The position numbers and the translations under genes were made by a program. From Candidatus Omnitrophota bacterium (lineage in GTDB: Bacteria > Omnitrophota > Gorgyraeia > Gygaellales > Profunditerraquicolaceae): a DNA stretch of 62,979 nucleotides. The DNA lies in assembly GCA_026416665.1 (NCBI GenBank), contig JAOAET010000057.1, positions 1 to 62,979 on the forward strand. Reading direction: 5' to 3'. Shown here piece by piece: positions 1-62,979 of this stretch. Each line of letters opens with the position of its first letter. Position 1 is the stretch's first letter. The notes below the pieces were generated by a model, which was not told the origin of the DNA, did no database searches, and saw only the letters and a list, made by a program, of their open reading frames with translations.

Positions 1-114
1 AGTGTGCGTTTAGTTGTCAATAACAAGGTTTATGAAAATCTAGGTAGTCGTCGACAGATAATTAAGGATTTAGTAGTAACTAGCGACGGACGGCTCATCA
101 GTTCAAATCGATGA
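1..114 (+). CDS. 3' end of a probable RodZ-like (DUF4115) protein, partial
   Basis: Frame 1 is open from base 1 (SVRLVVNNKVYENLGSRRQIIKDLVVTSDGRLISSNR*). Stop overlaps the rimO start (ATGA). Resembles the DUF4115 C-terminus, and rodZ-rimO-pgsA is a known gene order. Confidence 0.55.
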   Translation, partial: SVRLVVNNKVYENLGSRRQIIKDLVVTSDGRLISSNR

Positions 115-1376
115 AAAACAGCCTTGCGGTAGGTATTATAAGTTTGGGTTGTCCGCGCAATCTGGTGGATTCTGAGACTATAGTATCAATACTATCTCAA
201 CGCGGTCATCGCCTAGTTTCTCCAGAGGAAGCAGAGGTTGTTTTTATTAACACCTGTGCGTTTATAGAAGAAGCAAAAAAAGAGACCATAGATACTATTT
301 TAGAATTTGCCCAATTAAAAAAAAGAGGGCGGCTTAAAAAATTAATTGTCTGCGGCTGTCTTGTTCAACGATATAAGAAAAAATTGATAAAACTCTTACC
401 TGAGGTTGATGGTTTTATTGGTGCCCCAGAGCTTTTAGTAAAATCACCCCGTATATGTCTTACTCCGCCCTTTTATAAATATCTTAAGATTTGTGAAGGA
501 TGTATTAATAATTGCAGTTACTGTGTTATTCCTAAAATAAAGGGTTCTTTAAAGAGTGCTCCTTCAACTGATATTTTAGACGTGGTAAGAGATTTTAACA
601 GAGAAGGCGTTGCTGAGCTTAATATTATTGGTCAAGATATTACTGCTTACGGGCTTGATTATGGGATAAAAAATGGTCTTGTAAAGCTTCTGGAAAAAGT
701 ATATAGACACAGTAAAAATATTCACTGGCTTAGACTTCTATATCTCTCACCAGAACGGATAACTAAAGACTTAATTTTTTTTATAAAGGAGCATCCGCGT
801 ATTTGTAGATATCTTGATATTCCTATTCAGCATTGTAGTAACCGTATTCTTAAATTAATGAACAGAAGGATCTCCTTTTCTTCTATTTGTCGCTTAATAG
901 AGATGGTACGAAAATATATCCCCGATATCTGCTTAAGGACATCGATTATCGTAGGTTTTCCCCAGGAAACAGAAAAAGAATTTAAGCAGTTACTTAATTT
1001 TATTCGGAATGTGCAATTTGAACGCTTAGGTGCGTTTATGTATTCTCCAGAAGAAGGCACACCTGCTTGTAATTTTACTGGACAGATTCACCATTCTATA
1101 AAAAAAGCGCGTTATCGACAGTTGATGTTTACACAACAGGAAGTAGCACGGTTAGTAAATAAAAGATTTTTTAACAAGACATTAGAAGTTTTGATAGAAG
1201 AAAATGCCTCTGACCATTATCTTGGACGGACACAATACGATGCTCCAGAAGTAGATGGTTTGGTATATGTGCACTCAAAACAGAGGCTTTCAGTTGGGGA
1301 ATTTGTCAAGGTTCGCATAATAGATACCTTAGATTATGATTTAGTAGGGGAGGTTATCAATGAATCTAGCCAATAA
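111..1376 (+). CDS. rimO: Ribosomal protein S12 methylthiotransferase
   Basis: SLGCPRNLVDSE and NTCAFI N-domain, CxxxCxxC (CINNCSYC), C-terminal DAPEVDG/TRAM. Confidence 0.95.
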   Translation: MKNSLAVGIISLGCPRNLVDSETIVSILSQRGHRLVSPEEAEVVFINTCAFIEEAKKETIDTILEFAQLKKRGRLKKLIVCGCLVQRYKKKLIKLLPEVDGFIGAPELLVKSPRICLTPPFYKYLKICEGCINNCSYCVIPKIKGSLKSAPSTDILDVVRDFNREGVAELNIIGQDITAYGLDYGIKNGLVKLLEKVYRHSKNIHWLRLLYLSPERITKDLIFFIKEHPRICRYLDIPIQHCSNRILKLMNRRISFSSICRLIEMVRKYIPDICLRTSIIVGFPQETEKEFKQLLNFIRNVQFERLGAFMYSPEEGTPACNFTGQIHHSIKKARYRQLMFTQQEVARLVNKRFFNKTLEVLIEENASDHYLGRTQYDAPEVDGLVYVHSKQRLSVGEFVKVRIIDTLDYDLVGEVINESSQ

Positions 1377-1953
1377 GATAACTATTTCGCGAATTATCTT
1401 AACCTTCGTTTTTATTTTTCTTTTATCTTTTCCTTTTCCTAATAACTGGCACCTTTGGACAAAAGCCGCAAGCCTGGTTGTGTTTCTTCTGGCTGCACTT
1501 TCAGATTTATTAGATGGAAAGATTGCCCAGAAATGGAATATGGTTACTGATTTCGGCAAGTTAATGGACCCTATTGCTGACAAAATGCTTGTTTTGTCAG
1601 CTTTTTTAGTTTTTGTTCAAATGGGGCTTATTGCTGGTTGGATGGTGGTGATTATTGTGGCCCGAGAATTATTAATTACCTCTTTGAGGTTGTTTGCCTT
1701 AAATAAAGGAAAAGTTCTTTCTGCTGCAAAAAGTGGTAAACATAAAACATTCTCCCAGATGTTGTTGATAATTATTATTTTAAGTTTCATTGTTTTTAAA
1801 GAGTTCTGTAAGGTATATGCAAGTTGGAATCCTTATTGGGAAAAGGGCTTTATCTGGGCAGTAAATATTGTAATGTGGTTTGTGGTGATTTTGACTCTTT
1901 GGTCAGGACTGTCCTATTTGTGGAAGAATCGTAAGGTGATAGCAAATATATAG
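1360..1953 (+). CDS. pgsA: CDP-diacylglycerol--glycerol-3-phosphate 3-phosphatidyltransferase
   Basis: NLANKIT..R start; DLLDGKIA..FGKLMDPIADK CDP-alcohol motif; hydrophobic. Confidence 0.95.
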   Translation: MNLANKITISRIILTFVFIFLLSFPFPNNWHLWTKAASLVVFLLAALSDLLDGKIAQKWNMVTDFGKLMDPIADKMLVLSAFLVFVQMGLIAGWMVVIIVARELLITSLRLFALNKGKVLSAAKSGKHKTFSQMLLIIIILSFIVFKEFCKVYASWNPYWEKGFIWAVNIVMWFVVILTLWSGLSYLWKNRKVIANI

Positions 1954-1971
1954 AACTTAAAAGATATTAAA

Positions 1972-2442
1972 ATGAAAAAAATCTTTTTACAGTTTATGGG
2001 AATTGTTGCTTGTGGATTGGGATTAGGATTTTTCCCTTTTATTCCAGGCACAATAGCAAGTCTGGCGGTGTGTTTTAGCTATGCCATTCTTAGACCAAAA
2101 ATTTTAAACTGGATAGGCTGGGTTATTTTTTTCTGTATTTCAGGTTTGATTACTTCAGGTATTCAGGAAAAACAGTTTAAAAGAAAAGATGATAAACGGA
2201 TTGTGATTGATGAGTTTTGCGGTATGGCGATTGGACTTATAGGGGTGCCACAGGATTTTTTACTTTTAGGTATTGCCTTTTTTTTATTTAGATTATTCGA
2301 TACATTAAAGGTCTTTCCTATTTCTTCAGTCCAGCAGTTAAAGGGTAGCTGGGGGATTATGCTGGACGATATTATTGCTGGTTGTTACACTGTCTTGGTT
2401 GTGCAGTTAATTTTTCTGTTGAACAGATTAATTGGTTTCTGA
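1972..2442 (+). CDS. pgpA: Phosphatidylglycerophosphatase A
   Basis: PGTIAS, IVIDE, FRLFD..K, GIMLDD motifs; follows pgsA. Confidence 0.93.
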   Translation: MKKIFLQFMGIVACGLGLGFFPFIPGTIASLAVCFSYAILRPKILNWIGWVIFFCISGLITSGIQEKQFKRKDDKRIVIDEFCGMAIGLIGVPQDFLLLGIAFFLFRLFDTLKVFPISSVQQLKGSWGIMLDDIIAGCYTVLVVQLIFLLNRLIGF

Positions 2443-2477
2443 TATCAACTATCCTGATAAATTTTATTTATCCTTGT

Positions 2478-3044
2478 TTATCCAAGGTTATATTCGGCAA
2501 TTGTTCTATAGACAGGTCCGCTGGGTAAGAGGATACTTTCAAAGAGAGTGATTTTATCTACCTGGAAAGGTTCAAAGACAAATAAGGGTTTTTGATTAAG
2601 GATTTTTATCCTCTCTGCTAACTTGTTTAGATTCTTTGGTGAACGGATTCGGCCTAAGGTGATATGGCAACGAAAAGGTCGTTGTTCTTTCGCAATACCT
2701 AAGTTTTGTAAGGTTTCTTCTATTTGTGTGGCTAGGTCAGTAACCTGGTGGCTGCCTTCCTGGGTTCCTATCCAGATGACCCTTGCCTTCTCAAGCGAAG
2801 GGAATCCTTTTAATTTATCTAAACCTAAATTAAATTTTCGAAAATCATTGACAATTTCTTTAAGACAACTTTTAACTTTCTCTAAAGTTTCTTGGTCTAT
2901 CTCACCTAAAAACTTCAGAGTAAGATGGATATTACTTTTCTCTACCCACTTTACATCCGCCTTACTTTCTGATAAGGCCTGCTGGAGATTAGCGATTTTT
3001 TCTTTTATAGGTTCGGGTAAGGTTAACGCAATAAAGCTACGCAT
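2478..3044 (-). CDS. thpR: RNA 2',3'-cyclic phosphodiesterase (2H family)
   Basis: MRSFIAL start, two HxT motifs (HLTLKFLG, HITLGR), GPVY end. Confidence 0.93.
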   Translation of the reverse strand: MRSFIALTLPEPIKEKIANLQQALSESKADVKWVEKSNIHLTLKFLGEIDQETLEKVKSCLKEIVNDFRKFNLGLDKLKGFPSLEKARVIWIGTQEGSHQVTDLATQIEETLQNLGIAKEQRPFRCHITLGRIRSPKNLNKLAERIKILNQKPLFVFEPFQVDKITLFESILLPSGPVYRTIAEYNLG

Positions 3045-3050
3045 AGAGAT

Positions 3051-3524
3051 TTAGCATAGAAATTCTTTGTAAAGTAATTCTAATGCCTTTTTACTTGCTT
3101 GTTTGCGGATAGAACTGCGGCTTCCTTTAAACAAGAATTTTTGACACAGTAGCCGTTTACTATCCTTAAGAGCAATCCAAACTGTTCCTACAGGTTTCTT
3201 AATTGTTCCACCACCCGGACCAGCAATACCTGTAATGGAAATGGCATAGTCTGAATGAGCAATCTTTTGAACTGCTTTTACCATAGCTTGGGCAACTTCC
3301 CTTGAGACAGCACCGAAATTCTGAAGATACTTTTTTCTTATTCCTAAGATACTAATTTTAGCAGAGTTACTATAAGACACCACCCCTAATAAGAAATAAG
3401 AAGAACTACCAGATTTACTTGTAAGTAACATAGACAGCATTCCACCAGTACATGATTCTGCAACTGCTATGGTTTTTTTAAGCACCAGAAGTTTTCTATG
3501 AACTAAAGTTATTATATCTGTCAT
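3051..3524 (-). CDS. pncC: Nicotinamide-nucleotide amidohydrolase (CinA C-terminal domain only)
   Basis: AVAESCTGG, GSSSYF, SITGIAGPGGG, KPVGTV motifs. Confidence 0.9.
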   Translation of the reverse strand: MTDIITLVHRKLLVLKKTIAVAESCTGGMLSMLLTSKSGSSSYFLLGVVSYSNSAKISILGIRKKYLQNFGAVSREVAQAMVKAVQKIAHSDYAISITGIAGPGGGTIKKPVGTVWIALKDSKRLLCQKFLFKGSRSSIRKQASKKALELLYKEFLC

Positions 3525-3530
3525 ACAAAT

Positions 3531-3558
3531 ATTATATCTTTTTGTTTTACCTTGACAA
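3531..3558 (-). promoter_or_regulatory. Sigma70-type promoter for pncC-thpR, probably leaderless
   Basis: Minus strand TTGTCA-16-TATAAT; the -10 ends 7 nt before the ATG. Confidence 0.6.
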
Positions 3559-3580
3559 AGTAGATTTTATTTATTATACT
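3552..3580 (+). promoter_or_regulatory. Sigma70-type promoter of the riboflavin operon
   Basis: TTGACA-17-TATACT directly upstream of the FMN aptamer. Confidence 0.85.
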
Positions 3581-3587
3581 TATTTAC

Positions 3588-3776
3588 AATCTTCGGGGCA
3601 GGGTGAAATTCCCGACCGGCGGTAAAAGCAAAATAGTAAGCTTGAAGCCCGCAAGCTAGCCGGTGGCTAGCAGATACCGGTGAGATACCGGAGCCGATGG
3701 TTTGCAAAGGTACTTTTATAAAAAAGTTCTTTGCAGACACCTTGAAAGAGGTGTATAGTCCAGATGGGAGAAGAGA
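3588..3776 (+). ncRNA. FMN riboswitch (RFN element) with an insert in the P6 loop
   Basis: TCTTCGGGGCAGGGTGAAATTCCCGACCGGCGGT...AGCCCGC...GCAGA..CCGGTGAGATACCGGAGCCGA...AGTCCAGATGGGAGAAGA; upstream of ribBA. Confidence 0.95.
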
Positions 3777-3791
3777 AAAAAGGACATTTCT

Positions 3792-3824
3792 AACCCGAAG
3801 AGAAATCTTCGGGTTTTAAATTTT
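3792..3824 (+). terminator. Riboswitch expression-platform terminator
   Basis: AACCCGAAGA-GAAA-TCTTCGGGTT then TTAAATTTT. The left arm can instead pair with the aptamer P1 5' strand (TCTTCGGG, 3590-3597). Confidence 0.85.
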
Positions 3825-3835
3825 AAGAGGTGGCT

Positions 3836-5038
3836 ATGCTTTCTAGTATCCCAGAAATTTTAGAAGACCTACGTAAAGGTAAGATGGTAATTGTTGTTGA
3901 TGACGAGGATCGCGAAAACGAAGGAGATTTGGTAATTGCTGCCTGTTTTGCGGGTTCTAAAGAAATTAATTTTATGGCAAAATACGGACGCGGTCTTATT
4001 TGTGTGCCAATGGAAGAAGAACGTTTGCGCCAACTTAACCTGGCACCGATGATAAATGCAGATTATAGTCAGAGCGACCCTTGGCAGACGGCGTGGATGA
4101 TTTCTGTAGACGCACGAAAAGGCATTACTACAGGTATCTCTGCCTATGACCGAGCGCATACTATTTCCTTATTAATTAATCCTGATACTAAACCAGAAGA
4201 CTTGGTGCGTCCAGGTCATATTTTTCCTTTACGTGCTCGTAAAGGAGGAGTATTGGTAAGGGCAGGGCATACTGAGGCAGCAGTAGATTTAATGCGACTT
4301 GCAGGTTTGTATCCCGCAGGGGTTATCTGTGAAATTATGAATGAAGACGGCACAATGGCACGAATGGTAGAGTTAGAACAGTTTGCCAAACAGCATAATC
4401 TTAAGATATGTTCAATAGCTACACTTATTGAATACCGTCAAAGAACCGAAAAACTTATTTCATTAATTTCTAAGGCAAATCTTCCTACTGAATTTGGAGA
4501 TTTTCTGATGATTCTGTATCGTGACCTTATAGAAAACAAAACACATGTAGCATTGGTAAAAGGAAATTGGCAAGATGAACCGGTGATGGTAAGAGTCCAC
4601 TCAGAGTGTTTAACTGGTGATACCTTTGCTTCTTTACGCTGTGATTGTGGAAAGCAACTTAGAGAAGCAATGCGTATGATTCAAAAAGAAGGCAAAGGTG
4701 TTCTTCTATATATGCGGCAGGAAGGAAGAGGTATTGGTCTTGAGGCGAAAATTCGCGCCTATAATCTTCAAGAACAAGGGTTAGATACAGTGGAGGCAAA
4801 TGAAGCATTAGGTTTTAAACCAGATATGCGCGATTATGGTATTGGGGCTCAGATTTTAGCAGACCTGGGTATAAAGAAGATTCGTCTTTTAACTAATAAT
4901 CCACGTAAGATTGTAGGCCTTGAAGGTTATGGGTTAACTGTGGTAGAGCGAATTCCGCTTGAGATAGAGCCAAACCATCTAAATTACCGTTATCTAAAAG
5001 CAAAAAAAGAGAAATTGGGACATAAACTTTCTTTATAA
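3836..5038 (+). CDS. ribBA: Bifunctional DHBP synthase / GTP cyclohydrolase II
   Basis: [47 protein letters not shown] 3836 follows SD GAGGTG (alternative GTG 3830). Confidence 0.96.
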
Positions 5039-5051
5039 AGAGGAGGAAGAT

Positions 5052-5528
5052 ATGACAAAGATAGTGATTGGTGAGCTTACTGCTCAAAATAAAAAATTTG
5101 GAATTGTAGCCTCGCGTTTTAATGATTTTACCACCAAGGCCTTGGTTGAAGGATGTGTCGATACCCTTATTCGTCACGGTGCTAAAGAAGGTGATATTAC
5201 TGTGGTTTGGGTTCCTGGTGCATTTGAATTACCAGTTACTGCCCAGGCGTTAGCAAAGACAGAAGATTTTGATGCCATTATTTGTCTGGGTACGATTATT
5301 CGCGGTGCTACTGCCCATTTTGATTTTATTGCCTCTGAAGCAGCCAAAGGGATTGCCAAGGTTTCTTTAGATAATGCCATACCAGTTGTTTTTGGGGTAA
5401 TTACTGCAGATACCATTGAACAGGCTATTGAACGCGCCGGTACCAAAGACGGTAATAAAGGAAGAGATGCTGCACTTACTGCCATTGAGATGGTCAATGT
5501 ATTAGGCAAGGTTAGCAAGAAAAAATAG
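5052..5528 (+). CDS. ribH: 6,7-dimethyl-8-ribityllumazine synthase
   Basis: [28 protein letters not shown]; SD AGGAGG. Confidence 0.96.
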
Positions 5529-5536
5529 ATAAATTT

Positions 5537-5950
5537 ATGCGTAAACGCACGTTAGCAAGAGAATTTGCACTGCAAATACTTTATCAAATAGATATTACCC
5601 AACAAGATGCAACTTCTGCCTGTGAAAATTTCTGGCAAGCTTTAGAGCATGCACCTGAACAAGAAATAAAAACTTTTACTGAGGAACTTGTGTTAGGAGT
5701 TTCTACAGCCAAAGACGCTTTAGATAAAAAGATTTCTCAATATGCCAAAAATTGGGAATTAGACCGTATAGCCGTAGTAGATCGCAATATCTTAAGGTTA
5801 GGTGGATATGAGATACTTTATCGTAGTGATATTCCTCCTAAGGTTGCCATTAATGAGGCAGTAGAGTTGGCAAAAAAATACGCCGATATCCCCGCAGCAA
5901 AATTTGTCAACGGGATATTAGATAAGTTTAAACAAGAACGCCAGATATGA
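5537..5950 (+). CDS. nusB: Transcription antitermination factor NusB
   Basis: RTLARE.ALQ.LY, DRNILR, VAINEAVELAK, FVNGILD. Confidence 0.96.
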   Translation: MRKRTLAREFALQILYQIDITQQDATSACENFWQALEHAPEQEIKTFTEELVLGVSTAKDALDKKISQYAKNWELDRIAVVDRNILRLGGYEILYRSDIPPKVAINEAVELAKKYADIPAAKFVNGILDKFKQERQI

Positions 5951-6777
5951 AGAAGGCAGATTTACACATCCATACCAATTTTTCTGATGGTACCTATTCT
6001 ACTCAACAGTTATTAGAAGAAGCTGAAAACATAGGGCTTAACTGTATTGCCATTACTGACCATGATACTGTGGCTGCAGTTGTAGAGGCCTTAAAATTTA
6101 AGACAACTTACAATGTAGAGGTTTTACCAGCAGTAGAATTTTCTTGTGAGTATGAGAAGAAAGAAGTACATATTCTTGGTTACCTTATTGATTACCTGAA
6201 TAAAGAATTACTTGAACAACTTGAGCAGGTGCGTAAAAGTAGGATAGAACGCGTTTATGCGATGGCAGAGAGATTAAAAGACAAGCTTGGTATAGAACTT
6301 GACCCGCAAGAGGTCTTTCTCTTAGCAAAAAACGCTACCGTAAGTAGGATGCACGTGGCTTATGCCTTAGTAAAAAGTGGAGTAGTAAACACTACCCAAG
6401 AGGCATTTTTACGATGTATTGGTGATACGGCACCAGGATATGTTACGGGTTTTAAGTTTTCGGTTCAACAGGCAATTGCACTTATTCGTCGTGTCGGTGG
6501 TATAGCAGTATTAGCCCATCCTTATACAATTGGTTGTGATGATTGTATAAAAGAATTTGCCAAAATGGGGCTTGCAGGTTTAGAGGTTTATTATAGTGAG
6601 CATACACAGGGAATGATAAACTTTTATAGAGATTTAGCCAACGATTTAGGATTATTGATTACTGGTGGTTCAGATTTTCATGGTGCAGCAAAGCCAGATA
6701 TTGTTTTGGGTAGTTTTACTGTTGACTATGAACTAGTGGAAAGACTCAAGGCTGCCCAGATTAAGCAGATTTATTAA
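5947..6777 (+). CDS. PHP-family phosphoesterase (YciV/TrpH-like)
   Basis: DLHIHT..SDG, AITDHDT, EVHILG, LAHP, GGSDFHG. Confidence 0.9.
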   Translation: MKKADLHIHTNFSDGTYSTQQLLEEAENIGLNCIAITDHDTVAAVVEALKFKTTYNVEVLPAVEFSCEYEKKEVHILGYLIDYLNKELLEQLEQVRKSRIERVYAMAERLKDKLGIELDPQEVFLLAKNATVSRMHVAYALVKSGVVNTTQEAFLRCIGDTAPGYVTGFKFSVQQAIALIRRVGGIAVLAHPYTIGCDDCIKEFAKMGLAGLEVYYSEHTQGMINFYRDLANDLGLLITGGSDFHGAAKPDIVLGSFTVDYELVERLKAAQIKQIY

Positions 6778-6810
6778 ACTATTTTAAACAAATCAACTTT
6801 AGAGTTTCCT

Positions 6811-7908
6811 ATGGACAAAAACTATCTTTATTATATGAATTTAGCTATGCGCCTTGCTTCAAAAGCACGCGGTTTTACTTCACCTAATCCTATGGTGGGT
6901 GCACTAGTAGTAAAAAATGGTAAGGTTATTGGTAAAGGTTATCATCAAAAGGCAGGACAGGCCCATGCTGAGATTATTGCCTTAGATGAAGCAGGTTCAC
7001 AAGCAAAAGGTGCTACTCTTTATGTGACACTTGAACCATGTGCCCATTATGGTCGAACCCCTCCTTGTGTAGACAGGATAATTCATAGCGGTATACGACA
7101 AGTAGTAGTAGGAATGGTTGACCCTAATCCATTGAATAATGGTAAGGGTATTCAGATTTTAAGAAACCATAATATTAAAGTAGTGGTGGGCATATTAGAA
7201 GAGAAACTACGCCTGTTAAACGAAGTTTTTATTAAATATATTACTAAACGTATGCCTTTTGTGACTATAAAGGTAGGGCAATCTTTAGACGGAAAGATTT
7301 CTACTAGAACAGGTGACTCAAGATGGATTACTTCTGAGAGTGCCCGTAGTTATAGCCACCGCATACGTCAGTATTATGATGCAATAATGGTAGGAGTAAA
7401 TACTATCTTACGCGATGACCCAAAACTAGATGCGTGGTTTGCTAAGCGTCAGCCTCAAAAGATTGTAGTAGATACCACTTTAAGTACACCTCGTCAAGCT
7501 AAGATTTTTTCTGGTAACAGTGGTGTAATTATTGCAACAGTTAAGACTAAACCTGGCCAGGAAACTGAAAATCGCATTCTTTTAGCAAAACAGGCAACAC
7601 TACTTGAGTGTCGTGAAAAATTTGGGCAAGTGGACTTAAAAGATATGTTAAAAAAGCTTGCCCAGAAAGAGATTGCTTCAATTCTGGTTGAAGGAGGGGG
7701 CACATTGATTGGATCTCTATTTGATGAGCGGTTAGTTGATAAAGTAATGTTTTTTATAAGTCCTAAGATTATTGGAGGAAAAGAAGCAATCAGTTCAGTG
7801 ATGGGAAAAGGTATAGCACGTTTGGATAAAGCAATCACTTTAAACAACGTGCGCTTACGTCGTTTTAGAGAAGATTTTCTTATTGAGGGGTATCCGAATT
7901 ATGTTTAG
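6811..7908 (+). CDS. ribD: Riboflavin biosynthesis deaminase/reductase
   Basis: PNPMVG, HAE, TLEPC..PPC, SLDGK..SRWIT, LVEGGG. Confidence 0.96.
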   Translation: MDKNYLYYMNLAMRLASKARGFTSPNPMVGALVVKNGKVIGKGYHQKAGQAHAEIIALDEAGSQAKGATLYVTLEPCAHYGRTPPCVDRIIHSGIRQVVVGMVDPNPLNNGKGIQILRNHNIKVVVGILEEKLRLLNEVFIKYITKRMPFVTIKVGQSLDGKISTRTGDSRWITSESARSYSHRIRQYYDAIMVGVNTILRDDPKLDAWFAKRQPQKIVVDTTLSTPRQAKIFSGNSGVIIATVKTKPGQETENRILLAKQATLLECREKFGQVDLKDMLKKLAQKEIASILVEGGGTLIGSLFDERLVDKVMFFISPKIIGGKEAISSVMGKGIARLDKAITLNNVRLRRFREDFLIEGYPNYV

Positions 7909-8488
7909 CGGAATAGTAGAAGAATTAGGCACGGTTGGGAGTATTTATCGTAGAGGACAGTTGATGCATTTAGGCATTAAGGCCTCCAAAGTAATAGAAG
8001 GCACAAAGATTGGTGATAGTATTGCTGTCAACGGTTGTTGTCTTACTGTAACAAAGACAGAAAACAATTGTCTTTGGTTTGAGGTAATGGCGCAAACTCA
8101 GAAGAATACAGTTCTTGGACAGTTGCGTCTGGGTCAAAAGGTTAACTTAGAGCGCAGTTTGCGTCTGGGAGATAGAATCTCCGGGCACTTTGTTTTAGGT
8201 CATATAGATTGTATTGGAACTATCCGACGCAGGTCTTCTTTTAGAGGCAATGTTTCATTGGAAATAGCAGTCCCAAGTCGCTTTTTAAATTGGGTAATTG
8301 CAAAGGGGTCAGTTAGTATAGATGGAGTAAGTTTAACTATTGCAGAAAAAAAACAAACTGGTTTCTGTGTCTTCCTAATTCCTCATACTTTAGAGAATAC
8401 TACCTTAGGACAAAAACACCCTTCAGAGGCAGTAAATATTGAGTTTGATATCCTCGTTAAAAAAGCATCTCCCGCCAACGTTGTTTGA
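7901..8488 (+). CDS. ribE: Riboflavin synthase
   Basis: MFSGIVEE N-terminus at ATG 7901; GDSIAVNGCCLT, NLER, GHFVLGHID. Confidence 0.95.
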   Translation: MFSGIVEELGTVGSIYRRGQLMHLGIKASKVIEGTKIGDSIAVNGCCLTVTKTENNCLWFEVMAQTQKNTVLGQLRLGQKVNLERSLRLGDRISGHFVLGHIDCIGTIRRRSSFRGNVSLEIAVPSRFLNWVIAKGSVSIDGVSLTIAEKKQTGFCVFLIPHTLENTTLGQKHPSEAVNIEFDILVKKASPANVV

Positions 8489-8493
8489 GGTTA

Positions 8494-8522
8494 TTGCCAA
8501 GCTGGTTTTATTTTGTTATACT
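8494..8522 (+). promoter_or_regulatory. Sigma70-type promoter upstream of tRNA-Pro
   Basis: TTGCCA-17-TATACT with an extended TGn. Confidence 0.65.
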
Positions 8523-8626
8523 AAAAGGTACATGCAGAAAACTGGATTTAAAATAGAAAGTGATAATTTGTCTTGCAGTTATTATTTTGTTTCGGAGAAA
8601 ATGAAATTATCTTTGAACCGAATCTA

Positions 8627-8702
8627 CGGGGCGTGGCTCAGTTTGGCTTAGAGCGCAGCGTTCGGGACGCTGAGGTCACAGGTTCAAGTCCTGTCGCCCC
8701 GA
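8627..8702 (+). tRNA. tRNA-Pro(CGG), CCA not encoded
   Basis: Cloverleaf: CGGGGCG/CGCCCCG acceptor, CAGCG-TTCGGGA-CGCTG anticodon arm, GGTTCAAGTCC T arm. Confidence 0.96.
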
Positions 8703-8718
8703 CTGGTTAGTGGTGGTT

Positions 8719-8999
8719 ATGCAAGAAGATATTTCTCAAGTTGAAGTAATTTATCGTGGTAGGGTACAAGGGGTAGGGTTTCGGTATACGGTGCGGTCTA
8801 TTGCGCGTAGTCTTAAAGTAGCTGGCTGGGTTAAAAATCTAGCTGATGGAAGTGTCCAACTTATGGCACAAGCAGATAAACAAACGTTGGAGAATTTTTT
8901 AAATCAAATAAAAGAAGAATTTTCTGGTTATATCCGAGATGTAGATTTAACCTGGAATAAGCCCACACAGAAATGGGATAGTTTTGAGATAACCTTTTG

Positions 9000-9000
<1 letters not shown>
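8719..9000 (+). CDS. acyP: Acylphosphatase
   Basis: GRVQGVGFR, GWVKNLADGSV; alternative GTG start at 8710. Confidence 0.93.
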
Positions 9001-12230
<3,230 letters not shown>

Positions 12231-12234
<4 letters not shown>

Positions 12235-12854
12235 TTCTTGAAACAGTTGTTGTAGGCCCTCTTCAGGTAAACTGTTATATTCTGGCAAAAGAAGAAGGAA
12301 AACCTGCCATTATTATTGACCCTGGTGCTGAGCCTGATAAAATTAAGAAGGTTTTAGCCAACAGGCATCTTACAGCTGGTTTAGTAGTTAATACCCACGG
12401 GCACTTTGACCATATTGGGGCTGATGATGCCTTTGGAGTACCGGTGGCAGTTGGTAAAGAAGATGCTTTTATGCTACTAGATGCTGCTCAAAATTTTTCT
12501 TTAGGGTTTGCTTCGCCAGTTACCGTTAGAGGGACAATACGTAAATTACACGATGGTCAGTTAATTGAGATATACGGAATAAGTTTACGTGTTTTACATA
12601 TCCCTGGTCATACTCCAGGGGGCATTGCCTTAGTTTTGGAAGCAACAGAACCCAAGATATGTTTTTCTGGGGATAGCCTTTTTTATGAGAGTATTGGTCG
12701 GACAGACTTAGGAGGCGATGAAGGAACCCTCTTAGATGCGGTGCGTAACAAGATTTTAATTTTACCAAAAAATACCTTAATTTACCCTGGACACGGACCT
12801 TCTACGACGGTAGGTCATGAACTTCGCTATAATCCCTTTTTTAACCACCAATGA
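12231..12854 (+). CDS. MBL-fold metallohydrolase (glyoxalase II-like)
   Basis: THGHFDHIG, PGHTPG, SGD.LF, PGHG. Confidence 0.92.
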
Positions 12855-13741
12855 AGGAACTTATTGATACATTTTTAAATTATCTTACTGTAGAAAGAGG
12901 TCTAGCAAAGAACACTATCCTTGCTTATGAAAGAGACCTAAAAGTTTATGCTGATTTTCTTAAAAACAACAGAACTTCTTCTTTTGACAGTGTAGAGAAA
13001 AAAGACGTAATTAATTTTATGATTAGCCAAAAAGACACTGGTTTGTCCGCTAATTCTATTGCCCGTAGATTAGCGGCGGTACGAATGTTTCATCGGTTTT
13101 TAGTTCGTGAACGTTTAAACAAAGATGACCCCACTGCGCTTATTGATTCTCCAAAATTATGGAAAAAAGTTCCACAGACACTTTCAGTAAACGAAGTAGA
13201 AACACTGCTTGCTCAACCAAATGTAAGGGATAAAAGGCAAGGGATGCGGGATAGAGCAATTTTGGAAACATTGTATGCTACTGGTATGCGTGTTTCAGAG
13301 TTAGTAAATTTAAAGATAGATAGTATAAACCTTACTGCAGGATTTGTACGCTGTGTAGGAAAAGGAAATAAAGAACGGGTTATACCACTGGGTAGTAAGG
13401 CAATTTCTAGTATAAAACGATACCTAGAATATTCACGACCAATTTTACTTAAAAAAAAAGATTCTGAGTTTTTGTTTGTTAATCGGTCAGGTAAGCGACT
13501 TTCCCGTCAGTCTGTTTGGAAGATAATTAAATACTATAGTCGCTGTGCGCATATAAAAAAGCCTATACGTCCACATATTTTAAGGCATTCTTTTGCTACA
13601 CACTTGTTAGAGCGCGGAGCGGATTTACGTTCTGTCCAAGAGATGCTTGGACACGCAAATATTTCTACTACCCAGATATACACCCATATAAATAAAGAGC
13701 GTCTAAAAGCAATACACCGACAATTTCATCCTCGACCATAG
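12851..13741 (+). CDS. xerD: Site-specific tyrosine recombinase XerD
   Basis: VERGLAKNT, YATGMRVSEL, GKGNKER, HILRHSFATHLL, QEMLGH, TTQIYTH. Confidence 0.93.
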   Translation: MKELIDTFLNYLTVERGLAKNTILAYERDLKVYADFLKNNRTSSFDSVEKKDVINFMISQKDTGLSANSIARRLAAVRMFHRFLVRERLNKDDPTALIDSPKLWKKVPQTLSVNEVETLLAQPNVRDKRQGMRDRAILETLYATGMRVSELVNLKIDSINLTAGFVRCVGKGNKERVIPLGSKAISSIKRYLEYSRPILLKKKDSEFLFVNRSGKRLSRQSVWKIIKYYSRCAHIKKPIRPHILRHSFATHLLERGADLRSVQEMLGHANISTTQIYTHINKERLKAIHRQFHPRP

Positions 13742-13742
13742 T

Positions 13743-15023
13743 ATGCAGCAATATTTAATTAAGCTTCCTTCAGAGACATTATCATTAATAGAAACCTGCC
13801 GAACCATTGCAGCTAAGATGAAAGTTCGGGCATATCTAGTAGGTGGTTTTGTGCGTGACTTAATAATGGGGTGTCCGAATTTGGATTTGGATATCACGGT
13901 TGAAGGGGATGGGATTGATTTTGCTCAAAATGTGGCAGAAAAACTAAACGCCCATGTTCTTGTCCATCGACGTTTTGGGACAGCAACTATCAGTATCGGC
14001 CATCACCATAAAATTGATATTGCCAGTGCTCGTAAAGAGATTTATCCTAAACCGGCAAGTTTACCAGAGGTTTCAAGTGGTACTCTGAAGGATGATTTAT
14101 ATCGTCGGGATTTCACGATAAATACTATGGCTATTAGTATAAATAGCGATGATTTTGGAAGACTTATTGATTTGTTTGGTGGTCAACAAGATTTAAAGAA
14201 AAACTATATTCGGATTCTTCATCCCGCAAGTTTTATTGATGACCCAACGAGAATTCTACGAGCTATACGTTTTGAACAACGCTATCAATTTCATTTAGAA
14301 CCCCATACATATAGATGTTTAGAAGAGGCAGTTAAAAAAGGTATGTTAGAAATTGTTCAGCCACACCGTTTGCGCGATGAACTTATTCTTATTTTAAAGG
14401 AAAAACAGCCACCTAAGTACATACACAGGATACATCGGTTATGTGGATTAAAGTTTATTCATCCCCACCTTAAATTTACACGCCACATACAAAGGTTATT
14501 GTTCTCTGCTGGAGAGTCATTAGAGTGGTTCGATAAGAATTTCCCAAAGCATCGGACAATTGAGCGTTGGTTGGTTTATCTTCTTTGTTTGGTGGATAGT
14601 TTAACCTTAGAAGAGGCAACTTTATTAGGAAAACGTTTTGCTTTTCGTTCTTCAGAGACTAATAAAATTTTAAGTTATCTTGCTAATCGAAACCAAGTAT
14701 TAAGGCGTCTTTCGTGTGTAACTATTCGGCCAAGCACAGTCTATCAGCTTTTACAGCCACTTGCCGATGAGGTAATTTTAGCATTACTTGCTAATAGAAA
14801 AGATAAAAACCTATTGCATCATATAGAATTGTTCTTTCGTCATTATAATAAGGTCAGTTTATCAATAAAAGGTAAGGATCTACACCAAATGGGTTTTACT
14901 CCTGGTCCGCAATATCAACATATTCTACGCTCAGTGCTACATGCAAAACTAGATGGGATTGTGAAAAACCACAAAGAAGAACGAGAATTTGTTCAACGCT
15001 TTAAATTAAAGAAGAAGTTATGA
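13743..15023 (+). CDS. Class II tRNA nucleotidyltransferase (CCA- or A-adding type)
   Basis: VGGFVRD..DLD, RRDFTIN, DDPTRILRAIRF; lacks the poly(A) polymerase GRRF motif. Confidence 0.85.
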   Translation: MQQYLIKLPSETLSLIETCRTIAAKMKVRAYLVGGFVRDLIMGCPNLDLDITVEGDGIDFAQNVAEKLNAHVLVHRRFGTATISIGHHHKIDIASARKEIYPKPASLPEVSSGTLKDDLYRRDFTINTMAISINSDDFGRLIDLFGGQQDLKKNYIRILHPASFIDDPTRILRAIRFEQRYQFHLEPHTYRCLEEAVKKGMLEIVQPHRLRDELILILKEKQPPKYIHRIHRLCGLKFIHPHLKFTRHIQRLLFSAGESLEWFDKNFPKHRTIERWLVYLLCLVDSLTLEEATLLGKRFAFRSSETNKILSYLANRNQVLRRLSCVTIRPSTVYQLLQPLADEVILALLANRKDKNLLHHIELFFRHYNKVSLSIKGKDLHQMGFTPGPQYQHILRSVLHAKLDGIVKNHKEEREFVQRFKLKKKL

Positions 15024-15301
15024 CTATTGGGATACTGCGGTGCTTTTTGTATCTACCTGACTCAGATTCTCTTAAGGCAAAGCGTATGATTCTTCATTCG
15101 CTAAAAGCAAAGCTGCGTAATAAATTTAATATTGCTATTGCCCAGGTTGACGACCAAGATAAATGGCAAAAGGCAACCGTTGCTTGTGTAGGAATAGAAC
15201 CAAACGGCGCATCGGTAAATGAGACTTTATCGGAAGTAGTAAATTATATGCAGGCATTTCCTGGGGTGCTGTTATTGGATTATGAGATAGAACTGTTGTA
15301 G
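15020..15301 (+). CDS. DUF503 (YlxP) family protein
   Basis: SLKAKR..KLRNKFNIAIA..DKWQ; usual position before rbfA. Confidence 0.88.
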   Translation: MTIGILRCFLYLPDSDSLKAKRMILHSLKAKLRNKFNIAIAQVDDQDKWQKATVACVGIEPNGASVNETLSEVVNYMQAFPGVLLLDYEIELL

Positions 15302-15316
15302 ATAAGAGGAGAAAGT

Positions 15317-15688
15317 ATGTCTAGGCAAGAAAAAGTTCAAGAGGAGATTAGAAAAGAAATAAGTGCGATTATCCAGCATGAGATTAATGACCCACGACTT
15401 GGTTTTGTTACTATTACGGGTGTAGAGGTATCCAAAGATTTACGATATGCCAAGATTTTTTATAGTGTTTTAGGGCAAGAGGCAGATGCAAAACGTACCA
15501 AAGAGGCGCTTGATTCTGCTATTGGTTTTATCCGCGCTACCTTAGCAGAGCGCATTCAATTAAGGTTTGCCTGTGAGATTGTCTTTAAGAGAGATGTTTC
15601 TATTCAGTACGGCCACCGGATTGAGGAGATTATTAATCAGATCAAGCAACAGGACGCTCAAAAAAAGGAAAAAGGAAATGAGTATTAA
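15317..15688 (+). CDS. rbfA: Ribosome-binding factor A
   Basis: DPRLGFVTITGVEVSKDLRYAKIF. Confidence 0.95.
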   Translation: MSRQEKVQEEIRKEISAIIQHEINDPRLGFVTITGVEVSKDLRYAKIFYSVLGQEADAKRTKEALDSAIGFIRATLAERIQLRFACEIVFKRDVSIQYGHRIEEIINQIKQQDAQKKEKGNEY

Positions 15689-16661
15689 AAAAGTAATAGA
15701 CGCTTTAAAACATTACAAAAGTTTTTTAATTACCACGCATACTAATATGGAGGGAGACGCCTTAGGTTCAGAACTTGCTTTATATTATCTTTTACAAAAT
15801 CTAAATAAAAAAGCAATGATTGTTGATGATGATGTTATACCATATGGCTATGACTTTTTGCCATTAATAGACCGCATTCAACGTTTTAGCTGCAAAAGAA
15901 AGATTGAACCTTTTGAGTGTCTGTGCGTGGTAGACTGTTCAGATATATCTCGGACAGGGCAGATTCAGAGTATTTTTTCCTCTACCAAAGAGATTATCAA
16001 TATAGATCATCATATCTCAAACTCTTGTTTTGGCACAATAAATTATGTGGATTCACAGGCTAGCTGTTGTTGTGAACTAATTTGGCGCATTTACAAAACA
16101 GCTAAGGTCAAATTGGATTATACATCAGCTATTTTATTGTATACAGGAATTCTTACTGACACAGGTTCTTTTCGCTACACCAACACTAATGAGAAAACAC
16201 ATAAGATTGTGGCTGAATTGCTTTCTTTTGGGATTAATCCAACGCAGGTATATCAACAGGTCTACGGTAGGATTCCTCTAGGTGATATGAAGATTCTCAT
16301 TAAAATTCTTCCTACTATGCGCACCTTTTATAATGGTAAACTTGTAACCTTTGAAATTCGCCGTTTAGTTTTTCCACACCATTATAAGGTTAGTGTAGAT
16401 TTAACAGAGTATGTGTTAAGTTTTGGCAGAGGGCTTCAGGGCGCTGAGGTGGTAGTGCTTTTTAAAGAAAATCTTTCTGAATCTTCACAGATACGAGTTA
16501 ATTTTCGTTCACAGGGACGGATTGATGTAAATCATATTGCACAATTTTTTGGTGGAGGAGGACATACTACTGCGTCTGGAGCAACCATTCTAGGAAGTTT
16601 ATCCAGCGTCAAAAAAAGGGTAATTAGGTATCTTGGGCGTTTTTTGAAAAAGGTAAATTAA
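15678..16661 (+). CDS. nrnA: DHH/DHHA1 nanoRNase / pAp phosphatase
   Basis: GDALGS, VVDC, IDHH, TDTGSF, GGGGH. Likely start ATG 15678 after AGGA. Confidence 0.9.
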   Translation: MSIKKVIDALKHYKSFLITTHTNMEGDALGSELALYYLLQNLNKKAMIVDDDVIPYGYDFLPLIDRIQRFSCKRKIEPFECLCVVDCSDISRTGQIQSIFSSTKEIINIDHHISNSCFGTINYVDSQASCCCELIWRIYKTAKVKLDYTSAILLYTGILTDTGSFRYTNTNEKTHKIVAELLSFGINPTQVYQQVYGRIPLGDMKILIKILPTMRTFYNGKLVTFEIRRLVFPHHYKVSVDLTEYVLSFGRGLQGAEVVVLFKENLSESSQIRVNFRSQGRIDVNHIAQFFGGGGHTTASGATILGSLSSVKKRVIRYLGRFLKKVN

Positions 16662-16679
16662 GATTTATTTTTGAAGACA

Positions 16680-17630
16680 ATGCAAGTATTTTACGATCCC
16701 GAAAAAGTTCGTCTGTTCTCAAGACCTATCGTTGCCATAGGGATGTTTGACGGTGTTCATATAGGTCATCAACAAATAATTAAACAAGTAGTAAAGAAAG
16801 CAAAGGAAGATAAAGCTACCAGTGTAGTTCTAACTTTTTGGCCACATCCTAGAAAAAAACAGAATATACTTTCTTTAAAAAAACGCCTAGAATTATTTCG
16901 CCAATTGGGAATAGAAGTTACCGTAGTGATCCGTTTTGATGAACGTTTTAAAAAACTTACAGCAAAAGAATTTGTGGAAAAGATTTTGTATAAAAAAATG
17001 GCTACCTCTCAGGTGTATGTGGGAGAAAATTTTCGTTTTGGGTATAAAATGCACGCGAATATCCAGACATTAAAAAATTTAGCTAATCCTTTAGGTATAC
17101 AGGTAAAAATTGTTAAACTGCATAAGTATAAGGGTAAACCCGTTTCAAGTAGCCTGATAAGAAAACTTATTATTACTGGTAAGATAAAAACGGCTAATCG
17201 GTTGTTAGGTAGAACTTTTACTATTTCGGGAACAGTAGTGCACGCCAAAGGATTAGCAAGAAAGTGGAAGATCCCTACCGCCAATATATCAACCCAACAG
17301 GAGTGTTTACCACCTTATGGTGTTTATGCTTCACGTGTTTTTATAAAAGATAAACATTATTTGGGTGCTTGTTATATCGGCCGACAACCTAATTTTATCC
17401 AAAACACAAGTTTTGAAAAAGAAAAAAAGATTACTATAGAGGTGCATATCTTTGATTTTTCAAAACAAATTTACGGCAAGCAAATAGAAGTAGAATGCGT
17501 AAAGAAAATTCGTAACCCTAAGTCATTTAGAAATGAAGAATCGTTAATAAGACAGATTAAAGAAGATATTAAAAAGATTAAAAAATATTTTTCCCACCTA
17601 TCTGCCACAAGATATAGCCTAATCGGCTAA
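16680..17630 (+). CDS. ribF: Bifunctional riboflavin kinase / FAD synthetase
   Basis: GMFDGVHIGH, GENFRFG, VSSSLIR, PTAN, IEVHIFDF; alternative TTG start at 16671. Confidence 0.92.
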   Translation: MQVFYDPEKVRLFSRPIVAIGMFDGVHIGHQQIIKQVVKKAKEDKATSVVLTFWPHPRKKQNILSLKKRLELFRQLGIEVTVVIRFDERFKKLTAKEFVEKILYKKMATSQVYVGENFRFGYKMHANIQTLKNLANPLGIQVKIVKLHKYKGKPVSSSLIRKLIITGKIKTANRLLGRTFTISGTVVHAKGLARKWKIPTANISTQQECLPPYGVYASRVFIKDKHYLGACYIGRQPNFIQNTSFEKEKKITIEVHIFDFSKQIYGKQIEVECVKKIRNPKSFRNEESLIRQIKEDIKKIKKYFSHLSATRYSLIG

Positions 17631-17676
17631 TTAACTACTACCAATTGGGGTATAAAAATTTGAGTGAATTTTTATC

Positions 17677-17705
17677 TTGACAGAAAAAGCTATTTTTTCT
17701 ATACT
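17677..17705 (+). promoter_or_regulatory. dcw cluster promoter
   Basis: TTGACA-17-TATACT upstream of mraZ. Confidence 0.85.
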
Positions 17706-17740
17706 GTGGTTACAAAGTGGTTTAAAGTGGTTAATAGTGG
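17706..17740 (+). promoter_or_regulatory. MraZ operator: four GTGG direct repeats
   Basis: GTGG at 17706, 17717, 17727 and 17737 (10-11 bp period), between the -10 and the mraZ ATG. Confidence 0.88.
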
Positions 17741-17749
17741 AGTAAAGAA

Positions 17750-18190
17750 ATGTTTTATGGTGAATTTATTCATTCGATAGACCGTAAAGGCAGGTTGATT
17801 TTACCTTCTAAATTTAGGGAGGTGGCTAAGGCAAATTTTATTGAAAAATTTTTTGTTACGCGCGGTCTTGATCAATGCCTTTTTATGTTTGGTGAAGAAG
17901 AATGGAAAAATCAGGAAATGAAATTAAAAACTTTATCTTTTACTCGTCAGGAAGCAAGGATTTTTAATAGATTATATTTTTCTGGTGCAGTAGAAGTAGT
18001 GCCAGATAAACAGGGTAGAATCTTGTTGCCTCAGTTCCTTAAAGAATATGGTGAGATTAAAAGAGATGTAGTTGTTGTAGGTGTCTCCAATAGAATAGAA
18101 ATCTGGGCTTTAGAAAAGTGGCAAGATTACTACAAAAACTGGCGACCATCATTTGAAGAAATCTCTGAGAAGTTAATGGAAACTTCCTAA
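17750..18190 (+). CDS. mraZ: dcw transcriptional repressor MraZ
   Basis: Two DxxGR motifs (DRKGR, DKQGR), RIEIW. Confidence 0.96.
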   Translation: MFYGEFIHSIDRKGRLILPSKFREVAKANFIEKFFVTRGLDQCLFMFGEEEWKNQEMKLKTLSFTRQEARIFNRLYFSGAVEVVPDKQGRILLPQFLKEYGEIKRDVVVVGVSNRIEIWALEKWQDYYKNWRPSFEEISEKLMETS

Positions 18191-18200
18191 GAAGAGGGCT

Positions 18201-19100
18201 ATGGTAAACTTAACAGCCCATCATGCGCCAGTCATGCTCTCTGAAGTTTTAGAATATTTAGCGCCTAAACCGGGAGAGGTAATTGTAGATGCCACACTAG
18301 GTTTAGGAGGTCATAGCCAAGCAGTATTAGAAAGGCTATCCGGTAAAGGTCGCTTAATAGGTATAGACCGTGATGCGGATTCTTTACAACTTGCACAGCA
18401 GTTTCTACAAGATAAGATAGTTGAACTGGTACAAGCAAACTTCGCAGAACTTGACTTGGTGCTAAAACGGGCAAATCTTATGAATATAGATGGAATACTT
18501 TTTGATTTAGGGGTGTCCTCATTTCAGCTGGATAACCCACAGCGAGGATTTAGTTTTAAATTAGATGGGCCGTTAGACATGAGATTTGACCAAACCAGTT
18601 TTATTAATGCCTTTGATTTGGTGAATACTTTAAGTAGACAACAACTGGAGCATCTTTTACGCTCTTTTGGGCAAGAGCGTTTCAGTCGACGGATTGCGCA
18701 AAGGATAGTAGAGACCCGACAACAGTTTCCCATAACTACTACGAAACAGTTAGCAGATATTGTAGTCTCGGCAATTCCGTTAGCAATACGAAACCGCAGT
18801 TGGAGGATTCATCCTGCAACCAGAACCTTTCAGGCATTGCGAATTGCAGTAAATCGTGAATTAGAGGCATTGGACACAGCGTTAGATAAAGCGATTAATT
18901 ATTTAAATAAAGGTGGACGCATAGTAGTAATCTCTTTTCATTCATTAGAGGACCGAATTGTAAAGTGGATGTTCAAGAAAAAACAACAAGAAAGATTATT
19001 AGATATTCTTACACCAAAACCTATAACTGCTAAACAGTCTGAGATAGAACATAATCCGCGTGCCCGTAGTGCAAAACTGCGTGCAGCAAGAAAAAGGTAA
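18201..19100 (+). CDS. rsmH: 16S rRNA m4C1402 methyltransferase
   Basis: H.PVML, DATLGLGGHS, DLGVSS, PLDMR, FHSLEDR, NPRARSAKLR. Confidence 0.96.
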   Translation: MVNLTAHHAPVMLSEVLEYLAPKPGEVIVDATLGLGGHSQAVLERLSGKGRLIGIDRDADSLQLAQQFLQDKIVELVQANFAELDLVLKRANLMNIDGILFDLGVSSFQLDNPQRGFSFKLDGPLDMRFDQTSFINAFDLVNTLSRQQLEHLLRSFGQERFSRRIAQRIVETRQQFPITTTKQLADIVVSAIPLAIRNRSWRIHPATRTFQALRIAVNRELEALDTALDKAINYLNKGGRIVVISFHSLEDRIVKWMFKKKQQERLLDILTPKPITAKQSEIEHNPRARSAKLRAARKR

Positions 19101-19104
19101 TAAT

Positions 19105-19500
19105 ATGAGTATAAGACTTTCTCAATTTTTTAAAGTGGTTACTTTACTAACAACTGTTGCAGTTTTATACGTATGGCAGCAGACTGAGATTATAAAGTTG
19201 GCTTACGATAATCACAAGAATACGAATCGTTTCCAGGAATTACTTGATGAAAACTCTTGGTTGCGCTATAATCTGAAAAAGAATGCTTCGGTGGTTTCGT
19301 TAGGAAATAAAGGATTTGCACAAGAGGATTTTTCTATGCCTTCAAGTTACTGTGTGGTTACGGTAAATGGCAAGAGAACCGAAGCCTCTTTATACGGTAA
19401 ACGTCTTAAAAATAAAACGTTGTTTGCGGGTTTACTTAATCTAGGAAAAGAAGCCCAGGCAAAGACAATACATTCTCTTTTTACCTTTAAGAGCGAGTAA
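19105..19500 (+). CDS. ftsL: Putative FtsL-like bitopic coiled-coil protein
   Basis: One TM segment plus a leucine heptad region; lies between rsmH and ftsI; start taken at ATG 19105. Confidence 0.6.
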   Translation: MSIRLSQFFKVVTLLTTVAVLYVWQQTEIIKLAYDNHKNTNRFQELLDENSWLRYNLKKNASVVSLGNKGFAQEDFSMPSSYCVVTVNGKRTEASLYGKRLKNKTLFAGLLNLGKEAQAKTIHSLFTFKSE

Positions 19501-19527
19501 TACTCGCACCTGTTGAGGTTTTGTCGT

Positions 19528-21234
19528 GTGTATATAGCTAATTATCACCGCAGGTTACAGGCGGTTTTTCTTATCTTTTTATTACAGTTTACAATTGTTT
19601 TTGCCCGCCTTTTTTACATTCATCTATTCCGAGGTCAATATTTATCGAATTTGGCAAAAAAACAACACAGTCTGTATATAGAACTTGAACCACGCCGTGG
19701 AACAATATACGATACAAATTTTCGTCCCCAGGCAGTTAATCTTGCCTGTGATTCTGTTTATGCTGTCCCACGTAAACTTACAGCAAATGAAAAACAGAAA
19801 GTTATTGAGGCATTAAAAGAGGTTTTAAATCTAAAACATTCTTTTTTAGAGCAGCGGTTAAGTAAAGATAAAGCATTCGTCTGGATTGCACGCAAAATTT
19901 CTAATGAGCAAAGTCAACTCTTAAGGAAAATGAATCTAAAAGGTATAGGTTTTATAAAAGAGAGTAAGCGCTGTTATCCAAATAGCTATTTAGCCAGCCA
20001 AGTGATTGGTTTTGCTGATATTGATAACAAAGGATTAGAAGGAATTGAGCTTTCCTTTGATCATTACCTACGCGGTCAACCTGGTTGGGTATTGTCTCTG
20101 CGTGATGCACGACATAATAAACTAGATTTATACAGCCGTATGGTTGAGCCCGTTGATGGAGCAGATTTGGTTTTAACTATTGATGAGGTTATTCAGTATA
20201 TTGCCGAGAGTAGTCTGGATAAGGTGTACAGGAATTCGTCTGCTAAAGGAGCTACTATTATTGTAATGGAACCTTTTTCTGGTGCTATTCTTGCAATGGC
20301 TAATCGTCCGACGTTTGACCTTAATCATCCTCAGCAGGCGAGCAAAGACCAAATACGTAACCGTGCTATTTGTGATATGTTTGAGCCTGGTTCAGTTTTT
20401 AAAATAGTCACTGCCTGTGCAGCTATGGAAGAAAAAAAAGTAGAAGAACAAACTAAGTTTTTTTGTGAAAATGGAGAATATCGGGTAGCTAATCATACCT
20501 TACATGACCACCGTCCCCATGGTTGGTTGACATTTCGTGAGGTTATTGAACAGTCTTCAAATATTGGAACCTGTAAAGTTGCCCAGATGCTTGGAACATC
20601 GACACTCTATCGATATATTAAATTGTTCGGTTTCGGGAGTCGAACAGGTATTGAGTTACCAGGAGAAGTAGCAGGTAAAATTAGAGATATCCGTAACTGG
20701 TCAAAGACATCTATTGCGGCTGTACCTATGGGACAAGAAGTAGGGGTAACTGCTCTACAGCTTGCTGTGGCAATGTCAGTAATTGCCAATGGTGGAACAT
20801 TGCTAAAACCTTATATTGTTCGGCAGATTCGTGATTCCAAAGGGAAGGTAATTGAGTCATTTGGACCACAGGTTATTAACCCACAGGTTATCGCAAGTGA
20901 AACCTGTGCCCGTATACGTAATATTTTAATTGGAGTAGTAGAAAATGGGACTGGGAAGCTTGCGAAAATGGATGAATATACTGCCGCAGGTAAAACGGGT
21001 ACAGCGCAAAAGTTAGAGCCCAATGGAACTTATTCCCATAATAAATTTATAGCATCGTTTATTGGTTTTGCTCCTGCAGAAAATCCCGAAGTAGTAATTG
21101 TTGTCGTTGTAGATGAACCTAGAGGAAATTATTATGGAGGCACAGTCGCTGCCCCTGTGTTTAAGGAAGTAGCTTCTGCAACGATTCGGTACCTTAGGGC
21201 ACAACAGAAGAATACTTTAGTTGCTTTACCATGA
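19528..21234 (+). CDS. ftsI: Class B penicillin-binding protein (PBP3/FtsI)
   Basis: RGTIYD, EPGSVFK (SxxK), SSN, KTGTAQ. GTG 19528 likely; alternative 19513. Confidence 0.9.
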   Translation: MYIANYHRRLQAVFLIFLLQFTIVFARLFYIHLFRGQYLSNLAKKQHSLYIELEPRRGTIYDTNFRPQAVNLACDSVYAVPRKLTANEKQKVIEALKEVLNLKHSFLEQRLSKDKAFVWIARKISNEQSQLLRKMNLKGIGFIKESKRCYPNSYLASQVIGFADIDNKGLEGIELSFDHYLRGQPGWVLSLRDARHNKLDLYSRMVEPVDGADLVLTIDEVIQYIAESSLDKVYRNSSAKGATIIVMEPFSGAILAMANRPTFDLNHPQQASKDQIRNRAICDMFEPGSVFKIVTACAAMEEKKVEEQTKFFCENGEYRVANHTLHDHRPHGWLTFREVIEQSSNIGTCKVAQMLGTSTLYRYIKLFGFGSRTGIELPGEVAGKIRDIRNWSKTSIAAVPMGQEVGVTALQLAVAMSVIANGGTLLKPYIVRQIRDSKGKVIESFGPQVINPQVIASETCARIRNILIGVVENGTGKLAKMDEYTAAGKTGTAQKLEPNGTYSHNKFIASFIGFAPAENPEVVIVVVVDEPRGNYYGGTVAAPVFKEVASATIRYLRAQQKNTLVALP

Positions 21235-22718
21235 AGTGGTCAGAATTAAGCCAGGTAATTAATTATCCTTTAGAAAAGGCAAGAGATAACGATTTTCAGG
21301 TATCTGGTGTTTTCTGTAATTCTAAAGAAGTTATACCCAACGGAATATTTGTAGCTGTCCAAGGAAACAAAGAAGACGGAGCAAAATATATTGAAGAGGC
21401 ATTAAGATATGGGGCTAAGGTTATTTTGACGCGAAAAAGATCCACACCATTATTGGGCGATAAATCAGTAATATGGATTGAGACCGAGGATGAACGCGTT
21501 GCCCTAGCTAGATTAGCTTGTGCCTTTTACGGCTATCCGGCCAATAAATTAGAAGTCATTGGAGTCACCGGGACAAATGGTAAGACCACAGTTACTTATC
21601 TTATGGAAGCGGTTTTAAAAGCTATAGGACAAAAATGTGGAGTAATAGGAACAGTTAATTATCGTTTTGGTCAGATAAGCTTAACCTCCACAAATACAAC
21701 CCCTGGACCGCTTCAACTACAAGAAATTTTAGCGAAAATGGTAGATTCTTCTGTCAAATATTGTGTAATGGAGGTTTCCAGCCATGCCCTTGCTCAGAAG
21801 CGCGTTGAAGGAATAGATTTCAAATCAGCTATCTTTACTAATCTTTCACATGAACATCTAGATTATCATAAAAGTATAGAAGAATACTTTAATGCAAAAG
21901 CACAATTATTTGTGAATTTATCAACAGAGGCTTTTGCAATCATAAACAATGATGATAGTTTTGGACAACGATTAACAAGAATGACTAAAGCAAAAATCAT
22001 TCGTTATGGAATAGACAATGATGCAGAAGTGCGCGCTTCTGATATTCAACTTGGTGTAAAGAAAACAGAATTTACGGTAGAATTCTTTGGGCAGAAGAAG
22101 CGTTTTTTCACTTGCCTTATTGGGAAGCACAATATTTATAATATCCTTGCGGTTTATTCGTGGTTAATTGCTAAGGGTTTATCGATTAAGGTCATGGATG
22201 AAGTATTAACAAATTTTCAATTTGTTCCCGGTAGACTTCAACCTGTTTCTGATAAAGAACCATTTGCAGTATTTGTTGATTATGCACATACCGATGCCGC
22301 CTTAGAAGCAGTATTGAATTCTTTACGTAAGCTAACCAAAGGACGACTGATTGTAGTTTTTGGTTGTGGTGGAGACAGGGATAAAACAAAACGGCCTAAA
22401 ATGGGAAGGGTAGCTACTGAAATAGCCGATAAGGTAATTATTACTACTGATAATCCGCGCAGCGAAGATCCTCAGGAGATAATCAATGATATCTTAAAAG
22501 GTATTACCAGTAATAATTTTTCAGTAATTATTGATCGCCAGCAGGCAATAGCTAAAGCCATTGAGATAGCCCAAGAAAAAGACGTCATACTTATTGCGGG
22601 TAAAGGGCATGAAAATTACCAAATATACAAAGACAAAATTATTCCTTTTAATGACTGTGAGGTAGCCAAAAGATGTTTACTATCACGGAATTGCTTATTG
22701 CAACCACAGGGAAATTAA
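21231..22718 (+). CDS. murE: UDP-MurNAc-Ala-Glu--meso-DAP ligase
   Basis: TGTNGKTT, MEVSSH, DYAHT, DNPR (DAP-type), AGKGHE. Confidence 0.95.
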   Translation: MKWSELSQVINYPLEKARDNDFQVSGVFCNSKEVIPNGIFVAVQGNKEDGAKYIEEALRYGAKVILTRKRSTPLLGDKSVIWIETEDERVALARLACAFYGYPANKLEVIGVTGTNGKTTVTYLMEAVLKAIGQKCGVIGTVNYRFGQISLTSTNTTPGPLQLQEILAKMVDSSVKYCVMEVSSHALAQKRVEGIDFKSAIFTNLSHEHLDYHKSIEEYFNAKAQLFVNLSTEAFAIINNDDSFGQRLTRMTKAKIIRYGIDNDAEVRASDIQLGVKKTEFTVEFFGQKKRFFTCLIGKHNIYNILAVYSWLIAKGLSIKVMDEVLTNFQFVPGRLQPVSDKEPFAVFVDYAHTDAALEAVLNSLRKLTKGRLIVVFGCGGDRDKTKRPKMGRVATEIADKVIITTDNPRSEDPQEIINDILKGITSNNFSVIIDRQQAIAKAIEIAQEKDVILIAGKGHENYQIYKDKIIPFNDCEVAKRCLLSRNCLLQPQGN

Positions 22719-24037
22719 TCTTACCTGGTAAACTGACCAAGGTAGACGGTATTAGTATTGACTCGCGAACTATAAAGCAAAACCAGGCGTTTGTTGCTTT
22801 ACGTGGCAGTCGTTTTGATGGCCATGCCTTTATCAGAGAGGCATTGAGTAAAAAAGCGTCTTGTTTAATAGTAGAGAAGCTACCGCATTATCCTATAGAA
22901 AAAGATGTATCAGTGATTAAAGTAGTAGATACCTTAAAGGCGTTGCAAGATATTGCTCGTTTTCACCGACAGAGGTTTAACATACCAGTAATCGCTATTA
23001 CTGGGTCAAGTGGTAAAACAACTACCAAAGAGATGCTTGCAGAAATACTGAGAGAGCGTTTTAAGGTCTTGGCAACAGAAGGCACAAAGAATAACCATAT
23101 CGGTTTACCTTTGACGTTACTTAACTTGTGTTCTTATCATGAAGTTGCCGTTTTAGAGTTAGGAACTAACCATTTTGGTGAGATTGAACTTTTAACAAAA
23201 ATTTCTCAGCCGAACATAGGAATTATTACCAATATTGGACCAGCACACTTGGAATATTTTGGGACCTTAAATGGTGTCTTACGTGAAAAGTTTTCCCTGA
23301 TAAGACAGCTTAATTTGCCGCGAATAGCTATTTTAAATGCTGACGATACATTATTACGGCGTAAGATAAATTCTAAACTGAAAGATATTTTTGTAATTAG
23401 TTATGGTTATTTACATCCAGCTGATATTAAGGCAGAAGACCTTAAATTAGAGAATGGAAAACTTATCTTTACCACAAATTCAGGTTCTAAAATTAATTTG
23501 AATACCCTTGGAGTCCAAAACTGTTATAATGCCTTGGCAGCAGCAGCCTGTGCACGTTGTCTAGGGGTAAGTTGGTCGGTGATTGCAAAGAGACTGGCGC
23601 ATTTTGTTTTTCCTAAAGGTAGATTACAACTGCGCAGAATGGGAAAAAGTTTTGTTCTGGATGATACTTATAACGCAAATCCTGCATCTTTACGTCAGGC
23701 ACTTTTGGCTTTAGAGGATTATCAAAACCAAGGTAGAAAAATAGTTGTATTGGGTGATATGTTAGAGTTGGGTAAGTTGGCTAAGCAATTTCATTGGCAA
23801 GCAGGTAAATATATTGCTCGCATCTGTGATACAATGATTACAGTGGGGAATTTATCTAAGATAGCAAATTGCGCAGCACGTAATTTTGGCTTGAAAGATG
23901 ACCAGTTATACCATTGCCAAACAGTTCGCCAGGCCCAAGATATTCTTTTTAATAAGGTGCGGCCATCTACAAAAGATATAGTTTTGGTGAAAGGTTCACA
24001 CGCCATTGGTCTTGAGCAAATATTTTCTAACACGTAA
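22673..24037 (+). CDS. murF: UDP-MurNAc-tripeptide--D-Ala-D-Ala ligase
   Basis: TGSSGKTTTKE, DDTYNANP, LGDMLELG, VKGS. Confidence 0.95.
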   Translation: MFTITELLIATTGKLILPGKLTKVDGISIDSRTIKQNQAFVALRGSRFDGHAFIREALSKKASCLIVEKLPHYPIEKDVSVIKVVDTLKALQDIARFHRQRFNIPVIAITGSSGKTTTKEMLAEILRERFKVLATEGTKNNHIGLPLTLLNLCSYHEVAVLELGTNHFGEIELLTKISQPNIGIITNIGPAHLEYFGTLNGVLREKFSLIRQLNLPRIAILNADDTLLRRKINSKLKDIFVISYGYLHPADIKAEDLKLENGKLIFTTNSGSKINLNTLGVQNCYNALAAAACARCLGVSWSVIAKRLAHFVFPKGRLQLRRMGKSFVLDDTYNANPASLRQALLALEDYQNQGRKIVVLGDMLELGKLAKQFHWQAGKYIARICDTMITVGNLSKIANCAARNFGLKDDQLYHCQTVRQAQDILFNKVRPSTKDIVLVKGSHAIGLEQIFSNT

Positions 24038-24057
24038 AACAAATTAAATAGACAACC

Positions 24058-25146
24058 ATGTTTTACCTACTCTTTTATCCACTGCATGAGATTATCTCTT
24101 TTTTTAATATCTTTCGCTATTTGACATTTCGTTCAGTTATGGCTACTATCACAGCATTTCTAGTTAGTGTGATTTTTGGTCCATTTGTTATTAAAAAAAT
24201 TACACAGTTATCCATAGGTCAGCATATTCGTAAAGAGGACAGCGCTACTTTATATCAACTACATAAAAATAAACAAGGTACACCTACTATGGGTGGAATT
24301 CTTATATTGTTTTCTATTTTTGCCTCTACCTTATTGTGGGCTGACCTTACTAATAAACAGGTTGTTATTGTGGTCATAGGTACTTTATGGTTAGGTATAA
24401 CGGGTTTTATTGACGATTATCTAAAGCACATACGTAAATGTTCAAATGGTTTGACTGCCACAGCAAAACTTTTAAGTCAACTAATCTTAGGGCTACTTCT
24501 GGGGATATTTTTATATTTTGATCAAAATTTTAAGACATTTTTGGATGTTCCATTTTTTAAAAATATAATCTTGGATTTAGGTTATTGGTATATCCTATTA
24601 ATTGTGTTGGTAGTTGTAGGAACTTCTAACGCTGTTAACCTAACCGACGGATTAGATGGTTTAGCTATTGGTAGTGTTGTATTTAGTGCTATTCCTTTTA
24701 GTGTCTTGTGTTATGTATCAGGTAATAGCCGTTTTAGTGAGTACTTACTAATCCCTTACATTAAAGGTGCAGGGGAGCTTACGGTATTTTGTGCCAGTAT
24801 TATTGGTGCAGGTTTAGGGTTTCTGTGGTTTAATTGTTATCCTGCTAGCATATTTATGGGTGATGTTGGCTCTCTAGCATTAGGAGGTGCATTAGGGATA
24901 GTGGCTATATTAATAAAAAAAGAGTTACTCTTAGTTTTTGTGGGCGGGATATTTGTAGCGGAGGCATTCTCTGTACTTTTACAGGTAATTTTTTTTAAGC
25001 TAACAAAAAAGAGAATATTTAAGTGCTCACCTTTACACCACCACTTTCAGTTTCTAGGATGGCACGAAAATAAAGTAATTGTTCGTTTTTGGATTGTTAG
25101 CGTTATTTTAGCTCTGTTGGCACTGGTTACTTTAAAGATTCGTTAA
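24058..25146 (+). CDS. mraY: Phospho-MurNAc-pentapeptide transferase
   Basis: GTPTMGG, DDY, NAVNLTDGLDGL, FMGDVGS, PLHHHF. Confidence 0.96.
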   Translation: MFYLLFYPLHEIISFFNIFRYLTFRSVMATITAFLVSVIFGPFVIKKITQLSIGQHIRKEDSATLYQLHKNKQGTPTMGGILILFSIFASTLLWADLTNKQVVIVVIGTLWLGITGFIDDYLKHIRKCSNGLTATAKLLSQLILGLLLGIFLYFDQNFKTFLDVPFFKNIILDLGYWYILLIVLVVVGTSNAVNLTDGLDGLAIGSVVFSAIPFSVLCYVSGNSRFSEYLLIPYIKGAGELTVFCASIIGAGLGFLWFNCYPASIFMGDVGSLALGGALGIVAILIKKELLLVFVGGIFVAEAFSVLLQVIFFKLTKKRIFKCSPLHHHFQFLGWHENKVIVRFWIVSVILALLALVTLKIR

Positions 25147-26426
25147 TGATGAAAAAAGAAACATTATTCAAAAATAAAAGAGTGCTTATTGTAGGGCTAG
25201 CCCGTAGTGGTTTTGCCTGCGCACAGTTGTTGTCAAAAGCTTCTGTAAAAGTTCGGGTATCAGATAATCAACGTAATTTAATGATAGAAGAACATGCATT
25301 AACTTTAACCCGTATGGGTATTGAAATAGAAATAGGTTCACATACGAAAGATTTTTGTCAGCAAGCAGATATAGTGGTAGTTTCACCTGGAGTAAGCAAT
25401 ACCGCCTGGCCGATAGTCTGGGCACAAGAAAAAAATATTCCTATAATTAGTGAGATTGAGGTGGGGTGGCTTTTTTGTCCTTGCCCAATTATTGCGATAA
25501 CTGGCTCGACAGGAAAAACCACAACAACTACCTTAATAGGTAAAGTACTTGCTGAAGCGGGTTTCTCTGTAATTGTCTGTGGGAATATAGGCACGCCTTT
25601 TTGTCAAGAAGTTACCAGAGCAACCCAAGATAGCATAGTTGTTTTGGAAGTAAGTTCCTTTCAGTTAGAGTATATAGATAAATTTTGTCCCCATATTGCA
25701 GTGCTTACAAACATAAGTCGCAATCACCTTGATCGTTATGCCTCGATGGAGGAATATGTTGCTGCAAAAAAAAGGATATTTATGAATCAGAAAGCAGGAG
25801 ACTTTGCCCTTTTAAACGCTAAAGACAATTATACAAACGAAATGCTTAAGGATATCCGAGCTAAAATTAGGTTATTTACTTCTGGAAATGGACTAAATAT
25901 GAATGAGGCTGCTGTGATGGAAGTTTGTCGGATAATGGGGATTAGTGAAGAAGTTGCCTTAAAGGTTTTTAAGACATTTGGGGGTATTGAACACCGCATG
26001 GAAGAGGTAGCTACTATAAAGGGAGTCCGATTTATCAATGATTCAAAGGCTACTACTGCAGAGTCTTGTTTGTGGGCGTTAGAAAATATCTTGTCACCAG
26101 TTTTACTGATATGTGGTGGCAGAGACAAAGGGGTTGATTATAAAATGGTTGCATCAAAAGCTAACAATAAGGTCAAAACCGCTTTTCTTATCGGAGAAGC
26201 AAGGGAGAAAATTGCAAAGGCTTTTGCTGGAAAAATTCCTTTTTGCGAATGTAGCAGTTTAGAAGAAGCAGTAGAACAAGCGTTTAATAAGGCTAACCCA
26301 GGAGATGTGATTTTATTATCTCCAATGTGTTCTAGTTTTGATATGTTCTTAGACTACGAACACAGGGGAAAGGCTTTTAAAAAAATTGTTTTTAAACTCA
26401 AAGATAGGTTGGGACAGTTTGTATGA
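25146..26426 (+). CDS. murD: UDP-MurNAc-L-Ala--D-Glu ligase
   Basis: GLARSG, SPG, TGSTGKTT, EVSSFQL, NDSKAT, SP.CSSFDMF. Confidence 0.95.
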   Translation: MMKKETLFKNKRVLIVGLARSGFACAQLLSKASVKVRVSDNQRNLMIEEHALTLTRMGIEIEIGSHTKDFCQQADIVVVSPGVSNTAWPIVWAQEKNIPIISEIEVGWLFCPCPIIAITGSTGKTTTTTLIGKVLAEAGFSVIVCGNIGTPFCQEVTRATQDSIVVLEVSSFQLEYIDKFCPHIAVLTNISRNHLDRYASMEEYVAAKKRIFMNQKAGDFALLNAKDNYTNEMLKDIRAKIRLFTSGNGLNMNEAAVMEVCRIMGISEEVALKVFKTFGGIEHRMEEVATIKGVRFINDSKATTAESCLWALENILSPVLLICGGRDKGVDYKMVASKANNKVKTAFLIGEAREKIAKAFAGKIPFCECSSLEEAVEQAFNKANPGDVILLSPMCSSFDMFLDYEHRGKAFKKIVFKLKDRLGQFV

Positions 26427-27520
26427 TGATGCGCACAGTAAGAATTCAGTTAGCAATGACAACTTTGGTATTAATATGTATTGGTATAGTTATGATCTAC
26501 AGCTCTTCGGCTATCTTTGCACTGGAGCGATATAAGGATAGTAGTTTCTTTTTGAAACGCCATCTGATTTTTGTTGTATTAGGTTTTTTGGCTACTTTTA
26601 TGGTAATGTCTATAGATTATAAAAGATTACGAGTTTTTAGTAAACCTTTGTTGATAACAGCGTTAATCTTATTAATTTTAGTTCTTATTCCCGGTATTGG
26701 TAAAGAAGTTGCAGGTGCCCGGAGGTGGTTTAGGTATAAGTTTATCAGTTTCCAACCTTCTGAGTTTGCAGGACTTGCTTTGGTAATTTACTTAGCCGAC
26801 TTTATTAGTCGTAAGGAGGCAGATATTCGTTCACTAACCAGAGCGCTTATGCCAGTTCTATTAGTTTTAGGGGCAATTTGTCTTTTATTACTTGCTCAGC
26901 CTGACCTTGGGACTACTATTTCTCTGGCTACAGTTGTATTTGTTATGCTTTTTGTAGCAGGCGTAGATGGACGCTATTTACTTGGACTTTTAACTACAGC
27001 AGCAGTTTTTTTCTGGTTATTGATTATTAAGGAACCTTATCGTATGAGAAGGATGACAGCATTCCTTAATCCTTGGTTGGATCCTCAAGGCAGTGGTTTT
27101 CAGATTATTCAGTCACAAATTGCTCTGGGTTCAGGTGGAATTCTAGGGGTTGGGTTGGGACAGTCAAAGCAGAAATTATTTTATTTACCCGCTGCCCATA
27201 CAGATTTTATCTTTTCTATAATTGGTGAGGAATTAGGATTATTGGGGGCAATAGCAGTGATTCTTCTATTTATTATTTTCATTCGGTTAGGGATTAAGAT
27301 TATTAAATATAGCCATGATAGATTTGGATTTTTTTTGGCATTAGGACTGCTTACACTTTTAACTTTTAAGTCTGTAGTAAATCTCGGCGTATCTTGTGGG
27401 GTCTTCCCTACTAAAGGTTTACCTTTACCTTTTATTAGTTATGGTGGTTCTTCTTTTATATTTGATATGATAAGTGTAGGTCTGTTACTTAATATTGCGC
27501 GAGTAGGTGATTCGGCATAA
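26423..27520 (+). CDS. ftsW: SEDS peptidoglycan polymerase FtsW
   Basis: GARRW, FQPSE, QPDLG, LPAAHTDFIF, LPFISYGGSS; in the dcw cluster. Confidence 0.95.
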   Translation: MMMRTVRIQLAMTTLVLICIGIVMIYSSSAIFALERYKDSSFFLKRHLIFVVLGFLATFMVMSIDYKRLRVFSKPLLITALILLILVLIPGIGKEVAGARRWFRYKFISFQPSEFAGLALVIYLADFISRKEADIRSLTRALMPVLLVLGAICLLLLAQPDLGTTISLATVVFVMLFVAGVDGRYLLGLLTTAAVFFWLLIIKEPYRMRRMTAFLNPWLDPQGSGFQIIQSQIALGSGGILGVGLGQSKQKLFYLPAAHTDFIFSIIGEELGLLGAIAVILLFIIFIRLGIKIIKYSHDRFGFFLALGLLTLLTFKSVVNLGVSCGVFPTKGLPLPFISYGGSSFIFDMISVGLLLNIARVGDSA

Positions 27521-27552
27521 TTTGTCAACTTTAAGAAGTAATTGATTTGATA

Positions 27553-28644
27553 ATGAAGATTTTAGTAGTTACAGGGCATAGTGCAGGGCATATATTTCCT
27601 GCGGTTAGTTTTATTCAGACATTAAAAGAAAAATTTCCTGATACTTCATGTTTATTAGTTGTCCCGAAAAAAAACTCGCTACCAATGGATTATTTTACCG
27701 GAAGAGATATTCAGTATATTACCTCAGCAAAATTGTCATTTGATACAATCGGCAAGACAGCGGAATCAATAATAGGGCTTATGCGTCAATTTATACAGTC
27801 TGCTAATATTTTGTTTTGTTATAAACCAGATGTTATAATAGGTTTTGGTAGCATCGTTTGTATTTGGTTTTTGATTCTTGGTTGGTTGTGCAGGATTAAC
27901 ACTGTCTTACATGAACAGAATGTTGTGCCGGGGAGAGCAAATCGTTTTCTTTCATATATAGTAGATACTATTTGTGTTTCATTTCCAGAAACTTTAGATT
28001 TTTTTCCAAAGCAAAAGAAAAATTTATTGGTTACAGGTAATCCTATAAAAAGACAGATTCATCACGTAAGTAAGCAACAAGCACTAAAGTATTTTGGTTT
28101 AGATGAAAAAAAATTTACAATTTTAGTTATGGGTGGTAGTCAATCCAGCCTTGCTGTAAATAGAATGTCTCTTGAGACATTTGCTTATCTTAGACAAAAA
28201 GATGCCTTGCAGGTAATTCATCTTTGTGGTAGTAAAGAAGAGGCACAGATAAAAGATACTTATCTTAAATTAGGTATTTCCGCTTCTGTTTTTGCTTTTC
28301 TAAAAGAGATGGAATTTGCTTATAGTATAGCAGACTTAGTATTTTGTCGGGCAGGGGCAACAACTCTTACAGAATTGTGTTATTATAGAATTCCCGCAAT
28401 ACTTTTTCCTTATCCTTTTGCGGGAAATCATCAATACTATAATGCCGAATTATTAAGTAAAAAGGGTTGTTGCAAGTTGGTAGAAGAAAGATTTTTCTCA
28501 GCAAAACAACTTGCACAGTTTTTAGAGGAGGTCTTGACTAATAAGAGAATACTTTTTCAGATGTCTAATGCCTATCCTCAGCTTAACGTGGAGAAGGCAG
28601 CAGAGAATTTAGTTGCGACAGTTCTAAGAAGGGAACCGTTATGA
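27553..28644 (+). CDS. murG: Lipid II GlcNAc transferase
   Basis: HEQN..PGRANR, TGNP, GGSQ, RAGATT, HQ..NA; first G-loop is divergent. Confidence 0.9.
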   Translation: MKILVVTGHSAGHIFPAVSFIQTLKEKFPDTSCLLVVPKKNSLPMDYFTGRDIQYITSAKLSFDTIGKTAESIIGLMRQFIQSANILFCYKPDVIIGFGSIVCIWFLILGWLCRINTVLHEQNVVPGRANRFLSYIVDTICVSFPETLDFFPKQKKNLLVTGNPIKRQIHHVSKQQALKYFGLDEKKFTILVMGGSQSSLAVNRMSLETFAYLRQKDALQVIHLCGSKEEAQIKDTYLKLGISASVFAFLKEMEFAYSIADLVFCRAGATTLTELCYYRIPAILFPYPFAGNHQYYNAELLSKKGCCKLVEERFFSAKQLAQFLEEVLTNKRILFQMSNAYPQLNVEKAAENLVATVLRREPL

Positions 28645-30041
28645 CTAAACATTATCATCTTATTGGAATCGGTGGAATAGGAATGAGTGGTATTGCCCAC
28701 TTGTTATTGGCAAATGGTTTTAAAGTTTCGGGTTCAGATATAAAGGAGACAAAGATTACTCAGTTTTTACGTTCTCAAGGGGCTCAGATTTTTATTGGGC
28801 ATAATGCAGAACACATAAAACAAGCAGATGTGGTAGTTTACTCTTCAGCAATAAAAGAAGACAATCCTGAGCTGGTTGCTGCGCATAAAAAAAATCTTTT
28901 GGTTATTCATCGGGCACAAGCCTTAGCAATGCTTATGCGTAATAAGACCGTGGTAGCAGTAAGTGGTAGCCATGGTAAAACCACCACAGCTTCGTTGGCA
29001 AGCTTTTTATTATTAGAAGCGGGTCTTACTCCCACAATAGCAGTGGGAGGAATAATAAAGAATATCGGTAAGAATGCAGAAGATAACAAAGGTGAGTTTT
29101 TTGTTGCTGAGGCAGATGAGTCAGATGGGTCATTTCTTTTTTATGAGCCAACCTATACTATTATTACCAATGTGGATAGAGAACATCTTGATTATTATCG
29201 TGACTTTGAGCAACTTAAAAAAGCCTACGCAGATTTTATTGAGAAAACTGCCTCTTCTGGAATAGCAATATGTTGTGCGGATGATGTGACGCTTAACCTT
29301 ATTACTGAACATTCAAACAAGAAAATTATAACTTACAGTATTGAAAAAAAGGCACCAGTATATGCAACAAATATTAAATTTCATAATCTTACTTCGGAAT
29401 TTGACTGTTACTATAAGGAAAAATTACTTGGACATTTTCATCTTGCTTTGGGTGGAAGACATAATGTTTCTAATGCCTTAGCAGTAATAGCGTTGGGTAT
29501 GGAGTTAGGAATTTCTTTTGAGATTATTAGCCGCACTTTAAGTTCTTATAAGGGAACGGCAAGAAGGCTAGAAGTAAAATTTGAAAATAGCAACTTAATT
29601 ATACTTGATGATTATGCACATCATCCTACGGAGATTTCCGCAACTATTTCGGCTGTGCGTAATCTTAATTTTAAACGATTAGTGGTCGTATTTCAGCCTC
29701 ATCGTTTCAGCCGAACAAAGATTCTACTTTCAGATTTTGGTTATTGTTTTAAAGAAGCAGATGTAATCGTACTTACCGATATTTATCCTGCACATGAACA
29801 ACCAATTGATGGTATTAATGCCCAGGTAGTTGCCCTACAGATAAAAAACTCTTTTCCTGAAAAAGATGTTTTTGTAGTAAGTAAAGAGAAATTATCAGAT
29901 TTTGTTTACCATTTTATCATACCAGGTGATTGCATACTTTTCCTAGGCGCAGGAGATATTGTAAAAATTTCTGATGAGTTGGTACAAAGAATTAAATTAT
30001 GTAACTCTGAGGCAACCTTTAAGCAATTTGACTACGTTTAG
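28641..30041 (+). CDS. murC: UDP-MurNAc--L-alanine ligase
   Basis: GIGGIGMSG, HGKTTT, EADESD, DDYAHHP, FQPHR. Confidence 0.96.
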   Translation: MTKHYHLIGIGGIGMSGIAHLLLANGFKVSGSDIKETKITQFLRSQGAQIFIGHNAEHIKQADVVVYSSAIKEDNPELVAAHKKNLLVIHRAQALAMLMRNKTVVAVSGSHGKTTTASLASFLLLEAGLTPTIAVGGIIKNIGKNAEDNKGEFFVAEADESDGSFLFYEPTYTIITNVDREHLDYYRDFEQLKKAYADFIEKTASSGIAICCADDVTLNLITEHSNKKIITYSIEKKAPVYATNIKFHNLTSEFDCYYKEKLLGHFHLALGGRHNVSNALAVIALGMELGISFEIISRTLSSYKGTARRLEVKFENSNLIILDDYAHHPTEISATISAVRNLNFKRLVVVFQPHRFSRTKILLSDFGYCFKEADVIVLTDIYPAHEQPIDGINAQVVALQIKNSFPEKDVFVVSKEKLSDFVYHFIIPGDCILFLGAGDIVKISDELVQRIKLCNSEATFKQFDYV

Positions 30042-30867
30042 GATAGGGGGTACAGCTCAGTTTTTTGCGCGACCTCCTGATCTTGAACAATTGATTAAAC
30101 TTGTTTGGGTTGCCCAAAAAAAAGGCATTGACGTTCGTATTCTCGGAGCAGGCAGCAATATTCTTGTGGAAGATAAAATAATAAAAGGTTTAGTTATACA
30201 ATTAAGTAGTCCTTTTTTTCAAACCTTACAGATAAGTGATGATAAAGTTATTGCCTATGCAGGTGTTTACTTAAATAAACTTGTTCATTTTTGCTTGAGG
30301 CATTCCTTAACAGGTGCAGAATTTTTGTCAGGGATTCCTGGAACAATTGGTGGCGCCTTAGTGATGAATGCAGGGATTCGAGATGGTAATATCACCAGAC
30401 AGATCTCTGATATAGTTGAATGTATTTGGGTTATTGATTATAATAATGGTCGAATAAAGTTAATTTTGGCTCAGGAAGCAGGTTTTGCTTACCGAAATTC
30501 TACGTTGGATAAGTTTATAGTGATAGCTGCTCAATTGGGGTTATCTAAGGGAAGAAAACAGCAGATTCGTAACAAAATAAAAAAATATATTTTAAGACGT
30601 AGAGATACACAAGATTGGTCTTATCCAAACGCTGGTTGTATCTTCAAGAATCCGCCGGATGCTTCTGCAGGACAGTTAATTGATTCTTGCGGATTAAAAG
30701 GAGCTATTTATGGTGGCGCTCAGATATCTTTTCGTCATGCCAATTTTATTCTTAATAAAGAAAAGGCAAAATGTTCGGATGTACTTAATCTAATGCGTCT
30801 TGCTCAACGGTGCGTAATGAAAAAATACGGTATTAGTTTAGAGCCAGAGATAAAAATATGGAAGTAA
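29974..30867 (+). CDS. murB: UDP-N-acetylenolpyruvoylglucosamine reductase
   Basis: TTFRIGG, GAGSN, GIPGTIGGA..MNAG, GCIFKNP, HANF, LEPE. Confidence 0.95.
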   Translation: MSWYKELNYVTLRQPLSNLTTFRIGGTAQFFARPPDLEQLIKLVWVAQKKGIDVRILGAGSNILVEDKIIKGLVIQLSSPFFQTLQISDDKVIAYAGVYLNKLVHFCLRHSLTGAEFLSGIPGTIGGALVMNAGIRDGNITRQISDIVECIWVIDYNNGRIKLILAQEAGFAYRNSTLDKFIVIAAQLGLSKGRKQQIRNKIKKYILRRRDTQDWSYPNAGCIFKNPPDASAGQLIDSCGLKGAIYGGAQISFRHANFILNKEKAKCSDVLNLMRLAQRCVMKKYGISLEPEIKIWK

Positions 30868-31826
30868 GAGAGTCTTTTATAACTGAAGAAGCGAAGATAC
30901 GGTTTGGTCGTATTGGAGTACTAATGGGCGGTTTTTCTAGTGAACGTGATATTTCACTTCGTTCAGGAACCGCAGTATATGAAAGTTTAAAGAAACAACA
31001 ATTTGATGTTGTCGCTATAGACATTCAAGATTCAGATCGCGAAAAGATAAAACAGATATTAAAAAAAAATCAGATAAATACAGCTTTTATTGCTTTACAT
31101 GGGATATTTGGAGAAGATGGGCAGATCCAGTCTATTTTAGAAGAGATGGGTATTTCCTATACTGGTTCAGGTGTGCAGGCAAGCCGTAATGCCTTAGATA
31201 AAGTGCAAGCAAAAAAAATTTTTACCCGTTATGGTTTACCTACACCCGAGTGGGTGACGCATTATAAACAAGATTATCAAAACCAAAAACCATTATTTGT
31301 GCCTTTTAGTTTACCTTGGATTGTTAAACCCTCCGCTAATGGTTCAAGTATTGGTGTTTCTTTGGTTGAAGAGCCAGAACAGGTAAAAGAGGCTTTAGAG
31401 AAGGCATTCTTTTTTGATAGTTGTGTTATTGTAGAGCAGTTTATAAAAGGTAGAGAAATGACCATTGGAATTATTAATAATAGACCATTATGTGTTATTG
31501 AGGTGGTGCCTAAGAACAGATGGTTTGACTTTGAGGCAAAGTACCAAAAAGGTTTAACCGAGTATATTATCCCCGCTGTATTAGACGAATCTTTGGCACA
31601 AACTTTACAAGATGCAGCATTAGCTGCCCATCGGATACTTGGTTGTCGCGGTTTTTCACGTGTAGACCTTATGTTAGATAAAAACAATAAGTTTTTTATT
31701 TTAGAAGTAAATACCATACCCGGTCTTACCTCTACCAGCCTCCTTCCTAAAGCAGCCGCAGTAGCTGGAATTAGTTTTGATCAACTTTGTTTGCAGTTAT
31801 TAGAGACAATTTATGAAAAAGGATAA
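30858..31826 (+). CDS. ddl: D-alanine--D-alanine ligase
   Basis: GG.SSERDISL.SG, LHG..GEDG, GSSIG, LEVNTIPG. Confidence 0.95.
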   Translation: MEVRESFITEEAKIRFGRIGVLMGGFSSERDISLRSGTAVYESLKKQQFDVVAIDIQDSDREKIKQILKKNQINTAFIALHGIFGEDGQIQSILEEMGISYTGSGVQASRNALDKVQAKKIFTRYGLPTPEWVTHYKQDYQNQKPLFVPFSLPWIVKPSANGSSIGVSLVEEPEQVKEALEKAFFFDSCVIVEQFIKGREMTIGIINNRPLCVIEVVPKNRWFDFEAKYQKGLTEYIIPAVLDESLAQTLQDAALAAHRILGCRGFSRVDLMLDKNNKFFILEVNTIPGLTSTSLLPKAAAVAGISFDQLCLQLLETIYEKG

Positions 31827-32628
31827 TCGTTTTCAAAAAAACCGAAAAGTAATTTTTCGGGCAATTCGTCTTTTTTTCTTTTGGTCATTCATTAGTTTCG
31901 TTATTATTAGTCTTATGGTTCGTCTAAGTTTTCTGTTGATACACACCGATGATTTTAAGATAAAAGAAATTTTAATCAGGCATGATAACATAGTTACAAT
32001 GGCTGGAGAAGAGTTTGACTATCTTAGGGGTAAGAACCTTTTTACACTAAATCTCAAAAAAGAAGCTAGTAAAATTGCCCAACGGTATCCTTCTTGTCAG
32101 AAAGTTCGTCTGATTAAGTTTTATCCAGACCATCTCTTTATTGACTTGATAAAACGGAAGGCAGTGGCTTCTATTGGAGACTATCCGCGTGTATGTGTTG
32201 ACGAAAATGCCTATATTTTTGAAATGAATCAGTCAAATACCTGTGAAAGCCTACCCATTATTTATGGTATTGAACAATGGCAGGTTCCACTTGATCGGCA
32301 GAGTAAAAGCATGCAGTTATTTCATGCACTAAGAATTATAAAAATGTTGAGTAAACAAAACAAACTCAATAGATTTCATCTAAAAAGTTTGAATGTTACT
32401 CAGCTTAGTTCAGCTTCTTTTATCTTAGAACCAATCCAGATGGCTTCTACAAGTGAGCAGACGTCTTTTGAAGTAAGAATAGGAGAAGAGTTTTTAGAAG
32501 AAAGAATTTCTTTTCTTGCAACGCTACTTGCGCAGATGGGGGATAACCTTTATAATATTGAATATATTGATTTACGTTTTCAAGAGCCAGTAATTAAATT
32601 CCGTCAGCGGAAAAATAAAGATTATTAA
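31813..32628 (+). CDS. ftsQ: Cell division protein FtsQ/DivIB-like
   Basis: Basic tail, TM segment, POTRA-like region, C-terminal YIDLRF; lies between ddl and ftsA. Confidence 0.8.
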   Translation: MKKDNRFQKNRKVIFRAIRLFFFWSFISFVIISLMVRLSFLLIHTDDFKIKEILIRHDNIVTMAGEEFDYLRGKNLFTLNLKKEASKIAQRYPSCQKVRLIKFYPDHLFIDLIKRKAVASIGDYPRVCVDENAYIFEMNQSNTCESLPIIYGIEQWQVPLDRQSKSMQLFHALRIIKMLSKQNKLNRFHLKSLNVTQLSSASFILEPIQMASTSEQTSFEVRIGEEFLEERISFLATLLAQMGDNLYNIEYIDLRFQEPVIKFRQRKNKDY

Positions 32629-32654
32629 ATCTAATAACTTTAAATATCTTTAAA

Positions 32655-33914
32655 ATGTTTTCACCATATCAATACAAGTGCGGTTTAGATATTGGTTCAA
32701 GTAAAATAGCTGCTTGTTTAGCAGTGATAAAAGGGCAGGATATTGTAGATATATTTTTTGACAGTCAAAAGATAACAGGTGTCCGATACGGGACAATAAC
32801 GGATTCCGCAAAAGTAGTTGAAGGTATAAGGCGTGTGCTTGTGTCATTAAGAGCAAAGGTAAAGGTACCAATTCGTCAGCTTTATACGAATATATCGGGA
32901 CAAGATATCCACTGGAAAACAGTTCATACAGTTATTCCATTGACAGAAAGAGGGACAAAGTTAATTAATTCTCTTGATGTGGAACGGATTACTCAGCAGG
33001 TGTTACTTTTAGGGTCCAGTCTTGATGAAGAAATTATTCATCATATTCCTTTAAGCTTTTCCGTTGATAATAAAACTGGCATTCGTAATCCAGAAGGAAT
33101 GGCTGGCCATACTTTAGCTGTAGAGATGCAGTTGATTTGTGCAAAGATATCTGCTCTGCAGACCATTAGTTATGCAGTGCAGAGTGCTGCTTGTGAAGCA
33201 AGGGATATTTCCTTTTCGGGCCTTGCTACTGCTGAAGTAGTATTTGACGATACACTTCGTCACGGGGTCAACATACTGATTGATATGGGTGCAGATATCA
33301 CCGAGATACTTATTTTTAGTGAAGGGCTGTTGCAGGAAATTATTTTGCTGCATACGGGGGGTAATGATTTAACCCGCTTGTTAATGGAACGTTTTTCTCT
33401 TCCTTTTGAGGTTGCAGAAGAATTGAAGTTATCCTGCAGTATGGATAATTATTTCTCAGATTCTGCGAAAGAAAAAGAAACACTAGTTAAAAGTGATGGT
33501 CAGTTACGTGCCTTAAGACAGAAGGAAGTTATCAGTGCACTTTCCGAGAAGACTAAAACTATTTGTTTACTGTTAAAAGATGAGTTGGAAAGAAAGATAA
33601 AGTTTTCTGAAATAAAAAATTGTTTCTTCTGTGGGCAGGCAGTATTACAAGAAGGATTCTTAGAAGTTGCCGAACATATATTTGGTATTCCTGTTGAGCT
33701 GGCACGTATTAGAGAGCATACTTTGGCGGCCTATCTAAGTTCTAACATACAGCTGGGTGGTTTAAAATATATGACTTATTTAACCGCTTTAGGGCTGGTA
33801 GTCAGACATTTATCTTTTCACCCCCCAAAAATTTTAGAAACAAAAAACCCTTCTGCTAATTTTTTTCAAAAAGCATATCATAAACTCTGGGAGATTTATC
33901 AGGAATATTTTTAA
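32655..33914 (+). CDS. ftsA: Cell division protein FtsA (divergent)
   Basis: GLDIGSSKI, SHS2 insert (IIHHIP..F.VD..NPEGM.G), AEELK, C-terminal amphipathic helix ending EYF. Confidence 0.88.
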   Translation: MFSPYQYKCGLDIGSSKIAACLAVIKGQDIVDIFFDSQKITGVRYGTITDSAKVVEGIRRVLVSLRAKVKVPIRQLYTNISGQDIHWKTVHTVIPLTERGTKLINSLDVERITQQVLLLGSSLDEEIIHHIPLSFSVDNKTGIRNPEGMAGHTLAVEMQLICAKISALQTISYAVQSAACEARDISFSGLATAEVVFDDTLRHGVNILIDMGADITEILIFSEGLLQEIILLHTGGNDLTRLLMERFSLPFEVAEELKLSCSMDNYFSDSAKEKETLVKSDGQLRALRQKEVISALSEKTKTICLLLKDELERKIKFSEIKNCFFCGQAVLQEGFLEVAEHIFGIPVELARIREHTLAAYLSSNIQLGGLKYMTYLTALGLVVRHLSFHPPKILETKNPSANFFQKAYHKLWEIYQEYF

Positions 33915-33938
33915 GTTATTTTTCTGAAATAATAAAAA

Positions 33939-33966
33939 TTGACCAGCAAAAAAGCTGCGCTATAAT
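33939..33966 (+). promoter_or_regulatory. Sigma70-type promoter for yggS-proC
   Basis: TTGACC-16-TATAAT in the short ftsA-yggS gap. Confidence 0.7.
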
Positions 33967-33990
33967 ATTTTTTTATTGGAATTAAATATT

Positions 33991-34677
33991 GTGATAGGAG
34001 ATAATTTCCAAATTATTAAAAAACGTATTTTCTCTGCCTGTGAAAGGGTAAACCGAGACCCTCAGACAGTAACTATTGCTGCCGTAGTTAAAGGAAAAAC
34101 GACAGAACAGATAAAAAAAGCTATTGAGGAAGGTATTGTAGTAGTTGCAGAAAATAAAGTGCAGGAGGCAAGAATACACAAGGCAGAGATAGAAAAATTA
34201 AAAGATGCCAAGATACAATGGCACATGATTGGTCACTTACAGACCAATAAGGTGGCCTGGGCAGTGCGGCTTTTTGACTTAATTCACTCAGTAGATAGCC
34301 TCAGGTTAGCAGAAGCTATAAATAAAAGTGCAGAGAAAATAGGCAAAATCCAAGAAATTCTTCTTCAGGTAAAGACTTCTGATGAAAAGACTAAGTGGGG
34401 TATTTCTGTTGGAGAGGTAGAAGAGGTTGCTGGTCGTTGTATAAAAATGTCACATTTACGTTTGAGGGGGTTAATGACCATTGCGCCCGACATAAATAAT
34501 CCCGAAGAATCAAGGTCATATTTTCGCACATTAAAAAATATTCTTGCACTCCTTAATGAAAAACAAATTGCTCCTTGGAAACTAGATGTATTATCTATGG
34601 GTATGAGCAATGATTTTGAGGTGGCAGTAGAAGAAGGAGCAACGATTGTGCGTATTGGCAGGGCCTTATTTGCTTAA
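33991..34677 (+). CDS. yggS: PLP homeostasis protein (YggS/PLPBP)
   Basis: AVVK, ENKVQE, WHMIGHLQTNK, HSVD, GLMT, LSMGMS.DF, VRIG; alternative TTG start at 33976. Confidence 0.93.
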   Translation: MIGDNFQIIKKRIFSACERVNRDPQTVTIAAVVKGKTTEQIKKAIEEGIVVVAENKVQEARIHKAEIEKLKDAKIQWHMIGHLQTNKVAWAVRLFDLIHSVDSLRLAEAINKSAEKIGKIQEILLQVKTSDEKTKWGISVGEVEEVAGRCIKMSHLRLRGLMTIAPDINNPEESRSYFRTLKNILALLNEKQIAPWKLDVLSMGMSNDFEVAVEEGATIVRIGRALFA

Positions 34678-34697
34678 GAACAAAAAAGGTTTTTAAT

Positions 34698-35531
34698 ATG
34701 GCGTTAGCATTGGGAATAATTGGTTATGGAACAATGGGTTCAGCAATAGGTGAACAACTTAAAGCGCGTTACCCTATTTATGCCTTTGACAAAGAACCTC
34801 TAAGATTTAAAAATATAGAAGGTATAACTGTTACAAAAAATCTAGAGCAGATTTTTTCTTCTTGCACAACTGTGTTTTTAGCGGTTAAACCACAGGATTT
34901 TGAAAGTCTTTTAAGTGAAATAAAGGACTTAGTAAGAGGTCAATTGTTGGTTTCTATTGCCGCAGGAGTATCTACCCGGTATATTGAAAACCGCATTAGA
35001 CAAGTTAGAGTTATAAGGGTAATGCCTAATCTGGCTATCACTGTAGCAGCAGGAATGAGTTGTTTAACCAAAGGTAGCAATGCCAGTAACGTTGATCTAT
35101 CGTTTATTCAGGGTATATTTAATCGTTTGGGTAAAACCTTGTTAATTGAAGAGAGGATGATGAATCAAGCAACAGCTGTTTCAGGTAGCGGGCCAGGGTT
35201 TTTCTTTGACCTTATTCGTTTTTTACCCAAAGACAGATGGCGAGAATTTGGATTTGAACAATTTTTGCCTGCTCTTGAACAAGCTGCTTCGAAATTAGGT
35301 TTTGGTTTAATTAATGCCAAACTGCTATCTGAGGCAACAGTGGAAGGAAGTTTGTCTCTCTTAGATAAGGCGCATAAATCCCCAGAGATACTTTGTATGC
35401 GCGTTGCTTCTAGAGGAGGCACAACAGAGGCAGGGCTTAAGGTTTTATCTGGTGATATAAAGAATTTAGAAAAAGCAGTAATGGCAGCTAAAAAGCGGGC
35501 TGATGAGTTATCTTCTAATTTTGTAAATTAA
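34698..35531 (+). CDS. proC: Pyrroline-5-carboxylate reductase
   Basis: GIIGYGTMG, LAVKPQ, SIAAG, RVMPN, SGSGP, GGTT. Confidence 0.92.
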   Translation: MALALGIIGYGTMGSAIGEQLKARYPIYAFDKEPLRFKNIEGITVTKNLEQIFSSCTTVFLAVKPQDFESLLSEIKDLVRGQLLVSIAAGVSTRYIENRIRQVRVIRVMPNLAITVAAGMSCLTKGSNASNVDLSFIQGIFNRLGKTLLIEERMMNQATAVSGSGPGFFFDLIRFLPKDRWREFGFEQFLPALEQAASKLGFGLINAKLLSEATVEGSLSLLDKAHKSPEILCMRVASRGGTTEAGLKVLSGDIKNLEKAVMAAKKRADELSSNFVN

Positions 35532-35541
35532 AGGAGTACGT

Positions 35542-36405
35542 ATGGCAAAAATAGGAATAATTGGGGGAAGCGGATTATACCAGATAGAAGGACTTTCAGC
35601 AAAAAGGCAACTGTCAGTTAATACGCCGTTTGGTAAGCCTTCAGATGATTTGGTAGTTGGAAAACTTGCAGGAAAAGAAGTGGTATTCTTACCAAGGCAT
35701 GGTCGAGGCCATCGTTTAAATCCTTCAGAGATAAATTATCGTGCTAATATTTTTGCAATGAAAAAATTAGGAGTAGAACGAATTATTTCAGTTACTGCTT
35801 GTGGAAGTCTGCGACAGCAGATAAAGCCGTTGGAGTTTGTTTTACCTGACCAGTTTGTAGATAGAACAAATCAGGCTCGTAAAGTTACCTTCTTTGAGAA
35901 TGGAATAGTAGCGCATATTTCTTTTGCTCACCCTATTTGTGGTAACTTACATAGTTTTCTTGTTCAGATTTTAGAACAGTTAAAGATACCTTTTCATAAG
36001 AAAGGCACATACCTATGTATGGAAGGGCCAGCTTTTTCTACTCAGGCAGAGTCAAATCTATACCGCAGTTGGGGAATGGATATAATTGGGATGACAAATA
36101 TTTCTGAGGCAAAACTAGCACGTGAGGCAGAGATTTGTTATGCTACCTTAGCAGCAGTTACTGATTATGACTGCTGGTATGAACCCGCTGAACCAGTTAC
36201 CGTGGAGATGGTGCTTACTAATTTACAGAAAAACGTGGCCAACGCTAAGAAAATTATAAAGGAAGTAATTGCACGCCTACCTTTAGAAAGAGATTGTAGC
36301 TGTAGCAAGGCACTTAAGGACGCAATAGTTACTCATCCAGAGTTTATCCCTATTTCTGTAAAGAAAAAGTTAAATCCGCTTATTGGAAAATATTTAAAGA
36401 GATGA
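35542..36405 (+). CDS. mtnP: S-methyl-5'-thioadenosine phosphorylase
   Basis: GIIGGSG, TPFG.PS, RHG..H, EGP.FST.AES, GMT, TDYDCW. Confidence 0.93.
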   Translation: MAKIGIIGGSGLYQIEGLSAKRQLSVNTPFGKPSDDLVVGKLAGKEVVFLPRHGRGHRLNPSEINYRANIFAMKKLGVERIISVTACGSLRQQIKPLEFVLPDQFVDRTNQARKVTFFENGIVAHISFAHPICGNLHSFLVQILEQLKIPFHKKGTYLCMEGPAFSTQAESNLYRSWGMDIIGMTNISEAKLAREAEICYATLAAVTDYDCWYEPAEPVTVEMVLTNLQKNVANAKKIIKEVIARLPLERDCSCSKALKDAIVTHPEFIPISVKKKLNPLIGKYLKR

Positions 36406-36426
36406 TTTTTCTTAACTGAGGTTAAT

Positions 36427-39255
36427 ATGGATTATAAAAATACTTTAAATCTCCCAAGAACAGAATTTTCGATGAAAGCAGATTTACCCCGTAGAGAACC
36501 AGAATTTTTAAGATACTGGCAGACTATAGATATTTATGAAAAGATACGCAAAAAACCTCACCCAAAAGGAAAGTATATCCTACACGATGGTCCTCCTTAT
36601 GCCAATGGGAATATTCATATAGGTCATGCCCTTAATAAAACACTAAAAGACATTATTGTAAAATATAAAACTATGCAGGGCTTTGATGCCCCTTTTGTCC
36701 CTGGTTGGGACTGTCATGGTTTACCTGTTGAACATCAGCTGTTCAAGGAACTTAAAATCACTAAATATCAGATTAGTCAGATTGAGTTCCGAAAGAAAGC
36801 CCATGAATATGCCATGCGTTTTGTGGAAATACAGAAACAAGAGTTTAAACGTCTGGGTGTTTTTGGCCAGTGGGATAACCCGTATCTTACCTTAAGTAGG
36901 GATTATGAAGCAAGTATTGTAGCAAGTTTTTCTACCTTAGTTAAAAACGGATACATTTACCGAGGACTTAAGCCGGTTAATTGGTGTTTTAAGTGTGAAA
37001 CTGCCTTAGCAGAGGCAGAGGTAGAATATGAACTACATACATCTGCATCCATATTTGTAAAGTTTCCTATTGATTCTGCAAATGGAAAATTCCTTGAAAA
37101 TTCTTATCTAGTTATATGGACTACTACTCCGTGGACGCTGCCAGCAAATGTAGCAGTTGCAGTCCATCCCGATTTTACCTACTCTTACATACAGACAGAA
37201 AAAGGTAATTTACTGCTAGCTACAGATAGAATGTTTATCTTAGAAAAAATGGGTATAAAAAATTACCAGTTGATTCGCCAGTATAATGGTAGCCAACTAG
37301 AAGGTGTATTGTATCGCCATCCGTTGGGTACACGTAGCGGTAAGTTAATTTTGGCTGATTTTGTTTCTAGCCAAGAGGGAACAGGTTTAGTGCATATTGC
37401 CCCTGGTCATGGTGCTGAAGATTACCAGGTAGGTTTAAAATATAATCTTGAAGTAATTATGCCGGTAGACAATCGGGGTAATTTTACCCAGGCAGCAGGA
37501 GAGTTTAAAGGGCTTAATGTCTATGAGGCTAATCCTAAGATTATTGAAAAACTGTCATCTTTAGGACTTATTTTATTATCTGAAAAAATAGAGCATTCTT
37601 ATCCTCATTGTTGGCGTTGTAAGAATCCTATAATCTTTCGTGCTACTGAACAATGGTTTTTAAAAATTGACCATAATAATTTAAGAGAATCTCTCTTAAG
37701 AGAAATAAAATCCAATATTAAGTTTATTCCAGAAGCAGGAAGAGAAAGAATTTCTGCAATGGTAGCGCTTAGACCAGACTGGTGCTTATCTAGACAAAGA
37801 TATTGGGGGGTACCTATTCCTGCTTTAGTATGCCAGAAGTGTAATAATGAGTTTCTTGAACCTGGTGTAATTGATAACTTTGCTAAATTTGTCGCGAAAG
37901 AAGGCTCAGATTGTTGGTTTACTAGAAAGCTTACAGATTTTTTAACAGAAGAAGTACATTGTCCTGTTTGTTCATCAAATCTTTTTACCAAAGGATCGGA
38001 CATACTTGATGTTTGGTTTGATTCAGGTGTTAGCCACCAAGCAGTTTTGAAACAAAGGAACGATTTAGGAGGGTTGCCTTGTGACCTATATCTTGAAGGT
38101 TCCGACCAACATCGTGGATGGTTTCAATCTTCTCTTATTCCTGCAATGTGTATTGATGGCAAGTCTCCATTTAAGAGTGTATTGACTCATGGGCATGTAG
38201 TTGATGGTGAGGGTAGAAAGATGTCCAAATCGCTGGGTAATGTTATACCACCGCAAGAGATTATTCAGAAGTCAGGTGCCGACATTATTCGTTTGTGGGT
38301 GGCATTTAGTAATTATTCTGAGGATATTCGTATATCAGATGAAATCTTGGCAAGATTAATTGAGGCATATCGTAAAATCAGGAACACCGCGCGTTTTATT
38401 CTCAGCAACCTCTATGATTTTTCGCCGGACAAAGATTATATTCCCTTCAAAGACATGGAAAGGCTTGACCAGCGTATCCTACAAAAACTTACTTTACTTG
38501 TGCAGGAAGTAGTTGACTATGGTTATGAGCAGTTTCAGTTTAATCGGGCGATAAAGGCGATATATGATTTTTGTAACGAAGAACTTTCTATGGGATATCT
38601 GGATATGGTCAAAGGTCGGCTTTATACCTTTTTAGCAAATTCTAAAGAACGCCGTTCAGCCCAGACTGCACTATACGAAATAATTGATGCAATTGTTCGT
38701 TTACTTGCTCCTATTCTCGTATTTACTGCAGAAGATATCTGGCAGCATATGCCTAAGAAAAAAAATGAAGAAGAAGTGCCCAGTGTTCACTTGTTAGATA
38801 TGCCTGACTATACACTTTTGGGAAAAAAGTTTTGCCTACCAGAAAAACAACCTACTTCGGTGATTTCTTATTTAGAGAAAATTTTTGAGATATTACCTGA
38901 GGTAACTAAGGCATTAGAAGAGAAACGTTCTATCGGGCTTATCGGTAGTTCATTTGATGCACAAATAAAAATATTGACAAAAGACCAAAGTTGGTATAAA
39001 TATTTAGGAAGTCTGCAACAGGAAGTTGCTGAGATTTTTAAGGTATCTAAGGTCATAATAAATAATGAGGACAGCCAGAGTTTACCAGAGGCCACACAAG
39101 TAATTAGCCATCCAGAGATTAAGATACTTGTGGAAAAGGCAGAAGGGGTAAAGTGTCAACGTTGTTGGAATTATGAACAAAGTGTAGGAGTTGATTTAGA
39201 ATATAAGGAATTATGTAAACGTTGTGTAACCGTAGTGCGTTCGACCGCCCAATAA
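36427..39255 (+). CDS. ileS: Isoleucine--tRNA ligase (type 1)
   Basis: DGPPYANG.IHIGH, WTTTPWT, EGSDQHRGWF, KMSKS, C-terminal Zn finger. Confidence 0.97.
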   Translation: MDYKNTLNLPRTEFSMKADLPRREPEFLRYWQTIDIYEKIRKKPHPKGKYILHDGPPYANGNIHIGHALNKTLKDIIVKYKTMQGFDAPFVPGWDCHGLPVEHQLFKELKITKYQISQIEFRKKAHEYAMRFVEIQKQEFKRLGVFGQWDNPYLTLSRDYEASIVASFSTLVKNGYIYRGLKPVNWCFKCETALAEAEVEYELHTSASIFVKFPIDSANGKFLENSYLVIWTTTPWTLPANVAVAVHPDFTYSYIQTEKGNLLLATDRMFILEKMGIKNYQLIRQYNGSQLEGVLYRHPLGTRSGKLILADFVSSQEGTGLVHIAPGHGAEDYQVGLKYNLEVIMPVDNRGNFTQAAGEFKGLNVYEANPKIIEKLSSLGLILLSEKIEHSYPHCWRCKNPIIFRATEQWFLKIDHNNLRESLLREIKSNIKFIPEAGRERISAMVALRPDWCLSRQRYWGVPIPALVCQKCNNEFLEPGVIDNFAKFVAKEGSDCWFTRKLTDFLTEEVHCPVCSSNLFTKGSDILDVWFDSGVSHQAVLKQRNDLGGLPCDLYLEGSDQHRGWFQSSLIPAMCIDGKSPFKSVLTHGHVVDGEGRKMSKSLGNVIPPQEIIQKSGADIIRLWVAFSNYSEDIRISDEILARLIEAYRKIRNTARFILSNLYDFSPDKDYIPFKDMERLDQRILQKLTLLVQEVVDYGYEQFQFNRAIKAIYDFCNEELSMGYLDMVKGRLYTFLANSKERRSAQTALYEIIDAIVRLLAPILVFTAEDIWQHMPKKKNEEEVPSVHLLDMPDYTLLGKKFCLPEKQPTSVISYLEKIFEILPEVTKALEEKRSIGLIGSSFDAQIKILTKDQSWYKYLGSLQQEVAEIFKVSKVIINNEDSQSLPEATQVISHPEIKILVEKAEGVKCQRCWNYEQSVGVDLEYKELCKRCVTVVRSTAQ

Positions 39256-39270
39256 AGAAAGGAAGAAGTC

Positions 39271-39648
39271 TTGAAAAAGAAATTTGACAAGAAAGAACTG
39301 CAGGAATTTAAAAAACTTCTGTTACATCAGAAAGAGACATTGCTTGATTCTCTTGAACACAGCGCCCAGGATACCAAGACCTCTCCTAAAGACGCCTCAG
39401 GGGATATCTCAAGTTATACCTTTCATATGGCAGATGTTGCTACAGACACCTACGACCGCGAATTTGCTATTGGTATGGCCTCTAATGAACGACAACTTTT
39501 GTATGAGATTGAAGATGCTCTAAAACGCATTGAGGACGGAACATATGGTATATGTGAAGAATGTGCCAATCTTATATCTGTAGCCAGACTAAAAGCGCTA
39601 CCTTATGCCCGTTTGTGTTTAAGTTGTCAAGAGAAGAAAGAACGCTAA
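39271..39648 (+). CDS. TraR/DksA-family C4 zinc-finger regulator
   Basis: HMADVATD coiled-coil tip, GTYGICEEC..RL.ALP.A.LC..C; TTG start after AAAGGAAG. Confidence 0.9.
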   Translation: MKKKFDKKELQEFKKLLLHQKETLLDSLEHSAQDTKTSPKDASGDISSYTFHMADVATDTYDREFAIGMASNERQLLYEIEDALKRIEDGTYGICEECANLISVARLKALPYARLCLSCQEKKER

Positions 39649-39657
39649 TTCCTATTA

Positions 39658-40119
39658 ATGCTCTATCTTCTAGTATTAGGTGTTGTTGTTTGTGACCAAC
39701 TGAGTAAATATCTTATAGAACAGCTATTAGAGCCCAATCAGACTTTCCCCATTATAAAAGGTTTATTCCATCTTACTTTGGTGCATAACACAGGCGCAGC
39801 ATTTGGGATTTTTCGTCACCAGACTTTTTTACTGATTTTGATTAGTGGAATCTCTATCCTAATTATTATTCATAATTTAGTTACAACTAGAACTCCTTGG
39901 TGTTCAAAGCAATCCATAGCATTATATTTAATTTTAGGGGGAGCAATCGGAAATCTAATAGATCGGGTTCGCCTGGGGTATGTTGTAGATTTTATAGATT
40001 TAAGAATTTGGCCTGTCTTTAATTTTGCAGATACCGCTATTACATTAGGAGTAATTTTGTTGTGTTATATTGTTTTTAAGGAATCAATAACAACCAAAAG
40101 AAAAACAGGTGCTTGTTGA
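39658..40119 (+). CDS. lspA: Lipoprotein signal peptidase II
   Basis: DQLSK, NTGAAFG, GNLIDR, VVDFI, FNFAD. Confidence 0.96.
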   Translation: MLYLLVLGVVVCDQLSKYLIEQLLEPNQTFPIIKGLFHLTLVHNTGAAFGIFRHQTFLLILISGISILIIIHNLVTTRTPWCSKQSIALYLILGGAIGNLIDRVRLGYVVDFIDLRIWPVFNFADTAITLGVILLCYIVFKESITTKRKTGAC

Positions 40120-40134
40120 AATAATAATTTAATT

Positions 40135-41100
40135 ATGCCAGAGTATAGTTTCTTTATCTCGGAAGAATATAGTAATAAACGTTTAGATAAAGTAGTCTCA
40201 GAGTATGCTGCTAAGTTATCCTTGGGGCTGTCACGCACCTATATAAAAAAAATTATCAATAATAAAGCAGTTAAAATAAACGGAAAACCTATAACCTGTG
40301 CCCATCGAAAAGTATTAACTAACGAGAAGATAGAGTTTTTTATACCTGAACAGAAAAGCTTAGAATTACAACCACAAGAAATTGCCATATCCGTTTTATA
40401 CTCTGACAATGATATAGTGGTAGTCGATAAGCCAGCGGGTATGGTAGTTCATCCTGGTGCAGGTAACCAGAACAATACCTTGGTAAATGCTTTATTGGCA
40501 CGTTTTCCTGAGTTATCTTCTATTAATCCACTACGTCCAGGTATTGTTCATCGTCTTGATAAGGAAACTTCAGGGGTTATGGTTGTTGCCAGAAATAATA
40601 CCGCACATTTGAAATTGGCAAAGCAGTTTTCTGAGCATACTATAAAGCGTATTTATCTGGCAATTGTTAGAGGAATTGTTTCTTTTGATGAACAACTTAT
40701 TGAACTGCCTATTGGACGTAATCCTTATAGACGTAAACAGATGGCAGTTGCTTTCTCTAACAAAGTAAGACAGGCAACAACATATTGTAAGGTGCTTAAG
40801 CGTTTCTCTGATACTACATTAGTAGAATTACGTCCTTTTACGGGGCGAACCCATCAATTAAGGGTACATCTTGCTTATTTAGGATATCCTATTTTAGGTG
40901 ATCCTACTTATGGTACAAAAAGCAGCTTTACACGTATGGCGTTACATGCGATTTATCTTGGTTTTATTCATCCTACGAAAGAAAAATTTGTAGAGTTTTG
41001 TAGTCCCCTGCCTGTGGAGTTCGAAGAATATCTGAAAAATTACGCTGAGGACTTTAAACTTCCGTATTATATTAAAAGAAAAGAATTTTATAAATTCTAA
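40135..41100 (+). CDS. rluD: RluA/RluD-family pseudouridine synthase
   Basis: S4-like N-terminus, KPAGMVVHP, VHRLDKETSG, TGRTHQLRVH; follows lspA. Confidence 0.88.
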   Translation: MPEYSFFISEEYSNKRLDKVVSEYAAKLSLGLSRTYIKKIINNKAVKINGKPITCAHRKVLTNEKIEFFIPEQKSLELQPQEIAISVLYSDNDIVVVDKPAGMVVHPGAGNQNNTLVNALLARFPELSSINPLRPGIVHRLDKETSGVMVVARNNTAHLKLAKQFSEHTIKRIYLAIVRGIVSFDEQLIELPIGRNPYRRKQMAVAFSNKVRQATTYCKVLKRFSDTTLVELRPFTGRTHQLRVHLAYLGYPILGDPTYGTKSSFTRMALHAIYLGFIHPTKEKFVEFCSPLPVEFEEYLKNYAEDFKLPYYIKRKEFYKF

Positions 41101-41327
41101 TTAAATTAATTGAATCTTAGAATGATAAATATGTTATCACTAAAGACGCAAATAAGAGAAGAGAGTTAAGAACTTTTTTTGTTATTTTACAGGTTACTGA
41201 AGATTTTCTAGTTACAATATTCAATAATGTATTTGCGTAAGAAGAGATTTAGAGCCAAGCTTTTAAAAGAAGGCATTAAATTTAGAGACACAGTGTACAT
41301 AATCTGCTTTTGCGCTTTAAAAATTTC

Positions 41328-41355
41328 TTGCTTTTTATATAATTAATGTTATATT
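41328..41355 (+). promoter_or_regulatory. Putative sigma70 promoter
   Basis: TTGCTT-16-TATATT with an extended TGn, upstream of SD AAGGAGG. Confidence 0.55.
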
Positions 41356-41404
41356 AAAGTTTTAAAGGGTCATTATTTATGAAGAACTGGAAAGGAGGCA
41401 ACGG

Positions 41405-42226
41405 ATGAATAATAAAGGCAAAGCGGTAATTTTCCTTGTTATTCTTATAGTTCTTTCTTTGGGTTTAAGTGCTTATACCTTTTATTTATTCCAGCAGAAA
41501 TCAAAACAGTATCAAATTCTTACTGCTGAATATGAAGACTTGACTAGTAAATATAAAGCACGCCAGATGGAACTTGAAGAGATGCAGGTAAAGAACACTG
41601 AACTTGAACGGAAAGTCTCAGACCTGCAGAATAAATTACAAGATGCGCAGAAAAAGATTTCTGCTTTAACTAGCGATTTAGAAAAAGAAAAAGCAACTAA
41701 AAAACAGTCTCAAGATGAAATTGCACGTCTTAAGGCATCTTTAGAAGAACAGCTTAAGATTAAACAAGATATGGAAAAAGAACTGACTGATACGGTGGAA
41801 TCGCTAAAGAATATGGAGTCCCAGCTTAAAGAAATGCAGACCAAGCTTAATGAAGTTGAAAGTAGAAAGAAGTTATTAGAAGACAGAGTTAAGGAATTAG
41901 AGCAGAAAGCCCAGAATGTTGAGTTAGGAACTATTGTAGTTAGTTCTGATAAACCTTCTGTTTCACCTGCAGCTGTTAATTCTCCACAGAAAATCGAAGG
42001 AAAAATTGCAGTAGTAAATAAAGAGTATAGTTTTGCAGTAATTAACCTTGGTTCACGTGATGGAGTAGCGGTAGGAAATGTTTTTACAGTTCTACATAAT
42101 AATAAACCAATAGGGGATATAAAAGTAGAGAAGGTTCATGATACGATGTCAGCAGCAGGTTTTGTATCAGCCGATTTGCGTGATAAGATTTTTGAAGGTG
42201 ATAAGGTGGTTCTTAAGGTTCAATGA
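41405..42226 (+). CDS. Membrane-anchored long coiled-coil protein with a C-terminal beta domain
   Basis: N-terminal TM, about 140 aa of heptads, S/P linker, beta domain (AVINLGSRDGV..G); strong SD. Confidence 0.85.
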   Translation: MNNKGKAVIFLVILIVLSLGLSAYTFYLFQQKSKQYQILTAEYEDLTSKYKARQMELEEMQVKNTELERKVSDLQNKLQDAQKKISALTSDLEKEKATKKQSQDEIARLKASLEEQLKIKQDMEKELTDTVESLKNMESQLKEMQTKLNEVESRKKLLEDRVKELEQKAQNVELGTIVVSSDKPSVSPAAVNSPQKIEGKIAVVNKEYSFAVINLGSRDGVAVGNVFTVLHNNKPIGDIKVEKVHDTMSAAGFVSADLRDKIFEGDKVVLKVQ

Positions 42227-43593
42227 AAGGTATTTTAATCCGTCCGGCTCATCAGGGGCTGCGCGGTATTATTCATTTGCCGGGCGATAAATCTATTGCT
42301 CACCGCGCCTGTATTATAAGTGCCATATCTCCTGCCACAGTAATTATCAAGAATTTCCCGCTCAACAATGATTGTTTGGAGACAGTCAAGGCCCTCGGAA
42401 AACTAGGAATAGTTTTTAAATTTAAAAAATCTACCAGAGGAATAGCTGACCTTAAAGTAAAAGGGAAAGGATTATTTGGATTGACCCAACCTAAAAGACC
42501 TATTCTTATAAAGGAATCGGGAACGACTTTTCGTTTATTAGCAGGTATTTTGTGTGCACAGAAATTTAAAACGGTTTTAAAAGCAGGCGCTTCTTTAGCA
42601 AAGAGACCTATGTTGAGGATTACTTTTCCTTTACGCTTAATGGGAGCTAGAATAAATGGTTATCTAAAGAAAAAAAAGATGAATGGAAGGATTGTTTATG
42701 AAGAATATCCACCTCTGAGTATCGCCCCAGCGAGACTTTCTGGTATAACTTACAAACTTCCTGTTGCTTCTGCACAGGTAAAATCTGCTCTACTTCTTGC
42801 GAGTTTATATGCTAGTGGTTCAACAAAAATTATTGAACCAGTAAAGACCCGTGATCATACTGAGAGAATGTTAAAAGCGTTTCAAGCGCATATTAGCTGT
42901 AAAAAAAATAGCATACGTATAAAAGGAGGACGCCCATTAATTGCACCGAAAGAATTATTTATTCCAGGTGATATCTCTTCTGCAAGTTTTTTTATTGTGT
43001 TAGGATTGTTGTTAAAAAATTCATATCTTGTTTTAAGATCAATAAGTCTTAATCCAAGCCGAATGGGTGTGATTAAGGTTTTACGACAAATGGGTGGTTA
43101 TGTGAAAATCAAAAAAGACTCAGTTCATTCAACAAACGAACCAATGGGTAATTTAATTGTTAAGACATCATCTTTATCTGCTTGTTTTATTAATGAGAGA
43201 GAAATTCCCTCGCTTATTGATGAGTTACCTATTTTGATGGTTGCTGCTTCTTTAGCAAAAGGAAAAAGTATATTTAAAGGTGTAGGGGAGTTGCGGGTAA
43301 AGGAGACAGATCGTATCAAGGCAATGTTATATAATCTTAATAAAATGGGTGCCCAGATAACTTTAAGTAGCCGTAAACACAGCAAAGCTGGTGAAGTTGA
43401 AGATATAATTATTCAGGGAGTTGACTATTTAAAAGGCGCAAAACTTAAGAGTTTCCAAGATCATCGGACTGCAATGAGTATGATTGTGGCAGGACTTTGT
43501 GCAGAAGGTGAGAGTTATTTAGATGATGTTGGTTGTATTGCTAAGTCCTTCCCGGGTTTTTTAGAGATTTTACGACAGTTTTTCCCTCTCTAG
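42223..43593 (+). CDS. aroA: EPSP synthase
   Basis: PGDKSIAHR, SGTTFR, ASAQVKSA, RDHTE, ELRVKETDR, DHR.AM. Confidence 0.95.
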   Translation: MKGILIRPAHQGLRGIIHLPGDKSIAHRACIISAISPATVIIKNFPLNNDCLETVKALGKLGIVFKFKKSTRGIADLKVKGKGLFGLTQPKRPILIKESGTTFRLLAGILCAQKFKTVLKAGASLAKRPMLRITFPLRLMGARINGYLKKKKMNGRIVYEEYPPLSIAPARLSGITYKLPVASAQVKSALLLASLYASGSTKIIEPVKTRDHTERMLKAFQAHISCKKNSIRIKGGRPLIAPKELFIPGDISSASFFIVLGLLLKNSYLVLRSISLNPSRMGVIKVLRQMGGYVKIKKDSVHSTNEPMGNLIVKTSSLSACFINEREIPSLIDELPILMVAASLAKGKSIFKGVGELRVKETDRIKAMLYNLNKMGAQITLSSRKHSKAGEVEDIIIQGVDYLKGAKLKSFQDHRTAMSMIVAGLCAEGESYLDDVGCIAKSFPGFLEILRQFFPL

Positions 43594-43638
43594 ACTTTAC
43601 TAATTTTTAAGTTAATCCTATTTTAGCTATCTTTTTGT

Positions 43639-43667
43639 TTGACATATAGTTTAATTCCTGTTAAAAT
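43639..43667 (+). promoter_or_regulatory. mreB operon promoter
   Basis: TTGACA-17-TAAAAT with an extended TGn. Confidence 0.8.
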
Positions 43668-43754
43668 TATACACGTGTAAATTTCTTTCTCTTTTAAGTC
43701 CCTAATTCATAAAAAAGTAAAACATTTATTTTCTTCTGGCAAAAGGAGCTTGCC

Positions 43755-44828
43755 ATGGCTAAATTTAAAGAAATAGCTAAAAAGACATTTAATTATGTGA
43801 TGGGTCTTTTCTCTAATGATATGGGCATTGACCTTGGCACAGCTTCTACACTTGTATATGTTAAAGGTGAAGGTGTGGTGTTGTGTGAGCCATCAGTAGT
43901 AGCAATTCAAAGAGGGACTTCCAATGTTTTAGCAGTAGGTGAAGAAGCAAAACGGATGTTAGGGCGCACACCCGGTAACATAATTGCGATAAGACCAATG
44001 AAAGATGGGGTAATTGCAGATTTTGAAATTACTGAGGCAATGCTTCGCCACTTCATTAACAAAGTGCATCACCGCTTTGTTATTGCCCGTCCTAGAATTC
44101 TTATTGCTATTCCTTCAGGGATTACTGAAGTAGAAAAACGGGCAGTAAAAGATTCTGCAGAACGTGCAGGTGCTCGTGCGGTATTTCTTATTGAAGAGCC
44201 AATGGCAGCAGCCATAGGAGTGGGGTTACCTATCCAAGAGCCTGTGGGTAATATGATTATAGATATAGGTGGTGGAACAACAGAGATAGCAGTAATTTCT
44301 TTAGCGGGCATTGTTTTTTCCCGTTCTATTCGTATTGGTGGTGATGAAATGGATTTAGCGATTATGGAATACCTACGCAAGACCTATAATATAATGATTG
44401 GTGAACGTACTGCTGAGCAAATAAAGATAAAAATAGGTTCTGCTTATCCTCTTGAAGAAGAACTTACTATGGAGGTCAAAGGTAGGGACTTAGTAGCTGG
44501 TTTGCCTAAAACTGTTACTATCACATCTGAAGAAATCCGCGAGGCGTTGCAAGAACCACTCCGTGCTATTGTAGAAACTACTAAGATTTCCTTGGAACGA
44601 ACCCCTCCTGAATTATCTGCTGACTTAATTGAAAACGGCATTGTTATGGCTGGGGGAGGTTCTTTATTACGAGGTATTGACCGTCTTATCTCAGAAGAAA
44701 CAGGCTTGCCTGTACATGTTGCTGAAGACCCTTTAACAGCGGTGGTAAGGGGAACAGGCAAGGTCTTGGATGAGATGAAATATTTAAAGCGTGTTACTGT
44801 CCCTGTTAAGACCGACGTGCATTCCTAA
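43755..44828 (+). CDS. mreB: Actin-like rod shape protein MreB
   Basis: [34 protein letters not shown]; SD AAGGAG. Confidence 0.97.
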
Positions 44829-44864
44829 ATTTTTTACACAGGAATCAGCGTATTCTAATTAAAT

Positions 44865-45638
44865 GTGGTTAAATTCACTAAAAAGAATTTATCTCGCCTT
44901 TTATTTCTAATCTGTTTTATTTTATCTTTCTCTTTATTTGTTCCTAAAACTCGTTTTTTTCTTATGCCCCTGTTACGTCTTCCATTAACTTTAGTAACAA
45001 ATATCCGTAAAACCACTGAAGCCATAGTTTATTTTTATCGTAACTATAAACAAGTAAATCAAATGCAGGCAAAAATTGATTTTTTGCTCAATCAACTCAG
45101 TGAGAAAAAAGAGTTAGAGTTAGAGAACGAGCGTTTAAGAAAATTATTAGATTTTAAGCAGAGATTACCTTACAAAGTGATTGCTTGCCAAGTTATTGGT
45201 CGGCATCCTGCTCAATGGTCTTCTACTATTATTCTTAATCGCGGTTTATCAAGTGGAATAAAAAATGGCTATGTCTGTGTAAGCTTCTTAGGATTAGTCG
45301 GAAGAGTATACCAGACCACACCTACTACCAGTACAGTAATGTTAATTACTGACCCTAATTTAAGTGTTTCTGCTATTGTACAAAGGAGTAGACAAGAAGG
45401 ATTGGTTAGTGGTTCCTTAGGTGGGACCCTAGTTATGAAATATCTTTCTTTCGATAGTGACATTAAGGTGGGAGATCTGGTAGTGACTTCAGGGCTTACT
45501 CCGGTATTCCCAAAAGGTATTCCTATTGGTAAGGTAATTAAAGTAAAGGAGGAACTTCCTACTTTATCTTGCTACGCTATAATCAAACCAGAGGTAGACC
45601 TTACTGCCTTAGAAGAAGTTCTAGTAATTATTCCATGA
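44865..45638 (+). CDS. mreC: Rod shape-determining protein MreC
   Basis: TM, ENERLRKLL coiled coil, GLVGRV, VTSGL..FPKGIPIG. Confidence 0.94.
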   Translation: MVKFTKKNLSRLLFLICFILSFSLFVPKTRFFLMPLLRLPLTLVTNIRKTTEAIVYFYRNYKQVNQMQAKIDFLLNQLSEKKELELENERLRKLLDFKQRLPYKVIACQVIGRHPAQWSSTIILNRGLSSGIKNGYVCVSFLGLVGRVYQTTPTTSTVMLITDPNLSVSAIVQRSRQEGLVSGSLGGTLVMKYLSFDSDIKVGDLVVTSGLTPVFPKGIPIGKVIKVKEELPTLSCYAIIKPEVDLTALEEVLVIIP

Positions 45639-46105
45639 ACAATATAAACCTATGGTTATGGGTATTTTTTAGTGCAATAATTCAATTAGCGTTAATGCCA
45701 TTTTTCAGTGTTGGTGGTATAACTGCAGATTTATTTCTTATTTGTGTAGTTTTTTTATCTGTTGAGATTAATCATCCTATTGCCTTCGGAATTGTGCTCT
45801 TTTGCGCATTACTGAGGGATGTGATGGGTATTGGTGTAATTGGAATTAGCTGTCTTGTGTATCCTATACTATTTTTTGTTTTAAACGGGATAAGACATTC
45901 GTTGGTTATAAATACTGGAAGACTATTTTCTTTGATTGTTTTACTTATTTCTTTAGGGGCATCTTTATTAGAACGGTTTTTTGCGGGGATTCTGGGATTT
46001 CGAATTATTAATTTAACGTATTTTACTGTTAGTTTTTTTCAGGCGCTCTATACCGCCTTATTAACAGAACTATTTATGCAATTCACCAAAAAATTTAGAC
46101 ACTGA
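45635..46105 (+). CDS. mreD: Rod shape-determining protein MreD
   Basis: Very hydrophobic; ATGA-coupled to mreC; lies between mreC and mrdA. Confidence 0.8.
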   Translation: MNNINLWLWVFFSAIIQLALMPFFSVGGITADLFLICVVFLSVEINHPIAFGIVLFCALLRDVMGIGVIGISCLVYPILFFVLNGIRHSLVINTGRLFSLIVLLISLGASLLERFFAGILGFRIINLTYFTVSFFQALYTALLTELFMQFTKKFRH

Positions 46106-47823
46106 TGAGAATAAGATTACTACAGATTTTAGTTGCTTTATGTTATTTCATCCTTATTTGCCAATTAATTAATTTAGCGGTTTTTCGTTCAAGCTACTTC
46201 CGAGAACTTGCAGATAAAAACTGTATTCGTTTTGTTCCCCAACAAGGTGGTCGCGGTAAAATTCTTGATGCTAATAATAAAATTCTTGTAACTAATAGAC
46301 TTTCTTATGATGTTTTGATTTTACCACAGAGCTTGTTTCAGATTACTCAGATTTTTGAAAAGCTTTCTTTTATCCTGCAGATAAGTCCTGAACAATTAAT
46401 GGAGCAATTCAAACGTAATTATACTGAACCCAGTGTCCCTGTATGTGTTGCCAAAAACATCGGGTTAGATAAAGCAGTTCAGGTAGAAGAAAGTAAACTC
46501 AATTTAGAAGGTGTAATTGTTCAGACCAATGTAATGCGCTATTATCCTTATGAGAAAATAGCCGCCCATATTTTGGGACACTTAGGGCAGATTGATGTTT
46601 GGCGCTTAAGTAAGTTGGCAAGTTATGGTTATAAGGCTAAGGACATTGTGGGTGTAGGAGGAATTGAAGAAAGATACGATTATTACTTACGCCAACAGGA
46701 TGGCGGAATATCCATAGAAGTTGACCATCAAGGAAGGTTTTCACGACTTTTAAGTTATTTTCCACCAAGAAATGGCAAAGATATTGGTTTGACTATTGAC
46801 CTTCGTATTCAACGGATTGTGGAAGAAATTTTAGACAATTATATCGGTAGCATAGTGATAATAGAACCTAACACCGGTGCAGTTTTGGCAATGGCGTCGC
46901 GTCCTGATTTTTCTCCGCTTTCTTTCTTGAAAAGTAACTCGCCGAAGTTACTCTCAGAGTTATTTAATAATCCCTATGCACCTTTGACTAATCGTGCTAT
47001 TCAAGGGCAATATCCGCCAGGGTCAGTTTTTAAGCCATTGGTGGCAACAGCGGCATTAGAACTTAATAAGATTAATTCTGCTACAACTTTTAATTGTCCG
47101 GGATTCCTAAGAATCGGCCGGCGTGATTTTAAATGTTGGGCAGTTCATAATGAAGTTGATCTTATAAAAGCGCTTGCCCAATCCTGTGATGTTTTTTTCT
47201 ATAAGTTAGGGCTTGCAATTGGTCCAGCTAAGCTCCACGAATTTGCCGATAAATTTGGATTAGGGCAATTAACAGGTGTTGAGTTACCCTACGAGGCAAA
47301 AGGTAATATCCCACATCCATTGCTAAGAAAAATGAAAACCTTTCAACGTTGGTATGATGGAGATACCGCAAATTTTGCTATTGGTCAGGGAGCGGTTTTA
47401 GTTACCCCTTTACAGATGGTTAGAGCAATAGCTGTTTTTGCAAACGGTGGTCAATTAGTACGGCCTTACCTTGTTCGTAGTATTGACCAAAAGGATGTCT
47501 CTTCGTCTCATCAAAAAATTGAACAGTTACCGCTTAAGAAAAAATATCTGGAGCTGGTTCGCCGCGGTCTGCGTGAGGTAGTTGCTAACCCTCAAGGGAC
47601 AGCACATGTTTTAGCTAATCTACCTGTTTCTGTAGCAGGAAAGACCGGGACTGCAGAGGCACCTGGTGGCACACACGCCTGGTTTGTTGGTTTTTTCCCT
47701 TTTGAAAAACCCCAATTTTGTGCAGCGGTATTCTTAGAAAATGGCGGACATGGCGCAAAAAGTGCATCCTTATTAAAAGAGATTATTGAACGTATGATTG
47801 AAGAAGGAATAATTCTTCCATGA
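46105..47823 (+). CDS. mrdA: Penicillin-binding protein 2
   Basis: RYYP, YPPGSVFK, SCDVFFY, KTGTAE; in the mre operon. Confidence 0.94.
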   Translation: MRIRLLQILVALCYFILICQLINLAVFRSSYFRELADKNCIRFVPQQGGRGKILDANNKILVTNRLSYDVLILPQSLFQITQIFEKLSFILQISPEQLMEQFKRNYTEPSVPVCVAKNIGLDKAVQVEESKLNLEGVIVQTNVMRYYPYEKIAAHILGHLGQIDVWRLSKLASYGYKAKDIVGVGGIEERYDYYLRQQDGGISIEVDHQGRFSRLLSYFPPRNGKDIGLTIDLRIQRIVEEILDNYIGSIVIIEPNTGAVLAMASRPDFSPLSFLKSNSPKLLSELFNNPYAPLTNRAIQGQYPPGSVFKPLVATAALELNKINSATTFNCPGFLRIGRRDFKCWAVHNEVDLIKALAQSCDVFFYKLGLAIGPAKLHEFADKFGLGQLTGVELPYEAKGNIPHPLLRKMKTFQRWYDGDTANFAIGQGAVLVTPLQMVRAIAVFANGGQLVRPYLVRSIDQKDVSSSHQKIEQLPLKKKYLELVRRGLREVVANPQGTAHVLANLPVSVAGKTGTAEAPGGTHAWFVGFFPFEKPQFCAAVFLENGGHGAKSASLLKEIIERMIEEGIILP

Positions 47824-48920
47824 AGGCAACCACTAGAATATTAATCGTCTCTGTTGTTATTGCTATATTTGGAATTCTTTCAATCTATTCTAGTACTAGC
47901 CGAAAAGAAGGTGAGTTTTTTCAGAATCTTTACCGGTATCAGATACTTCGACTTGTTCTAGGTTTATGCGTCTTTTGGTTTTTTTCTCGTTTTAACTACC
48001 GCAGACTTTGGGATTGGACTTATTTTATTTACAGTCTTGTGCTATTGTTACTTTTGTTAGTATTTATTTTAGGCATTGTGCGGATGGGTGCCCAGAGGTG
48101 GTTAAAAATTTGGTGGTTAACTGTTCAGCCTACGGAGATTGCCAAAATAATGATACTGTTATTTCTGGCAAGATACTTTAGTAAAAAGGAGCCTGATGAT
48201 GTGGAAGTTAAGGCTTCTAAGTTTGGTTTGATAAAAGCGTTAATAATCCCTTTTATCTTTACTGCCATCCCAATGTTTCTTATTATTGAACAACCAGATC
48301 TAGGTAGTGGTGCAATAATTTTCTTTATCTTTTTTACAATGCTTTATCTTAGTAAAATAAGGGTACGATACATTATCATTTTTGTTTTAGTAATAGTTAG
48401 TCTTTTACCTGTTTCGTGGCATTTTCTCAAACCGTATCAAAAAGCTCGAATCCAGGTATTTCTTAATCCTAATACCGACCCTTTAGGTGCTGGATATACG
48501 GTAATTCAATCTAAAATCGCTATTGGGTCAGCAGGTATATTAGGTAAGGGATGGCGCAGTGGCACTCAGAGTCAGCTTAAGTTTCTGCCTGAAGCACACA
48601 CAGATTTTATCTTTGCCACTTTTGTAGAAGAGTGGGGTTGTTTAGGAGGCATTTTTTTGATTGTGCTTTATTGGTTGCTAGTACAAGTGGGCATTAGGAC
48701 CGCACAAAGCACAACTGACCATTATGGCCAGCTTTTAAGTATGGGAATTGCCTGTATGATTTGTATTCAAAGTTGTATAAACATAGCTATGACCATGGGG
48801 CTTATGCCAGTAGTGGGAGTACCGCTTCCACTAATGAGTTATGGTGGATCCTCTATTATTACTACCTTTTCGGCTTTGGGAATTATGGCTAACGTAAGTA
48901 AGACGCGAAATATTTTCTAG
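47820..48920 (+). CDS. rodA: SEDS polymerase RodA
   Basis: GAQRW, QPDLG, DPLGAGY, FLPEAHTDFIF, SYGGSS. Confidence 0.95.
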   Translation: MKATTRILIVSVVIAIFGILSIYSSTSRKEGEFFQNLYRYQILRLVLGLCVFWFFSRFNYRRLWDWTYFIYSLVLLLLLLVFILGIVRMGAQRWLKIWWLTVQPTEIAKIMILLFLARYFSKKEPDDVEVKASKFGLIKALIIPFIFTAIPMFLIIEQPDLGSGAIIFFIFFTMLYLSKIRVRYIIIFVLVIVSLLPVSWHFLKPYQKARIQVFLNPNTDPLGAGYTVIQSKIAIGSAGILGKGWRSGTQSQLKFLPEAHTDFIFATFVEEWGCLGGIFLIVLYWLLVQVGIRTAQSTTDHYGQLLSMGIACMICIQSCINIAMTMGLMPVVGVPLPLMSYGGSSIITTFSALGIMANVSKTRNIF

Positions 48921-48966
48921 GCATCAGATTACTTCCAGCTTTTAGAAAAAAATTATCTAGAACAAA

Positions 48967-50724
48967 ATGGTCTGTGAAGAATTTCTTTTAAAAGTAAAAA
49001 AACCTGCACAATATATAGGGCAAGAGTGGAATATAATTCATAAAGATTTTCAAACAAGCCTGGTACGTATCTGTCTGTGTTTTCCTGACCTTTATGAAGT
49101 AGGGATGAGTAATTTGGGAATCCGCATTCTTTATGGTCTTTTAAATAGTTATCCTGATATTTGTTGTGAACGGCTATTTTTACCTGAAGTGGATATGCAG
49201 AGGTTATTAAAGAGTAATAATTATCCACTTGTTTCTTTAGAGTCAGCAAAACCATTAGCAAATTTTGATATAGTCGGATTTTCTTTAAGTTATGAGTTAT
49301 GTTATACCAATGTATTAGCTATCCTTGAATTAAGTGGTATTCCCTTGTGGCAAAAAGATAGAAAAGACAATGACCCTCTGGTGATTGCAGGTGGGCCGTG
49401 TACTCTAAATCCAGAGCCAATGGCAGATTTTTTTGATATCTTTGTAATCGGTGAGGCAGAAGAGGTTATCCTTAAATTGATAGAGACCTACAAAAATCTA
49501 AAATCGGCCAGACTAACACGAAAAGAATTATTAATTAGTTTGGCAAATATCCCCGGTGTTTATGTGCCTTCTCTATACGAAGTTGAGTATAATCAAGAAG
49601 GAAGAGTTATCTCTTTTTATCCAAATGTTCCTTCAATTGCCTGTCGTATAAAAAAACAGTTTGTGCTAGACTTAGATAAAAGTTTTTTCCCAACTGATTG
49701 GCTTGTTCCTAACATAAGCATAGTACATGACCGAGTTGCTTTAGAGATAATGCGTGGTTGTCCAAATCACTGCTGTTTTTGTCAGGCACGTAATTATTAT
49801 TATCCTTTACGGATTAGAAAACCTGATACTGTGTTTTCTTTAGCACAGCAACTGATAAGTAACACTGGTTATGAAGAACTTTCACTTTTAGGTCTTTCTG
49901 TTAGTGATTACCCTTATTTGAATCAGGTTTTAGTACCTCTGGTTGAGTACGCCAGACCCTACGGAGTAAGTATTTCTATTCCTTCAGTTAAACCTAAAAC
50001 CATACTTAGTTCATCTGCTGAACTAATTGCCACTATAAAAAAGACCGCGCTTACCTTTGCTCCTGAAGCAGCTACCAAACGTTTGCGAGTAGTCATCGGT
50101 AAAGAGTTTGATGAGGAAGAGTTTTTTTCCACTGTGTCTGCGGCTTATGCTGCAGGTTACAAGCACTTGAAGCTTTATTTTATGATAGGACTTCCTACCG
50201 AGACTGAAGAGGATCGGCTTGCTATCCTTGAATTTTGTCATCAAGTTGCGCAGATTAGACAGAAAAAACAAGGTTCTCCTGCACAAGTAAATGTAAGTAT
50301 CAATACCCTTATTCCCAAGCCTCACACGCCATTACAGTGGACACAGGTGCTTAGTCTTTCTCAGATAAATAACTATAAGGCTCAGCTTTTAAAGGCTAAT
50401 AAAAAACGCTATATAAAAATTACTTTTCATAATGCCCAGATGAGTATTCTTGAGGCAATCCTTAGTCGTGGAGACCGAAGATTGTCTGACGTAATTTATT
50501 TAGCTTTTAAAAAAGGCTGTATTTTAGATGCCTGGAGTGAACATTTTCTCTTTGAGAAATGGCAATCTGCTTTTAAAGAAGCAAATATTGATCCAGAATT
50601 TTATCTTAAGGAAATTCCCACTGATGCGTTGTTACCTTGGGATTTTATTGATACAGGGGTAAAAAAGCAGATATTACTTGAAGAATTTCAGCGTATTCAA
50701 GTAATAGGTCAAAGTAAGAGTTAA
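48967..50724 (+). CDS. TIGR03960-family radical SAM protein
   Basis: KPAQYIG.E.N, FPDLYEVGMS, RGCPNHCCFCQA, KLYFMIGLP, PKPHTP, LPWD; usual neighbour of rodA. Confidence 0.88.
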   Translation: MVCEEFLLKVKKPAQYIGQEWNIIHKDFQTSLVRICLCFPDLYEVGMSNLGIRILYGLLNSYPDICCERLFLPEVDMQRLLKSNNYPLVSLESAKPLANFDIVGFSLSYELCYTNVLAILELSGIPLWQKDRKDNDPLVIAGGPCTLNPEPMADFFDIFVIGEAEEVILKLIETYKNLKSARLTRKELLISLANIPGVYVPSLYEVEYNQEGRVISFYPNVPSIACRIKKQFVLDLDKSFFPTDWLVPNISIVHDRVALEIMRGCPNHCCFCQARNYYYPLRIRKPDTVFSLAQQLISNTGYEELSLLGLSVSDYPYLNQVLVPLVEYARPYGVSISIPSVKPKTILSSSAELIATIKKTALTFAPEAATKRLRVVIGKEFDEEEFFSTVSAAYAAGYKHLKLYFMIGLPTETEEDRLAILEFCHQVAQIRQKKQGSPAQVNVSINTLIPKPHTPLQWTQVLSLSQINNYKAQLLKANKKRYIKITFHNAQMSILEAILSRGDRRLSDVIYLAFKKGCILDAWSEHFLFEKWQSAFKEANIDPEFYLKEIPTDALLPWDFIDTGVKKQILLEEFQRIQVIGQSKS

Positions 50725-50747
50725 TTCCCCAATAGGATGGAAATTTG

Positions 50748-50776
50748 TTGCTTTAATTTAAGTGAACATGTATAAT
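50748..50776 (+). promoter_or_regulatory. Promoter of the pilus motor module
   Basis: TTGCTT-17-TATAAT. Confidence 0.7.
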
Positions 50777-50796
50777 CAAAAAGAGGTCCATTGATT

Positions 50797-51243
50797 ATGC
50801 CACTAAAAAAAGTTATTAATAAACAGTTGGGAGAGTTGCTTATTGAATTTGGGGTAATTAACCAGCAACAGCTTGAGAAAGCCCTTCTTGTACAAAAAGA
50901 GAGGCGTTCAGGCTTAATTGGTGAAATCTTAGTAGAGTTAGGATATGCTAAAGAAGAAGATATTGCCCAGGCACTAACAGTTCAATACGGCTTTCCTTAT
51001 CTTCCTTTATCTAGTTATGAAATAAGTCCTGAAATTATTTCTCTTGTTCCAGCCAAAATTGCTCGTACATATTTGTTGATACCGATCGATAAGATAGGCA
51101 ATACCCTTACCTTAGTAATGGCTAATCCTTTAAATACAAAAGCTGTAGAAGAGGTTGAACAACATTGTGGTTGTTCAATTCAAACATTTGTTTCTACTAT
51201 TTCCGATGTAAAAAATGCCATAGAAAAATACTACGGCCGCTAA
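50797..51243 (+). CDS. Stand-alone MshEN / GspE-N-terminal domain protein (no ATPase domain)
   Basis: Tandem xLGxxLxxxGxxxxxxLxxALxxQ repeats followed by a T2SSE_N-like domain (LVMANPL); alternative TTG start at 50791. Confidence 0.85.
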   Translation: MPLKKVINKQLGELLIEFGVINQQQLEKALLVQKERRSGLIGEILVELGYAKEEDIAQALTVQYGFPYLPLSSYEISPEIISLVPAKIARTYLLIPIDKIGNTLTLVMANPLNTKAVEEVEQHCGCSIQTFVSTISDVKNAIEKYYGR

Positions 51244-51322
51244 CTAGACAGCAGAAAAAGTTCTGTCATTTTTCGCTTATCGATAATGAAAATTTAATTG
51301 GTCTTTGAGTTGTTAATTGAAT

Positions 51323-53032
51323 ATGGTTTCTCTTAAAGATAGACTAACAGAGATTCTTATCAAAAATAAACTCCTCACCCAAGAGCAACTTAAGCAAGCC
51401 ATTGAAGAGCAGAAGAAAAAAGGCGGTACATTAAGCGAGGCAATTATTAATCTTAAGTTTATCCGTGAACAGGATTTGATGACTGTTTTAAGTGAAGGTC
51501 TTAATTTTCCTCCCATTGATCTAAAAAGGTTTAAGGTAGATTCCGAGGTAGTAAACATTATACCTTATGAGGTAGCGCGCAGATACCGTATCTTAGCCAT
51601 TTCTCGCATTGGTGAAGTATTAACCTTGGCAATGGCAGACCCTTTAAACATATTTGCCATAGACCATGTTGCTTCTTTAACGGGGTATAAGATTAATCCT
51701 ATAATTGCTAATAGCCAGGATATTATGGCGGTAATTGAGTCTGTCTATCCTGATACGACCAAAGAAATCATTAATGACCTTATGCGCCAGATAGATTCTA
51801 GTGCCATTGAATTAGTACGCCAGGAGATATCCGAAGAAGCCACTACTCAAACAGTGAGTATAGATGATGCCCCAGCGGTCAAGGTTACAGACTGGATATT
51901 AGAAGAGGCAGTTAACAAAAAGGCGTCGGATATTTTAATTGAACCTTTTGAAAAAAAGGTTCGTGTGCGTTATCGTATTGATGGTATTCTTCAAGAGGCG
52001 CAAAATCCTCCAAGATATATGCACGACTCTATTGTCTCAAGGATTAAAGTTATGTCACTTTTGGATATTGCTGAACACAGACTACCTCAAGATGGTAGAT
52101 TTAAAGCAAAAGTAAGTGGCAAAGAAGTAGATTTTCGGGTATCAATTTTACCTTCAAGTTTTGGAGAAAAGGTAGCTATTAGAATCTTAGATAAATCTCA
52201 GGCGATGTTGGATATTGACCGTCTGGGATTCAATGAGCATTTAGTAGAACAACTTAAGAAACTGGTAATACTACCTCATGGTATGATCTTAGTAAGCGGT
52301 CCTACAGGTTCAGGTAAGACCACCACGCTTTATTCCCTCTTAAAATATGTGGATAGTCCACAGAAGAATATTGTTACAGTAGAGGATCCGGTGGAATATC
52401 AGCTAGAAGGTATAAATCAAGTAGCTGTACGCACGGAAGTAGGGCTTACTTTTGGTAGTGCCCTGCGTGCAATTTTAAGACAAGATCCAAATGTCATTAT
52501 GATTGGAGAAATCCGTGATTTTGAAACAGTAGATATTGCCATTAAAAGTGCTTTAACTGGACATCTTGTTCTTTCTACAGTTCATACAACTAGTGCCTGT
52601 GGGTCGATTGTCCGGTTAATTAATATGGGGGTTGAGCCGTTTTTGATTGATGCCGCAGTAATCTGTGTGTTAGGTCAACGTCTTGTCCGGCGTATCTGCC
52701 AATACTGCAAAGAAGAACAAAAGGTCAGTATGCAGATTCTTAATTCTTTGAAGGTAAAGATGCCCGATGGGATGAAGCCTACATTTTATAAAGGCAAGGG
52801 GTGTCAGCGTTGTTTTAATTTGGGATATAGTGGCCGTTTAAGTATCGGTGAACTATTGATTTTAACCCCCGCTATTCGAGAATTAATCCTTAAGCGCGCA
52901 CAAGAACACATTATTAAACAACAGGCACGTAAAGAGGGGATGCGTACTTTAAGAGAAGATGGTATAAGGGCAGCGCTTGCAGGGTTAACTAGTTTAGAAG
53001 AAGTTGTGCGTATAACCGCTGCTGATGATTAA
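51323..53032 (+). CDS. pilB: GspE/PilB-family assembly ATPase 1
   Basis: PQDGR, GPTGSGKT, EDPVEY, LRQDP, GEIRD, GHLVLSTVH, CxxC/CxxC. Confidence 0.9.
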   Translation: MVSLKDRLTEILIKNKLLTQEQLKQAIEEQKKKGGTLSEAIINLKFIREQDLMTVLSEGLNFPPIDLKRFKVDSEVVNIIPYEVARRYRILAISRIGEVLTLAMADPLNIFAIDHVASLTGYKINPIIANSQDIMAVIESVYPDTTKEIINDLMRQIDSSAIELVRQEISEEATTQTVSIDDAPAVKVTDWILEEAVNKKASDILIEPFEKKVRVRYRIDGILQEAQNPPRYMHDSIVSRIKVMSLLDIAEHRLPQDGRFKAKVSGKEVDFRVSILPSSFGEKVAIRILDKSQAMLDIDRLGFNEHLVEQLKKLVILPHGMILVSGPTGSGKTTTLYSLLKYVDSPQKNIVTVEDPVEYQLEGINQVAVRTEVGLTFGSALRAILRQDPNVIMIGEIRDFETVDIAIKSALTGHLVLSTVHTTSACGSIVRLINMGVEPFLIDAAVICVLGQRLVRRICQYCKEEQKVSMQILNSLKVKMPDGMKPTFYKGKGCQRCFNLGYSGRLSIGELLILTPAIRELILKRAQEHIIKQQARKEGMRTLREDGIRAALAGLTSLEEVVRITAADD

Positions 53033-53045
53033 GACCTAACCGATT

Positions 53046-54764
53046 ATGAAAGGTTTAAAAGAAAACCTTATTGAGCTGTTGCTTAATAATAAACTTGTTA
53101 GTAAACAGGCACTTGAACGTGCCCTTGCTATTCAAAAGGAACGGGGCGTACCTTTGCGGTCGGTTTTAATTGAAGAAAAATTAATCTCTGAAGAGGATCT
53201 ATTGGCTTTGTTATCAAGTAGGTTGTATATTCCTACATTACATTTAAGTAAATATCGTTTTGACCAAGAAATAGTTAGACTTATTCCTGAACAGTTAGCA
53301 AAAACTTATAATGTAATTGCCTTATCACGGATAGCAAATACCTTAACTGTGGCAATGTCAGATCCTTTAAATATTTTAGCTATAGATGACTTGCGAATGG
53401 TTACTGGTTGCGACATTGATATAGTACTTAGTCCTGCAGAAGAGATATTACGGGCAATTGAGAGTCAATATTCTGCCAACCCTAAGACAATTGAGGAGAT
53501 TATTAAGTCCAATGATGGAAAAATTGCCGATTCTTCCAAAGGTGATGTGCAGGTTGTACGTGAAGATGAGTTAGAGTTATCTTCGGCATTAAAAGAAAGT
53601 GAAAAACCAACCATTGTAAAATTAGTTGACCTTATGCTCACCGAGGCATTGACTAAACGCGCTTCTGATATTCATATTGAACCTGAGATAGATGGTTTGC
53701 GTGTACGTTATCGTATAGATGGTGCTTTACATGAAATCTTCCGTATCCCTAAACGTAATCAAAACGCAATTACTGCACGTTTAAAAATTATCTCCAATTT
53801 AGACATCACCGAAAACAGGGTCCCCCAAGACGGAAGATTTAAAGTAAAATTTGAGGGAAGAGAAGTAGATTTTCGCGTATCAAGCCTTCCTACAACCTTT
53901 GGACAAAAATTCGTATTACGCCTTTTAGATAAAAGTAATCTCTCTATTGGCTTAGATAAGCTGGGTTTTTCTGAGGAGCCGCTTAGAATATTTAAAGAAG
54001 CAATTTCTAAACCTTTTGGAATGATTCTGGTGACTGGACCTACTGGCTCAGGTAAATCTACGACACTTTATTCTATCCTTAATCAGCTAAACACACCTGA
54101 GCGAAACATCGTTACTATAGAAGACCCGGTGGAATACCAAATAGAAGGGATTACTCAAATTCCAGTAAGAACAGATATTGGACTTACCTTTGCTTCCGCT
54201 TTACGGGCAGTACTGAGGCAGAGTCCAGATGTGATTATGGTCGGTGAAATACGTGATTCAGAGACCGCAGATATAGCAGTAAAAGCAGCACTTACGGGGC
54301 AACTTTTTCTTTCTACCTTACATACCAATGATGCTTTAACTAGTATCAGTCGTTTGATTGATATGGGAGTAGAGCCTTTCTTAGTAGCCTCCAGTTTAAT
54401 TATGGTTTGTGCACAAAGGCTTTGCCGACGTGTTTGCCCAAAGTGTAAAAAGGCAATAAAGGTAGAGAAAGATTATTTACAGCAGATAGGTTTTCCTTTT
54501 CTTGAAGGAGTTACTTTCTATACAGCAGAAGGTTGTAAGGTCTGTGCGAAAACAGGTTTTTATGGTAGAATTGCTATTCTAGAGGCTGTTCTAATTGATG
54601 ATCGGATTCGTGAAATGATTATGCGAAAACAGTCTTTGGATGAGATTAAAGAGTATGCCTTAAAAGAGTTAGGAATGAAGTTATTACGCGACGATGCCTT
54701 TCTTAAAGTAAAAGAAGGATTAACCACTTTAGATGAGGCATTGCGTATTACCACTGAAGAATGA
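53046..54764 (+). CDS. pilB: GspE/PilB-family assembly ATPase 2
   Basis: ASDIH, PQDGR, GPTGSGKS, EDPVEY, GEIRD, STLHTN, CxxC/CxxC. Confidence 0.9.
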   Translation: MKGLKENLIELLLNNKLVSKQALERALAIQKERGVPLRSVLIEEKLISEEDLLALLSSRLYIPTLHLSKYRFDQEIVRLIPEQLAKTYNVIALSRIANTLTVAMSDPLNILAIDDLRMVTGCDIDIVLSPAEEILRAIESQYSANPKTIEEIIKSNDGKIADSSKGDVQVVREDELELSSALKESEKPTIVKLVDLMLTEALTKRASDIHIEPEIDGLRVRYRIDGALHEIFRIPKRNQNAITARLKIISNLDITENRVPQDGRFKVKFEGREVDFRVSSLPTTFGQKFVLRLLDKSNLSIGLDKLGFSEEPLRIFKEAISKPFGMILVTGPTGSGKSTTLYSILNQLNTPERNIVTIEDPVEYQIEGITQIPVRTDIGLTFASALRAVLRQSPDVIMVGEIRDSETADIAVKAALTGQLFLSTLHTNDALTSISRLIDMGVEPFLVASSLIMVCAQRLCRRVCPKCKKAIKVEKDYLQQIGFPFLEGVTFYTAEGCKVCAKTGFYGRIAILEAVLIDDRIREMIMRKQSLDEIKEYALKELGMKLLRDDAFLKVKEGLTTLDEALRITTEE

Positions 54765-55837
54765 ATAGTTTTGATAACCGCCAAATTTTATTATACTTTA
54801 AAAACTCGGAAATAGGAAATTTCTTCTTGGAACAGCTAATACTTGGTTGTGGTTATCCGGTGACTATGGTGCAAACTATAGAAGAAGCTCTTGTGGTTGC
54901 AGCACAAAATAATTTCTGCCTTGTCATAACCGAGTTTGATTTTGATTCGCAGGGAACATCAGATTTAATAGTTGGTTTGCGTAAAGTCAATCCTTTTGTT
55001 TTTTTTATGGTCTACAGTCCTAATTTTTCTCCTCAGCTATATACCGAGGCGACAAAATTTTCAATTTCCTATATCATAACAAAACCCATTGACATTGATT
55101 ATCTTCTATTTTGTGTAAAAAGTTGTGTGAAACAACATTCATTCTTGTGGTCCTTACGGAAAGAAAATGAGATTATGAAGGAACAAAATGTTAATTTTCA
55201 AAAACAGAATATTTCGTTAGTAAAACGTCTTGAAGATTCTACAAAAAATTTAGCAAAACTTTATGAAGATTTACGCTCTACATATCTGCGGACAATTAAG
55301 GCCCTAGCTCAGGCAATCGATGCACGGGATCATTACACCCATAGCCATTCCCAAAATGTAGCCAATTATTCTGTGCGTATTGCTGAGCGTCTAAAGTTAC
55401 CCCTAAGAGAAATTGAATTAATTAGACAGGCGGCGGAATTACACGATATCGGAAAAATTGCTATCTCTGATGCTATTCTTCTTAAGGCGGCAGCATTAAC
55501 TATGGAGGAATGGATAGAAATAAAGAAGCATCCTCAAGTAGGAGCCCAGATTCTGGAACCGCTAACTTTTTTGTCAGAAGTTATTGAATTGGTGCGCCAA
55601 CATCATGAGCGTTTTGATGGAACAGGTTATCCTGCAGGTTTACGGGCAGAAGCAATAAAACTAGGGGCGCGTATCTTACATCTAGCTGATGCCTACGATG
55701 CGATGGTTACACCTCGTGCATATCGAATCGAGCCGTTTTCCAAAGGAAAAGCAGTAGAAGAAATAAAGAGAAATACGGGTAGTCAATTTGACCCGCAAGT
55801 TGTAGAAGCATTTTTAGATATTGTGGAGTCACTATGA
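54761..55837 (+). CDS. HD-GYP cyclic-dinucleotide phosphodiesterase with a degenerate receiver domain
   Basis: HS..V, LHDIGK, HHERFDGTGYP, ADAYDAM, RAYR; N-terminal REC-like region and coiled coil. Confidence 0.9.
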   Translation: MNSFDNRQILLYFKNSEIGNFFLEQLILGCGYPVTMVQTIEEALVVAAQNNFCLVITEFDFDSQGTSDLIVGLRKVNPFVFFMVYSPNFSPQLYTEATKFSISYIITKPIDIDYLLFCVKSCVKQHSFLWSLRKENEIMKEQNVNFQKQNISLVKRLEDSTKNLAKLYEDLRSTYLRTIKALAQAIDARDHYTHSHSQNVANYSVRIAERLKLPLREIELIRQAAELHDIGKIAISDAILLKAAALTMEEWIEIKKHPQVGAQILEPLTFLSEVIELVRQHHERFDGTGYPAGLRAEAIKLGARILHLADAYDAMVTPRAYRIEPFSKGKAVEEIKRNTGSQFDPQVVEAFLDIVESL

Positions 55838-57039
55838 GTACATATCAATACACCGCAAAAGACAGAAACGGTCGTTCAGTAATTGGGGTTATTGAGGCAA
55901 CCAATGAGCAGGAGGCAGTGGTTGCTTTACAAAATAAGATGTTGGTGGTTATTTCTATTAAGAGTATAAAAACCAAAGGAATAAAAACAGCAACCAAAGG
56001 GAAAATAAAACTTGATGACCTGGTAGTATTTTCTCGTCAATTGGCTACAATGATTGATTCAGGTATACCTCTTGTTCAGGCATTAGGAATACTTTCAGAG
56101 CAGGTTGAAAATAAAAGTCTAAGAGAAGTAGTGGTTACTTGTCGTCAGGATATTGAAGCAGGGATGAGTTTTTGTGATGCGCTCTCTAAACATCCTGCAG
56201 TTTTTTCTGAGCTTTTTATAAATATGAGTAGGGCAGGCGAGGCTTCTGGTATGCTGGATGAGGTTTTAGATAGATTGGCTACATACTTAGAAAAGAGTGC
56301 AGCATTACAACGCAAGATTCAATCGAGTTTAATCTATCCAGCAGTAGTTGTATCTATGGCAATTTTGATAACCACAGTTTTACTTTTAAAAGTTGTCCCT
56401 ACCTTTGAAGGAATTTTCGCGATGCTGGGAGGAACATTACCTTTACCTACCCGTATTCTTATTGGAATAAGCAAAATTTTTAGACGGTATTTTCTCTTTG
56501 TAGTTGTTGGTTTTGTAGTAGGAGGATATATTTTTAGACGTTATGTTGATACTCCTAAAGGAAGATACAAGTTTGACCAGTATTTATTGAAGTTACCTAT
56601 ATTAGGAGAACTTTTTCAGAAAGTAGCAGTAGCTAAATTTGCACGAACATTTTCTACATTGGTTAAAAGCGGTGTGTCGGTATTAAATGCTTTAGAAATT
56701 GTTGCAAAGACTTCGGGTAATAAAGTAATAGAGGAAGCAATTAATAATGCACGCACAGCAGTGCGTCAAGGTGAATCTATTTCAGAGCCTCTTTCACGCA
56801 GTAAAGTCTTTCCACCTATTGTTTGTCGAATGGTTGGGGTAGGTGAGCAGACAGGACAGCTGGAAAAAATGCTTTCAAAGATTGCAGATTTTTATGACGA
56901 ACAAGTGGATGCGGCAGTAGCTGGGTTAACGAGTCTAATTGAGCCATTAGTTATTGCTTTTCTGGGAATTGTTATTGGAGGAATTGTCATTGCTTTGTTT
57001 TTGCCTATTTTTAAAATCACTGAACTTATTGCTAAGTAA
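55834..57039 (+). CDS. pilC: Type IV pilus platform protein PilC/GspF
   Basis: FSRQLATMI.SG, AGEASG.L, YP, LPLPT, GEQTGQL, IEP, LFLPIF. Confidence 0.93.
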   Translation: MSTYQYTAKDRNGRSVIGVIEATNEQEAVVALQNKMLVVISIKSIKTKGIKTATKGKIKLDDLVVFSRQLATMIDSGIPLVQALGILSEQVENKSLREVVVTCRQDIEAGMSFCDALSKHPAVFSELFINMSRAGEASGMLDEVLDRLATYLEKSAALQRKIQSSLIYPAVVVSMAILITTVLLLKVVPTFEGIFAMLGGTLPLPTRILIGISKIFRRYFLFVVVGFVVGGYIFRRYVDTPKGRYKFDQYLLKLPILGELFQKVAVAKFARTFSTLVKSGVSVLNALEIVAKTSGNKVIEEAINNARTAVRQGESISEPLSRSKVFPPIVCRMVGVGEQTGQLEKMLSKIADFYDEQVDAAVAGLTSLIEPLVIAFLGIVIGGIVIALFLPIFKITELIAK

Positions 57040-57073
57040 TTTTATAATAAGTAAAGTTTTGTTATGAAAATTA

Positions 57074-57197
57074 TTGACTATATCAGAAATTGTGCTAAAC
57101 TTATTCTATAATATTTAACGTGTAAAAAAATCTTGACAAAAAGGTTTAATTGCGCTATAAATAAAAATCTTGACAAAACAATATTTTGCAGTATACT
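57074..57197 (+). promoter_or_regulatory. Three tandem rRNA operon promoters
   Basis: TTGACT-16-TAAACT (57074), TTGACA-17-TATAAA (57133), TTGACA-16-TATACT (57170). AAAAATCTTGACAAAA is duplicated at 57126 and 57163. Confidence 0.8.
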
Positions 57198-57204
57198 TAT
57201 ATTT

Positions 57205-57213
57205 TGTGGATAA
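57205..57213 (-). promoter_or_regulatory. Perfect DnaA box
   Basis: TGTGGATAA = TTATCCACA on the minus strand, at the predicted +1 of the third promoter; single copy. Confidence 0.45.
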
Positions 57214-57281
57214 GATAAGACTAAGGGTATTGACAATTTAGTTCAATGATGAGTTCCGACGCTTGACGCCAAAATAAAAAT

Positions 57282-57322
57282 AACGGCGTCCCAGTAGTGT
57301 CGGGACGCCGTTTTATCTTTTT
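57282..57322 (+). terminator. Intrinsic terminator within the rRNA leader
   Basis: 11-bp stem AACGGCGTCCC/GGGACGCCGTT followed by TTATCTTTTT. Confidence 0.8.
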
Positions 57323-57370
57323 AAAGGTGTAAGCGGTTTCAAGAAATAAATTTCAAAGTAGAAAATAAAA

Positions 57371-57382
57371 TGCTCTTTGAAA
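57371..57382 (+). promoter_or_regulatory. rrn leader boxA antitermination element
   Basis: TGCTCTTTGAAA. Confidence 0.85.
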
Positions 57383-57387
57383 ATTTG

Positions 57388-57399
57388 GATAGCCAAGTG
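57388..57399 (+). other. 5' arm of the 16S processing stem
   Basis: GATAGCCAAGTG is the exact complement of CACTTGGCTATC at 59132-59143. Confidence 0.8.
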
Positions 57400-57451
57400 A
57401 TTCATAAGAGGTATATGTAAATCAAGAGCCTTAATCAAGACTTCTCAAAAT

Positions 57452-59032
<1,581 letters not shown>

Positions 59033-59303
59033 AAATCTTTTTGCCTCTTTTAAGATTTTTAGATAGCTAGGAAGGCGTGGAAGTAATTGACTTCCAAAAT
59101 GCGACTAGCAACAAGTCTGCTGTAAAGCAGACACTTGGCTATCTTAAAAATTTATTGGAGTCTCTTGAGGCGCTCTCAAACAGCGGGCGAGGGATTCCGA
59201 TTTATTGTGTAAGATGTAAATACAGGGTAATGAATCAGGGCATTACACCGAACTCTTTTCAAAAATTAGAAAAGGGTATTAGTAACTGACTGCACTGTAA
59301 TTC

Positions 59304-59377
59304 GGGCCCATAGCTCAGTTGGTTAGAGCACAGCCCTGATAAGACTGGGGTCAGTGGTTCAAGTCCACTTGGGCCCA
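59304..59377 (+). tRNA. tRNA-Ile(GAT), CCA not encoded
   Basis: GGGCCCA/TGGGCCC acceptor, CTGATAA anticodon loop, T arm; in the ITS. Confidence 0.95.
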
Positions 59378-59412
59378 TAAATTTTGCGATAGTGGGAAAG
59401 GTTGGTATTTTC

Positions 59413-59484
59413 GGGGCTGTAGCTCAGTGGGAGAGCACCTGCTTTGCAAGCAGGGGGTCGGGAGTTCAACCCTCCTCAGCTCCA
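59413..59484 (+). tRNA. tRNA-Ala(TGC), CCA not encoded
   Basis: GGGGCTG/CAGCTCC with G3-U70; CCTGC-TTTGCAA-GCAGG anticodon arm. Confidence 0.96.
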
Positions 59485-59556
59485 AGATAAAGTGAACTAG
59501 ATTATATTTGTGCAAGTCACATGCAGAAGAATTATTCCTAAAAAACTTGCACATTA

Positions 59557-59568
59557 TGCTCTTTGACA
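59557..59568 (+). promoter_or_regulatory. Spacer boxA
   Basis: TGCTCTTTGACA upstream of 23S. Confidence 0.85.
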
Positions 59569-59582
59569 ACTTCATAATAAAG
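59566..59582 (+). other. 5' arm of the 23S processing stem
   Basis: ACAACTTCATAATAAAG is the exact complement of CTTTATTATGAAGTTGT at 62606-62622. Confidence 0.8.
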
Positions 59583-59612
59583 GTAGAACTACAATTTAAC
59601 CGAGACCATTTT

Positions 59613-62577
<2,965 letters not shown>

Positions 62578-62629
62578 TTTTTCTCTCGGTTAGTTTGTAG
62601 TCATACTTTATTATGAAGTTGTTTAGATT

Positions 62630-62746
62630 TTGGAGTGCTTATACCGCAGGGGTCCACCCGTTCCCATTCCGAATACGGTAGTTAAGCCCTGCAGGGCCGA
62701 TGGTAGTGTACTCGTAAGGGTATGTGAGAGTAGGTCGGCGCTCCTT
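62630..62746 (+). rRNA. rrf: 5S rRNA
   Basis: GGAGTGC/GCGCTCC helix I, CCCATTCCGAA, GTTAAGC, GCCGATGGTAG, GAGAGTAGG. Confidence 0.95.
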
Positions 62747-62757
62747 ATCAAAAATTT

Positions 62758-62790
62758 ACCCGCTATTTTTATATAGCGGGTTTTCTTTTT
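62758..62790 (+). terminator. rRNA operon terminator
   Basis: ACCCGCTAT/ATAGCGGGT stem followed by TTTCTTTTT. Confidence 0.88.
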
Positions 62791-62979
62791 GAAAGTAGAT
62801 TTAGAAAAGCAATTTATTTTTTTAGATATGAAAATAAGGATAATGTAAAATATCTTTCGCACTTTTGATATTGCCAAGCAAATAAAAAAGGCATATCCTC
62901 TTAGGTTGAAGATATTATTAACAACCTAAAGGGGTCTGTAAGAGACCCAGGAAGGAGGATACGCCTATGAGTCATCCGG

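Follow-up and report, generated by a model that had tools for sequence, protein, structure and literature searches.

The window analysed here is the whole stretch of 62,979 nucleotides of contig JAOAET010000057.1 of a Candidatus Omnitrophota bacterium (GCA_026416665.1). It carries the only rrn operon and the single rrn leader of the assembly (1.61 Mb in 59 contigs, 93.55% complete, 36.2% G+C). Reading of positions 56400–58200 places the end of the upstream gene at 57039, 5′ of the rrn promoters. The 16S rRNA gene is followed by tRNA-Ile, tRNA-Ala, a second boxA in the 16S–23S spacer (59557–59569), 23S and 5S. The features used in this study are as follows.

39538–39645, plus strand: DksA/TraR-type zinc-finger domain in a 130-codon open frame (domain search).
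57133–57161, plus strand: rrn promoter TTGACA-N17-TATAAA (direct sequence reading).
57170–57197, plus strand: rrn promoter TTGACA-N16-TATACT (promoter scan, 11 of 12 matches; predicted start at about 57204–57208).
57198–57228, plus strand: 5′ A-rich segment with GTGG(A) (consensus GTGAA, A-rich), possibly forming a variable hairpin (conserved alignment columns).
57229–57250, plus strand: leader motif S, consensus ATTGACAAATTTGGGTAGTTAAT, present as the divergent ATTGACAATTTAGTTCAATGAT in the window (most conserved alignment columns).
57254–57263, plus strand: predicted antiterminator strand A1, TTCCGACGCT, partner AGTGTCGGGA at 57296–57305 (sequence, RNAfold, 81–85% paired in relatives).
57265–57270, plus strand: predicted antiterminator strand A2, GACGCC, partner GGCGTC at 57285–57290 (sequence, RNAfold, covarying pairs 147–185 and 150–182 of the model-based alignment).
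57282–57312, plus strand: predicted terminator hairpin of 11 bp, 8 of them G-C, with a 9-nt loop (sequence reading, hairpin scans; helix 93–95% paired in relatives).
57313–57322, plus strand: terminator U tract TTTTATCTTTTT (sequence reading).
57371–57383, plus strand: boxA TGCTCTTTGAAAA (sequence reading; boxA-like core in 110 of 111 leaders).
57387–57399, plus strand: 5′ strand of the 16S processing stem, partner 59132–59144 (13 pairs, one G-U).
57452–59028, plus strand: 16S rRNA gene (RF00177, 1475.6 bits).
62758–62790, plus strand: rrn operon terminator after 5S, a 9-bp hairpin ACCCGCTAT/ATAGCGGGT followed by TTTCTTTTT (sequence reading).

An earlier, sequence-only reading of this DNA had counted three rrn promoters. 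Two of them (57133–57161 and 57170–57197) are credible, but the third, a TTGACA at 57230, is followed by no −10 element and coincides with the conserved leader motif. The promoter at 57133–57161 is missing from the promoter scan because the scan rule requires the second hexamer to end in T. On the plus strand between 57322 and 57452 the scan detected no promoter-like site, which agrees with the earlier remark that no good promoter lies 3′ of the terminator, and in many relatives there is no room for one. A TTGAC[AT]-N16-18-TAnnnT pattern occurs at most 260 nt upstream of motif S in 97 of 111 related leaders, and a −35/−10 pair stands directly before GTGA in only 12 of them; the window has the latter arrangement. 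Motif S is predicted to be transcribed because the promoters lie upstream of it. The motif had also not been recognised as a known family. The Rfam 15 scan bears this out: nothing relevant was found in 57000–57470, either at the gathering score or at E values up to 10, and neither the T-box model nor any other leader family had a match in the leader. In another part of the window, an FMN riboswitch was found at 3585–3779 on the plus strand (RF00050, 82.5 bits, above the gathering score).

Relatives were collected using the first 449 nt of the 16S rRNA gene as query, which was found in 130 of 201 genomes of the same Omnitrophota order. The closest of these 130 sequences was 89% identical over the 449 nt, and the relatives are therefore different genera. 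The 460 nt upstream of each 16S start were taken as the leader set (30 loci and 100 regions, 130 leaders in total). BLAST with the window leader detected no alignable leader outside its own genome. A simple scan, which required a perfect-stem GC-rich hairpin followed by at least five T in 9 nt, recorded a TTGACA-like word 42–114 nt upstream of such a terminator-type hairpin in 123 of the 130 leaders; among the seven missed, five have the hairpin by eye (L005, L073, L095, L110 and L129) and two are atypical (L017 and L058). A stricter filter retained 113 leaders, two doubtful rows (L098 and L115) were dropped, and the remaining 111 were aligned with MAFFT; this alignment was fitted to no structure. 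A covariance model of the motif helix and the terminator was run on 100 of the 130 loci. Its 93 matches, one of which is a weak second match in L068, yielded a model-based alignment that was fitted to the terminator and not to the antiterminator.

The leaders of the order share one arrangement of parts. From the 5′ end these are the promoter or promoters, GTGAA with the A-rich segment, ATTGACAAATTTGGGTAGTTAAT, CCGAC, a few nucleotides, GGCGC or GACGC, often TA(A/G)ATTT, then GCGTCCCGAC, a loop, GTCGGGACGC and the T tract, followed by optional extra hairpins, boxA and AATAGCCAAGC. The window copy is a divergent member, with a score (64.9 bits) that is low among the 93 model matches and a motif lacking GGGTAG. 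The sequence-only reading had suggested comparing rrn leaders of related genomes; across the order, both of its helices proved to be conserved and to covary.

The hairpin at 57282–57292 (AACGGCGTCCC) and 57302–57312 (GGGACGCCGTT), with the U-rich tract behind it, is present exactly as first described, and it is conserved and covarying. The perfect stem measures 7–16 bp across the 111 leaders and at least 10 bp in 89 of them. The 9 nt that follow the hairpin contain five to eight T in every leader, as the scan required, and seven or eight in 74. In the MAFFT alignment, the terminator helix is 93.3% paired (33–46% in slid controls), compensatory changes affect 10 of 10 pairs, and none of 500 shuffles reaches the observed values; in the model-based alignment, the helix is 94.7% paired. 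A hairpin weaker than that of the leader (9 bp, 62758–62790) lies at the end of the rrn operon, so the genome appears to use such terminators. Canonical terminators are rare in this genome, being found at 9 of 1003 ends of open reading frames of at least 200 codons vs 1 of 1004 mid-frame windows. Counting both strands, the 1.6-Mb genome has 49 strong terminator sites. The leader hairpin ranks with the most G-C-rich of them, and no second copy of its sequence was found elsewhere in the genome. On the minus strand, positions 57282–57312 form the same hairpin followed by ATTTTTATTT, the sole terminator-like site listed by the scan that was also used for the promoters. Such a two-way terminator seems peculiar to this genome because the sequence 5′ of the hairpin is insufficiently A-rich in relatives.

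The boxA core follows the hairpin within 15 nt in 33 of the 111 leaders and within 30 nt in 42. In these 42 leaders no promoter fits between the two, and rRNA transcripts must cross the hairpin. As far as can be judged from promoter patterns and spacing, the hairpin is inside the transcribed leader, between the promoters and 16S, with no bypass promoter. The rrn boxA is given as 5′-UGCUCUUUA-3′, and rrn antitermination is reported, in the available text of the same source, for Rho-dependent terminators only (PMC2724277). With boxA downstream of the hairpin and antitermination limited to Rho in that account, boxA would not be expected to carry transcription past the hairpin.

The mutually exclusive antiterminator proposed earlier, in which 57254–57263 pairs with 57296–57305 and 57265–57270 with 57285–57290, was exact in its coordinates and is the minimum-energy form in RNAfold. 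For 57204–57325 this form has −36.3 kcal/mol (z −3.45), and 1 of 200 shuffles was as good. The two helices are 81.3% and 81.7% paired in the MAFFT alignment, where the whole given structure is 78.6% paired vs 28–45% when slid. The model-based alignment gives 80.7% for the antiterminator vs 27.8–50.5% for slid versions, with both-side changes in 12 of 12 pairs; out of 500 shuffles, none equals the observed value in four of the five measures, and 6 do so in the remaining one. Column 185 of this alignment, in the 5′ arm, is shared, since its partner is column 211 in the terminator and column 147 in the antiterminator. Where column 185 is C, column 147 is G in 40 leaders and A in 3; where it is U, column 147 is A in 27 and G in 19. 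This three-way covariation is significant by Fisher's test (1.3e-7), and columns 150 and 182 behave alike (1.7e-7), both tests ignoring kinship. The pair types G-C, A-U and G-U are spread over 30, 21 and 12 genera, respectively. A tree-based covariation test counted just one independent pair on branches with support, of which a tree of such short leaders has almost none. By mutual information the terminator pairs rank first, two antiterminator pairs fall in the top 30, and no further helix was detected across the leaders. On the evidence of these alignments, both predicted helices are more than chance.

Folding energies describe how the two states would compete. When the last 6 nt of the 3′ arm were removed, 102 of 111 leaders had the inner helix, 85 the outer helix and 84 both helices in their minimum-energy structures, and the truncated transcripts had a mean z of −1.88 vs shuffled upstream strands. 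Among full-length leaders, 101 of 111 have the terminator in their minimum-energy structure, and its advantage exceeds 3 kcal/mol in 103 (mean −6.8). So widespread a bias suggests that the antiterminator is stabilised by some factor or profits from a co-transcriptional head start. The window copy has the strongest antiterminator of the 111 leaders and is the single case in which that form is the more stable, by 4.4 kcal/mol; read-through may therefore be largely constitutive here. Native upstream strands bind their own hairpins at a mean of −16.8 kcal/mol and same-type hairpins of other species at −13.7 kcal/mol, and upstream strands of the other hairpin type bind far less well (−9.1 kcal/mol). 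Pairing, covariation and energies together indicate that the predicted antiterminator is real, yet the weaker state in most species.

In the MAFFT alignment and in a further alignment of the leaders, TTGACA and the bases that follow it are the most conserved columns of the whole element. The sequence-only reading had placed a sensor here, namely a hairpin ATTGA/TCAAT whose loop TTAGT pairs with ACTAA as a pseudoknot. A corresponding helix (ATTGAC/GTTAAT) does exist in relatives, with a conserved G-U (84 G-U and 6 G-C of 111), but in the MAFFT alignment it is 69–77% paired with little covariation, and the 27-nt motif region folds no better than shuffles (mean z 0.01). The pseudoknot is possible in the window, but 26.2% of its cells are paired across the 93 aligned leaders, which equals shuffles. 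Pairing of the 5′ end with the antiterminator strand was not conserved, and a P1-like extension of the motif S helix that would sequester strand A1 (42–62% paired) was rejected. The proposed sensor anatomy was, as judged from the relatives, wrong in detail, whereas the observation of the two competing structures is sound and much more general than the sequence-only reading could show.

Other candidates in the 5′ part were also rejected. The 35 nt upstream of the motif carry a modest hairpin signal (mean z −0.85, below −1 in 50 of 111 leaders) whose register varies, and a fixed-register hairpin around GTGAA was 58.8% paired, no better than shuffles or slides. Pairing of the A-rich segment with the U tract reached −6.44 kcal/mol natively vs −6.24 kcal/mol with permuted partners. 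A six-codon frame, ATG ATG AGT TCC GAC GCT TGA (57247–57267), was considered as a leader peptide, and its ATG has no counterpart in the consensus of relatives. Mimicry of, or pairing with, the organism's own rRNA operon was dismissed because leader scores lie within the shuffle range. RNAalifold found no consensus structure in the 5′ part, the terminator alone appearing. The leaders contain no detectable anti-antiterminator in cis or supported aptamer helix, and the covariation-supported structured aptamer expected of a riboswitch was not found in the leader alignments. Motif quality is weakly linked to the terminator advantage (Spearman −0.25, p 0.007, ignoring kinship), which is a hint at most. 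A conserved and largely unstructured sequence beside a switch is easier to reconcile with a protein or another trans factor than with a metabolite aptamer, and we infer that such a factor, rather than a classical metabolite ligand, may act at the motif.

Outside the order the evidence is thinner. The covariance model matched 8 of 151 genomes sampled across the phylum, all in the family of the window (7 of 9 there and 0 of 141 elsewhere under strict filters). In most of the 27 leaders taken from other orders of the class, boxA is preceded by another hairpin that is just as well conserved (GGCATCG-loop-CGATGCC plus a T tract); a scan placed a hairpin within 130 nt before boxA in 19 of them, and a regular expression recovered the GGCATC type in 16. 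The motif TTGACAAATTTGGGTAG is also present in some of these leaders. A strict S-like pattern (TTGA[CT]A, 4–6 nt, GG[GAT]T[AG]) occurs in 11 of the 27, about three of which resemble promoter −35 sites, and its background in the window's own genome is 0.005 per 460 nt. An upstream strand around GAGGATG can pair with the top of the GGCATC-type hairpin and seems by eye to track changes in the loop; this pairing is weak (mean z −1.09; native −8.96 vs −7.32 kcal/mol permuted). The 20 leaders from other classes are different again: a hairpin and T run precede boxA in 6, and no credible motif S was found in any of them.

The exact 19-mer of the motif has 11 matches in 185,579 species genomes. Five are in other phyla and have no hairpin and no 16S nearby; from the remaining six, the two inspected (L285 and L288) both carry the full element upstream of 16S. 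The exact-motif records L285, L286 and L289 are titled 'uncultured Planctomycetales', and other such records Candidatus Omnitrophota. As L285 carries the full element, the Planctomycetales label looks like a difference in taxonomy assignment. A loose pattern (TTGACA...CGYCCCR...YGGGRCGYTTT) gave, among the matches listed, mostly records from unrelated phyla, including many from Acidobacteriota, and these were taken as chance matches in G+C-rich genomes. The picture suggested by these comparisons is a conserved recognition element whose expression platform has been exchanged between orders. Riboswitch-like devices evolve through such exchange of expression platforms.

The genomic context of stringent control was also surveyed. 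The RelA_SpoT domain (PF04607) was not found in the window's own genome, and of 151 phylum genomes with a completeness of 90% or more, only 16 contain a match (13 above the cut-off). Of the 16 matches, ten fall within open frames of 2,128 to 39,687 codons and not within ordinary genes of RelA/SpoT size. Rho is present, on another contig. This setting makes post-initiation control of rRNA attractive but proves nothing.

We propose that 57198–57322 attenuates transcription of the only rRNA operon in cis, from within its leader, and assign this reading a probability of roughly 60%. That termination occurs here, and that it is regulated, we infer from the two structures, their conservation and covariation, their place in the leader and the lack of a bypass promoter. 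Transcripts from the tandem promoters would first make the 5′ domain, consisting of the A-rich segment and the motif TTGACAAATTTGGGTAG. Strands A1 and A2 would emerge next; their possible partners in the following hairpin are the loop-distal 3′ arm and the base of the 5′ arm. Should the antiterminator persist until the polymerase has passed the U tract, transcription would run on through boxA and the processing stem to 16S; should the GC-rich hairpin of 11 bp form in its place, transcription would stop after about 115 nt. The greater stability of the terminator suggests that read-through depends on the kinetic head start of the antiterminator or on a trans factor, most likely a protein recognising the motif or the antiterminator. 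The output of rRNA would then be set after initiation. A default-off stop before the most heavily transcribed operon looks costly, which counts against the attenuator. A further step would be that the 5′ motif and the antiterminator together sense a growth-state signal, carried by a small molecule or by a dedicated RNA-binding protein. The leader would then be the first post-initiation switch of a bacterial rRNA operon and a stand-in for stringent control; this is speculative and seems to us unlikely.

Several other explanations were weighed against the attenuator. The hairpin sits directly upstream of boxA, where the boxB stem-loop of E. coli rrn is found (PMC2724277), and a hairpin with a T run before boxA, seen in 19 of 27 leaders of the class and 6 of 20 of other classes, may be a general rrn feature of the phylum. 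It could accordingly be a structural leader element, a pause site or a folding aid in 16S assembly, with no appreciable termination in vivo and an alternative pairing that guides co-transcriptional folding. We consider this doubtful: a stem of 7–16 bp with 5–8 U in 9 nt is a canonical intrinsic terminator, stronger than the operon's own end; boxB is reported as dispensable for rrn antitermination in the text available (PMC2724277); and a pure boxB role leaves the covarying competitor helix unexplained. With its strong promoters, conserved 5′ motif and strong terminator, the leader also resembles a small-RNA gene, and the motif is conserved as primary sequence, like a seed region. The main product would then be a short, stable leader RNA of about 115 nt that acts in trans and tracks rrn promoter activity, with rRNA coming from the read-through fraction. 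In five relatives, motif S occurs once per genome, and near-matches on either strand, including extra or complementary sites, appear at the control rate; complementarity between the leader and its own rrn operon does not exceed that of shuffles. Such a product would by itself leave the antiterminator unexplained. It is compatible with an attenuator rather than exclusive of it, and as the main function it appears quite improbable.

An element acting in DNA was also considered, with TTGACAAATTTGGGTAG serving as a third promoter, or as the operator of a roadblock repressor, and the hairpin ending transcripts from upstream. TTGACA is the sigma-70 −35 consensus, and the motif shows sequence conservation but no supported RNA helix. 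However, no −10-like hexamer lies 16–18 nt downstream in the window or in the consensus of relatives, and the motif is not palindromic. Across the 111 leaders, the motif G faces U in 84 cases and C in 6; a G-U wobble has meaning only in RNA and therefore counts against a role in DNA, which we regard as very improbable indeed.

Control of rRNA synthesis is understood to act almost entirely at initiation (ppGpp/DksA and the initiating NTP) and through Nus/boxA protection from Rho, and we know of no other case of post-initiation gating of rRNA synthesis. If the attenuator reading is true, a post-initiation gate would be added to the most heavily transcribed operon of the cell in more than 100 species. 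It would offer a concrete, testable answer to how ribosomes are matched to growth in an uncultivated, small-genome phylum that mostly has no recognisable RelA/SpoT. The element is short, so templates and compensatory mutants for in vitro transcription are easy to build.

A full-text literature search yielded, among the papers listed, no description of a terminator–antiterminator element in an rrn leader. Kingston and Chamberlin (1981) reportedly observed pausing and attenuation in vitro in the E. coli rrnB leader; their case is said to be pause-based, without a canonical terminator/antiterminator pair, and it shares with ours the idea of a post-initiation limit on rRNA transcription in the leader. 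The boxB-boxA-boxC region of E. coli rrn likewise lies just after the rrn promoters, with a stem-loop directly before a consensus boxA, and the second boxA in the 16S–23S spacer adds to the likeness with the antitermination region of that species. In contrast to boxB, the Omnitrophota stem-loop has a full U tract and a covarying competitor helix, and as it lies upstream of boxA, the Nus complex should be unable to act on it. The closest formal parallels are terminator/antiterminator attenuators, comprising riboswitch platforms, T-box leaders and protein-controlled leaders such as trp-TRAP, rplJL-L10(L12)4 and the Bacillus subtilis infC-L20 system (PMC3064811, PMC4538822, PMC1865079). In these, too, the 5′ leader contains a GC-rich hairpin with a U tract, preceded by a strand that can capture part of the terminator in a mutually exclusive helix, and a conserved element lies farther 5′. 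They control mRNA, whereas the Omnitrophota element precedes an rRNA operon and has no supported aptamer and, in the Rfam scan, no known protein-binding motif or matching family. The rimP-leader of the rimP-nusA-infB operon is also a leader terminator with a highly conserved stem in a translation-related operon; a protein such as NusA has been proposed to act on it (Naville and Gautheret 2010, PMC2965389). No antiterminator is visible in the rimP-leader as described in the available text of that paper (PMC2965389), whereas the Omnitrophota leader has a predicted one, and conservation of its stem can be explained by the double pairing constraint that the two helices would impose.
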